From Oikopleura dioica (taxonomy: Eukaryota; Animalia; Chordata): 64,000 nt of DNA. The notes under the pieces are model-generated. The model searched no databases and was not told the DNA's origin. It was given only the letters and a program-made list of their open reading frames with translations. The stretch is taken from the NCBI GenBank assembly GCA_907165135.1, contig OU015569.1, positions 1,674,001 through 1,738,000 on the forward strand, read 5' to 3'. Of this stretch, positions 1 through 64,000 are shown piece by piece. Positions within the stretch are counted from its first letter, which is position 1. Every line of letters starts with the position of its first letter. A program made the position numbers and the translations under genes.

Positions 1-2269
1 CTCGGGGATGGCCACTTGTCAACGTCAATTATAAGTATCGATAAATCGGTTGTTTTACCCGTTACTCTGTAGAAATCGAAATATATCTGTCCAATTTGAT
101 TATGCTCGTGATCGTTGGTGACGTCTCTGTCCTGGCGATGTTGCTCCTTGTATCGAATGTAGTCCGCTAGTGAAGAAAAAAAACGCATTTCATCAATACT
201 AAATAAAGATAAAACTCGCTTACATGTTGGGCAGTAGTCGCCGAAGCCGATTGTAAGAAGCGTGATCATCGTGAAATACCACGCTTCAAGCAGCGTCCAG
301 CCCTCGATGTGATGGAAGACTACGGCTTTTTTAGTGGTTCAAAAATGAACCCGCATTTGTCGAATTCGGAAATATTGTCTTTTGAACCTGGCTGGAATGA
401 GCGAGCAAAAAATGAAACCGCCGACGACGTAGACAAGCAAGGCAATGGCGGAAGCGAAACGAGCAGTTGTTTTTGCGACTTTGCGTTCTAGTTCTTTGAA
501 CTTTTCGAGCAAGAAATCCGATGTCCTCTTCATGATGTAATAAAAAAGCGGCACTCCGATCATTGCATAGCAGATGCAGAAGACCTTTCCTGGGTTCGTG
601 CTTGGATACACATTTCCATATCCTAATTTCTTTACATTCCTTTTCACAGATTACAAGATAGAGTACCTAGAGTTGTGACAACTGTGCCGACAAAGTAGTA
701 CGAGCTCAGAAACGACCATTTATTTGTGCACCCGTCCGAAATCATGTCAGCATGGTCGACAGCACCAGATTTGACAGTTTTTAGCAGCTCACTGAAGAAA
801 TAGCTAGATCTTTCGCCAGAACACTTTCCAAGATGGGTGCACTTACTTGTACATTTCTTTGGTCATTGTGATATTGTCGTCTTTGCTCAAGTCCTTTAGC
901 TCTGTCATGTTCCTGCCGAAGCTAAAGAGAAGTAATTAGCGCTACTGTTCTGAGACTGTTGCGTTAATATTAATCCAGTTACTGTATCCCTCTGAATGCT
1001 CAGAAGGACTCACGTTTGCCAGACCATCTCTTCGCCAGCGACCAAGTAGAGTCTCCCAAACTCATTAACAAATTCGCATTTTTGTTCTTCGACAGGCCTT
1101 TCCAGCTGCATAAACATGTAAGCTCTTTCACCATCGGTTGCTCAACTGAAGATGCCTCTTTCTAGCCGCTAAGCTTTTGATCAACCGGTGCCCAAAGAAC
1201 AAGTACGAGAAATACAGTAGCAAAAGGAACCAGTACGTCCAACATGAGAAGTTTTCGTAAAAGCTGTCGGGGAGACTGTTGTCCAGATTGAACCTTAATT
1301 GAATTTCAGCCTCTTTTTGCCAGGTCTAAATTTAAATCGAGTTAAAGCTCGACCCCTCTTTCTCTAACTTTGCTCAAGCTGAGATCATCAAAACAGGGCT
1401 GCTATTAAGGATATAGCCGTTCTCAAGGCACTTTCGTAGCGCCGAAATGGGGCGATAAATTTTTTTCATTTCAAGACAGGTCCTACCTAAAATTATGTCT
1501 ACAGTTCGATTCTGATGTTTTTGAAAATTTTTTTCAAAGAAAATTTCTCTCTAGACCGATTTGAAATCTTACGATCACTTTTTCTCGAAATTTTTCAATT
1601 AAATCGCTAAAACTAAACCGTGTATTATTATGAAAAACTGTTAATCTAGCTTCGTAGGGCCTCAAAATTTGAAAACTCGAGCAAATTTTAATTCTAGCGT
1701 CTTCTTCTTTTTGGCTCTTCTTTTTCAAAAATGCTGCGTTCAGGGCTCTCGACCAATCAGCGCGCTCTTTCACATGCGCGCCTCACCGCGCGATGGAGGA
1801 GAGCGTCCAGCGCAGCGAACCAGAGCGCTGTCTGACGCTTTGGCTCACTCAAGTAAGCCTCATAAAAATGGCTGTAGAATCATAAATATTTGGAATCTAT
1901 TTAAATTTAGGCCCTAGGAATGTAGAAAAAGGTCCAAATTTTTAATTTATCAAAAAACTCTACCGATTTAATGGAAAATTCTTGAGAAAAAGTGATCGTA
2001 AGATTTAAAATTGCTCTAGAGAGAAATTTTTCCATTAAAAAATTAAAAAGAACACTAGAATCGGGTGTCTTAGGCAATTTTAGGTAGGGTTCCTTTTGAA
2101 ATTAAAAATTTTATCGTCCCATTTTGGCGCTACGAAAGTGCCTTGAGAACGGCTATATCCTTAACATTAAAAAGCATGATCGATGAACTTACCAATTTTT
2201 GCTGGGGCTGGTTTGACTTCCACTTCTTTGTTTGAGTTTTTCTTGGTGGGCGTCGAATGAGTTTTTCAT
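1..2269 (-). CDS. Two-pore-domain (K2P) potassium channel, multi-exon; 3' end runs off the window start
   Basis: Spliced translation gives TM1 [23 protein letters not shown], pore 1 [12 protein letters not shown]|GYGNVYP and pore 2 [19 protein letters not shown]. The first exon (ATG 2269) is tentative. GC-AG intron at 1125-1191. Confidence 0.9.
1405..2164. mobile_element. TTAA-flanked foldback MITE with GG...CC termini (Kolobok-like) in a K2P intron
   Basis: Perfect 35-bp TIR GGATATAGCCGTTCTCAAGGCACTTTCGTAGCGCC (1409-1443 / 2126-2160), imperfect inverted similarity for a further ~200 bp, TTAA on both sides. Confidence 0.9.
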
Positions 2270-2423
2270 CTGCAGTGGACCATCATGCGCCTGAATGTTA
2301 AATACAGAATAACAGAAGCAGAAGCCAAGAGTTTACTTTGCACTGAACGCACTTTCTACACTCTGTTCTCTTTCTACCGCAATAACATATGTTTAATCCC
2401 GCTCCATACTAAGCGCCCTCCAT

Positions 2424-2664
2424 CTGGGTTCGGCAACCTGAGTAAAAACCTGAGTCAGGGTTCATAAGATTACAAATGAAAAGCCGCGTAGCGGCTTTTT
2501 AAAAACGAAGCCGCGAAGCGGCTTCGCCAGAAGTTAAAAATAAGATTGAGGAATAATATTGCGAAGCCGCTTAGCGGCTTCGTTTTTAAAAGCCGCTACG
2601 CGGCTTTTCATTTGTAATCTTATGAACCCTGACTCAGGTTTTTTACTCAGGTTGCCGAGCCCAG
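2424..2664. mobile_element. hAT-like palindromic MITE, CTGGG(C/T)TCGGCAACC family, copy 1
   Basis: Long TIRs, internal AAGCCGC motifs, 8-bp TSD CCCTCCAT (2416-2423 / 2665-2672). Confidence 0.92.
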
Positions 2665-2719
2665 CCCTCCATTCTTAAGATTTTTCAGAAAGCGAATAAA
2701 AAAATCTAATAAAATTTTT

Positions 2720-4050
2720 TCGACAATCGTGGATCGAGTGTTGATCTTTTGTCGAGGAAAAAGAGACCGAAGGAGTCTTCTCTTGGATGTTATATTAACT
2801 TACTTTAACATGGTTGTAGTAAGTTTCGACGCTGATTTCCCAGTCTGATTTCACTCTCATGCCTTACTGCAACTTCTCGGCATCGGAAAGAAGATTGAAA
2901 AGAGGATTAAGATGCGCTGCCTGTAAAAATGGATGGGTTCAGGGGCGAAATGCAAAAAATGTCTTGAGTGATTTGGGGCAGTAAAAGCAACATATGAATT
3001 ATAAAAGAGGCAAAGAGGGATGTGCTGGCGTCGAGATATACAGTACTTCTATGCTTGAAAAAAGAACACAGTCAATTTAAAATGCAAAGAAAGAAGAAAA
3101 TTTAGATACGGGCGCTTAAAAAACTGTTCTTATGAGAAACCATAAAACTTAGTTTTCTTTTGAGAATTAGTATTTTTATGCGCGGCGACTTTTTTGAGTC
3201 ATTAACCCAAGGTATATCATCCTCTAGGACGACGTAAAGACTCTTTACTAACAACATAACAAACTATAAGCTACAATATAAATTTCTGAATGACCATACT
3301 CTAAGAACGATTTCTTTTGAGCGAAATTTTCGCGAAAAGTTTTGGTAAAAAGCGAAAGCGAAGCGAAGCGAATTGAAATTACAAGAAGCGATAGCGAAGC
3401 GAATTCGCTTCGCTTCGCTCATGAGCGAATTCGCGAAGCGAATTCAGACCCCTGGTATGAATCATACTGTATAATTCATACTGTTGAAAGGAGAAGATTT
3501 CTCTCTCTTAGGGAGAGATCCTTCTTTGGTCTCTGATTACCATTCTTGCGATGGACATCGTTTTTCCAACAATAATTTAGTAAAAAGGCCATTTTTAATC
3601 GAAGAAATCAAGGAAGACTCACTTCTTTCAGCAAGCGAAAACTGTTTCCTTCTCTTATTTTGAGCATCATCCTGGAAATGAATGAGAAAGACGAGAGAGT
3701 AAGAAAAATGTTTTAATCAAGGAACAAATGGAATTTGATATTTATGAGTACAGGGTTAACTCTACGAAACTCAGCCGATCGATTTTCGTGCACGAGATAT
3801 GCCAGAGTTGTCTTACTCAGTTTTTGTTCCTTTTTTTATCCCGCGATATGAAATTAATTTTTAATTTTAGCAGTAGAGACAAAAATAATATATAAACAAT
3901 TTTCTTGACTTGAGTCTTGAGTTGACGACCAATGGTTATTGTGTCGGAAGACAAGCTATAGTTTCTGATGATGAAGGCCTTCACCATGAAGGCCTTGTCC
4001 TTTCTGAAACATGTCGAACATGTTGTTGGTAAATATGCTTCTTTCAAGGT
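2720..4050 (-). CDS. Possible multi-exon gene of unknown function
   Basis: Short open segments bounded by AG/GTAAG, e.g. AAHLNPLFNLLSDAEKL, VETYYNHVK, DDAQNKRRKQFSLAER. No complete model could be assembled. Confidence 0.3.
3314..3453. repeat. (GCGAA)n array ending in one hAT-like terminus (truncated MITE)
   Basis: GCGAA/TTCGC repeats ending ...GAATTCAGACCCTG (reverse complement CAGGGTCTGAA). No partner end found. Confidence 0.55.
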
Positions 4051-4853
4051 CTTTTAGCTTTGAAAACGTAAATCAGGGATCTATTTATGAGTTATCAGAA
4101 TGATCGGAAAGAGTTGCATTTGAGAAGTCAGCAGTAAACTATATATAGCCCGATATCTGGAAAAATAAAGGGCTAAAAAATAAAGCTAAGACTAAAATGT
4201 AAAAATTTGGAGAACTGGCCCAAATAAGTCTTATTTGAAATTAGGGTACCTAAAAATTGGTCGAAAAGATACCTTTTAATGTTCATTTTAAAGGGTTTCC
4301 CTGAAGTAAGACAAAAAAAATGATCTTCTATAATATCATTCCGGCTTAGAAAATAAACGCGAAGTAAAATTGTCGTAAAAAGTACCTACCATTTTGACGG
4401 GGTATCATTTTCTCTTCTCTTTTTAGTGGTGGATGATGGTGATGCTCATTACTGCAGTCGCCTGATAAGATATTAATAGCATAACTATCGACCACGAGAG
4501 GCTACAAACCGGATCAATTCACCTCTTCAATATTGAATGTAAAACGTTTAGCATTGATTCGACCAACACGAAAAACGGCTGAAATGATGATACACAGACT
4601 GCAGTGCACTGCACAAAATATTCTATGTAATCGAAATCGATCATTCCCAGAATATTTTAAAAACAAAATAATTTAAAGAAAAAATAACTATGCAAACTGA
4701 CAACACGATCAGCGTCATGAATCATGAAAAAAAGAAGCGCCATGCATTTTTATTTCTGAAAGAATTCTTTCAAGAGTTATGATAATGACGCCCTTATTTT
4801 AAAGGAGCAAAAGAAAGTTGAACTCTTACTTGAAAATTAGCTGTCCCAGGGGA

Positions 4854-5546
4854 TTAAAGGGGACTATGCTTTAATACAAAATAAAATCGCAGTATAGAGC
4901 GGGAAGCATTTTCAGCATTATGAAAACCACACTTGCCACACCTGGAGATTACCCGTAGAAGAACTCTTCTGATTCACTTACTGCACTTTTGACACCTTAA
5001 ACCCACTGCACAGAGCGAAAAAATGCAGCACGTCAATTATTCATAAATAATCAAAATTTTGTCCTTGAATCAATTAAGGACCCCCCCCCTGAAACATTTT
5101 TCCTCGAAAATTTCAAAACATCCATATTTAAAATATGATATTTTGGCTTCTTAGTGTGCCTGGAAGTTAAATTCATCATGAAAACTTGTCTGGAGCAATT
5201 TTTGACCAATAAACAACAAAAATTTCATCAGAATTTGAGTTTTTTCGTCAATTTTCGACAATAAGTCCCATTTTCAAACGCGATTTTGAGGGTGTTAGAG
5301 TCGAGATAGACTCTCAAAAAATAAAGCCTCAAATCGTTTTTGACCTGTAAAATCCATTTCCGGGGTCAAAATTATAGCTTCTTGCCAAGCGATAGTACAT
5401 TTTTGAAATAGGAATTAATGAAATATTTTTATAAAAAATGGTATTTGAAGAAAAATCGAAATTCTTGAGTACGTCAAACTTTGCCCTGTCCTTGCTGAAG
5501 TTGGTGACAATGCCATTTGTCGGGTGAAATGTAGAGTCCCCTTTAA
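4854..5546. mobile_element. TTAA-flanked non-autonomous element with AG...CT termini, probably containing a nested element from ~5073
   Basis: TTAAAGGGGACTATGC at 4854 pairs with GTAGAGTCCCCTTTAA ending 5546. The inner TTAAGGACCCCCC terminus also occurs at 30786. Confidence 0.55.
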
Positions 5547-5763
5547 TACTCTAATATTTGCAAAGCCTAGGCTGCAAATCCACTCCCATGTTAGGCGAAT
5601 ATCTATTTAGGAAAATGGGTCGTTTAATTTCCGCTCCTGAAAATGGCATTCTTTTCGATGTTACCAGAGAAAGAAAAAGCTTAGATAAAGGAACTGGGAT
5701 AGAATCGCTTGATCAGATCACGAGGAAATAATTGAGTGATGAGATTATCCAAAAAATGAGATT

Positions 5764-8196
5764 ATGAAGGATCTTGTCCAGGATTACGTCTGCTCCAAAG
5801 GGGCCTACATTAACCCGGCAATGGAGATCTTCGACTTCCACACGACAGGACGAGGTTTTATTGCCAAGACGTCCGCGATCCTAAAACTCTTCAAATTTCT
5901 AACCCCCGCCTTCTAGCTCGATCAACAGGGGCCAAATGGTGCTCGAAGTGCCGCAGACTGCAGTGATAACGCCAAACTGGATTTATCACAACGCCATTTC
6001 CGTAATCTACAAATCAAAATTTCAATAATCAATAAGTGGTATTCAATTAGTGCGTTTCGAATATTGTCGTGCTCGAAAACGACTTCAAAATTGACGCCTT
6101 TGATTTGGTCATTCTCTGGTTGATCCACGAGAAACAGAAGGGCATGCAGTCCTCAGTCAGGGACTATATCACTGTAAGTTGCTTTAATCAGTCCATTCAT
6201 TCACCAATTCAAGTCGATGCCGAGCCAGTGCACGCTTCCACACCATTATCGGCCCCGCCATATGAAACTCTTTCCGAAGCAGTTTCGTCAGAAAGTCGAT
6301 ACTCAAAAGAGCGACCTACTGGCACGCTACGAGTACTTGGACAAATGCTATCGACGGCACGGGCGTGGAATCGCCTTTGCTGAATTTCAGGTAGCAGCAG
6401 TTTCAGTTGCACAGCTATAAACTAACTCGCGCTAAGTGGGCAGCAACTATGGTGTTAACGAGATCAATTCAAGGTCACGGTCTCGAACTTTCAAGTGAAC
6501 TGACAAAGCACGAAAATGTCAAGTAGAAAACCTTTCCTTACCCAGTACCTAAGCTAAAATGATTCTAGACCTTGAAAGCAAGCAAAGGGTCTCAAGTTGT
6601 GCTGTGAGTTGATTGACGCACCTTGGTTTAAAAGCGCAGAATCTGCGTCGGAAATTGGCCTCTGCCCTTTCTTCGGTAAGATGAGCGGTACTCTTCCTTG
6701 ATTTCAAAATTGATTTAGATCTCTTGAACCACTCATCTGAGAATAACTGCGAGTGGGATTTCAACCCTGTTACTGGCTCCGTCTGGGTGGAAGCCATTGG
6801 AGACATAAAAAACTCAGGCAAGAAAAATCTGGAAATGAAAAATTTTCATCCCAAGAGCACAGTTATCAAAGCCCTACTGAGTCGGAGTGAGACTTTATTC
6901 GTTCAGATCAATTGCTCATCGATTACGACCAAGGATGCGACGACTACATGTTAATCAATTACGGATTCTGTTTGCCACCTGGGGAAAACCCAAAGACCGC
7001 CCTTGAGCTTTCTTGGGTAAGTTGTAACCGTATTCCCCAGAGTTGCAAATTTTGATTAATGTTTCTGAGCTGAGCTGAGCTGACCTGAGTAAAAATTTCT
7101 CTGAGCTGAGCAGGCCTATTTCGGAGGTTACTGAGCTGAGCTGAGCTGAGCTGGCCTTTTTCAGAGGTCATTGAGCGGAGCTGAGCTGAGCAGACATTTT
7201 GTTTAAGAGAGTTGAGCTGAGCTGAGCTGAGCGGACCCTAATTAGAGCTGAACTGAGCGGATTGAGCTGAGCTGAGCTGTTTTTTACTGTTTTTTCGTAG
7301 TAAAATTGTATTCAAATCATTGAGCTGAGCTGAGCTAAATGATAGTTGTCTGAGCTGAGCAGAACAGATCATGTTCGAAAATAATTGAGCTGAGCTGAGC
7401 TGAGCTGAGTGAAAATTGTCTGAGCTGAGCTGAGCAGATCAGATCATTTGGCAAAATCACTGAGCTGAGCTGAGCTGAGCGACTGCTCAGCTCACTCAGC
7501 CAGCTCAGCTCACTCAGCTCAGCAAATTTGTAACTCTGGTATTCCCTTTTTAAGAGGAATAATAACACATCCTCTGCGGCGTTTCCAACGAAAATTTAGT
7601 CAGAAATCAGAGCTGTGATCGAAGCAAACGTGACCAGCGATATCCGTCAAGTGCAACAAATCTTCAACAGGACTAAAATCGACACAGAAAACGCAGAAGA
7701 GCGACTTGTCTTTAAAATCTTCCACGATCGAATTCCATTCAAGTTTTCCTACATTTTCGAGGAGATTTTCAATTCGGTCAGTTCTTGATATTATTCAATG
7801 AGTATTCAACTGTTCTCCAAGGCTTCATTTGAGGAAAAGGGAATTTTATTCCACAAGCGTCTTTCCGACGAGCGTCTAGCAGACGAAGACTTCCAGGCGC
7901 TTTATTTGGAGCATCTCCAGCGCGTCATCCTGCTCAAGTGCTTGGAATCGCGCTGCGCCGAGCTCGACGAGCTCAACCAAGCTTTCGACCATGCGAAGTT
8001 GACGATGGACGCGACACGGCTTTACCAAGTCGGACAGATTTTGAAAAATCACAGCGCCATCGCCTTCAAATGGCGAAACGAACTGACCGCCGAGACCGAC
8101 CGCTTGAAAATCGAGCTTGAAGTGTTTCAACTGGCCAAAAATCTGGATAACTGCGAGATCGACAATTCAGAAATCGAAAACGAAATTACCGCCTGA
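5764..8196 (+). CDS. SETD4/SETD3-like SET-domain lysine methyltransferase
   Basis: Exons give TTGRGFIAK, WAATMVLTR, GLCPFF|DLLNHS and DQLLIDYDQGCDDYMLINYGF, the motifs of Rubisco-LSMT-type SET proteins. Last exon is ORF 7798-8196. Confidence 0.85.
7038..7538. mobile_element. hAT-like (GCTGA)n MITE in a SET-gene intron
   Basis: TIR CAGAGTTGCAAATTT, GCTGA arrays, 8-bp TSD GTATTCCC. Confidence 0.93.
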
Positions 8197-9054
8197 TTTC
8201 AAATTTTTCATTTCTTACACTTTTCATACTTTCAAGGTTCAATACATTCATATAAAAATAATCTTCTCTTGCCAACTTCGTTGATTTCATCTAAAAAAGT
8301 GTCCAAAAGAGTGGGAAGTCAATCCAAAGAAGAATTTAATAGGGTTGAGCTACGAGTAGGACGGAAGCCATAAAGCCAACCGACGCGGGTATTTTTCTCG
8401 CCAAGGGTCGCTCAGGGCCGATATTTCGCTTTTCGCTTTTCCTTTCGCCAACTATCGAGCTTCGAAATCAGCGGAAAGACATAACGAATTTTCAAAAATA
8501 ATGAAAAAGTGAAAAGAGAAAGTGAATGGCGCACGCTTATCAGAGAACATTTAAAAAAGTTCTAGGTGAAGGGCTCAAAGTCGAAGAAAAATAGCAAGAC
8601 TGTAAACTACTGGTCGAGTAGTAAAAGGTTGTTCTTTGTAACTTATGGATCAATTCCTTATACGTCTAATTTTTCGGCTATAACGTGGCTAAATCGACAA
8701 TTACATCCTTAAAGTAATCTTCAAAGCAAAAATGAGGATCTAAAAGTTTTCTTGCGGTTTCTTGTTCTTTGAGCCAAAGTAAAGGACCGCATACGCTCAA
8801 CGCTGATGAATTGCGAGTGGCGGCGGTCCGCTTCAGAGATCGCTACTACAACATTAAGGTGAGTGAAAATTCACTGAACGGTAAGAAACACAACATTCCA
8901 AGAGAGAGCATGTTGGCTTCGGCGAATACGAGCGCCGCGACAATCTCAAAAGCAGCTTCTACATCAAGACATTCGATGACATTTTTCCGAGGCTACAGGA
9001 ATTGGATACTCACATATTTTCACTCCTAAAGGCCTTTTATATAAGAGGGAGGGT

Positions 9055-9210
9055 CAGTACTGAAAATGTCACGAATGTCACGAGTGTCACGAAAGTCACG
9101 AATGTCACGATTTTGCTGAAAATGTCACGAAAAAGAAACATGTTTTCGTGAAATTCGTGACATTCGTGACACTCGTTACACTCGTGACAATCGTGACATT
9201 TTCAGCACTG
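9055..9210. mobile_element. Small palindromic MITE with TGTCACGAA 9-mer arrays
   Basis: TIR CAGT(A/G)CTGAAAATGTCACGA with inverted 9-mer repeats. No clear TSD. Confidence 0.7.
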
Positions 9211-9293
9211 TCGAGATGGAGACTCTTAATATTTCTGTTGACTTCTGAATCCGTGAAAAGCGCTTCCGGCGAGTGAACTACTTTCCACATCAG

Positions 9294-10354
9294 ATGAAAT
9301 ACCGAAAAAACATCGCCGACGCGTTAACAGCGCAAATCTGCTGCGGCGATAACAGTTTGGAACACATCTGGAAGAGCAAGAAGAAGAAAATGCGCCTCAA
9401 AACAATGCCAAGTTTTACAAGATTAAATCGAGAACGTAGTTAATTCTCAAGCAACAGCTGTAAATCTTGGGAAAAGACGCACGCGATCGCGGGTTTTCAC
9501 GATGGACGCAAGGTCGGCCTTCTGAAAAACGAGACGGAATCGACGTTCAACTTCGGCCGACACTCAGGAGCTGCCTTCAGACCTACGCCTTTTAATCAGC
9601 TCCTGTTTCTGGCTTTCAGCAAAAACGTAGCTCTCGTTCAAAGCCTAACAATAACAATAAACACTTGATTCAGGAGTTCGAAAGCATGGACTTTATCAAC
9701 GCTGTAGCGCGGGACCAGATCAAGACGAATCTGCTCCCATCTCCGTCCTCGTTTCTTTTGGCAGGACACGTATCCCTGCAGCAGCAAAACTTGGAAAAGC
9801 TCGTCGGTCCGGCAGGCTTCCTCTTTTCGCAGGGAAACAACACACTTTATGCAGACTGCGGCTCCGACTACGAATACTTTATCCTCCGCGGCGGCAAAGT
9901 CGTCGGCGAATCCAACAAGCAAAAAGCACATTACAAGATGGAAAAAGGTTCCGTTTTTTCAATCAAACCCATTTGGCATATTTTGTTATTCTAGGAGACG
10001 TAGTGGTTGTTGCCTGCGAAAATTGCAAAAACTTCTTGAATCACGATGAGCTAAATACACTCACAGTTCGAATCCAAGGAATGTTATTTTTCAGTTCTAA
10101 GAAGAAGAGGGAGATCTTGTAGCGGTCTTATAAGCCCCTATTTTTTCTCGCTAGAATTTTCAAAACTAAGAATAACCCGAAAAGGTCCAACTTCCGTGGC
10201 ACAGTTCTGTTCAGCGGCGGTTTCCGAGGCAGCAGTCTGCATCGTCTCCTACGTCAAGCAAAAAGTGTACGCCACAGGCCAGCAGAAGCGCGAAATCAAC
10301 TTCATCTGCGTCGTCGCCGTCGTGACAGACTCCGACGCTGTTTACCAACTCTGA
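9294..10354 (+). CDS. Divergent PPTC7/PP2C-family protein, probable pseudophosphatase
   Basis: AIAGFHDGRKVG, LYADCGSDYEYFILRGGKVVGESNKQKAHY, GDVVVVACENCKNFL and KREINFICVVAVV occur in PPTC7 motif order, but most acidic metal ligands are altered. Confidence 0.65.
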
Positions 10355-11289
10355 ACTCCACCAAGCTCATCGACTTTCTTTCTAATAAACATTCAATTTC
10401 GACATTCAATACATGAAAAAGTGTTGGATCATGGAGACGCGGTAGAATTTTCTCTCATCGCGGGAAATTAGTTTTGCGGCGTGAGAAAATCCCCTTCCAA
10501 GAGCACATTCCTCAGAGCAACCGGCTGGTTACGTCTATTTGCATTGACAATCGAGCGTATCGAAGCATGCTACGCAACAGATCGCTCTGTTGCTTCCCAG
10601 CCCCTCCTATTTTCTCTCCAGTCATGCATACCCAGCAAAAAAACACGGATCCCAAATAGGCGTCGCCCGGTTCATCTTAGTTTTACACTCCCTTTTTGGC
10701 TTCACGATTGAGTAACTTTGGAAACTGGGACCAATGATTGTCGATTATGTCATTTATTATAAATTAATTAAATTTATAAAAGTATCTATTAATTAAATTA
10801 ATTTGAATAATTAATTTGTCGATTCATGTCTTATAATCGAACGTAGAAAATGATATATTCAGAAGCAAAAAGAGTTATTTTTCAGGAGAAACTCATATTT
10901 GAGTTCTGAAATTTTTTTTCCTGAAACAAACGTTTACCGACTTCTTATCATGCGCATAGCTGAAATAAAGATAATACACTGAACTGTATTTTCTTTGTAT
11001 TTTTCAAGGTAACCAAGTTTCGGAAGCAGAAGGAACCAGTCGGTGATTTAAGGGCTTATGCGTCATGCATGATCAGCAGAATACTCGAGAAAGGGGCGTC
11101 AACCGGTTCAAGCAGCCTTGTTGACAGCGCTTTAGGCCACTTTTGGCGGTAAAGTGGCTAGGGATTGGGTCTCAAGACTGGCGTGTTCTATCGGGCCATT
11201 CTCTCTCGGATCTTAGTCGACCTCGGACGTTTCTACTAGGCAGCCCCTCCTCTCCTTATTTATAGAGAAAGTAGCTTGTAAATTGGGAG

Positions 11290-13369
11290 ATGCGCCTGAC
11301 CCAGCGAGTTGCCGCCTTCGCCAAGGCTCCCAAGGTCCTTATCACTGGTGGCGGCGGTCAGCTCGGCCCTGGTCTCGCCAGGCTGCTTAGAGAGCAATAT
11401 GGACACGAAAATGTGGTCCTCAGCGATGTCCGCAAACCCAACAATCCAGAGGCTTACAACGGTCCCTGGAAGTACGCCGATGTCACCGACTACAAAGGTC
11501 TTGAGAAGATCATCGTCGAACAGGACATTGACTGGGTCGTAAGTAAAAATTAGAAATGTACTGTAAATTTTCTAAAGGGCTCCTAAATCGAAATAATGCA
11601 AATTTTTCTTGAAGGAAAATTAAATAAAGGACAACCTTATTTCAATGACCCTTCAAAAGAGAAAAAAAATCACTCGATTTGAAACCTTATTTTAAAAATA
11701 TTTAAGTTCAACTTCGCGGCTTTGCTCTCTGCTGTGTCGGAGGCGATGCCCGAGCTGGCCTACAACGTCAACGTGGGTGGCTGCAAAAACGTCCTCGACT
11801 TGGCGAAAGTGCACAATTTGCGCGTGTTCATTCCATCGACGATTGGGGCGTACGGGCCTACTTCCAAGTTGACGCATCCGGACGGCGTGCCAGACATTGA
11901 CATTCAGCGCTGCACCTCGCTCTACGGCGTCCACAAGGTTTTCGTGGAGAACTTGGGCGAGAACTATTTGCGGTAAGGCATTGGCGAGAGGCTGATATTA
12001 CGCGGTCGCTGTATCTCGCTAAGTGATAAGCTTTTTTCGAGCATTTTTGAGAATGTTTTAAAAAACGGGCGTTTTCAGCAAGTTCGGCGTGGACTTCCGC
12101 TGCCTGCGCTATCCGGGCATCATCTCCGCCGACACTGAGCCAGGTGCGTAGCAAATAAACCACTTGGTTAATTCCGCTGTTGATAGGCGGGGGCACCACC
12201 GACTACGCTGTCGACATTTACAAGAAGGCCGTCAAGGGCGAGAACTACACCTGCTACTTGAAGCCGGACTCGACGTTGCCGATGATGCACGTCGACGACT
12301 GTCTCAGAGCAACAAAAGAGTTCATGGAGGTAATTACGCGCATCCGGATCAGTTTCGAAAAAAGAGAATCATCTCTTGACGAATCACCCAATTCATCAGA
12401 GAAATTTTGAATTGCGAATATACTTTATATCAAATTTCGAAAAGAAAGATATCATTACTTTTCCCTTAAAAAGATCAGCATTTGTCTTCAATAACTCTTA
12501 AAAATTAGGGTTCTGCCAGCTAAAATCCTTAATTTCTTAATTTGAGGTTCAAAAGAGAGCTCGGGTGGCGAAAATAAGTGCGGGCAACAATTAGCGATTC
12601 TAAGTCTTCTTTCAGTCGTCAGCGGAGCTTCTCAACGTGGCTCGCCCGGGCAACCGATGCTACAACATCAGCGCGATGAGTTTCAACCCGGCGCTGGTGC
12701 ACGACTCGATCAAGACCTTCTTCCCGCAGTTCGAGGTTGATTACAAGATCGATCCGGTGAGACAGGCGATTGCCGACTCTTGGCCACGCCGCTTCGACGA
12801 CAGAAACGCTAGGTCAGTTTAACTTACAGATTATCGTTTGGACGAGAAAGTGTCTCCCCGCGGAACTTCGAAAGGGGATTTTCAACGGCAGTAGGAATTA
12901 GACACAGCTAAAGAAAAGCTCTTATCAAAGAGGAAATACTGATTTCCAGAAATCTTTTCTTTTTTTCTAGGTCTAAGAAGAATTGGAAATTTTTGAATTT
13001 TTTTTTTCAGAGCTGAGCTAGCTGAGCTGAGGTCGAAATCGAGCTGAGCTGAGCTGAGCTGTTTTTTTTTTCAAAAAAATTGATCTGAGCTGACCCTCAC
13101 TTCAAAATTGCTGAGCTGAGCTGAGCTGTAGCTCAGCTAGCTCACAAAATTTGCAACTCTGGGTCTTAGAATAGACATTAGTTCTTCATAAATTGTGAAA
13201 ATGAGTAAGAACCGTGTCGCTCTAAAAGGACTGTCATGTAAGTTGATTGTTATTGTTCAGAGAAGTGTGGGGCTGGGATCACGAATACGACCTGGCAAAG
13301 TTGACTGAATACATGATCCAGAATCTGGGCGGATCGACTGCTGCTGAAAGCAAAAAGGCTTCACTGTGA
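11290..13369 (+). CDS. TDH: L-threonine 3-dehydrogenase (extended SDR), mitochondrial
   Basis: VLITGGGGQLG, IFIPSTIGAYG-like VFIPSTIGAYG, YGVHK, FGVDFRCLRYPGIISAD and GGGTTDYAV across 6 exons. Confidence 0.95.
12978..13161. mobile_element. Short degenerate (GCTGA)n MITE in the last TDH intron
   Basis: Right TIR AAATTTGCAACTCTG, decayed left TIR, near-TSD GGTCTAAG/GGTCTTAG. Confidence 0.8.
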
Positions 13370-13852
13370 GGGTCAAATGCTTAGTTTGACCTTCTGTCTT
13401 TTGAATGTGCGACTGATTGCAAAATTCAACTCTCGAGTTACATTGCTTTGAACGTTATTATGAAAAAATAAACAGCGTCTGATTGATACTTTCTCGTCCA
13501 GATCGATTTCCGCGAAGCAGGACGGGCCCCTTAGTTCAAGTGGCAGCGGAACCACCACCACTCAAAGTTATGTTTCTTCAATCGCCAGGCAAAGATAGAC
13601 GCCCATTCTGAGAAAAAAAAAATATTCAAAATTTAAGAAACGGGCTTATATTATTCGTAAGTGTCACTTCCTGTCACTCGCTGAATGCGAAAAACTCAAT
13701 TTCATCGCTTCGAAGAACTGTTTTTTTCTGAACGTGCTAAGAAAGAAAAAGTTTTCTCTGTCGACAGTTACTGTATATTTTGACGGGCAGAAATTAAGGA
13801 GGCCGCCATTTTACGCTCATTTACCAGAACTCGAACGTAATTGGGGCTAGGG

Positions 13853-14293
13853 TTAGTGCAAATGGAGCAAATAAGGAAGCAATAATTCACAGAAAAGCGT
13901 CAGAAAAAGAAGGTCCAATCCAAGTAAATCACAGATGAAGGCGCGCATGAAGAGTGTGGCAAAGCTTTCCATGGTCACTTTCCAGTATGATACATTTTCC
14001 ACGCCATTTTTCGCTGCTGAAATCGAAATTCTGTAGAGAACGAAGACAATGATGAAGAAGAGCTTTCGTTGAACTGGTGGACGACGAATATCGGTGTTGA
14101 TTTTCAGCCATTCCTGATGAGATGGATCTTTATTTAGCTCGTCTATTCTTCTTAAAATTTCATCGGCGATCTCTATTGCCTCTCTTTCTTGCCAGCCCTG
14201 GTCAAAGTCATGTTCGCACTCCTCGATTCTAGGTGCCGCTTTTTCGAGGTCTTCATCCTTCTTCTTGAAGTTGTCTTTCTCCAAGCTGAACAT
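13853..14293 (-). CDS. Intronless ORF of unknown function: charged N-terminus, hydrophobic C-terminus
   Basis: Open frame 13853-14329, first ATG at 14293, TATAAATA upstream (~14340-14347). No recognised domain. Confidence 0.5.
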   Translation of the reverse strand: MFSLEKDNFKKKDEDLEKAAPRIEECEHDFDQGWQEREAIEIADEILRRIDELNKDPSHQEWLKINTDIRRPPVQRKLFFIIVFVLYRISISAAKNGVENVSYWKVTMESFATLFMRAFICDLLGLDLLFLTLFCELLLPYLLHLH

Positions 14294-15736
14294 GTTTTGA
14301 ATTCTTGGTTTTTTTACGTTTGTTTCCAAAATGGTACGTATTTATATCCCCAATGGCGCTAGACTAGCAGCAGTTTAGCAGCTGGATATCAGTATTTTTC
14401 AAGATTGATTGGCCTTTTTCACGAAATTCAAATTCGTACGATTTGATTTTGCGTTTATTCGTGAGATTTCGGTATTTTTATGAAAATTTCGGAATGATTT
14501 TTTCAATTATTTACTGAGCCCAGGGCCTAACTCAAACGATTTGAAACCTAATAATCAAAAATATTTATTTAAAAAAAAAATTATGCTTGGTAATTGTTGG
14601 ATATGCTTTTTTTTCAAGGAGAAATTCAATAAGTTTTTTTTTTGCAAATGTTGAACTTTTTTCTTTTTCTTTTTGAGAAAGCAAAATTCAAGTCGGTTGA
14701 GTAAGCGGGTTATTCGATAGATAGCGAGGGCTAGTGAATTCATTGAGGGGCGGGTTTTTAACAAGTGCGAGCACCTTTCCCGAAAGAATAATAAACGCGG
14801 CAAAGTGAACGCGCAAGAAGTTCTTTTTCTCTCAGTTTCAGATTGGAGATATGGAACTGGCGCGTGTCTTTAGAACGATTTGACAAATGTTCGCGAGTTG
14901 TAAGGGGCCCAGTCGCCGATTGTCCAGCAAGCCGTGGTGATAACGCCGGCCAAAGCGAATTAGCTTCCTGCGAATTAACGCTGCCCAAATCCAAATTAAG
15001 CAAAACCAAAATTATCGTTTTTATTTTTTCGCCCTAATCGCTGAAGACAAGGGCAGCTTAAAATTTGTTCCTTTCTTGAAGAAATTCCCAAAAGTAATTT
15101 TTTTTATTCAAATTTATTTTTTACTCGCTCAGATTGAAAATATTCAAATTTTTAGTAAAAGAAATTTTTTTCAAAAATTGCTTATTTTCTCGGATGAAAA
15201 GATCCGCGGGAACGAGTCGGAAAGATCCTAAATTTCAACGTCGATCATTCAAATGAGCTGTCCTGAGCAGCTCGTTAGAACGAAATTAAAGTCGATCGCA
15301 GAAGAAAGCTTCTAAAGCCGCTATTGAGTTGAAAGAAACGGAGTTGTTAAAATTTGTAGATGGAGCGGATTTTTAACTCTGGTAGCTTTTATTGACAAAA
15401 TAGGCCTATCAAGACCGCAGCGACATTATAACTGTTTGCTACTAGAAAACATGCGCTAAGCAGATTTTTCCTTTTGATCGCAAGTTCCTCTGATCGCTTG
15501 AAACATGAGGATCACGTGTTCTTTACCCTAGCCCGCCGTTGGTAACGATATTTGGCTTTGGCGGGCTGAGGTCAAAAATAACCGATTTGTTGTCGATTTT
15601 GGCCATTGCGCGATCTTATAAGAAATTTTGATTCAAATCGGAGATTGAAAATTTTTCGTTACCCGCCATTTCAGAGCGCCAGATTCCGCATTTCGAGAAA
15701 AAGCTCGCTTTTTGAGACGTTTTTCTTCAAGAGATC

Positions 15737-16721
15737 ATGAGTAGCAAGGCCGCGAAACAGCTTCATCCTCCCGCCGAAAAAGTCACTTCTTGGGGACTTT
15801 ATGGAAAATGCGCCGCCTGCCTTAGGTTTGTGGTGAATCAGAATGAATTTAAACTAAAATTTAGTCCCGTTCAATCAACAACGGTCGTAGCGAGTGGGAA
15901 ACGAGTCTGCCGACAGTGCCAAGCTGGCCAATTTACTTCTGATCCAGCAGATTTAATTTTTACAGAGTCGGATGCGACATTCGAATGTCCTGCTTCCAAA
16001 ACTTGTGGCGCGAAAGATCTTTCTCGCCGCCAGTTTTGGATTGGAAGCTGCTGCAAAAATGGTGCGAAGGAAACTTCGATGCTCCTCGTCCATGATGATG
16101 GTGAGTTAAATTTATTTATGAGGATATAGCTTTGTGAATTATAATTAAGAACGAACGAAGTGCGAGTCGCTCTCGATTGTCACCAAGATCTTCAACGAGG
16201 CACGAGAGGACGAAGTCACTGCTGAATGCGACGCTAAAATGGCTGGAGAAGAACTCATTCAAGCTCAAAAAGTTCTCCAAAAGGCACAAGCTGCGTGCGA
16301 TAACGCGAAGCAAAAAGTCAGTAAAGCGAACGAGAGCCTTCTCAACAAGAAAACATGGCGAAAGAAAGCTCAAAAACGAGTTCTTGTTTTTGCGTCGTTT
16401 TTGTCGTTGGAGGATAGTGATCCAGGTCAGACTCATAAATGAAAATTAGGGAAACAACTTATTATAGAAACGGAGCCTGAAACATCGGTTTTTGAGGAAA
16501 CTTCAGAAGAGGAACCTGTTGTTTCCCGCGACGAACCAAAAAGTACTCTAGACTACTGCAAGCTCTGCTACGAGGATTACGACAAGAAAGAGCATTTGTT
16601 ACATAAATGCGTCTATGAGCCATGTAGTCACTTTGGCTGTATGGGTTGCTTCTCTAAAACCAAGGGCTCGTGTCCATTCTGCAAAAAATCAGGACATTTT
16701 ATTTCTCTTTATGAACGTTAA
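15737..16721 (+). CDS. C3HC4 RING protein with N-terminal Cys-rich region and coiled coil
   Basis: Three exons. C-terminal CKLC...PCSHFGCMGC...CPFC; N-terminal CAAC, CRQC, CPASKTC, CC. Confidence 0.8.
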
Positions 16722-17929
16722 ATTTTTCTGCCTTCCTAGTTCAATTAAGTTTATCTTTTAAAAATAAAAACATCAAACTTTCAGATTCAAGAAGAATCTT
16801 TTAATATTTTCCTTTGCATTTAAAATTAGCAGGAAGTGTAATTCTTTCCTGGAAAGAAAGTGTGCCCTTTTAGGAGAACAAAGAGCTGCTGCGGTGGAAA
16901 GTGTGATTAGATTTGTTTTCTGGCTCTCAAGTGATTATGTAAGTTGAGTGAACACGGGCGCGAGGGCGCTCCAGGGACCGCGCTCCACCACCACCAGGAG
17001 CGAAACGCTAAATCGTTAATTTTGCTCTTCATTTTCTCGATCTTCTTAAAAATTGCCACATTTTTTTAATAAATCTTTTTATTGAAAAGCAAAACAGAGA
17101 AAAGCAAAGATCAGAGAGTGCTGAAATCAACGAAGAGAACAAAAAGAAAAATGGTATTTTTTTATTTCACGCAAATTTTTTTCGAGGATTTTTTCGAGTT
17201 TGACGACGATTGTTTCATAAAGCAAACTAGATTATTATTTTCGCGTAAGGGAAGCCACAAATGTTTAATAACAGAAAACCTGCCAAGTTTAGATGCAAGC
17301 GTCGTCCTCAACCGAGGGCTACATTTAATCCTCAGCTGCGGCAACTTAACAATAATTAAAGAAGCAACACCCGATTTTTCAAAAATAACTCGCGGAAAAT
17401 GTCTATTTCGGAGGTTTTTTTTTTCAAGTGTCAATTAAAAATACCTTCATTTGTGATAAAATTTGAATACAAAGCTGTGGTCTCCGCGGTATCCTCTTCT
17501 AGAAAGTGATCAACTCACGGTCGGGGTTACTTCCTAGGCTCAAGGACGCGTAAGGACCGTTGATCCAATAATATTATTGAGTTAGGCTCTAGTCCAATTG
17601 CTAAGCCACTCCAATTTGCTGTAACAGGAAAGCGCGTATTAAATAAGTACGGCTTGAGCGCAAGTAGCGAACAATGAAAAAGTTGGAAAACGCTTGTCAC
17701 AAGTGTTTTTGCCGAAAATAGAAAGGCATCGTGAAAACAACTCTCGTGTACATACTCACATTCCTCAAATATGCTTCTAATAAGCTCCTTATCTACAAAT
17801 GATTTACTGAATTCGAGTTGTCCTTATTATTGGAATTGGCATTAAATTTACATTGAGCCCGTTTTTTACTTTGTACTTTTTGATTCTTTTTTTTTTTTGG
17901 AAAAAAATTGATTATTTTCTCGTAAAAGG

Positions 17930-19670
17930 AGCGCGCCTAAGCATGTTATTTCGTCGCTTGAAAATTGCGCCCAAGACATCGTCAGCTTCACGTAACTCCT
18001 CAAGGCTCTCTCCTCTTCGCAAAGATCTTTGTTTTTATCCCAAAAATACATCACCGAAAACACGCGTTCTTTGTGGCAATTCAAATTTAGGTGCGGTCAA
18101 GTTTGCTCCTTTCTCTAGTCGCCGCGGAGAAATTACCTTGCCAGCAAAAAGCGCCAAGCAAAAGTTACCAATCTCTACTTGTACTAACAAGCTTGCTGAA
18201 AATTAATTTCGCGTCTTATTATTTATTGTTTGTTAACTTGTTGGAAGAAACAGAAACTCTGATGGAAAGCGTCACTGGATCGAAGAACTTCCTCGTAAAC
18301 TAAAGGTAGGCTGACGGAAAGCTTGTTTTAGTTAGGGTTAGGGTTAGACCTTATATATGAGTCATATATGATATGCCTTTATCATATTATATGATACATA
18401 CATATCATAAATGATACTATATATACTCATATATTATATGTATGTATCATATAATATGATAAAATCATATCATATATGAGTCATATAATATGACTCATAT
18501 ATAAGGTCTAACCCTAACCCTAACTCTAACTAATATATGATTAGTTAGCCTAATTATATATGATTTATACATATATATACATCATATAATATGATATATA
18601 TTGATATATTGATATATATTATATAAAATATGAATCATATTATATGATATATAATATCTTAAATGAGAGCTCTAGTAGCAAGGTGCTATATTATTTGTCA
18701 TCCTAAAAATCATTGACAACTCCATTCTAGTAAATTTCTTCGTGCAAAGAAGAACAAATCAAGAGTGTTTCTAAAATGTTTTACTAGTCTAGTAGAACGT
18801 TGAGAGTAAATCTCTGTCGGAAGCACAGAACGTCATCTCGTTAAATCGTTTCTTTCCGTTCTTCTTTTTTGTACGCAAAGAGTGCTAATGGGATCAATTT
18901 CAGCTCTCGTCGAGTTCGCGGTCGGCAGGGGTGGCGGATTCTTGCTGCGACGGAAGACCGTACAGGACTGGATCAGACAAAATCAAACACAACGCTCACA
19001 GGTCAAGAAAGTATTAATAAACGGGCACGAGTTTACGAAACGAGGCATTAGCACGTTGCTCTTTTTGGAAAGAGGCGGGCTACTTCCAAGATTGGCAGCG
19101 CTTTAAGCTCTGAAAAATGATCCGAAAAAGCTCCTCTCGAAGTCAGTGTTGTTTCAAGCGAATAATTCCGAACACGAAGACGTGCTGTTTTACCGGGGAA
19201 GTGGTCGATCGCGGGTTAGCCTGTCCATGCGCGCCTTCCGGCGAGTGGGTACGCGTCGAGAGGGATAGATTGGCGACGCTCACTTCGGCCATGGAGCAGC
19301 TCGGAAAGAAAGTCGGTGCGGCAGCGGAAGAAAACTTCAATCAGCTCAAGAAAACGGAAGAAACAATAAAACGAGCCGATTCATTCGCCACAGAGTTGGG
19401 AAAAGAGCTCTGCGACTTACTCAGATTAAGCATTCAAGATCCAGAATGCAGAAATATTGAGACGTCGATTTTGGAGGACAGATTCGAAAGGAAACGGTTT
19501 TTTTTTCTCGAAATATTCTTTATTTAATATTTTACAATTAGAATTATGCATCGTTTTTTTTTTGCCAACAAGATCGCCGGTTTCCATTTTATTCCAAGAG
19601 GCAGGGATAGGTGGTACGACGGGTGGAGATAGAACGAGAGCCGGGTTCAGTAACAAACGTATTTTCTAAA
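17930..19670 (+). CDS. Probable multi-exon gene of unknown function
   Basis: Coding-like open segments with splice boundaries (ESKSLSEAQNVI, VLMGSISALVEFAVGRGGGFLLRR, ORF 19117-19527). Model incomplete. Confidence 0.35.
18328..18533. repeat. AT-rich foldback capped by inverted telomeric repeats
   Basis: (TTAGGG)2-TTAGACCTTATATATGAGTCATAT on the left is mirrored by (CCCTAA)2 on the right, with an inner 27-bp perfect inverted repeat. Confidence 0.9.
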
Positions 19671-20187
19671 AGGAACTCGCTTTGAATATCGTTGATGTGC
19701 TCATCTTCCGGCAAATAGTCCCCATTGATGATTTTTCTGAACGCAGAGCTTTCCCTCCCTTATTTTCCTTTGAAAATACCTAAGGCAGTTGAGAAGCATT
19801 CCAATGATAAAAGTAAAGAGTAGAGCGACGCAAGCTGCCATTACATTCAGCCAGGGAACGATCAGTTCTTTTTCGAAACGATTTTAGATCAAGGTTGAGA
19901 AATGAAAGGTTGAAGTTTACGATTACCTGCAGCGAGCTTGCGATTTTTCGCAATGAGAGCGTGATCATAATATGCTGGCACAAAGAAGTGACCGCGAATT
20001 GTGGCTAAATGATTTCAAAAATCAAATCTCCGGGGCAGAAAAGTAAAAAGCTTACCGGAACGCAAAAACTCGTCCAAAGGAAGTTCCCCATTCATTCTTT
20101 CTTTTTCGTCCCTTTGTGTCTCTGTCTCTAGTTTCGATTTTAAAAGGTCTACTCTCTAAGGTTCCAGTACGACTCAGTAAGCCACAT
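19595..20187 (-). CDS. Small single-pass membrane protein of unknown function
   Basis: Exons MNGELPLDEFLRS|TIRGHFFVPAYYDHALIAKNRKLA|FEKELIVPWLNVMAACVALLFTFIIGMLLNCL with GT/AG boundaries. Start uncertain. Confidence 0.45.
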
Positions 20188-20312
20188 ATTTATCGGTTGT
20201 ATTATAAGCGATTAAGCGATAAATGTAAAATCGCGAAAATCTGTGCGAAAAGGGGCGCTGGATCGGAAAACGAGTACGGCGCTAATGATGCATAAGTAAC
20301 GAGTCCATCAGT

Positions 20313-21186
20313 TTGATCGACAATCGAGTTACAGTAAGAGAAAACCGAGACAGGCCCCAACGACGCGTGCGACCCCGCCGAGGAGTCACAATCCACGAGG
20401 AAGTGGTGCTTTCCCGCGACTATGGCAGCAGCGAATACGGGAATGAATACGAGTACGAGGAAGAATACGAAGAGTACGGCAACGCCGGTAATGAGCAAAC
20501 TGATAACGAAAGCGCGCTTAACTTGTTTAACTTTTGAAGAAAGACTTAACGACTTCGTGGAGTACGATGCCGAGCCGGAAGAAAACTACGTCCCGCAGCA
20601 AGAACAGATTTACTCACTTGTACAGGCAAATGCTCGAAAACTATATTGAGCATTACATATTTCTACCACTGCGTCTTCGGTGAAAAATGTAGCTAGACTT
20701 GCTCATTCGTTAATTACAAAGTCGAGCCTTTACTAGAAAAGAGCATCTCTTCGCGGCGAGATTACAGGCGGCTCGGCGGCGCTTCTCCGGAGCAAGTATC
20801 TAGCAGAGCAATTCAAGCACGTAAGTTCTATTCTAAGCTCCCTAGAGAGCCCCTTGCGCGAGAGTGAGTACATCGTCGAGGCGCTAGAAAAAACGGAAAA
20901 GAGTGGTGAGTGCTCGACCGCGCCCTGGCTCTCGAACACCTCCCAGTACCTAGAGCAGTTCAAGGACTTGCAGCTGCAAGTTGATCAACTGTATCAAGAA
21001 GCAGGTAAGAAGGAAATTTATTGCGCGGCGCTGAATTTGAAATTAGGCGCCCGAGTCCTTGCCGGTCAATCTAAGTGGATAGCCGACAAATACTCGGAAC
21101 TGGCTTATTGGCACGAGAGGCACGATCGCGCGAATCAAAATTATGATAATTATATCGATGAAGAGTACGAGTACTACCAAAGCTGA
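20313..21186 (+). CDS. Acidic, Tyr-rich protein of unknown function
   Basis: ORFs 20313-20537, 20548-20630, ~20720-20820 and 20854-21186 can be joined by GT-AG introns. Start codon not located. Confidence 0.5.
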
Positions 21187-21278
21187 TTTCAACCCTCTTT
21201 CTACTTCAAAATAAAACAACATCTACCTCTGTTCATTTGCCATTTGTTCGTTAGCTTTATTCTGCAAATCAAATTAAA

Positions 21279-23867
21279 TTAGTAAAGTCGGATGAAGTCG
21301 GATTCCCTCGCTGGCTTATTGCAAGTCGGGCAGCATTGTCGACGCGAGAAAGAGGCTTTGATGCACGTATTTCCAAACTTGTGGCCGCACTTGAGAGCGA
21401 TTTGGAAGTGGTCCTGTTCGTTGAACGGGTCGAAACAAATGGCGCAATTGTTTTCTAAAATTTTCAAATGCCTCTGTCAAAAAAGCATTGATCGTTACCT
21501 TCTTCAAGTTGCTCCAGTCGTTCCATTTTTTCTTTGTGCTCTTTTGCTTGTTGGGCTCTTTTCTGTTTTTCCTGATTCAGAAGTTCCTCCATACTCTTGC
21601 GCTAGAAAAAAAAATCATAGAAATATTCGTTAAAAAATGCCTTACTCTGACAGATTGTTGAGCCAGTTGTGCCTTTTGATTTTCATTTAGCTCCCTGTAA
21701 TCGTTTACGTTCGACTCTGCCTGAAGTTTCTCCATCAACAACTTTTCTTTTTCATCGAGTTCATTTCGAATGTTCTTGTGCAAGTCTTCTTCGGCCTGCG
21801 CCAGCCGGCGAATTTCTGTTTCTTGAACCTCGATTTTCGTGTTCGCTTGTTGCAGCTGCAAATTCAAGTTATCAAAAAGACTAAAGCTGAATTGCGAGAA
21901 ATGACCTGTATTTTGAGGCTATCGCAATCGCCCTGCTTCCACTTCAAGTCTTCGTTGAGCTTTTTTTAGGTTCAGACTTTTGTTTTAGGATTCTTATTTG
22001 AAAAGGAACTTCATGAAAATCGGTCGATAATTGTAAGAAAGCGAGTCCGACCGAACCTTGCTGCATTGTTCATTGGCCAAGCGTTGTGCATCCGCTGCAG
22101 AGCGAAGGAAATAAAGCACTTGACGGTTGGCGTTTGTTCTCGCTTTTTTCCACTGGGCATTTTCATTCTCCAGTTCCTCGATTCGCCGCTCACATTTCTT
22201 CCTCTGCGCAGTTTGTTCGTTTTTTTCTGATTCAATATTTTTGACGTATTTTTCCATGTCGTTGTGGTAACTGTCCACCTCTGCATCTTTTTTTCGGATT
22301 AAATTTTTAAGCTCAGCTACAGTGCCAAGACTTTCTTCCGATGTTCTTTTCAATGCTTCGTATTCTTCTTGTAATCCGTCAATTTGAGCTTCCAATTCAC
22401 TTTTCTCTTCAGTTATTGTTTTGAGATTCTTGACAGTGCTATAATATCATCTATCAGAGACCTTTCACAAGCTTTTAAGCTGGAAAATGTCTAGTAGACA
22501 TCGACATTTCGGGGGTTAGGGCTTCGGGGAGGGACACTGTATATATTTGTTCAAGAATTTAGGTAAATTACTAATTTAGCACATTCCTTTTGAAATTCTC
22601 TTCTCTCTTCTTGTCTTCTTCTCGTCAAGACGGAGTTTTTATTTTTGGATTCTTGAAGTTCAGCAGAAGCTTGTTCGAATTGCTGGAAAACTTGATCGTA
22701 GCTTTCGCGAAGCTGCTCGTAATTCTGGCTTATCTCTTCATTCTCTTCACCTAATTCGGTATTTCGTTTTATCAGACGCTTTATTTCTTCCTTCAAAGAG
22801 TTCAATTCGTCAACTTGGGAGCCTTGTTGAAGAGCGAATTCAGTTCTCGTCGTTTCTAGCTCTTCCCGCAAATCTTGAATTATTTCTTCATAATTAAAAA
22901 ATTCCTCATTTGGAACTTGAAGATTCGAAGCTTCTCCTCCATGATTTCGTTCTTCTTCTCTTTGATCTCTGATCGGCGTCTCGGGGCGGTCTTCTAGAGC
23001 TGGGCTCTCTTCTCTCGAATGGTTACGCTCGTCATCCGCATCGTCTTCAGAAAAATCGCTTTCAACGGTGGCTCTTTGGGGCGGACTCGGTGCTGCTATT
23101 TCAAGATTCTCAATTAGAGCAGGCTCGGCTTTCGGCTCTGGATCCGAGTACTGGAAAGGATGATTCGTTCTAAAGGGTGAATTACGGCAAACCACTTTGA
23201 GTAAAGCCACAAATAACTTTCTTACCTTGGAGGCACGGCATCAGTTGGTGACTTTTCGAATTTTCTTTGTGATTCTCCAAGGTCGGTCCTTTTTGGCGGC
23301 TGCGGCATTCGAAGCCGTCCACGGCCCCGTCCTCGAAGGCTTTGAAGAGATCCACTGCTCACTAGTGAGTCGTTTAACCCCCGCGGAGTGTAAGGCGGAG
23401 AGTCCGGCAAAGGAGGTTGCTCTGGAGCAACGACTGGCTCTTCCTCTAACGGCATTTCCGATTGCTTTCGAAGATAACGATTGGCGGCAGTTGAGCTTTC
23501 TTCGTCGTCGCCGCTGACTTCTGTTTCCGAAGCGTCTGCTATAATCGAAACATCTTTTGAGGAGGAAGAAGCAAGTGAAGAAATCGTCGGAGATTTTTTG
23601 CCAGCTTCCGATTTACTGAACAGATTTTCGAGATTCTTAGTTTTCAATCCTCAAAGATGGTCAAATCAACAACTGCCCTAGAACTTACTTGATATCTTCA
23701 ATATCGTCAAGGCCTATTTCTTCGAAGCTCGTCGACAAGTCCGTCCGAGTTGAAGTCATTCTCTCTCTTTGAGAAGCAAAAGGAGACAGGCTCGGGTAGA
23801 GCTGATTTGAACCGCCAGGTTGATTTGTCGATCCATTAACAAAATCGTAATCTTCACTTTCTCCCAT
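21279..23867 (-). CDS. Long disordered/coiled-coil protein with a C-terminal RFWD3-type RING
   Basis: ORFs 23685-23867, 23222-23647, 22551-23210, 21994-22395, 21577-21867 and 21279-21467. RING: CAICFDPF...ALKCGHKFGNTCI...CPTCNK...IRLY. Confidence 0.85.
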
Positions 23868-24220
23868 TTTACGTTAGTTCTCTTTGACGAGGTCGTTTTT
23901 AAAAATCCAGCGGCGGTTTTTGCGAAAAGGGAAAACTCGCCCGCGCAGACGAGTTTCTCTTTCTGACTCAGCTCGATAACAAATTTACATTTCACGTTTT
24001 TCTTGTTTGAAGAATGAAACCATCGCTTAACGATATTTAATAAACTTAGTCATCTCTGTTTGCACAGGCATTACTGAAATAAATAGGGTGAAAATTTCAA
24101 GAATTTTTGAAACAAAAATTATTAAAAAATATTCTTTAAAAATCACTTACAGAGCCAAAATGGGCTTTCAAAACGACTCCTCCTTGATTTCATCCCCGCA
24201 AAAAAGAAAAGATGGATATA

Positions 24221-24292
24221 TAGCAGAGGGAGGTTTCGATCCTCCGACCTCTGGGTTATGGGCCCAGCACGCTTCCGCTGCGCCACTCTGCT
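24221..24292 (-). tRNA. tRNA-iMet: Initiator tRNA-Met (CAT)
   Basis: AGCAGAGTGGCGCAGCGGAAGCGTGCTGGGCCCATAACCCAGAGGTCGGAGGATCGAAACCTCCCTCTGCTA has the A1:U72 pair, ATCG T-loop and three G:C anticodon-stem pairs, with a downstream T-run. Confidence 0.98.
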
Positions 24293-24787
24293 GAAAGCAA
24301 GCACCTCGATTTGCCGTTATCAATGAACACCGATGGAGGGCGATCCGTTATCATCGAGGATTTTTCTTTCGAAGTATCGGCTTCAGTTGGGGATATTCTC
24401 TTTCGACAGGAAATAGGGAAGGCAATGCTAAAAACGATGAATATGCTTATCGGCATAAGGAATTTCCTATCACCCCAGCACCGCTGATTAATCAACGAGA
24501 AGCGCATCTCGGGTGAATAAGTCATCATTTTTACCGACCTATCTTATTCGATTCTAAGATTTTTTCGCGCCAAAAGAAATTGTGCGCACCGTTCGAGGCC
24601 ATCCAAATGTCTGAAAATAGAGGAAAATTGTGAACAATCTGAATCATTCGATTCCATTTTTCTTTTTTTTTCGTTTCTTGACTGCGCCTCCGATTCGATT
24701 CCGCTTTCAATCACGAGACCATAATTGAACTGCCAACTTCCAGTCCCGAACCAAGCGAGAAATTTTGTACCGCCAGAACGAAGAAAA

Positions 24788-27700
24788 GATGAACTCTCAT
24801 CTTCAGAAGCTCTCAGAGAATCTAAATATGCTTGAATCGATGATGGAGGAAGTTTGGTCCTCTACGGAGTCTTTCGATTTCACAGGTGAGAAAATCGCAT
24901 TCAGTGAAGCTTTTTTTATGTTTATTTTTTTTTGCTCTCCATTGATGTGTCGAGAAATGTCGGATAATTTAACCAGTGGCGAATTAATGAGGATAATTTT
25001 AGAGACCGGTCAAGTGGAACAGCTGATGTTCCTCCCTCACGACGTTGTCAGTTTCGTCGACGGTAATTGATTAAAAATGAAAAACGACTTGATTGTATTT
25101 TGGATTTCAGAAGACGGAACAATCATTCGCGGTGTGGTCAAGAACACAGACTATTTGGGCGATGACCTTGGCCTCAGCTTCAAGGAGAAGATTGCGAAGC
25201 TCAAACATAAATATGTCGATAACAACGCTGAGACTTTCACAGTATCCACCTTTCCGTCGAAAAAGGTCGTCCATAAACAAGGCGAAGAGCTTAAGCTGCT
25301 CCATCGACCATTCATTTTGGGCGACGTTGTCAGACGAGACAAGAGTGATGAGATCGGAACAGTTGTTGCGATCGAGTTTGAAAGTGACGTCAGAGTCCCA
25401 GGTACAAACTTGGAATTGGAGAAGATCTCTTCAAAAAGGTTTGAAGTTAATAATGAATATCAATTCTTATTATTTGTTCAGACTTTTTTCCTGTGCTCCG
25501 ACCTTTCCTGGGCAGAAGGTGGCTCTCAACGGCTGGATCGGCGAAATAACAAAGTACAAGAGTAAAACAGGAAGCATGGCGGAAACCGGTTCATTTTCTT
25601 CGAGCGACGAGGTCGAAGTCAACTGGGTCGCCTGCGGAAAGAATGAGCCGTCCCCAAAACCGAACAGCAAAGTTGACTCTTCTGAACTATCGCAGCTGCA
25701 AGCGCCTTGGAACCAGGAGAATATTGCCTACAAGAATTCTGGCACTACCTCCAAGATTTGGGGTGTTAGACTCGGGGACCGCTTTAGAATCAAGCTTGCA
25801 GAAGAAGAAGCACAGCGTCTCAACATCCTGATGAAAAGTCAAGAAGTCAACCCTTCGAAAGTCGTTGACCTTGCGAAACCCAATTATTCGAAGGATGCAA
25901 AGAAGATTTCCTCGGATGATTTTCTGGAAAAGCTGGCAAAGATCGCCAACGATGACGAGAACCAAAACTGGGTATGCCTCCGCTTTCCCAACTTCACGGT
26001 GATAACTTACAAAGGCAATTCGTCGACTTGGTACAACGACTTGGATCCAGAAGATCCCGACCCAAAAAAGATCAGCAGCTTGTTCGAGGCTATTTTCAAG
26101 AATGAAAAGGTAGACAAGGAGGGGATGAAGGAGAAAGTAAACCGAGCTTACGAAGAAATCGAAAAGCTACTTGGGGAAAAACTTTCACTTGACAGCATGA
26201 ATATCCAATTTAATGAATTCACATGGCCAATGCCGGAAGGGAAGACGAGAAAGAATTACGAATTCGACCTGGGATATCAATCAGGCGTGGAAAACTCAGC
26301 CAATTTTGAATTCAAAGATGAGAAGTGGATTGCCGTCGAGATCACTTCTTGCACGTCGACTTGTAAGGTGGTATGGCAATCGGGTGAAATCGAAGACTGC
26401 AATTCTACTGAACTCTCGAAATACCCCTCTCTTATAATTTCGCAGAAGTTCCTTCCAGGCAAGTTTTATTAAAGCGAAGTACTTATTGATGGTTGAATAA
26501 TAGGCAATTATGTTGCTCGTAAAAAACAGGAAAATCTCGCCGAATGGGGTAGCATCTTTTCCGTCGATTTCACTAAGAAGCAAATGGTTGTCCAATGGTA
26601 CATCGACGAAACAACTAAAGAACGAGAAACAGTCTCTTTCAACGACACGAATGCTCATCCAGATCTCAAATTTCCCCTCGGAAGCCTCGTTGTAAACAAG
26701 AGTCAATCACAGATCAACTGTCCGGGCGTCGGAATGGTAAAAGGCTACCTACCTTGCGGAAAACTCGAGATAATGTGGGCCGATAGGACCTGAGTTATAA
26801 TTCTAACAGATCTCAAGAACAATAAGTAAGACAGCTGAGCAAAAAATTATAACTCTGAGCAGAACAGAGTCTCCCGTTTTTCCAACTCAACTCATCCCCG
26901 AAAGTCTGCTCTTCCCAAAAGAAGACTTTTCATGGTCCATGCCATGGACCATGGGAAGTGGAGCAGGCTATGGAATGTCCGAAGAAGACGGATCAAAAAC
27001 AACCGAGGAGAAGATTTCCGAGATTACAGAGCCTGTTATTGATGAGGTGCCTATTGCCGATCTTGGCCAAGGAACGGGCTCATCAGCAACTGCTATTTTG
27101 AAAAAAAAATAGCTCGTTAGTCCGTCAAAAGTTCATTTTCTTGAAGATCCCAGTCCAAGTCACGCTTTCTTCAATTCCAAAAATGATCACTCAAAGGCTA
27201 GGTTCATATAATTTCCACCCTTCATTTGATGTATCGTTATGAAGGAAAAAAGAATAACCGAACAAAAAGTCATTTTTAAAGATTTACAACTCTGAAATCA
27301 GCAGACTTCAAACGTCGATCCCTAAAGGTGTTCACTTGTGGGCATATGAAAGTCGCCTCGATTTACTTTCATTCGCCATCGAAGGTATCCGAAATTCCAT
27401 TTCAATTCTTCGAGAGCATTTTTGTTAAGGGCCAGCAGGGACTCCTTACGAACACTGCCTCTTCTGCTTCGACGTTTGCCTTCCAGATGGATACCCGCTC
27501 ACCTCCCCGCCGAAAGTCCGCTACAGATCAACGCTAAATACAAGGTTTTCCTCTTTCTCTTTATTAGAAGCTCACGCATTTTTTCAGAATCAATCCAAAT
27601 CTATACGCCGACGGTAAGGTCTGCCTATCCCTCCTTGGAACTTGGGCGGGTAATGGGTGCGAGAAGTGGAAATACAATTCGAATCTTTTGCAATTGCTAG

Positions 27701-28234
27701 TCTCGCTTCAAGGTAAACGAATCAGAGGCATTTGCGAATTATCATTCCTACTAAGGGCTCACACTGAATGCCGAGCCGTATTTCAACGAGCCTGTCCACG
27801 AGCTTACAAAAAATAAAATATCTGGCGAAAAAGGCTCAAAGATATACAATCAGGGTATCACGAAAACACTCTGCGATCACGTGATCACGACAATCAGGTA
27901 AAGAACATCCACAACTACAGTATTTCTAACAACGTCCGTCGCAGAAATCCAGGACAGCCATTCGAAGAGCTCGTGAAGGAGTTCTACTTTGGATCGAAGC
28001 CGTCCGAGAAAAAAGGAGTCATTGACAAGTTCATCGAAAAGATGGAAAAGCTGACTACAGAAAACCCAGGCGATTTAGCTTATCCACTCTTGCCCATCTC
28101 AGACGACTCAAAATCTTTTCTGTCAGGTCAGAAGCTCATTCTATATTTTATTCTATAACCATTTACTAGCAAAAGTCAAAACGCTGAAGAAAATCAAGTC
28201 CGAAAATGATGAGAATGTCACATCTTCTGCCTAG
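24788..28234 (+). CDS. UBE2O: UBE2O-like E2/E3 hybrid ubiquitin-conjugating enzyme, copy 1 (two in-frame stops need non-canonical introns)
   Basis: UBC domain [15 protein letters not shown]...[19 protein letters not shown] and N-terminal conserved blocks. TGA at 26791 and TAG at 27110. Confidence 0.88.
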
Positions 28235-28499
28235 AAGTTCATCACTGTACATTATTTTTCGGCTGCCTCTTCGCTCTCCTCCTTGCTATCAAAAAAACTG
28301 GCTGCAAATGACCTTGGCTACTTGAGTCTGCGTTGATTTATGAATGTTGATATGTATAAATTTTGGCGCCTGTACAATTTTCGATGCAACAGCGATGACA
28401 TAGTATCAGTTGGCCGCTTTTTCATAAATATTTTATTTGAATGAAAGAAAGAAAGAATATTAGAAGATTTAATTTTATTATTCTAAAAAGAGCGAGGTA

Positions 28500-30363
28500 A
28501 TGGTTCTGTCAAAGAATATCAAGGCGTTTTTGGCAAGAGGGGTCACGTGACCAGGGTCGACTTTGTTGACCGTATTTGTCTTTTGCTGATTTGGTCAAAG
28601 TTGTTTGAATGAAACGTTGTTGTGCGGGCTGCTACTCCGCGACGAGAGCCGTTCCGCGGAAGGAAACACTCTTCTCTGGTCGATGGCGTCTTCCAGCCGC
28701 AGTTCTGAGAGAGGAGTTCCCAGGTCGCCGCAAGGGAGTGTTCTCGCCCTTTTGAGCACCACTCGGCCGCGCGGGCGGTGCCACCAGTTGCGTCGAGTCA
28801 GACTCTGACTCGGCAGTGCCCGAATTCTTGCCGCTGCCGAAGGAGTTTGTCCGGCTCATTCGGTCAGCCTGCGCAAAGTTAGAATATCCAACGCGGGTGT
28901 TCAACGGCACCAGCGATGGCTCCGGTCCTTGTTCTGAAGAAAACAATTATTAGCAACTTCTCAGTGATATTTTCCAGAATTGAATTTTGAAGAATTGCCT
29001 TACCGAGAAAAACACTATCGGCGTAGTTGTTGTTGGTGGTGTCGAGGGGTTGAGAGTTGTTGGCGGCGGGTAACGAGTAAGTGGCGCGGTGGGGAATGTT
29101 GGCACTTGTATTATCGATTTCTACAGAGTTGCTCTGGGCGTGCTCTTCCTGCGACACTCGGATAAAGTAGCGAGAGTGGAAGATCACCAAGCGTCCGCAT
29201 AGATACACATTGTAGAGGCTCATCAGCGCAAGGAAACCCTTAGTCTGGATCAGCGCGTGCTCAGTTTATCTACTTCTTCTTTCTTAATTGAATCGAGAAG
29301 ATATGCCACGCGAACCCGATTTGGCATACGATAATGCTTATTTATCCCCTTTTCTCGTGGTAGAAATTGAAAACAGAAAAGTTCTCTTTGTTGATATCAA
29401 GACGCGATTTCTGATCCTCATTCCTGACAAGCGCATTCAATAAATAAACAGCTGCGCAGTATTGAAATTTCATTCGTCAAGAGCTCTATCCCCAGATATT
29501 CCAGCGTCGTATCTGACATTCCTCCCTTTGTTTGGCTGTTTTCAGCTCTGTTCGAGTAGAGTATTGACAGATAAGCACCAAAACTCGACGAGCCAGTGCA
29601 AATTAACGACTAAAATATGGTTTAAAAAAGGGATGACAAAGTGCTTTCTTACGAGTAAGCAGGAGGTGCCGTATGCCCATTTGGAATTGACGCAAGCGCC
29701 CTTCCTGGGTTTTTCAAAGTACTCATTTTTATAACAAGTCTTCCTAAACCGTGGAGTTGATCTAACCCGAACCTGACCAGATTCTGAGTGGGCAGAGATC
29801 GCGAATAGCGACGCTATCACTGCAAAACATGAACAAATCATCCCATGTCCGAATGGACCGTAGGTGTCTTCTGAAAAAATGGTTCAAAAAGGGTTAAACT
29901 CATAATCAAGACTATTTATATAAAGAAGATTGAATCTGATTTTGAATTTTTAATTCTCGTTTTAAATTTTCCGAGAATATGATTTAGGTCAATTTGTTTC
30001 TCTTTTTTCTATTAATTTTTCATCGTTTTTTGAACCCTTTGCAAAACATGATCTCGTGATGTGATTCATGCTTATTTTGTTTTCTGTTCTAAAGGCGGAG
30101 CCTTTTTTCTTCACATCGATTTCATAATCGGACGATTGCTTGCAGAATTCACTGTAACTGAGGGCGAGAATGATGATGTCCAACAGCCAGATCAATACGC
30201 ACAGTACTGTTGAGGTGACGGCAACTCGTGACACTCCATTGATACTTTTGCAAGGGTCACTCTTTTCGTCCGCCTTTGCTTTTAATTTTCTAATTGTGTT
30301 AGTAATTAGAGCGCGTGTAGCTAATCTATCAATTGAATGTTGGAACAGAGCTGTCCCGGGCAA
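28500..30363 (-). CDS. Multi-pass membrane protein with a low-complexity C-terminal tail
   Basis: Hydrophobic segments VAVTSTVLCVLIWLLDIIILAL, GMICSCFAVIASLFAISA and WAYGTSCLL|SLICTGSSSFGAYLSILY in successive exons. Ends uncertain. Confidence 0.5.
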
Positions 30364-30804
30364 TTAATTAGCTCCATATGCGTAAACCTTGAGCCAGAGG
30401 TCATCGTTTATCCCCTCATTTCGCAACTGTACTGTATTGATAATGCATAAGTAGAAACGGTTATGAGCGGCGCCGGCTCTGTTCCAATTATTCGCGCATT
30501 ACTGTAAATTGCACTCGAACACGTGGACTTATCGAAAATCTAGATAACCGGCGTGAAGGAAGAAATCTCTGAAATCTCCGGGTTGCATGTGATTTAGAAG
30601 GGATCAACCGGGATTTTCACCTACTTTCATTGCATTATCCTATTACAAATACTATCGCCCCGCTAATCTCAATGAAACAGAAGAGCCCAAACCGCTTAAA
30701 AAAATAAATATTTTCCCAATTTTGATGAACTTGTTAGTCTGAATCTAGGATAGAAAGCCGCAGTCAGTATTTTAAGAGCTTTTTATTAAGGACCCCCCTC
30801 CCCC

Positions 30805-31021
30805 CTGGGCTCGGCAACCTGTGTAGAAAGCCTGAGTCAGGGTCTGAAAAAGCTGAAATTAAAAGCCGCGCAGCGGCTTTTTAAAAAACTAAGCCGCGAA
30901 GCGGCTTCGCTAATACTACCATTACAATCTATCAAAAATTTTGGCAAAGCCGCTTTGCGGCTTTTAATTTCAGCTCTTTCAGGCCCTGACTCAGGCTTTC
31001 TACACAGGTTGCCGAGCCCAG
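30805..31021. mobile_element. hAT-like CTGGG MITE, copy 2
   Basis: TIR CTGGGCTCGGCAACCTG, 8-bp TSD CCTCCCCC. Confidence 0.92.
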
Positions 31022-32801
31022 CCTCCCCCGTCAAGTTTGACGATTTTCGGGAATCAATTCTTCAAAAATCGTCAAGAAAAATTTCAAAAATCTTAAGGGG
31101 ATCAACCCGATATCCTTCTTTGAAAAAGTCGCTAGGAGAGAATTACGAACCTGACTCTAGTTAGGCATTTTAAGGATAGATCGGTCTTTAATTAGTAAGG
31201 AAAAAGGCATAATTACAGTAACAACAACTCTTTCCCACGTCGTAATAATAATTTGAAGGCGAAAGTTGAGTCGAGAATGCATGTATTTTTGCGAAAAACG
31301 ATGCAGCTCAGCAGCATCAAGCACGAATTTGGAATTGTGACACTATGACACGATGAAATAGTATAAATGCCAAGTCAATGACGAACCAATTAAAAATTAA
31401 TTAAAAACGAAATTATTAATTTTGCTTCAAAAGACAAATTATATTTCGGCTTGGGAACGTATTTTACTATTATCCACTGTCTGGCGAAAAAAAAGGTTGA
31501 AAAAGTTCACTCAAGTTATCGCCGAGTAAGATGACGGACAGTAACTTCAGTCTTCAGTTTCTGATCATTACAGAAAAAAAAAGTACGAATAATTGATATT
31601 TCTGCTGTCATAAAATGACTCGCAACACGTGACACGTGTGTCTGTTTGGGAGGTGTTGCATTTGGCCAGGAATATAAATAAGAACTTACGTAGATTTATA
31701 AGAACCATATTATGGGGCTTGGTGAACGGGGCGATTTTGAGCTAAATTATGAATGAGCAGCCGGCTTTTGCAAAGCTCGGATAGCCGATAATTAGAGCTT
31801 TTAACCTAAACTTATTAATTCTGAAGTCGGAATATTGATCTCAGTCGAGATTTTAATGCAATCAACCGACACGCCAGCCCAGCTGGTATCCTCCAAAAAA
31901 AGCCCAGACACATTCGAAACTGAACTTCAAAGATGGCAATATTCAATATCAAAAATACTACATAGCTAACTGTATTTTTTAAGGCATTTCGACCCGAAAG
32001 CCGGGTTGGATCCATCTTGTTGGGTTTCTGGGCTTATTGGCATATGATTGGCTTACATCAGCCATACAGGCTTTTGATTGGCTAAAACCCCAGGAGCATC
32101 CCCATCCCCCATAAAACCTTAAAGAACTACCCTCAACCCCACGTTGCTAAGAGCCCATTCCAGCTACTGTAATTACTGTTTCAGTTGCGGTCTAATAAGT
32201 GTTCCCTTTCCTCATGTCATAATTTCCGCCTCTGGAGGTAGTTACTGGATCTGTTCATAATTTTTCGTAAAGCAGCTTTTTCAGTCTTTTTGTTTCTTCT
32301 TTGCTACTGAGTTCTTTTCTGGAGTCTCTCTTTCTGGCTTTGGCACTCTCTGGACTTTCGCCTTGGTTTTGCAAAGGGTTTTTTTTGGGGTAAGAAGGAA
32401 GAAGTGAGCTATAGTGAGCCGCCAGGACTGAGATAAGCTTCTATCTGATTCGCGTCGCCGTAAAAATAAGCGGCGGAGGGCGCGCAACGCGCTGAAGAGA
32501 AAGGGCGCCCGAGGGGCTCCGCATGGAACTTCTCCATCTCTCCCTTTATCTGTACGGGAGTATACGAGCATATGTGTAGACCGTCTTCTACTTCCGAAAA
32601 TCATTGGAAACGGTCGATCGAGCGCAGCAAATTCCGAAGCTGGCGCTGGTTGAACCCAGAAATTTATTCTAATTTTAGAACTCGCGCTTTTTTAAAGAAC
32701 TTGTTTGTTTCGCAAATCTAAAAATTATTCAACAATTTTCTCTAAAGACTAATCTTCAATGAAGAGCTAAGATGTTCTAACTTGATCTTTTCGTGATCAC
32801 T

Positions 32802-33047
32802 TTAAGGGGGTGGTGGTCGAGAATTAGGATTCTTTCAACCTAAAAAACTCAATTTTTTTCAAAAAAATTTTTCTTGTTCTCAATCTAAATAAGTTTAAAA
32901 GGGTTCAAATTGTGTGGGTGGTTTGGTTTTAGAAAAAATTTTCAAGGGAAAAATGACGAAATCGAGCGTCAAAGTCGACCTAAAATCGCGTTTTTAGTTA
33001 TTTTTCAGTCGACATTTTCCGACATTTTCCGACCACCACCCCCTTAA
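32802..33047. mobile_element. TTAA-flanked MITE with GG...CC termini
   Basis: TIR GGGGGTGGTGGTCG, TTAA on both sides. Confidence 0.88.
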
Positions 33048-33800
33048 GGGTGTCACTATGTTAAATCTTTGGAAAAAACCAGCTCATTGAAGCCACGGTA
33101 AATCATTTTTAAGAAATCGGATGGATATATAATAGGAGCTAATTTGTCACATTGAAAAGGCAAAACAGTAATAGATGGGCACTCGAAGGGACATATTGGC
33201 ACTCCGAGGGAGGTTTTTGTCTCAAGTTGGATTAATTGGAGCGGCTCTTTGTGTTGCCACTGCTCAAGAAAAAAAAACACAACGCAAAAAGAAAATTTCG
33301 CGCTCTTGAAGTAAACGCTTTTGAAAAAGGTTAATTCCATCTCTCCCAGTTCCGAGCCCAATTTACTATAAACGGATTACACAGCCACTTCCTTAAAGTA
33401 CTATCTAACGCGTTCAAAAACGAGGCGAAATGTGATTTCTTCAAAGCTCAAGGAACATATAGAATTGGCACTGGGAATTGTCACTGAGGCGGAAAGAAAA
33501 CGCGTCCGTCAAAAAGTGAGCCGAGCCGTACTTAAATCTAGTACCTGTCATGATTGTTTTCGAATCTTGGTGGTGCTTTCCGGCAGTCAGAAGATCGCGC
33601 CGGCAATTTTTCCGTCTTCGCCAATTTTAAAAAAGAATTTCAGATTGAGAAATAATTCGAATGATCTGATTTTAAGGGAGTAGACCGCGTAAAATTAATT
33701 TTTATAGTTTGATACATCAAGCTACGCTAGAACTAAAGTTGAAATAAAAATAAGGGTGTCACTACGTTTTCTTACGGAAAACTCTTTGTGAACATCGGGA

Positions 33801-34145
33801 CTGGGCTCGGCAACCTGTGTAAAAAACTTGAGTCAGGGTTCTAAAAGAGTAAAATGAAAAGCCGCGTAGCGGCTTTTTTTCAAACGAAGCCGCAAAGCGG
33901 CTTCGCCAAAGTTACAAACTCAATGAATTATTTATTTAGTTAAAATAAATATTTAGTTATACCTATATATATATATTATAGGTATATATATTATATATAT
34001 ATTATTTAGTTAAAATAATTCATTGAGTTTGTAACTTTGGCGAAGCCGCTTTGCGGCTTCGTTTTCAAAAAAAGCCGCTACTCTTAAAGCCGCTTACTCT
34101 TTTAGAACCCTGACTCAGGTTTTTTACTCAGGTTGCCGAGCCCAG
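33801..34145. mobile_element. hAT-like CTGGG MITE, copy 3 (AT-rich centre)
   Basis: Near-perfect foldback, 8-bp TSD CATCGGGA. Confidence 0.93.
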
Positions 34146-34546
34146 CATCGGGATATACCCTTAAGTTTTTGAAGGAATAGTTTTAACAGGATTAAAATGA
34201 AAATATGGAGAAGACAATAAAAGTGTCTTCTTTGGGTAGACTAATCCTGTTTAGGGTTGGCTATCTGCTAACCTCAAAAATTGGTTCAGATTCTTTTCGA
34301 CGAGTAATATTTAAACTGTAAATAACAGTTAGCCAAGGCCTGGGTCAGAGCAACAACCGCAACGCAGCCTGGCAGAATAAGGGATAAGTCCACGATCCCA
34401 ATTTAAGGAGGCGCATTACGTTTTAGAGCTCAGATCAGGCTCAGATGATCCAACCGCGCTCAGCCGCACTCAAGGCGAACATCAAAGGACGCCGCTTCCG
34501 GCAGCACGATTTTCGTGGGTTTAACTCGCGCCCGGAAAATGATCTG

Positions 34547-34775
34547 TTAATCGAAAGCTCTTGTAAATCAGCGAAAGTTTAAATGAGCGTAATCAAAGCC
34601 AGAAAATCGTGATTTTGCTTTACCGAGATTTTGCTTGATAAAATAAGGGTATCACTTCGAAAGCGAAAAGGCTCGATTAATCGAAAGCTGTTGTAAATCA
34701 GCGGAAGATGCTCGTTTTAATAAGGGTAATCGAATCCAGAAAATCGCGCTTTTGACTTAGGGAGATTTGTACTGC
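34547..34775 (+). repeat. Diverged tandem duplication, period ~130 bp
   Basis: TTAATCGAAAGCT(C/G)TTGTAAATCAGCG at 34547 and 34677, each followed by CCAGAAAATCG. Confidence 0.7.
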
Positions 34776-35721
34776 TCGCCCGAGACCGGCCACTTTTGAC
34801 AGTATAACGAGCAGCTAAGCCCTGGGCCGAATTTAAAGACACATTGCTGACACATAAGCCGCGCCAAGACCGGATTACTTGTAAACGCATGGAAACGAGT
34901 ATCCCCTTCTCTTTGTCGAAGAATATGTTATTCTAAAAAATAACCTTGAAAACGGGCGGCTGGATCAATCAATGAAGAAAAAGCCTTTTCTTCATTATTA
35001 CTAGATACAGTAAGCTTCTAAGCAGGGTGAAGCGCGGTCCTCAGACTTCAGAGCGCAAATTTTGAGAATAATTATGATGGGGACGGGCGCGAAATTTAAT
35101 TTCAGAGAGCAAATTAAAAACGCCACATTTGAGGTTTTTGTGACAAGACAATCGAACATTTTTTGGGGAAAAGGGGATGAATTTAATCAATCGATTTTAC
35201 GCCGCGCGGACAGGCGCCAATCTGAGCTGGAACCTGCTCAAGAAAACTAACGAAAAGCTAGGCACCTAAAAGGCAAATCCCACTAATGAGCCCGCAAGAG
35301 CATTCTAGTCCTATTCCGCGTTTGTCTGACTAAGACTATTTCCACCCACTTACAGGAGCGAAGCTTAGGGTTACAGTCTTCCTTTTGACTTTGCGAGGGA
35401 TGTTATTATGCCTGAAAACTGCTTGAAAAAGGATTTTACGATGCGAAACTCCTGCGTTTAAGTCTTGTGTGATTTGGATTTGGATTAACTATGAATTAAG
35501 CAAAAATTTGAATTAAGCGATAAGGGACTCAGAAAAGCAGCCGATCCGCTTTCAAGCTCACCTGTGCGATTAGGGTGAGCTTAAATTTAGCCGAGACGAC
35601 AAACGGTATAAACAAACTCTATAAACAAAACATCGAAAGCCGACTTGAAACATTTTTTATCGTAATTCCTTTTGAATCTATTTCCTATCGTGTTTTCAGT
35701 TTTTTGGCAAATTGAACAAGT

Positions 35722-36032
35722 CAAAGTTGCAAATTTTGATTAATTTTTCTGAGCTGAGCTGGCCTTTTTCAGAGGTCATTGAGCTGAGCTGAGCAGACTT
35801 TTTTTTAAGGTAGTTGAGCTGAGCTGAGCGGACCCTAATTAGAGCTGAGCTGAGCTGAGCTGTTTTTTACTGTTTTTTGGTAGTAAAATTGTATTCAAAT
35901 CATTGAGCTGAGCTGAGTTGAGCTAGGTGACAATTGTCTGAGCTGAGCTGAGCTGAGCAGAGCAGATCAGATCATTTTCCAAAATCACTGAGCTGAGCTC
36001 AGCTCACTAAGCTCAGCAAATTTGCAACTCTG
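35722..36032. mobile_element. (GCTGA)n MITE
   Basis: TIRs CA(A/G)AGTTGCAAATTT, near-TSD GAACAAGT/CAACAAGT. Confidence 0.88.
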
Positions 36033-36611
36033 CAACAAGTAGTAATCGTTCTTCTCGAGTCATTCATTTTACTGTTTCAAATCGAACTTTTCGATCTTTT
36101 TTGTTGATTTTAATACAACTCTATATTTAACTAGCTATTTTTCGTAATCAATTGCTTATACCACAGCTTTGAAGCCAATTTAATAGACACTTGACGGCTG
36201 GGCCAGCCGAGCTGTGGTAGGATTAAGACAGCGGAAGCGGATATTACTACCTTTCTTTCACTTTTTCGAAAATGTTGTTTTGTCAACTGAGCTGAAGTGA
36301 GCGTGCGAAAACTCATTTCGCAATTTAAGTTTCTGAAAAGCGGCTCGGTTTTGTTGTGACCAAAAATCAACTTCTTTCATGCTTCTTTATTTAGTGAAAC
36401 ATCCAATTGCAACGAGATGCAAACCTGGAGCGCTCCAGCTGCTTTTTCAGACAAGCGGAAACCATTTCCGTCAATTTCGCGTTCATTTTCAACCGTTCAA
36501 GAAAACCGCACTGGACCGCCGATTCTTATTTTTTTTACTGTCAGTAAGTATACCTTTTTCTTTTATTTTGACCCTGGCGAGAAAAATGTGCTCCCTAACC
36601 CTAACCGTACT

Positions 36612-37009
36612 CAGAGTTGCAAATTTGTTGAGCTGAGTGAGCTGAGCAGTCGCTCAGCTCAGTGATTTTCGAAAATGATCTGATTTGCTCAGCTCAGCTC
36701 AGTTTAGACAATTATCACTCAGCTCAGCTCTGCTCAGCTCAATAATTTTCGAACATGATCAGTTCTGCTCAGCTCAGCTCAGACAAGTATCACTCAGCTC
36801 AGCTCAGCTCAGCTCAATGATTTTAACACAATTCTACTACTAAAAATAGAGTAATTAACAGATCAGATCAGCTCACCCAGCTCAGCTCAGCTCTAATTAG
36901 GGTCTACTCAGCTCAGCTCAGCTCAATGACCTCTGAAAAAGGGCAGCTCAGCTCATTGAGCTGCGAAATAGGCCAGCTCAGCAAAAATAAACCAAAATTT
37001 GCAACTCTG
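36612..37009. mobile_element. (GCTGA)n MITE, opposite orientation
   Basis: TIRs, near-TSD ACCGTACT/ACCGTATT. Confidence 0.9.
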
Positions 37010-37397
37010 ACCGTATTCACGATTTAGGAGCTTGATTTTCTAGTAGAAGCAACCGATTTTCATCCTTATCTTTTAATTAGCGATAATTTACTTTTGATTT
37101 TATCACTCGATTTCGTAAACAAGAAGAAAAAAGTTTGATAAGTAAATTAAAGCGTGGAGAATGAGAAAGGAAGGCGCCCTCTGTTTGAGGTTGTGACAGA
37201 GGAAAATCAAAATCGTTTAGACGGAACTGTCAAAGCTTCTCTGAACGTTTATTTTTCACTTCGAAAAACGATGTTGTTGCGCGATCATCACACTAGAAGG
37301 ATAAAGACAAACTTCGAAACAGAAAAAAACCAAATTCGATAATAAACAACCTCGCATTCCGATACATACAGATTTATGTAGATTTATAGAGCCACAG

Positions 37398-37740
37398 TAG
37401 AGTTGCAAATTTTTTTTTTTCAAATCTGCCAAATTTTTTTTTATTTTGGCTGAGCTGACCTGCGTGAAAAATGCTCTGAGCTGAGCTGAGCTGGCCTATT
37501 TCGGAGCTCGTTGAGCTGAGCTGCCCTTTTTCAGAGGTCATTGAGCTGAGCTGAGCAGACCTTTTTTTAGGTAGTTGAGCTGAGCTGAGCCGGGTGAGCT
37601 GAACTGAGCTGTTTTTTACTGTATTTTTAGTAGTAAAATTGTGTTTAAATCATTGAGCCGAGCTGAGCTGAGTGATAATTGTCTGAGCTGAGCTGAGCAG
37701 AACAGATCATGTTCGAAAATAATTGAGCTGAGCTGAGCTG
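37398..37740. mobile_element. (GCTGA)n MITE, right end truncated
   Basis: Left TIR TAGAGTTGCAAATTT and the family internal sequence; right TIR absent. Confidence 0.8.
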
Positions 37741-38166
37741 GCCATAGTAGAGTGAACATACAGTCACTGGCGAAATAATCAACCAAGTGAGAGTGAGACG
37801 AAGTTTTCGACTTGAACTAATCACGCAAATTAGCGAGATTGGACACACAGGAACACTTCAAGTGGCTCCGAGTCCGTTAGAGTGAGATTGGATTTTTCCT
37901 TCTCGGGATTGAAATTTAGGAAACAACGAAAAGAAACAACTTTTGTTTGAAAATTAGGTTTTCGGATATTCGATAAGGCAAGTTGTTGTAAGCTGATTAG
38001 GATGAGTCGGGATGTGTATCTAATCTTGTAAAAAATATCGACGAAAAAGCGCCACTTCTTTTATATAATTTTGTATGCACGTTCCGCGAGTGTTATTTGA
38101 TTTTTCCCAAAACATAACATAGTTTTCTCAACTACTGAAACCTTTGAATCTAATTTATTTGAAATA

Positions 38167-41067
38167 CTAGTTTGTACCCAGAAGCAAGCACAGGACCAAA
38201 GCGCCGATATACAGTACAATTTGGAAAATGCCCACTGCTCTGCCGACGTGGTACTTGATAATAGGTAAAATCAAAAGCAGGGAGAGAAGAAGAAGCGTAG
38301 TTCCTCCTAAAAGGGCGGCTTCGAGGGCTCGCAGATCCAATTCTATATCTTCCCAGTCGTTGGAAACGATGGAGATGGTACAACCAAGGCCGGTTCCAAC
38401 TTTTTATGCGCTTTGAATAGTGATTTTGGCCAGAGTTGCAAATTTTGATTAATTTTTCTGAGCTGAGCTGGCCTATGTCGGAGGTTACTGAGCTGAGCTG
38501 GCCATTTTCAGCGGTCATTGAGCGGAGCTGAGCTGAGCAGACCTTCTGTTTAAGAGAGTTGAGCTGAGCTGAGCTGAGCGGACCCTAATAAGAGCTGAGT
38601 TGATTGAGCTGAGCTGGGCGGGTTTTTACTATTTTTTGGTAGTAAAATTGTATTCAAATCATTGAGCTGAGCTGAGCTAAGTGATTATTGTCTGAGCTGA
38701 GCTGAGCAGATCAGATCAGATCATCTTCCAAAATCACTGAGCTGAGCTGAGGTGAGCGACTGCTCAGCTCACTCAGCTCAGCAAATTTGCAACTCTGATT
38801 TTGGCAAATAAAGAATTTGCTAATTCAAAACGGTTCCTAAAAGATTGAGAAGGGGAGAGCCAAAGCATGCTGCCACAGCTGTACCAGCTTTGCCGATTCT
38901 AGAGAGACCCAAGTCAGCGACGAGATCGCCAACAGAATTCGCCCATGCTAAAAAAAGGAAACATTATCGCGACTGATCTTGTCAAGAATGTTACCGAGGA
39001 ATGTCAGTCCCATAACGACGTTGTTTATTTTCCAGAAGAATCCTAGAGCAGTGAGCAGTCCGACGACTTCATTGGCGAGAACGAATACCCACAACATTCC
39101 GCCGAGAAAGCCCGGAATCGTGAATAAAAAGTAAGCCGATGATGGCTTCTCCAAGGGCTTTTTGAAGCATGTCAGGAAAACAACTAAACAGTGATGAAGA
39201 CTGCAGCCGATTTAAAAGTGACATACAAGCAGCGAAAAGAACAGAAAGGGCAGCAGGAATGATCGCTCTATTCCAACCACCAGTGCAGACGTCATTGTCA
39301 TCACAGTAGGCTCCGAAGTTTGGCTCACTGAAAATGAATTTGAAGATCAATTTCTCTACTTCCTAGAATCATGAATTTTTCCCTACCCATATTGCTGAAG
39401 AAGGATGTACCAAAGCCAGGGGAAGCTCACGGCTTGCGCGTACGCCAACGGTCGATTCCATGTTTCCTTTTCATCCTCGCCGACGACTGGGACTGTAAGC
39501 TTGCCAAGTAAGAACAGTGGCGCCATTAAAATTGCGAGGGCCTTGCCAATGATGCCGGCTTCTTCCCATTCCTCGGGATCCCATGGAACGAACATTTCCT
39601 AATCATTTCAAAAATCATATTCATTCGAGTCTAGTAACTACACAACCGAAAATTCTCTACTTTCCATATAATAATAGAAAAAGAAAAGAATAAGTACCTT
39701 GATGTACTCTCTTCGAGTTTTGAAGCCAACTTCGCTCGCTTTTTGAACAGAGAGCATACTCGGGCGTGGAGTGTGTCCTGCTCGGCTGAAGTTCAAAATT
39801 AACATCAAAGCAATCGTTCTCCTCCTTGATTTCAATTCTTGAGCGTCACTATGACCCACCTTGAAACGTTTGAGAGCGCTCTCATTCGATTTTTGGCGAT
39901 ACCAAGAGTATTAGTTGCTGTATTAGATCTTGATCTTCCTTCTGGATTCGATCCATCAACTGTCATTGTATTTCTGGCAGAGGCAAATTTTGAAGCAGGA
40001 AGTGAATCGTTATTTTCTGTGGCGACATCTTCGTCAGGATTATCGTAAGTAAACCCTTAGAAATTCTAGCTTTCTTTCTTTTTTTTAGTTGATCTTACCT
40101 TTTGCTTTCGAAAGTCCAAGAATTTTGCCAAAGCGGCCGCCGAGACCGACAAATAGAACGTAGATAACATAGAGGACAAGGAAGCCTATCGAATCAAACA
40201 ATTCAATCTTGCCCTTGAACAAGCATTGAAGAAGCCAGTAAAGCGACCACAAGTAGAAGATGACGTCGCGGAGCAGCGGTCTGGCAGCGGGCGTAAACGG
40301 TCTGATCAAAGTTTGAACATGAAAATTTAAGTAAATATAATTGCTGAAGTCAGGCGAGTTCAAACTTTCGTAGTAATCATACAGGCTCCGGCGACGACGC
40401 TTGTCACAAACAATCCCGCTCCTTTGATGGGCTCTAATCTTTGTTTATCCAAATCTGCTATGCAAATACAGTACTATTCCAGTGAATTCATCAGAATTCC
40501 TTGAAAGTGACAGCGTCAAGGAGACGAAAATCTTTAGTTCCCTGCCTATGAGTGATCCAATGGCGAGCTTGGCGACTTCTCCACCTGCACCGAAACTGGC
40601 AATGGCAGAGAAAATGTCAGGAGCGCCGTTGCCAAAAGCGACCAATGTCACACCAGCTACATTTTCGGAAAGCTTCAACTGGGAGGAGATCTTGGTCAAA
40701 TTGGGTACAAAAAATGCATCTGCCACGAGGCCAAGAGCGATGAAAAGCCACAGACACCACAAAGAGTAGAGAATATTCATTCCTTGAAAACAACGACGAC
40801 TCTTTGAAAATCGAAACTCATTTTCTTACCAATAAAAAACGCATCGTTTTTGATGTTTTCTGAGCATAGAACAACTTCGACGTATTCCACAAAAGTCTCT
40901 TCTAGCTCACAGCTCTCTACAGCTTCGTAGAAGTCGCACCAGTCAGTTCTGTTAAAGTCGTGAAATTCTTCACAAACTTTGCCGTCGAATTGTCCCGTCG
41001 AATTTCTGACTGCCCAGTTAAAACTCTGTGCCAGCTCCAATCCTCCGCTCATCCCAACTGAGCTCAT
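38167..41067 (-). CDS. SLC8B1: Na+/Ca2+ exchanger of the NCLX/NCKX6 (CCX) type
   Basis: Alpha-1 repeat AGVTLVAFGNGAPDIFS and alpha-2 repeat GLTFL|AWANSVGDLVAD...ACFGSPLLNLLVGTGLG. Confidence 0.93.
38431..38797. mobile_element. (GCTGA)n MITE in the last NCLX intron
   Basis: TIRs, 8-bp TSD ATTTTGGC. Confidence 0.93.
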
Positions 41068-41367
41068 CTTCTTCGAGAAAACGAACTTGAAAAGAAAAAA
41101 AACTGTTAATTTGAATTTATCACATTTAAAACTCGCGGATCAGCGGCGCAAGAACGCGTATTTACTATTTACGGAGTCTTATCAAACTTTTCAAACGGCA
41201 TGTGTAAACGGAAAAGTCGAGGTCCGCTTCACTGATTTGTTGATTCTTTGGAAGTAATCCTACTATCGAACTTTGAGAAAACAAAATCTTTCCGCCCGAA
41301 AAAAAAGTCTGTGCCTTAATTCTATAAGAGGCCGGTTCTGAACGGAGTTTCCTTATCTGGTTAAAAT

Positions 41368-41720
41368 CAGAGTTGCAAATTTTGGAAATTTTTTCTGAGC
41401 TGAGCTAGCTGAGCTGAGGTCGAAATTGAGCTGAGCTGAGCTCAGCTGGCCCCTTATAAAAACAACTGAGCTGAGCTGAGCTGGATTTAAAAAAAAAATT
41501 GAGCTGAGCTGAGCTGGGGCATATTTGAAAATTTTTGAGCTGAGCTGAGCTGACGATTTCTCAAACTGAGCTAGCTGAGCTGAGCTGACCATTTTTATGC
41601 TGAGCTAGCTGAGCTGAGCTGGCTCTTTTCGAAGAACCATTGAGCTGAGCTAGCTGAGCTGAGGTCAAATTGAGCTGAGCTGAGCTGTAGCTCAGCTAGT
41701 TCACAAAATTTGCAACTCTG
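41368..41720. mobile_element. (GCTGA)n MITE, GCTAGCTGA subfamily
   Basis: TIRs, 8-bp TSD GTTAAAAT; shares the GAGCTAGCTGAG variant with the copy at 12978. Confidence 0.93.
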
Positions 41721-42243
41721 GTTAAAATGCTAGTTACTTGCTCTTTTACTTGCCAAAGGATTTATTAAAATCCTAATTTACCTCTTTAAAAAATTCTGGT
41801 CAGGAACTACAACTCTTCCATAAATTATCGAAGGAACTATTTCTTCGTCACGCATCTGCAAATTTCGCTATGCGCAAAAAATCTTTATCGACCAAATGTA
41901 AAGTTTTCGAAAGTTTTATTTCCTCGCCTCGCGTATTTGACTTGGTAAAAATCCATTCGTTTAAAAAACGATAATAATTCCAAAATAAGATTATTATTTG
42001 TCCTGTCATCAGATTTGCTCAAAAATGGAGCTCTTATTTTAATTTAGAATCTGAAGCGAGTCATTGAGTGTCCGCGCTGCAACGGGCAATTTGCATTTTT
42101 GCCAACGAGGCTCCTTATTCGACCAAATATCTTTCCAGCGGAGTGTAGACCGTGTTACGAGCAATCTTATTAAACCACCAAACTCATCTGCCAAATTCCA
42201 AGATATTAAAAACTATTACTATTTAACAACTATACAGTATAAA

Positions 42244-42669
42244 CAGAGTTGCAAATTTGCTGAGCTGAGTGAGCTGAGCGGCCGCTCAGCTCAGCTCAGA
42301 TAGTTTTCACTCAGCTCAGCTCACATCAATTATTTTCGACCATGATCTGTTCTGCTCAGCTCAGCTCAACTCAAACATTTATCACTTTGCTCAGCTCAGC
42401 TCAGCTCAATGATTTCGACACAATTTAACTATTAAAAACAAAGTAAAAACAGCTCAGCTCAGCTCAACTAGCTCAGCTCAGCTCTAATTAGGGTCCGCTC
42501 AGCTCAGCTCGACTACCTTAAAAAAGCTCTGCTCAGCTCAGCTCCGCTCAATGACCTCTGAAAAAGGCCAGCTCAGCTCAGCTCAGTTATCTCGGAAATA
42601 CGCCAGCTCAGCTCAGAGAAATTTTTACTCAGGTCAGCTCAGCAAAAATAAACAAAATTTGCAACTCTG
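42244..42669. mobile_element. (GCTGA)n MITE
   Basis: TIRs, 8-bp TSD AGTATAAA. Confidence 0.93.
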
Positions 42670-43816
42670 AGTATAAATCTTTACTGCTTGTTAATTTATT
42701 GAATACACTTTTATTACGTCTAAGTTGAGTTACCAACTGTATACTAAATACTAAGAGTTTATAAAAGAAATTAATGATGTTTATGTATTTTCCTTTATTT
42801 CCAAAAGAAGTAATAGTTTTAACCCGATCGAATGATTCGGGAGCTAAAAATAATTACCTTTTGTGCTTCCCCAAAATATTATCCGCTCTTGGCAGCTTTC
42901 AGAAAAAAAGCTTGCAACTGCAGTAAAAAGTCAATTACAAGCACTTTTCAATTTGAACTGCACGTTTCCCAATGAGAAAGGCAGGGAATTTACAAAATTT
43001 ATTCAGATTCAAGTTGACCCAAAAGTGGCCGAATTTTAAAACCAGTCGTTTGTTGCCCCCAATGCGCATTTGTGAAACGAATGATGTCGCTAAGAATGAC
43101 AGTTTTTAAACAGTTACGGAGTGGTGGAATTATTTTGGCCTCGTCTCGTCGTCAATTGTCGTGCCAAATAATGCCGGACGCTGAGAAACAAATGCTTTGA
43201 GGGATTAACTCTACTTTCTAATTGTCAGGGCTGGCATAGCCTTGAAGTCTTACGGCTATTTTGGAGGCAATAATACTTAGTTACAGTCAACATCGGCTGA
43301 TTTAGAGCACTATTAAGACAAACTTGACCAACTTTTAAAGAAAGTTCGACTGTAATAGACTGTAGATTCTGTTCTACACTGTTCTACAGTCCCTAACCTT
43401 TAACCTAACCTATAATAATCATTTTTTTAATTTCTTAAATAAAAATTTTATAAAAAAATTTATATTTCTTTGGTGATCTTGAGGCTAGTTAACGATTTTC
43501 CCGTAAAAGTGGTTAAGTGCTTAATGACGAAATAATGCGCGCTATCTCAGTACCGTCGTGCGTTTCATACGTTTATCGGGCTGGAGGTTCAAGGGCGTCG
43601 GAATGGAGCGCGCTCATTCGGCCAAGGAAATTCGAGCGCCGCGGGAGATCGAGCTTTATTCTTGCTGCGCGATAAGGACGCCACCTCGGCAAATCGTCCT
43701 GCACCAAAACAGGGCCTTTTGTACCCAGCACATGGGTGAATATCGGTCGTAAGAAGAGCCCACAAATAGAGATTTTAGATAGAGAAATAGAAAACTAGAA
43801 CAAAATCGAGATAAAA

Positions 43817-45622
43817 ATGAAGCTGCTCAAATGGGTTATTTTCGCTGCTTGCGCACTTGCTAGCCAGAAAAAGGAGTGCAGAAGCCAAGCAGGAGGAGCC
43901 GGACCTGAAGTTAAATATGTCACATCAGACGGATATCCAGCCAAGTCGAAAACAGTTGAAGAATGCGTCTGGAAGTAAGGCTTTTTCTTGCAGCGAATTT
44001 GAATTTCGTACTTGACCTACTAGTTAAAATTTCGGCTTTCAGGGGACAATATAAAGGATTAAGCTTTGTGTATATAGATGAAAAATTCGGACATCAATAG
44101 ATAAAAATAAAAAATAATAAAAAAAATATATGACAACAGATAAAAGAAAAAAATATCTGTTGATGTCTATTTTTCTTTGAAATAATACATATCACTACAA
44201 TATAAGGGTAAATAAGGCCAGCTGGAAGTTGGCAACCGCTTCATTTTGATAAAAACAACAAGTTATTGCATCCTTATTTACAAAGCTGTCACGAGCAAAG
44301 TATGCCACTTGAAAATATTACTTGTAAAAGATGTTTCGAAATGTCCAACTAGACAGTACTTCCAAAACTTTATTTTAATGATGTCGTGCTATGTTTCAAT
44401 ATTAAACTCGCTGTCTAACGGGCAGTTTTGGGATAATCTCCTGCCACGAAATGATTCGAAAAACATCCTTTTCGGGAATGAAATTAGTGAAAAAAAGCAG
44501 CTAAGAATTTAAGACATATTTAGGCCTAGTTTATTTTTCTTCAAATAGGACTCAGAATGGGATTTATTAATTTATCATTTTAACCTTATTGAACCTTTTT
44601 CTTTTAAGCCCTTTAGTAATAGGTTACTAATAACAATTCAGTTTACAAGTAAACTACGGCCAATACATCAAAATCATGCCATCTACGATCTCAGTTCCCT
44701 GCTCTGGAGGCGGTGGAGTCGTCTTCAAAGAGCTCCTCAAAGAAGGGAAAAAAGAACGTGAAGTCTCTTCAAAAATGTACTGCGGCGCAAATGCGAAAAT
44801 TCCATCCCTTGTGTCGACCGGAGTCCGTCTCGAAATTTACTTCAAAGCTCCGGTAACTATCCTTTTGCGAGATTGATTTGGAAGAACCCCAAAAATAGAA
44901 ATAATGATAAACAAATGAGTTGGGGAAAAGAACGAGCACTGTATCTTTTGACAACATTTTCTGAGACTTTAAGGCACCCTAAGTGGCAGATTAGGCGCCC
45001 TACGTTCCCCTCAACGCGTAAACGGATTGCCAATTTCACGTTCGTGAAGGTCAAGGCGCACGAATAGACTGCCTGAAATTTTGAATCAAGACACGTCTTT
45101 TAGCCTGGAAGCAAACTGAAGATCGGCTACAAAATGACAGAATCGTCTGGCGGAACTACGGTGGCCCAGGCCGGCGGCGCCAGAGCAGTTGTCGGCGGCT
45201 CAATCAAATACAACCCGCACAATAAATTCACCTCTCGAACAAGTACAAGCTCAAACTATGCACGAGAAGTTCCACTTTTAGGAAAATGTCGAGCCAATTT
45301 TTGTGCAGATTAAGGCTGCCTTAGCTCAATTTTCAGAATATCGTCGTTGATTTAGCCATCTTAAAACGTGGCTTGACATTTTGAACAAGGCTCAAAAACT
45401 CCGCCAAAAGTCGAAAGCAAGGGAAATCCACTGGTGTTCCTTCTCGCCGGAGTGATCGTCTGCGGCGTCGTAGGCTCCCTAATGTACAAGTTCATGTACG
45501 CGAAGGAGGATGACTCCCCCGCGCCGGTGATGGAGAAAAAAGCGGAAACGAAAGAAGTTTCGAATTCCGCTCTTCGCACTTGCTCGGAGGAAACTACTGA
45601 TACAAATCTCTCCTCGAATTAA
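43817..45622 (+). CDS. Type I membrane protein with a single CUB-like domain
   Basis: Signal peptide MKLLKWVIFAACALAS; CUB-like YVTSDGYP...ECVW...PC...MYCG...LEIYFK...LKIGY; TM LVFLLAGVIVCGVVGSLMY; short tail. Confidence 0.75.
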
Positions 45623-45854
45623 GAAAAAAGAAAACATTCAAATCCTTCAACCCGGTTTTTAATAAAATACATGTGTCTAAAAAGCTTCTGTCTTTGTCAA
45701 TTAAAACTCTTGATATCATGAAAGAGAAGTCAAGGATCATGTCATTGACATGTATGTCTTTTATTCCAGTTAGAAGGTTCAGATGATAAGCATTTTTTCA
45801 GTCGAAGAGGCAGTTCAAAATAATGTTCAATGATAAGAGTCTAGGGCCCAGACT

Positions 45855-48800
45855 CTAGGCAGAAGATGTGGCTTCCTTTTCTTCTTCGGATTTGATTTCC
45901 TTCAGCGTTTCGATTTTCGCTATAATTTTTTAGAACTCAGAATATCGTGGAAAAATAACCTGACAGGGTGGATTTCAACTTGTCTACGATTGGCAGTAGT
46001 GGATAAGCCAAATCCTCTGGGTTTTCGCCAGTCAGCTTTTCCATCTTATCGATAAACTTGCCGATGACTCCTTCTTTCTTTTCCAGCTTCGATCCAAAGT
46101 AGAACTCCTTCACGAGCTCTTCAAATGGCTGTCCTGGATTTCTGCGACGGATGTTGTTAAAAATAGTGAAGTTGTGGATGTTCTTTACCTGATCGTTGTG
46201 ATCACATGTTGGCAGAGATATTTTGTGATATCCTGGTTATATTTCCTTGAGCCGTTTACGCCAGCGTCGGTCTTTCTTGTTTTCTCGTAGCCAGGCTCGT
46301 TGAAATAAGGCTCGGCATTCAGTGTCAGCCCTGAGAAGAAATTGTTATACGCAAATATTTCTGATTTCTTTACCTTGAAGCGAGACGAGCAATTGCAAGA
46401 GATTGGAAGTGTATTTCCACTTCTCGCACCCATTACCCGCCCAAGTTCCCAGGAGGGATAGGCAGACCTTCCCGTCATCGTAGAGATTTGGATTGATTCT
46501 GAAAAAATGCATGAGCTTCTAATAAAGAGAAAGAGGAAAACCTTCTATCCAGCGTTGATCTGTAGCGGACTTTCGGCGGGGAGGTGAGCGGGTATCCGTC
46601 TGGAAGGCAAATGTCGAAGCAGAAGAGGCAGTGTTCGTAAGGAGTCCCTGCTGGCCCTTGAAAAGTGCTCTCGAAGAATTGAAATGGAATTTCTGATACC
46701 TTCGATGGCGAATGAAAGTAAATCGAGGCGACTTTCATATGCCCACAAGTGAACACCTTTGGGGATCGACGTTTGAAGTCTGCTGATTTCAGAGTTGTAA
46801 ATCTTCAAAAATGACTTTTTGTTAGGTTATTATTTTTTCCTTCATAACGGTACATCAAATAAAGAGTGGAAATAAGATGAACCTAGCCTTTGAGTGGTCA
46901 TTTTTGGAATTGAAGAAAGCGTGAGTTGGGCTTGGATCCTCGAGAAAATGAACTTTTGACGGACTTATGAACCATTTTTTGTTGAAAAAAGCACTTGCTG
47001 ATAATCCCGTTCCTTGCCCAAGATCGGCAATAGGTACATCATCAATAACAGGCTCTGTTATCTCGGAAATCTTCTCCTCGGTTGTTTTTGATCCGCCTTC
47101 TTCGGACATTCCATAGCCTGCTTCACTTTCCATGGGCCATGAATAGTCTTCTTTTGGGAAGAGTACACTTTCGGGGGTCAGTTGAGTTGGAAAAACGGGG
47201 GATTCCGTTCTACTCAAAGTTATAATTTTTATCTCAGCCGTTTCGGTTATTGTTCTGGAGATCAGTAAGAATTATAACTCTAGTCCTATCGGCCCACATT
47301 ATCTCGAGTTTTCCGCATGACAGGAAGCCCTTTACCATTCCGACGCCCGGGCAGTTGATCTGCGATGAACTGTTGCTTACAACGAGGCTTCCGAGGGGAA
47401 ATTTGAAAACTGGATGAGCGGTCGCGTCGTTGAAAGAGATTGTTTCTCGTTCTTTAGTTGTTTCGTCGATAAACCATTTGACAACGACTTGCTTCTTGGC
47501 GAAATCGACGGAGACAACGCTTCCCCATTCGGCGAGGTTTTCTTGATTTTTACGAACAACGTAATTCCCTATTATTAATCATCAATATGAACTTCGCTGT
47601 AGTTAGACTTGCCTGGAAGGAACTTGCGCCATTGAGAATGATTACTACATGTTGAGAGTCCAGTAGAATCGCAGTCTTCGATTTCGCCCGATTGCCATTG
47701 CACCTTACAAATCGACGTGCAAGTAGCGACCTCGATGCAAATCCAGCTCTCTTCTTCGAACTGGAAATTGGCTGCCCCTTCTAAGCTTGACTTTTCTTCT
47801 AGTAAGAACTCAATATTCTTCTCATCAAAGTGGATGTTCATGCTGCCAAGCGAATATTTCTTCCCGAGTAGCTTTTCAATTTCTTCGAAAACTCGGTTTA
47901 CTTTATTTTTCATCCCCTCTTTGTCCACTTTTTCATTTTTGAAAATAGTCTCGAACAAGCTACTGATCACTTTTGGTTTGGAATCCTCGTGATCCATGCC
48001 GTCTAAGTAAGTCCTCGACTCTCCTTCATATGTGTCCACCATGAAGTTTGGAAAGCGGAGACATATGTAACTTGACTTCTCGTCATCGTTGGCGATCTTC
48101 GTCAGCATTTCCAGAAAATCATCGGAGGAGAGCTTCTTTCCTTTTTTCGAATGGCTCGGTTTCGCAAAATGACGGAACTCCGAAGGGTCGACCTCTTGAC
48201 TTTTCAGCATTCTGTTCAAACTCTGCGCCTCTTCGTTTGTAAGCTTGATTCTAAAGCGATCGTAGAGTAGAACACCCCAAAACTTGGTGGCAGTGTCAGA
48301 ATTCTTGTAGGCAGTATTCTCCTGGTTCCAAGGCGCTTGCAGTTGAGGCAGCTCAGAAGAGTCAACTTTGCTGTTCGGTTTTGGGGACGGCTCATTTTTT
48401 CCGCAGGCGACCCAGTTGACTTCGACCTCGTCGCTCGAAGAAAATGAACCGGTTTCCGCCATGCTTCCTGTCTTACTCTTGTACTTTGTTATTTCGCCGA
48501 TCCAGCCGTTGAGAGCCACCTTCTGCCCATAAAAAGTCGGATCACAGGAAAGAAGTCTGAACAAAATAATAAGAATTGATATTCATTATTAACTTCAAAC
48601 CTTTTTGAAGAGATCTTCTCCAATTCCAAGTTTGTACCTGGGACTCTGACGTCACTTTCGAACTCGATCGCAACGACTGTTCCGATTTCATCACTCTTGC
48701 CTCGTCTGACAACCTCGCCCAACATGAATGGTCGATGGAGAAGCTTTAGCTCTTCGCTTTGTTTATGGACGACCTTTTTCGACGGATAGGTGGAGATTTT

Positions 48801-49196
48801 GAATTTCTCAGCCTTCTTATCACTCAACGACCAGTTCCCAAACGACAAGTCCACATCGTCCGCGAACACACCGCGAATGGTTGTCCCCTCTTCTTAATTA
48901 CGAAAATTAGTAAAGTGTTTTTTCAATTTTAACTCAATTACCGTCGATGAAACTGACAACGTCGTCAGGAAGGAACATTGGGTCTTTCTGCGCCTGAGCG
49001 ATTCCTAAAAAATAAGTTTGCCAACAGAAACATTTTCTGATAATTCTCGATGCATCAAGTCTCACTGATTTCGAATTTCTCACCTCCATGGGACCAATGG
49101 TCGGCCGAGGCATCGACAGAATCAATAGACTCCGAGGTAGACCCTTTGTTCTCCGTTAACGATTCATCCATGTACAGGTTCTCTGAAAAACTCATC
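45855..49196 (-). CDS. UBE2O: UBE2O-like enzyme, copy 2 (inverted paralog, apparently intact)
   Basis: Same exon structure as copy 1; [18 protein letters not shown] and NEPGYE. Start approximate. Confidence 0.9.
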
Positions 49197-49635
49197 TCTT
49201 TCTTGTTTTTTTGGCGGTTACCCGTTCTTCTTGATGTTTTTATCAAAACTAAAAATTGGAAGTCAAATTATGGTTTCTTGACTGAAACAAGATGAAGCTG
49301 AATTGGCGTGCAATCCAGAAACGAAAAAAAAGAAAATAATCTTTCACAGTTTCTCTCTTTTCTAGACATTCGGATGGCCTCGGATGGGGCGGCTATTTTC
49401 TGTTGGCTCCTAAAAATCTGCGAATCGAAGAAGATAGGTCGGTAAAAATGATGACTTATCAACCCGTGATACATTTTTCTATGATTTCTTCGGGCTGGTG
49501 CACTGATACGAATGTCTATCAAAATCAGTTGAAGTCAGCAATTCGCAATAAAACGAATTCACACGCCTCCTTCGTCGGTCAGATGTCTTAGATGTTCTGT
49601 TGCTTGATCTTGCTTGAAGAAGGTCAAATCTTGGT

Positions 49636-49767
49636 CAGTGGTCGGTTTTGTCGGGTTCGCAAGTTCTGACCGAAAGCCCGATCGACCCGACCACAGATCA
49701 GGCCAATTTTCAAGGCGACGCTTCTTCCGACCAACCCCGACCTGGAAAAAGGTCGGTGCCGACCCTA
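49636..49767. mobile_element. Degenerate MITE-like element with CCGAC/GGTCGG arrays
   Basis: Imperfect ends CAGTGGTCGG / CCGACCCTA. No TSD seen. Confidence 0.45.
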
Positions 49768-50030
49768 GTCCGCTACAGAAAAAGCCATTCTTCTAGTGCC
49801 AAAGTTTCAAACTGAAAAATACAGTAGTGCAAGAGGATCGGCACATTTTCTTTCTGCCTAGCTAGTTGTAGCCCTCTAATAGCTCCCCCTATTTCAATCT
49901 TACGGTTCTATTCTCGCGTCGCTTTCGAACCAAACAGGATTTCCGACCCTGGCTAGTGAGTCGTCAATCTTAGAAACGGGTTCGTCTTGCCAAAAATATT
50001 ACAAAAAATCTCGAGAAAACAGAAAACAAG

Positions 50031-50570
50031 ATGGTGGATTCTTTCGAGCCCGCTGAATTAGAACAGCTCTCGCAAAAGATGGAGCATCTGTACTCTCGAG
50101 AAAAAGACGAAGGAGATGCATTCGCGGACGGTATTTTCTACTGAGATTTTTCTCGGACAAGGTTAATCATTCAGGTAATCGAGCTCGATCAAAGTTGTCG
50201 AAGAAACGGCAGTTTGAAGAGTCTGACGAAGAAGAAATTATGAGCCAAGCGAAGAAGGCGCATCTAACAGTCTCGTTGAAAGAAGCTTTGTCTCGAACGG
50301 CGGTGGCTCGTGAGAAGACAGAATTCACTGTAAAAGACTGCCAAGATCTTGATCAATTGGTAAGAACTTCTCTTCAACAGAAAAATTATCGCTAAATAAA
50401 TTTAAGAAAGCACGATACGAAGAAATGCAAGACGAACTCAACAACCTCCAGCGCAAATACACGGAGCTGGAGAACAAGGTGGACAATTTCGGCCATAAAC
50501 TCGACCGATTCAGGTTCTTGTTCAGAAAACCATCTTCCAATTTTCGTTTTATTTTAGGGAGCAAAAATGA
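50031..50570 (+). CDS. Small coiled-coil protein of unknown function
   Basis: Four exons joined by canonical GT-AG introns: MVDSFEPAELEQLSQK...ARYEEMQDELNNLQRKYTELENK... Confidence 0.7.
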
Positions 50571-51465
50571 AGAGTCTCGAAAATGTCGATTGAGAATAAT
50601 TAGCACTCCTGCTTGAATTCCATTTTGAACGAATAAAGCTTTAACAAGAACTGATTGCAACTGAATTGTAATAACTTTAGGAATCAAAGAGGCAGATTTG
50701 AAACATTGGCAAATTCGAAAAAATCTCTAGATGAAATGCAGCTTGTTTTCATTTTCATTACACAGTGGCAGAGCGCTAAGAGAGGCACGCTGTACAAAGG
50801 ATTCTTGTAGACTTCCTCTGAAGTGTTAGTAGAAGGGAAATGTTCTAGAACTCCTCATGATTTTATTTTGCAGCGGGGATTTTTCAGTCAGTTGAGTTCT
50901 AAGATGAAAAATGACTTTTTTGGTCATTTTTCTTGGCGACCGAGTCGATAAAGTTGCATAAGGGGGTTTTTAGATAGGTCAGAAATCTTCGCCAAGGACT
51001 TGTGTTCAGAGAGCCCGCTCTAGTGACTACGAGACAGCTCGGAAATTGGTTCGATTCAAAGTCGAACGAACCAATTTGGTAAGATGCCCGATTGGAGGAT
51101 ATTTTCCTCGACACAAGGTTCTCTAGAAGGTGGAATATTATCATTATTGGCTGAATAGTTGGGTGAGTCTTCAAATCGACTTTTTATGAGAAAGGAACGA
51201 AGAAAAATGACGCTGCCTTCTATTGTCGACTTCGGTCTCTAGAACTGTTATTTCCCTCCCGCATTCTTTGCCTTTCTCCGCAGTTTAAAATAACTTTTGA
51301 GAGTCTAACAGTGCTTGCTTTAGATTGCGCCCGACTGTTTCCTTGACTGTCATGAATCGCGACATACAAAACCTGTGCACTGGCGCTTCTGGCCTTCAAC
51401 GATTGAAGATCTCCGGCAACTACTCCAAATCTCTCCATGGCTCGCAGGATTGTATTCGATAGATA

Positions 51466-53135
51466 ATGGAAAAGAGCAGCAAACATAGAAGTTAACATAG
51501 AAGTGGCGTCTAAGAAGCTTCTTAGTTAGTAACGGAAATTTATCGAACACTGAAAAGACTTCCCTGGCATCAAACTCTTCCACGAAGAGCCATGGAGTAA
51601 CGGGTTACTTCAAGCGCAAGGGTCTGTCCCTTCTAGGTGACAACAACGGCCAGAAGGTAAGTAACGTCTTTAAAATTCTGCTGACTTTCGTTTGAAGGTG
51701 CGAAAAACTTGTGATGTCAAAAAAATCACAAGAGAGAGAAGCGTTGTCCGCCGACTCTCTCAAGGCTCACTCAAGGGTAAGGAAGAGACCAAGGAGCGAG
51801 TGCAAGTGCCAGACGACGAGGTTAATCTCGCGTTTCCGCTGAATGAACCAGGAGAAGATCGTTTTGGAGCGATCAGACCCAAGATCGAGCCCTGGAGACA
51901 AGCGATCTGGGATCGATTGCCGGCGGAAAAGAAAATGATTCCCTTTCCGTCTTATGAGCCGTATTCCTTCACTTGTAAGATAAAAGTTCGATTCCATAAT
52001 CTTCTTTCACACTGTAGCGTTCGAATATGTCCGTGCTCGAGAACTCAAGCCAAAGCACGTCGTTGATCCCGCCTACCTCCAAAAGCACAAAGTCCTCAGT
52101 CCAAGACATCGATACATCCTCGTCAATTGGATGATGGAAGTCCAGGAGAGCGACGACCACTACTTCCGCAACGAGCAGCTGTTCCAGGCTGTCCGCTTCA
52201 TCGATGTCTATCTAAGGAAGGAGCCCACAACTAATCGAACTCGTGACTATTTGAATTACTATCTTCCGTGCAGTAGTTTTAAATTAGATTTTGATAAGAG
52301 TCCTCGTTGTTGTCGACTTCAAAAAAGCAAGACGGAGAGCTTGGAATTGGATCGATTTCAGCTACTGGGAATTACTGCCATGTTCGTCGCCTGCAAAATC
52401 GGGGTGCGTTATAAATATCCGAGAGCATTCGTAAAATTTAGTTCAGATGCAGGATTATGCGGATATCAAATCATGGGCGATCCTCGGCGACCCTGAGCAG
52501 CCTTACGACACTGCAGACATCCGCAGGTTCGAGATTAAACTTATGCAAGCGATCGACTGGGATGCGGAAATTTCAACTGCGTATTATTCCCAGAAGCGAC
52601 TGTCCATGCTCGCCAAGTTGAAGGACCACCAGGTAAGCGAAAATTTCTCAGAGAGTTTAACTCTTGTTATAATCAGTGCCACATGGTCCGATATCAACTC
52701 GAATTGTCACTGCTTGCGAGCGAGTTGGTCCCCGTCCGCCCCTCAATTGTAACTGCTGCTGCCGTCCTCGTTGCGAAGACGTACTTTGGCCAGCCCGTCG
52801 AATGGGACGATTACTTGGCCTACCACAGGAACGGCTCCACCTTTGACAGCGTATATTTTTGTACCATGAAAAAAGGTCGACCCTCTAAACAGCGGCTACA
52901 GACTCCACGATCTCCTCCCTGTATGCAAGAGTCTCGTCTACCTGATGAAAAACGCCTACAGCATCGGAAAGGCGAACCTCAAAGGCGCCAAAAATATTGT
53001 CTTCGCAAAGTATTCCAGCGACGACTGCGCAAATGTGAGTTGATCGATTCGTGCCCGTCGTTGTGGGATGAAATGAATTTTTAGATTGCGCTGCTCGACG
53101 AAAGGCTCTTTTTGAACTTGAGAGATTTGGAGTAA
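51466..53135 (+). CDS. Divergent B-type-like cyclin
   Basis: Possible D-box RKGLSLLGD; cyclin box RYILVNWMMEVQ, AVRFIDVYL, FQLLGITAMFVACK, RRFEIKLM; C-terminal YHSGY...AKYS. Start tentative. Confidence 0.88.
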
Positions 53136-53597
53136 AGACTCTTTCGTTTTTTTTTTATTGTATTTTTCTTTCTGTATTTTTTACTGTAAATAAAAAATGA
53201 TGAAGTCTCCAAGACTTTAAACATAAACGTGAATAGAACTGATTATTTGGTCGACTACAAATTTGTAATGACATCTTTGCTCAGTTCTATTGATTCTCTT
53301 TCTGACTCTTATACCTGCCTAACAATGCAACCTGCATAAGAAACCAAATAAGACATTAGTGCACCCAAATTCGAGTTTTAGCCTTTTAACTGCAAATTTG
53401 AGATTGGTTAAATCAAATTATAAATATATTCATATTGAAGGCGTGATCGAACAAAAATTTCAGTTTGGAATGAAAAAATAGAATTGATTGCAGAAGTAAT
53501 TGTTGCACAAGAAAAGAGCAGTAATTGAAAGGGGCAAAAGAAAGTTGTCAATAGGCGGAAGTATCAATGAAAAAGAAGGCGATAAAAAAGGACTCTT

Positions 53598-54816
53598 TTA
53601 TGATGGGGGAGCGAGAACAAGGAACTTGGTGAGCGTTGATTGAATGACTGGTATTTGGAGAACTTCTGTATTCCGCGAGTCGATATACGCAGGATCCATA
53701 CTCGCTACAGTGCGATTAACTTCAGCGAGGACTTCGTGAATGTCTCGATTGTCGGTACTTTTCAGCCGATCCAAAACCTCGCACTAGAAATATTTTCTGT
53801 TCAACTGCAAACAACCCTTTTATCTTACCAAAGCGACAACGAAAAAGCTTCCAACTGTAGTGCTTCTCAGCGAATAGTGTTTTTCAATAGAAGAGTAGTG
53901 GATCAAACAATCAGCATCATAGGGCCACCTAGAATTGCTTTCGTTAAAATATTCCTTAACCCGATTAACAGAAAAGAGAGAAATTGTTACCTTTTTTGCA
54001 CGGTGTTTCCTTGAGCTACGAGATGCGTCTTGCTGAATTTATTTCCTCGACAGGCGTTTACAAAGAAGAGCTTTGGTTTCTTGGCCATGGTTCTGTTTGC
54101 CTTTTTTAGATAATAAATCATTATTCCTACCACCAGTATTCCTTCGTAATGATTTTTATCCGCTCCTTAATAGGATCGACAAAGAAGTTCAAATCCGTGT
54201 GTGTGTCCTTCAAATAAATGATGTTATTCGCACTTCCATGCGACGAAATCGCCATGCCGAATACTTCGATATTTGAAAGATCCATGTTTTTGAAACTTTG
54301 AAGAATGTCCTCTGTGAATTTTTTGTCCGCGTTGTTGTAGATTCGAACTTCGAAGCCAAGGCGCAACATTGTTTTATTCAGTCTGGCGACGTCATTTTTC
54401 GCACCGTGTCTGAAATAAGACTAATACTGATCCTGGCTCCCTTCTTACCTCTTATTGACCACAGTACCGGTCGGAGTTCCGTCCTCATTAATCCAAACGC
54501 ACGAGTTATCAAAGCTTTCGATTCCAAAGATCAAGAAAATCTTCTTCTTCGACTGCTCGACCTTTTTCCAATCATATTCGCGCTTTGTGTAAGTAGAACT
54601 AGCACTGCTGGGCTTAGTAGTTTTCGAAGAGGAAGGTGGCTGAGCGTCAGTTGTCGTATCTGATTTTTTCAAACCGACAACTTTCTTGAAGCTCTTGATG
54701 ATTCCGTCGACTACGTCTCCTTCGTCGTACTCGTTCTCGACTTCGGGCAGCTTTGCTGGGTCATAAGACTTTTCCGTGACGTCCTCCCAAAGCTCAGCGT
54801 TCTTCTCTTCCGACAT
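53598..54816 (-). CDS. Caspase, copy A (short prodomain, NACRG)
   Basis: KRHGAKND, AISSHG, KPKLFFVNACRG, WPYDADCL, YSLR, GSFFV, IPVIQSTLTK across 5 exons. Confidence 0.93.
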
Positions 54817-55028
54817 AATTTCTGAAAACGGCGAATGATGAGTCTTCCATGATTTCGAATAGATTTTCACTAGTTTCTCTAGTGAACTCAGGTAAATTTA
54901 TTGATTCTGAAGGCATAATTGGACAAAAATTCAGGTTGGAATGGGTGTAATAAAAAATAATTGATTGAAGAAATTATCTGTTGTTGCACAAGTCAAAGAA
55001 CGGTAATTGACAGAAGTTAAAGAAACAG

Positions 55029-56481
55029 TCAAACATAAGTCCAGTCAAATGGGGGAGCGAGATAAAGGAACGTTGTGAGCGTAGATTGAATAACTGGTAT
55101 CTGGAGCACTTCTCCTCGATCCTCGATAGGAGTAGGATCCAAACGCGCTACATTGCGATTGACTTCAGCAAGCACCTCGTGAATGTCTCGCTGGTTTGTA
55201 CTTTTCAGCTGATCAAAAACATCGCACTAAAAATAGTTTCTGATTCTCTGAAATAAAACTCCTCATACCAGGGCTGAAACGAAATAGCTTCCAGTTTTCC
55301 TGTCTCTCAGGGAAACTTGTTTTTCAATCGTCGAGAAGTGGATCAAACAATCAGCATCATACGGCCATCTAAAATTTATTTCGTAAAAACGTTCTCTTTA
55401 AGATACTCAATAGATAATACTCAACTAACTGAAATGGTTAAGACATTTCTTTATTCAGAATTAGAATTTTAGTCGTGGAGAAAATTGCTTTGAAAGAGTG
55501 CCTCAGGAACTCTCTCCTTCCCCTTTACGACGACGTGTTTATTAAAACTGATTTAGGAGGGTTTAATTTTTACCTTTTTTGTACTGTGTTTCCTTGAGCT
55601 ACAAGATGCGTCTTGCCGATTCCCTTTCCCCGGCATGCATTAACAAAGAACAGCTTCGGTTTCGCGGCCAGAGTTATGTTCGACTTTTACAGATATTAAA
55701 TTAAGATTTCATGATCTGATGGTTCAACCGTCCGCTATAATATTTGTATCTGCTCCTTAATTGGATCCACGAAGAAATTCAAATCCGTATGAGTGTCCTT
55801 CAGATAAATGATGTTATTCGCACTTCCATGGGACGAAATAGCCATGCCGAATACTTCGATATTCGACAGGTCAATCTTTTTGAAGATTTTCAGAATATCC
55901 TCCGCGACGTATTTCGAAGGATTATGATAAATACGAACTTCGAAGCCAAGGCGCACCATCGTTTTAGTTAGCCTTGCGATATCTTCCTTTGCACCATCTC
56001 TGAAATGAGGTTCAATATTACTGTCTCAACTTATCTCTGTTTTATAACTTTCAATTAAAACAAGGATCTGATAGAAGTTTAATCCAAAAGCCTAATTTAA
56101 CCTTTTATTGACCACAGTTTTAGTCCGCTTTCCAGTCTTATCATCAATCCAAACGCACGACTTATCAAAGTGCTCAATTCCAAAGATCAAGAAAATCTTT
56201 TTCGACTCCTTGACCTTTTTCCAATCGTATTCACGCTTCGTGTAAGTAAAAGTAGCACTGCTAGGCTTAATAGTCTTCGAAGAGGAAGGTGGCTGAGCAT
56301 CAGTTGTCGTATCTGTTTTTTTGCAACCGCTTTCTTGGGCTTTCTTGAAGCTGTTGCTTCTGAGAAATCCGTCGACCTCAGCTCCTTCGTCATATTCATC
56401 CTCGACTTCGGGTAGCTTTGATGGATCATAAGACTTCTCCGTGAGTTCTTTCCAAAGCTCAGCGTTCGTGTCTTCCAGCAT
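55029..56481 (-). CDS. Caspase, copy B (tandem paralog, NACRG)
   Basis: KRDGAKED, AISSHG, KPKLFFVNACRG, WPYDADCL, VSLR, GSYFV; same intron positions as copy A. Confidence 0.93.
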
Positions 56482-56592
56482 TATTTCTGAAAACGGCGAA
56501 CGATGAGTCCTCTTTGATTTCGAATAAATAGATTCTCAACTAGTAACTCTAGTGAACTTAGGAGTAGAAAGACAGAGAATTTTCTTCGAAGT

Positions 56593-57123
56593 TTAAAACT
56601 TCGAGTTCAAGAATTTGGACACAAAATCAGTCGCTTTAGGATCGTTTTGAAGGAGCTCATCGAAGGGTCGGTGCATTTGCGATTCCTGAGAATAGCCGAC
56701 AACCAACTCCTGGAAATCCATCTGGCCTTTGCCGAGGAGCAACTCGATCGCGCGAGTGTCAGAAATGTTACTGAAGAGATTGTTATTTTAAAATGGTGGC
56801 ATTTTCCTTCCAATCACCTGTTTTTGGCGAATTCGTTTTTGATAACTTGTCGGTAGACATTGACGGGAATAGAAGATTTGTTCAAGACGAGGATCTCTGG
56901 GGCGGCTCTGTAGAATGCTTTGTACAAGGTGAGGACTCGAAGACGAGAGTTGGCCTGAAAGGAGAGAGCATTAGGGTTAATGGGGTTGCGGAAGTCTTAC
57001 TCTGGCATAGTCGGCTCGAGCTTGAGTGTTCAACTTCTCGGATGGGGTCTGCTTGACGTATCCTTCGACGGAGGCGCCGGAGTTGCGAACCGCCTGGCTC
57101 CTTACGACAGCTCGAGTCAACAT
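56593..57123 (-). CDS. NDUFA6: NADH dehydrogenase 1 alpha subcomplex subunit 6 (B14, LYR family)
   Basis: RLRVLTLYKAFYRAAP...EFAKNSNISDTRAIELLLGKGQMDFQE...DFVSKF matches the B14 pattern. Confidence 0.9.
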
Positions 57124-57699
57124 TCTAGTAGTAAAAGATAGAGTTCTGCTTTTTTAGATACTTTGTAAATAACAAAAGAAAACGGCGCTTATTTTCTTAT
57201 TTTTTTGACCTATTAAATTTATAATAAATAGATACCTTCAAAATATTTGTGTTTTGGTCATTTTAAATCTTCATAAAATCAAATTTAAATATTTTCATTG
57301 CTATTTCTCTACATTTAAATCTGACCAAACGAAGAGAAACCAAGCTAAACTAGCAAATCATTTTCCCTTTAATCATTTTTACTACTTTTCCTTCTCTTCT
57401 ATAAATTTCCCTTTTTATTATTTACCCTTTTATTCAATTTTCGATATTAAAAAAGCATTGAAAGAACTTTCTTTATTTAGATTTTATTGAAAATAGAAGG
57501 AGGAAAATTGTAATTCAGCTCAGAAAAAAGGAGGAAAAAACACATCAAGAATAACCACAGATAGAAATTGTTTCGTAGGGTCATGTTTTTGGAAAAGTAA
57601 AGTAACGAGGTAGAATTATTTACAAAATCGGAAAGTAGTAAAAGTCAAGTAGAGTGCTAAAAGGTGAGAACAACTGTATAAATAAGGAGGAGTGGGTGT

Positions 57700-58336
57700 T
57701 CAGTGAGAAGTGTCGAGAAGAGGCGTTTTTGAGCGGAATCGGGAGAAGTGGGAGGCAAATGACTGCTGCACCCCTTGCGAGTGTTCACATTGATTCACTG
57801 CGCCCGACTTTCTACAATGTTTGCAGACGAGCACGCCGCAGGAGCTAGAAAATAGAGTTGAGAAAGGTCAAAGGTCGGGTCGAGCGACGTACCGGCAGTG
57901 CCAAGGGCGGCGAAACCAAATACTGGCGTGGCATTGGTGGCAGTTCTTGTGGCGCGTCTCGATGTTCTTGCGTCGGAAATTGTGCTGGTCGGTTTTGGAG
58001 AGGTAGGAAGAGTCCTCGGATTGAAAGAGGAGGAGGCAGTTGACGAAGAGGGATGACTCATCGTCCAGGTCGATATACTTGCCAGTGGTAGGCTCGATGA
58101 TGTTCACTTTCTCGAAATCAACGCCGCGCAGACGGTTGCATTTTTTCAAAGTATCTCCCACGGACACTAGAAACTAGAGTTACCGACCTAGAGCACAAGA
58201 AAAATGACTCACCATCGTCGTGGACTGCAACAGTTGTGAGACCGTTGAGTGTTAGAACTTGGAAAGTCCTCCGCGGCATGCCGAAGTTTCGTCGCTGAGT
58301 GATGTCGTAAGCTGGTTTCATTTCTGTGAGCATCAT
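57700..58336 (-). CDS. Raf-type RBD + C1-like zinc finger protein with no kinase domain
   Basis: Three exons. RBD-like RTFQVLTLNGLTTVAVHDDVSVGDTLKKCNRLRGVDFE...GKYIDLD, then HNFRRK...CHQC...HCRSCGVLVCKHC...C; stop at 57700. Confidence 0.8.
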
Positions 58337-58562
58337 TTTTTCTATGATTGATGGATTGATTGAGGATGAGTTGAGTAGTCAGAAAAATACAGTATGCGCC
58401 GATTTCAATTTTATAAATCTGAAAAGAAGAGGGGTTAAAATCTAGAATTTTTTAAGTGAGCTTAAACTTGAACATTAATAATTGAACTAGACGGGACGTT
58501 TCTTGTGCGTCTCATGTGTGGCAGTCTAACAGGTGAACAAGTCGAGAGGTTCGTCCTGAATC

Positions 58563-59440
58563 TCACTCTTCTTCTTCCTCTTCGTCCATGGTAATGTCCA
58601 TGACTTCTATCGACGTTTCCGCCTCGACTCTGCGCATCTTTTGCTCCAGCCCATGAATCGCTTGAAGAAGGACATGCACTTCTTTTCTTCTCTCGTTTAG
58701 CTTGGAATCGAGCCCTTCCTTTTCTATAAAAACGACGGTTAGAATTATTCTCTTCCTTGATTTCAGATGATTTACCGATAGTTAAAGCGTCGATGTCTTC
58801 TTTTATTTTCTCGATTTCGGCGTTGGACGTTGCTCTGTCAGGATGTTTGTTGATGATTTTGGCAAAGGCGTCGTATTCTTGCTGATTGGACTTGTATTTT
58901 CGCGCTTCTTTCAGCTCGGCTCTGAAATCGCATAAAATTTTAAGCTAGAACTGTTGAACGTACGTTGCTTTTTCTATCATTTTCGAGGCATTGGACATTT
59001 CAACTTCAACTTCTTTCTCGTTGTCAATGTATTTTTGTCGTTGGCGCTCGTTGGCCTTGGCGATCATTGTCAACTTCTTCACCTGCGAACGAAGTTGAAA
59101 ACGAAAGTACTTATGAATGGCCCTGGCAAGCTTCCTTGACCTAGGAACGGATAATTGACCTGATATTCCGCTTGATCGAGCATTTGCAAAATCTTCTGTC
59201 CAGCTGCCTGATCAGGTTCCGGACTGTTGCACCACTAAACCAAATACTCACTATTTCTTATTTACTCTCTCGCGCGAAGTTTCAGGTTTTGAAAGTTCTA
59301 GGCACGTCGAAAGGTACTTTTACGAGTCTTACCCGAAGAAAGGATTTTAATAAAAGTGTCAGCTTCCTGTCATCGCCCGCACCCTCGCCGTCAAGCAACA
59401 ATCGTGTGCGAATCACTTCATCGTCCTTAGCGGTGTTCAT
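58563..59440 (-). CDS. THOC7: THO complex subunit 7
   Basis: DDEVIRTRLLLDGEGAGDDRKLTLLLKSF, WCNS, KQHPD-like QHPDR, RRKEVHVLL. Confidence 0.95.
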
Positions 59441-59874
59441 TCTAAAATAACTAATATTGGAGAAAATCTTCATCAAAATTCATAAAAAACGAATAACTTT
59501 GTAGACTTTAAACTAAAAAGAAAATTGACCTGAGCTGCCTCGAGTTTTCCGTAAATTTGAGCTCTAAATCAGCAGCTATTTGGCAATCCAACTTTTGGAA
59601 AAAGGAAAAGACACTGCCTAATCATTGCTGATTTAATAAACTCACAGAAATGTAACCCTCAACAGCGGGGGGTAGGGATAAAATTTTCACGCGTTTCTTT
59701 CACAACGGGTGTTAAAATTATCCTCCGCAAATTTTAACCCTTGGCAGCTGGCTGGTATTTAAAGGTTATTAGGATCCGGCGAGGATCGATTTGAAGTTGC
59801 TAAAAATATCGTTTTTTTTTTCTTTTCAAGCCCAACAAATTTAACGAATTTTAAGAATTCCAGGGTAAGAAATT

Positions 59875-62800
59875 TCACCCCTGTTCTTTATTCGATAAAT
59901 CTAATTCTTCAATGACAATCGCATAATTTCTTTCCCTCTTTCCGGAGCAGAAAATACCTGCAACAGAAAGATGACAAATCGAAAAACAATCTCTAAATTC
60001 TTCTTTCAAATCGCTGATTCCATCTTCCTTCTGTTCTTCTTTCTCTAATAACAGCACTTGGGAAGCTTTTCCTCTTCTTCTCTCAAAAATCTCTTTCACT
60101 TCTGACTTCGAGTCTTTTTAAAACGGTTCAAAAACACTCCAAACTCTATTTCCGGGAGAATGAAGCGTGCGGGCATTTCCGCTTCTTAATCCGGTCGAGG
60201 AAAAAGGAAAACGGCGAAAAATTGATAGTGCGTGGCCCGCGGTGCTTGCTCTCAAAGTGCCCGTCATTTTGGTTATGGGGTTTTTTTAAATTGGTGATTT
60301 GAACCGGACCGACAGCGGCGCAATAATGCGCCAAGCCAGATGCGCTCACGCGCGCCGCGATCTCGACGGACGCCCCGCGCGGCAGACAGGACACGAGGAT
60401 ACTGAAGCTCCCTAAATCTTCGCTGCGGATGCTGTTTTTGGGCTTCTTGGAGTAGAAAAGTTAGGGTGATGGGATAAGAATGATGGGAAATATCTTTGCT
60501 ATTCGTTGGAAATTGAAGTTAAAACTCGAACCTTAGACCAAGAAAGGGACCATTTTGAAAATTTATGAGAAAATGATAGAAGATGACCTGATAGAAGCTA
60601 CTGTACGCTTTAGTCTCTTATATTCAAGATCTAAAAAACAATCTGAACAAAAACACGGATCAAATAAAAAAGCGAATAAGCAAAATATCAAAGGCCAATA
60701 AAACTTAGTAGACAATCATTATTTGAGGGGATAAACTACCGTTTACGATAAACATAGACAACATTTTGTTTATTGATTTTTGGGAATAAGCCCGTTCCTG
60801 GTACCAGTGGCAATGTCCTCCGAGGTGATGAAAGAGTACATGCTCTGAGCTTGAAAGCTAGGCGCCATCAGTTCGATCAGCTGGTCGCGGTGCGAACAAG
60901 CGAGGCGCAGTTGATTTGAGGCTCCCGCCGCTAAGAGGTGTTCCATCCCTCGTAAACCTTTGCAGAGCTTTAAACCGACCGCCATCAGTTAAAAGCAATA
61001 AACCACGGGCAACCAAAAATGCATGCTGTTTTAGAAGCACTAACTTTTCCTTCAATACAACCCATGTTGTAGAAAATCTCAAACTCTAAAAAACCATTTA
61101 TTCTCGGGCATTTTAGTTTAGCTATTTTGATGAAAATATTTTTTCTATAATTTGAAAAATATCGTTCCAGCTTTCATCCTTTTTTGAACAATTGCATTGC
61201 ACATTTTTTTAGTTCCTATTCTTCAGAGAAATCTTCTGAGAATTCAAATAAGCCCATAAAAATACCCAATGCTCCGGATTTTTGAAAATTTATGACATGC
61301 TTATTTAGATGGGAGCCGGATATCATTTTTTGTCGTGTCTTTGAGCAAAGCCATAAATCGCCGAAAGTCAGTGTGCTCAAATTTCCCTATTTTCCCACTT
61401 GTGATATTTCCTTCCGATAAGAAATTTTGAAATTTCCAATTGTGTGAAAATCTCAGCTCATAAAGTTTGGACCTGGGAAGATTGCAACAGTGATTTATGA
61501 GTATTGCCTTTTCTGCAATTCTATCTGTAATAAACATACTGTTGGGAGGAAGTTATTGTTGCTCATTGGCTCATGGGTATTTATTCAAGAACCAGTGGGG
61601 TATAATTTATTTTTGGGGTCCCCTTGAAGAGCTGAGAAAATATTTTTCCCACAGGTTCGAAAACAGGAAGTGGCGGGTGCTGCGATAGTGGCGGGATTAG
61701 ACACCCTGTCCTAGACTGGCCGAGATACATTTCCGCTCCCCTGCTGAGATTTATGGTACCTCCTATGGCGGCAAATCCTTTCAAATTCGGCCGTTAAGCT
61801 CTCTCCTATGATTCCGGACAAGTACAATTCCTCGTTGAACAGCGCAGCTTGAGAATATGGCCCAACAACGGAGCAGGCCCAATTCGAGCGGCTAGTCACT
61901 TTCAACCTTATTTTTTCGTTGATCTACTAGCAGAGTAAAAGCTCTTCGTGATAGCCTATTACATATAAACATTAGGTCTTCGAGTCTTTATTGAAGAACG
62001 AAAACATTTCGTGAGAGGAAAACTAGATAAACGATCCTTTTCGAGTTTCCAGAGTCGCCTCCTCTTGCCAAGACGTTGATGATGAACGACTGGTCGGGTG
62101 GCAAGTCAACTTCGACACAGAGCCTGGTCGGCGTTTTTTTCTCGCCTTTGAAGAATTCGTTGTACGCCGCATTCATTGTGTTAAATTGACTGTGCGAAGA
62201 ATTGAAACGTGTGATTATTTTTCTCTCGCTTTTGAACCAACCTTAAATCGCGGAGAAATAGCTGCACTTGAACAATGTCGGCTCTATTGAGGCCTCTCGC
62301 CTTTAGCCCGCAATTAACAGTTTCCAGCGCGGCGGCGAGGGTTGAAGAGCTGAGACCGGAAATCGCCACGAATCGACCATCGGATGCGATGATTTTACCC
62401 TCCGTGACTGCTGGAACGGCCGCTGCATCTGATCGATACTGCACAAGTGTGTTGGGAAAATATTCACTCTAATAGCCACGGAAGCGGGAACGCGCACGCG
62501 ATCCAATGCACTGACAAATTTCATGCTTAGACTTTGCTCGAGATCTTCATCAGAGATCGAATTTTATGTTCCCAAATTTCAATCATTCAATTAATAATCA
62601 TCATTAATTCGGGTCAGAAATGTCTGAAGAAAAATCTCCTTTTGTATTGTATAGCCCCTCTAACCCACTCAAGAAGTATTTCTCGAATGACCTTTAGCCT
62701 TGGATAAAAATAAAGGATGAATGAAAACCCCGTCAAGAAATTCGGCTCATCCCTTTATTGAGAAACAGGGAAAAAATAAATCGAGGTGTATATTTTCATT

Positions 62801-64000
62801 TGAGCGCTACGTTTTTTGTCGCATCGACAAAATGAAATTCTGGTTATTGTTGCATGCATAGAAGCGTGACCTAGTTAGCGAGTACGGCTTTTATGTAGCA
62901 TTTGAAGCAGTAATCCTCGAAAACAATGGACACCATAAACAGGGTAAATCGGCTTATCGAACAACACGCGGCCTATATCCCCCACTAAAACTTGATTCAA
63001 GGCCTCTTGACCTAGACCATGCTAAAAAAATCTCATCCCACAAAAAAAGGATGACGAAAAAAAGTCCAAATTGGCATTCAATAAGTTAGTTTAGACAGCA
63101 TGTAACTTATGTATTGAAGATTTTTTTGCAATTCTCACACCCTTCTTTTTTGTTGTGAGAAAAACACAACTCGCTCTAGTGGCTCATGTAATCCGGATTC
63201 TTGATCCCTGAAAACAGAAAATCTAGTCGCGAACACACATTCCTGTCGCATCGCTGGCGAAAGCCTCCAATCCGCGTTTCCGCTTTCTGACTGCCGGAAA
63301 CTCTTGGTCTCTTTGGAATGCGTTGAGCAACACTCTACTAAACAGCGACTACTTGTTTCCCACTTCTTTCACTTTCTCAAATCATCTCCTAAAGAAGCTT
63401 TCTTTATTTGGAGGTAGTAAACCGGGGCGTCGAAGTCATCCGAGTGCAAGATCGTTTCTGTCTCCTCTAGAGCGATTTTCTTCTTGTAGAGAGGACAGTC
63501 GGTCACGAACGATTCGAATTCGCCACCTGAAAAGGGAGATGACTATATTGAGAAAATAGGGGTAAAGAGAAAAGTGAAATGTACCCCTAAACAACTCTGT
63601 ATCAACAGAGAACAGAAGAGGATGAAATTCAAAGCGCTTTGAAGCTCGAATCGCCACGAGCGTAAAATTTAAGCGCACTGTTACCTTCGCCCGCCGGATG
63701 TACTCCGAATTTCTCTTCCAAAGTTAAGAGCGTCGGGGTCAGCTCGTGAAGCAGCTTTCCGACGTGCTTCCGGTTTAATCCCAGCGCCGCCACTTTTACA
63801 ATGACGACCTCGAAGCCAAGTTGCGACAAGTCCTGGATGTACTGCTTCTGATCTTTTTGCCAAAGCGGAGCGAGTGAAACCAGCCCAAGTCGGCTGCAAA
63901 CGGACTCAACTCGTACTCGCTGGTAATCTTTCTAGGCGGTCAAAGTTTTAAATAAAGGGTATCTCCATCGATTAGGCAATCTTTAACGAATTTCAAAATT
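59875..64000 (-). CDS. DPH6: Diphthine--ammonia ligase with two C-terminal RidA/YjgF domains; 5' part outside the window
   Basis: DYQRVRVESVCSRLGL, IVKVAALGL, GVHPAGEG|GEFESFVTDCPL; YjgF motifs SRSNWACSVVGPYSQA and LPRGASVEI. Confidence 0.92.

What the first reader, a model, noticed from the sequence alone, without database searches (positions are those of the whole stretch)
57700..58336. Stand-alone Raf CR1 (RBD + C1) gene with no kinase: candidate Ras decoy or adaptor
The ~180-aa spliced product aligns by eye with the contiguous RBD and cysteine-rich domain of Raf. It keeps residues matching c-Raf K84 and R89 (LKK..RLRG) and the HNF.RK C1 start, but lacks the R59/R67 equivalents. The second C1 His is replaced by Cys, giving a FYVE-like RRPWHCRSCGVLVC. 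The frame stops at 57700 and NDUFA6 starts 577 bp later, so there is no room for a kinase. CR1 fragments are known to act as dominant-negative Ras binders (established). A dedicated endogenous gene doing this is inference.
Basis: partly seen in the sequence, partly recalled or inferred. Interest (0 to 1): 0.72.

Follow-up and report, generated by a model that had tools for sequence, protein, structure and literature searches.

The report
Kinase-less Raf-like Ras-binding gene, Oikopleura
The tunicate Oikopleura dioica carries a small, strongly conserved and expressed gene whose protein resembles only the Ras-binding front end of the Raf kinase, a format known in vertebrates only as a splice variant (DA-Raf) that dampens Ras signalling.

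Summary
A three-exon gene on the minus strand (58336-57700) encodes 180 aa. Its product is identical to the annotated Oikopleura dioica protein CAG5094632.1 (Okinawa assembly, X-specific region).

Full-length mRNA contigs from two relatives carry the spliced leader, an uninterrupted coding sequence, a stop and a poly(A) signal. No kinase exon exists. dN/dS is 0.05 between O. dioica lineages. About seven homologue clusters exist, all 155-186 aa, and most are known only from marine sequence surveys.

The N-terminal domain models confidently. Its best structural matches are Raf Ras-binding domains (Z 10-11, against 8.9 or less for ubiquitin). Pfam RBD scores stay below threshold. The K84, K87 and R89 equivalents are kept, and the R67 equivalent is lost.

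The zinc finger has eight invariant ligands in C1 spacing, with the sixth changed from His to Cys. HMM and language-model scores lean towards FYVE instead, so its class is unsettled.

No binding to any GTPase was tested. A preprint reports that O. dioica lacks H/K/N-, M- and R-Ras but keeps Raf and three Rap genes. The closest known analogue is DA-Raf1, a splice isoform rather than a gene of its own. I rate this a new variant of a known kind, of moderate interest.

The parts
58419..58420 (-). Predicted spliced-leader trans-splice acceptor (AG). The mature mRNA would start at 58418.
   Evidence: The cDNA contig L002 reads spliced-leader 3' end, then ATAAAAATTGAAATCGG. This aligns to the window and to the Bergen genome directly after the AG. 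The spliced-leader sequence was checked against PMC6883708. Placement in the window is by homology.
58337..58418 (-). 5' UTR (82 nt). It holds the motif AATTGAAATCGG at 58410-58399, which is complementary to the spliced leader.
58213..58336 (-). Coding exon 1 (residues 1-41 plus the first base of V42). It holds the N-terminal helix and strands beta1-beta2 of the RBD-like domain.
58167..58212 (-). Intron 1 (46 nt, GT..AG, phase 1). Its position is conserved in the Bergen lineage.
57893..58166 (-). Coding exon 2 (residues 42-133 in part). It holds the rest of the RBD-like domain, the linker and the first half of the zinc finger.
57845..57892 (-). Intron 2 (48 nt, GT..AG, phase 2). It lies inside the zinc finger between ligands C132 and C135.
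57700..57844 (-). Coding exon 3 (residues 133-180). It holds the second half of the zinc finger, the conserved basic tail and the TGA stop at 57702-57700.
   Evidence: The Bergen orthologue P0013 has the same C-terminus.
58015..58273 (-). Raf-like RBD (ubiquitin-fold) domain, residues about 22-92. The span includes intron 1.
   Evidence: AlphaFold2 pLDDT is 85-92. Raf RBDs top the Foldseek and VIA-align rankings. Pfam RBD gives E 0.0064.
57787..57984 (-). Cross-brace zinc finger, residues 103-152. The ligands are H103, C117, C120, C132, C135, C140, C143 and C152. The span includes intron 2.
   Evidence: Eight invariant ligands in alignments A3 and A4. Pfam FYVE 26.4 bits. C1 hits in relatives.
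57455..57699 (-). 3' UTR, with AATAAA signals at 57488-57483 and 57477-57472. The 3' end near 57455 is approximate.
   Evidence: Sequence. The cDNA L002 of a sister lineage ends at the corresponding AATAAA.

Best explanation
This is an intact, expressed, single-copy gene of Oikopleura dioica. It is conserved in other marine relatives, at least some of them appendicularians, because their transcripts carry the Oikopleura spliced leader. The 180-aa protein copies the layout of Raf conserved region 1 (CR1): a Raf-type Ras-binding domain, then about 11 residues later a C1-patterned, FYVE-like cross-brace zinc finger, then a short basic tail. It has no CR2 and no kinase. The most likely mechanism is inferred, not shown. 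The edge strand beta2 and helix alpha1 of the RBD would dock on the switch I region of a GTP-loaded Ras-family GTPase. In this animal that would probably be a Rap or an unassigned Ras-like protein. The zinc finger and basic residues would hold the protein on acidic membrane lipids. With no catalytic part, it would then act as a kinase-less effector. It would compete with full-length Raf and other effectors, as DA-Raf1 does in vertebrates, or it would tether something else to the active GTPase. The gene sits directly downstream of THOC7. In one relative it is on the same transcript, so it is probably the second gene of an operon that is resolved by spliced-leader trans-splicing. The confidence given covers the whole statement: the architecture alone I would put near 0.85, the GTPase-binding competitor mechanism near 0.4.
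For: Gene model and protein identity. Full-length mRNAs: L002 and L003 each run spliced leader, 5' UTR, uninterrupted ORF, stop and 3' UTR, and L002 ends at an AATAAA signal. Purifying selection: dN/dS 0.05. All differences in a metatranscriptome contig are at third codon positions. Family: seven clusters of 155-186 aa, none longer, in an HMMER scan with no length limit and in a profile word search. RBD fold: pLDDT 85-92. Foldseek's top hit is CRaf RBD-CRD 7jhp_C (E 2.3e-6, 127 columns), followed by a run of Raf-type RBDs before any ubiquitin. VIA-align gives Z 10-11 and rmsd 1.5-2.5 over 65-81 residues for Raf RBDs, against 8.9 or less for ubiquitin. Pfam RBD gives E 0.0025-0.0064. The only ubiquitin-fold hits of the family profile in the PDB are the RGS14 RBD and the designed Raf RBD dRafX6. 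The two top ESM Atlas feature clusters carry RBD plus C1_1. Raf-contact equivalents: N64, K65, R67, T68 and K87 map to invariant columns, and R59, Q66, V69, K84 and R89 map to conservative ones. That is 5 of 10 invariant against 11 of 61 elsewhere in the domain (Fisher p 0.04). Zinc finger: eight invariant ligands with C1 spacing. UniRef names the Bergen orthologue a 'Phorbol-ester/DAG-type domain-containing protein'. Operon: contig L004 has the spliced leader at its 5' end and spans THOC7 plus this gene. The order THOC7, this gene, LYR gene, caspase is shared by the Okinawa and Bergen lineages. [quoted passage not shown]
Against: No sequence test reaches a curated threshold. Pfam RBD scores 16.8-18.1 bits against a cut-off of 25.7. 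FYVE scores 26.4 against 27.8. C1_1 reaches only E 0.07, and only in one relative. The structural margin of Raf RBDs over ubiquitin is only 1-2 Z units. The R67 equivalent is an invariant Thr, and the R59 equivalent is Gln in O. dioica. In Raf-1 both residues contribute to Ras affinity (my own knowledge). The zinc finger taken alone scores as FYVE by PDB profile, ESM features and ESM structure. Its own AlphaFold2 model is poor (pLDDT 53), and the fold search with it was not significant. A preprint reports that O. dioica lacks H/K/N-Ras, M-Ras and R-Ras. No binding, localisation or phenotype data exist. RNA reads available for the species label come from another lineage and barely cover the gene.
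Confidence: 0.5

Rival explanations
1. The protein is a ubiquitin-like domain followed by a FYVE-type lipid-binding zinc finger. It would be an endosomal or membrane adaptor with no link to Ras-family GTPases, and its resemblance to Raf CR1 would be convergent or too remote to carry function.
For: FYVE is the best Pfam hit in seven of the nine members scanned. The RUFY1 FYVE domain is the best PDB profile hit (E 3e-5). ESM Atlas features and structure for residues 94-160 return only FYVE clusters. The RBD sequence scores are below threshold. Ubiquitins lie only 1-2 Z units below Raf RBDs.
Against: FYVE alignments cover only the central six cysteines. The family has seven invariant Cys plus an invariant N-terminal His at C1 spacing. 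It has no conserved fourth CxxC pair, no WxxD motif and no RVC motif. The RRHHCR signature is kept only as one invariant Arg. The whole-protein searches point to Raf RBD-CRD. The most conserved surface of the N-terminal domain is the RBD's GTPase-contact strand and helix.
Confidence: 0.25
2. The gene is the product of a Raf gene fission. It would be the detached regulatory half of the appendicularian Raf and would work in trans with a kinase-only Raf protein, recruiting or autoinhibiting it.
For: RBD followed directly by a C1-type finger is, to my knowledge, an arrangement otherwise seen only in Raf. The family is old and strongly constrained. O. dioica genomes are known for gene loss and rearrangement.
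Against: The preprint lists a Raf orthologue spanning 2.47 kb in the Barcelona genome (PAR:6700456..6702922). In this compact genome that is long enough for a full-length Raf (inference). The protein here shares only 20-25% identity with Raf RBDs. This fits an old, divergent paralogue better than a recent split. I could not fetch the O. dioica Raf sequence, so this was not tested directly.
Confidence: 0.08
3. The gene is a decaying remnant or an annotation artefact with no function.
For: None beyond the lack of any family hit above a curated threshold.
Against: dN/dS is 0.05 at near-saturated dS. Intron positions, the stop codon and gene order are conserved across lineages. Spliced-leader-capped mRNAs are present in several transcriptomes. 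Homologues at 40-60% identity keep all eight zinc ligands.
Confidence: 0.01

Closest known systems
DA-Raf1/2 (mammalian A-Raf splice isoform) and zebrafish Araf-tv2
   Same: These are proteins of about 186 aa made almost only of CR1 (RBD plus cysteine-rich zinc finger), with no CR2 or kinase. [quoted passage not shown] Their size and domain order match the protein here.
   Different: DA-Raf is produced by alternative splicing of the Araf gene and is identical in sequence to the A-Raf N-terminus. The protein here is the only product of a dedicated gene. It shares just 20-25% identity with Raf RBDs, has Cys instead of His as sixth zinc ligand and lacks the R67 equivalent. It also lives in an animal reported to lack classical Ras and M-Ras.
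Raf kinases (A-, B-, C-Raf), region CR1
   Same: The predicted RBD fold is best matched by Raf RBDs. The K84, K87 and R89 equivalents on helix alpha1 are kept, as is the N64/T68/V69 pattern on strand beta2. A zinc finger starting H-N-F-x-x-K follows after a short linker, with the same ligand spacing.
   Different: There is no CR2 (14-3-3 site) and no CR3 kinase. Pfam RBD and C1_1 thresholds are not reached. The sixth zinc ligand is Cys. The central hairpin reads like the FYVE RRHHCR motif.
RGS12/RGS14 tandem Raf-like RBDs
   Same: These are Raf-like RBDs (PF02196) that work as non-kinase binders of Rap and Ras. The RGS14 RBD is the best PDB sequence hit of the family's N-terminal domain profile (E 0.15). 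RGS12 and RGS14 clusters appear among the ESM structural neighbours.
   Different: RGS12 and RGS14 are large proteins with RGS and GoLoco domains and no zinc finger after the RBD. Structural identity is 15%, against 20-25% for Raf.
FYVE domains (EEA1, Hrs, RUFY1)
   Same: The central C-x2-C ... R-R-x-x-H-C-x-x-C-G ... C-x2-C segment is shared, and scores are near threshold.
   Different: The WxxD and RVC motifs and the fourth Cys pair are missing. The family has an invariant N-terminal His at C1 spacing instead.

Membership tests
Raf-like Ras-binding domain (Pfam PF02196) | The sequence reaches the Pfam gathering score | tested here: not met
   P0023 scores 16.8 bits (E 0.0064) and P0013 scores 18.1 bits (E 0.0025), against a cut-off of 25.7. 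The other family members give no hit.
Raf-like Ras-binding domain (Pfam PF02196) | Ubiquitin-type beta-grasp fold that is closest to solved Raf RBDs | tested here: met
   AlphaFold2 pLDDT is 85-92 for residues 20-100. Raf-type RBDs dominate the top of the Foldseek list. VIA-align Z is 10-11. The margin over ubiquitin is 1-2 Z units.
Raf-like Ras-binding domain (Pfam PF02196) | Basic GTPase-contact residues (Raf-1 R59, R67, K84, K87, R89) | tested here: inconclusive
   K84 maps to K/R, K87 to an invariant R and R89 to R/K, so these are kept. R67 maps to an invariant T. R59 maps to Q in O. dioica and R in three relatives. Raf-1 numbering is from my own knowledge, anchored on the dRafX6 alignment.
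Raf-like Ras-binding domain (Pfam PF02196) | GTP-dependent binding to a Ras-family GTPase | not testable with these tools
   No complex prediction or biochemistry is available here.
C1 domain (Pfam PF00130; Raf CRD type) | Ligand pattern H-x12-C-x2-C-xn-C-x2-C-x4-H-x2-C-x7-C | tested here: inconclusive
   Eight invariant ligands follow H-x12(13)-C-x2-C-x11-C-x2-C-x4-C-x2-C-x8-C. The spacing fits, but the sixth ligand is Cys rather than His.
C1 domain (Pfam PF00130; Raf CRD type) | The sequence reaches the Pfam gathering score | tested here: not met
   C1_1 reaches E 0.07 in P0003 only. C1_2 reaches E 1.6e-4 to 0.045 in three relatives. P0023 itself gives no hit. UniRef names the Bergen orthologue a Phorbol-ester/DAG-type domain protein.
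FYVE zinc finger (Pfam PF01363) | Eight Cys in four CxxC pairs plus the WxxD, R(R/K)HHCR and RVC motifs | tested here: not met
   The family has seven invariant Cys plus one His. There is no WxxD, no RVC and no fourth pair. Only one Arg of the basic motif is invariant.
FYVE zinc finger (Pfam PF01363) | The sequence reaches the Pfam gathering score | tested here: not met
   The score is 26.4 bits against 27.8 for P0023, and 26.7 for P0007. This is close to threshold. ESM Atlas neighbours of the finger alone are all FYVE.
Raf kinase family | CR3 serine/threonine kinase domain on the same polypeptide | tested here: not met
   The ORF ends at residue 180. Full-length mRNAs of relatives end after the same ORF. 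No long relatives turned up in an HMMER scan without length limit.
DA-Raf-type intrinsic Ras antagonist | CR1-only protein produced from a Raf kinase gene by alternative splicing | tested here: not met
   This is a separate locus between THOC7 and an LYR gene. It has its own spliced-leader acceptor and poly(A) signal.
DA-Raf-type intrinsic Ras antagonist | Suppression of Ras-ERK signalling by competition for active Ras | not testable with these tools
   This needs cell or embryo assays.

The most novel reading that the evidence does not exclude
Appendicularians are reported to have lost H/K/N-Ras, M-Ras and R-Ras. They may keep a dedicated, anciently diverged gene of the Raf-CR1 type as a standing trans-acting regulator of the remaining Rap or Ras-like input to Raf. 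It would be either a constitutive buffer or decoy, or a membrane co-receptor that replaces functions of lost adaptors. That would turn a vertebrate splice-isoform trick (DA-Raf) into a separate gene and show how a rewired, Ras-less MAPK input is controlled.
Probability: 0.25. Interest if true: 0.7.

Novelty: new variant of a known kind. Interest (0 to 1): 0.5.

Why it matters
Kinase-less CR1 proteins are established natural inhibitors of Ras-ERK signalling, but so far only as splice isoforms of A-Raf. A free-standing, strongly constrained gene with this layout would be a natural experiment on what the Raf front end does on its own. It occurs in a chordate with a stripped-down receptor-tyrosine-kinase pathway and no classical Ras. 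It could help identify which GTPase feeds Raf in Oikopleura. It also adds an unannotated RBD to a protein that databases currently label only as a C1 or FYVE zinc-finger protein. The zinc finger, which sits between the C1 and FYVE patterns, is a useful test case for how these two cross-brace folds relate.

Tried and rejected
1. Pfam and PDB searches with the single exons gave nothing, because both domains are split by introns.

2. The word search with the 99-aa exon 2 ORF found only a 71-aa fragment, because of the length window. Its contig could not be fetched.

3. I did not type or join the spliced protein. The identical database entry P0023, found by cluster look-up, was used instead.

4. 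RNA reads: the three runs with the species label are 90-95% like the window, so they come from another cryptic lineage. They gave depth of about 1 on exon 2 only and no joints within the gene. They therefore neither confirm nor refute the introns in the Okinawa lineage.

5. The zinc finger folded alone gave pLDDT 53, and its Foldseek search was not significant. I draw no conclusion from it.

6. P0008, a 1101-aa repeat protein (E 7e-14 summed over seven repeats), matches only a short I-x-P-T-x-G-x-Y-I-x-L stretch. I take it as chance similarity inflated by repetition.

7. I could not obtain the O. dioica Raf protein. No tool-derived Raf sequence was available as a query, and the scan's notes hold none. 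The fission hypothesis therefore rests only on the 2.47-kb span given in a preprint supplement.

8. The THOC7 neighbour is conserved in Bergen and in L004, but not in the more distant contigs L005 and L006.

9. A literature search for a described kinase-less Raf paralogue gene found none.

Full report
**Organism and locus.** An earlier scan note says this genome is the Okinawan Oikopleura dioica reference. I confirmed this independently. The product of the gene in question is letter-for-letter the NCBI protein CAG5094632.1, 'Oidioi.mRNA.OKI2018_I69.XSR.g13728.t1', 180 aa (P0023). The short GT..AG introns of 46-48 nt are typical of this compact tunicate genome.

**Checking the observation.** On the minus strand an ATG at 58336 opens exon 1 (to 58213). 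A 46-nt intron (58212-58167) leads to exon 2 (58166-57893). A 48-nt intron (57892-57845) leads to exon 3, which ends with TGA at 57702-57700. Each exon peptide and both split codons match P0023. The next downstream ATG, of an LYR/NDUFA6-like gene, is at 57123, which is 577 nt after the stop. The upstream neighbour is THOC7, and the Bergen locus has the same neighbours. The identical database protein served as the reference for whole-protein tests.

**Is it a real gene, and does it end there?**
- The Bergen-lineage genome (L001) has the orthologue P0013 (179 aa, CBY08389.1). It has the same two intron positions and the same C-terminus and stop. Sequence similarity drops immediately beyond the stop and within the introns.
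- Against the cDNA contig L002 (92% amino-acid identity), dN/dS is 0.05 with dS 0.89.
- A marine metatranscriptome contig laid on exon 2 differs at nine places, all at third codon positions.
- L002 and L003 are contigs of two public sequencing runs (L003 is 59% identical). Each begins with the last 21-22 nt of the O. dioica spliced leader, whose sequence I verified in PMC6883708.
- Each then runs through a 5' UTR, an uninterrupted 179-codon ORF, the stop and a 3' UTR. L002 ends at an AATAAA signal.
- Two Tara transcripts (P0009, P0027) even start with the translated spliced leader.
- So mature mRNAs of this family encode only the small protein. There is no hidden kinase exon.
- By alignment, the trans-splice acceptor in the window is the AG at 58420-58419. 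Poly(A) signals lie at 57488-57472.
- RNA reads for the species label come from another cryptic lineage and barely map, so the window's own lineage has no direct read support.

**Family.**
- An HMMER scan of 1.84 billion representatives with exon 2 returned 11 hits. All except one spurious repeat protein are 196 aa or shorter.
- A profile word search and cluster look-up resolved seven clusters of 155-186 aa. The O. dioica cluster holds the Okinawa, Bergen and other lineages. The six others come from marine metagenomes and metatranscriptomes.
- No Raf or other long protein was recovered.
- Two DNA metagenome contigs carry an intronless 155-aa homologue in a different gene neighbourhood.

**N-terminal domain.**
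- Pfam gives sub-threshold but specific hits to the Raf-like RBD, with E 0.0064 for P0023 and 0.0025 for P0013. The scores are 16.8-18.1 bits against a cut-off of 25.7.
- The family profile finds only two ubiquitin-fold entries in the PDB. Both are Raf-like RBDs: RGS14 (E 0.15) and the designed Raf RBD dRafX6 (E 0.65).
- An AlphaFold2 model built with seven family sequences has pLDDT 85-92 over residues 20-100, with a beta-beta-alpha-beta-beta-alpha-beta order.
- Foldseek against the PDB ranks CRaf RBD-CRD bound to HRas first (7jhp_C, E 2.3e-6, 127 aligned columns, 24% identity). Raf-type RBDs fill ranks 2 to 22, before any ubiquitin.
- VIA-align gives Z 10-11 (rmsd 1.5-2.5 over 65-81 residues, 20-25% identity) for 23 Raf-type RBD entries, against 8.9 or less for ubiquitins.
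- A search of 48,161 PDB representatives that does not use Foldseek again puts the B-Raf and RAF1 RBDs on top (Z 10.3 and 9.8).
- ESM Atlas feature neighbours of the whole protein are two clusters carrying RBD plus C1_1. The score is 0.83, which counts as a lead only.
- The margin over ubiquitin is modest. However, four partly independent lines agree on a Raf-type RBD.

**GTPase-contact residues.** I anchored the mapping on the dRafX6 alignment, with Raf-1 numbering taken from my own knowledge.
- Strand beta2 reads L-T-L-N-G-x-T-T-V-A and is almost invariant across the family.
- Helix alpha1 reads K-C-N-R-L-R-G.
- K84 maps to K/R, K87 to an invariant R and R89 to R/K, so these are kept. N64 and T68 map to invariant columns.
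- R67 maps to an invariant Thr.
- R59 maps to Gln in O. dioica but to Arg in three relatives.
- Five of ten contact-equivalent positions are invariant, against 11 of 61 elsewhere in the domain (Fisher p 0.04).
- The best-conserved face is therefore the one RBDs use to bind switch I. This is suggestive, not proof.

**Zinc finger.**
- Across sequences only about 40% identical, exactly eight potential ligands are invariant. In P0023 they are H103, C117, C120, C132, C135, C140, C143 and C152.
- Their spacing is that of a C1 domain, with the sixth ligand changed from His to Cys. The domain starts Q-H-x-F, as C1 domains do.
- The Munc13 and PKC C1 alignments run from that His onwards.
- UniRef names the Bergen orthologue a Phorbol-ester/DAG-type domain protein.
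- On the other side, the central hairpin resembles the FYVE RRHHCR motif. FYVE is the best Pfam hit (26.4 bits against 27.8). The RUFY1 FYVE domain is the best PDB hit (E 3e-5). ESM Atlas neighbours of residues 94-160 are all FYVE.
- These FYVE alignments cover only the six central cysteines. The family lacks the WxxD and RVC motifs and a fourth Cys pair.
- The finger modelled alone was poor (pLDDT 53), and its fold search was uninformative.
- My reading is that this is a cross-brace finger whose ligand pattern favours C1 topology, but whose class is not settled.
- The residues that typical C1 domains use for diacylglycerol are absent (my own knowledge of the motif). Like the Raf and KSR fingers, it would therefore be an atypical, non-DAG type.

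**Mechanism.**
- Shown: gene structure, expression as a spliced-leader-capped mRNA in relatives, strong constraint, RBD-type fold and a two-zinc-type finger.
- Inferred: the RBD face binds a GTP-loaded Ras-family GTPase, the finger and basic residues bind acidic membrane lipid, and the protein acts as a kinase-less effector or competitor.
- The direct precedent is DA-Raf1, the N-terminal 186 residues of A-Raf produced by alternative splicing. [quoted passage not shown] Zebrafish Araf-tv2 behaves similarly (PMC4646197).
- The context here is unusual. A 2025 preprint reports that O. dioica has Raf, KSR, MEK, ERK, three Rap genes, Ral and Rheb. It reports no H/K/N-Ras, M-Ras or R-Ras (10.64898/2025.12.09.693154). 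The partner would therefore have to be Rap or an unassigned Ras-like protein.

**Rival readings.**
- A ubiquitin-like domain plus FYVE-type membrane adaptor unrelated to Ras remains possible (about 0.25).
- A fission of Raf into regulatory and kinase genes is unlikely, because the listed Raf locus spans 2.47 kb. I could not inspect that protein (about 0.08).
- A pseudogene is excluded by the selection and transcript data.

**Genomic context.**
- THOC7, this gene, the LYR gene and a caspase keep the same order in the Okinawa and Bergen lineages.
- In a more distant relative, a contig that starts with 30 nt of the spliced leader runs through THOC7, a 390-nt spacer and this gene (L004).
- This is direct evidence for a polycistronic transcript. 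In the window the spacer from the THOC7 stop (58563) to the acceptor (58419) is about 140 nt.

**Verdict.** The functional label (Ras decoy or adaptor) is a reasonable but untested inference. The concept itself already exists as DA-Raf. What is new is a dedicated, divergent, lineage-restricted gene for it, and the RBD has gone unannotated. I rate it a new variant of a known kind, with interest 0.5.

Noticed in passing
window 58399-58410 (minus strand); L002:27-38; L003:29-39: Just after the spliced-leader junction, the 5' UTR carries AATTGAAATCGG. This is complementary to the spliced-leader segment CCGATTTCGATT. The mature 5' end is predicted to fold into a 12-bp hairpin joining leader and UTR (-15.1 kcal/mol, z -3.3 in L002). 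The 59%-identical species L003 keeps a 9-bp version through a different UTR sequence (z only -1.1). This could be a translational control element, or it could be chance.
   Followed up: partly
window 58419-59476 (minus strand); L004:1-1528; L001:4918-6656: THOC7 lies directly upstream on the same strand. In a relative, one spliced-leader-capped contig spans THOC7 and this gene, which indicates an operon. Cross-lineage RNA reads show the spliced leader joined at about 59443 and a 98-nt intron (59235-59332) in THOC7.
   Followed up: partly
window 57727-57762 (minus strand), residues 161-172: The C-terminal tail motif F-A-S-x-x-S-R-F-(K/R)-S-(K/R) is conserved in most family members, beyond the zinc finger. 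It is basic and fits an R-x-x-S site for a basophilic kinase, or a membrane-binding patch. AlphaFold2 leaves it disordered.
   Followed up: no
window 55400-59700 (read laying): The three 2026 RNA-seq runs labelled with the same species are only 90-95% identical to the window in coding exons. They therefore come from another cryptic O. dioica lineage. Read-based checks on this genome need runs from the Okinawa lineage.
   Followed up: partly
L005:1075-1542 and L006:2556-3023: The most divergent homologues (155 aa, Tara and other marine DNA metagenome contigs, GC 36-39%) are intronless. They sit in a different neighbourhood, with an MFS transporter upstream in L006. Their source organism is unknown.
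   Followed up: partly
window 57700-58336: According to the NCBI model name (OKI2018_I69.XSR.g13728), the gene lies in the X-specific region of the Okinawa assembly. In the Barcelona genome the preprint places KSR on XSR as well.
   Followed up: no
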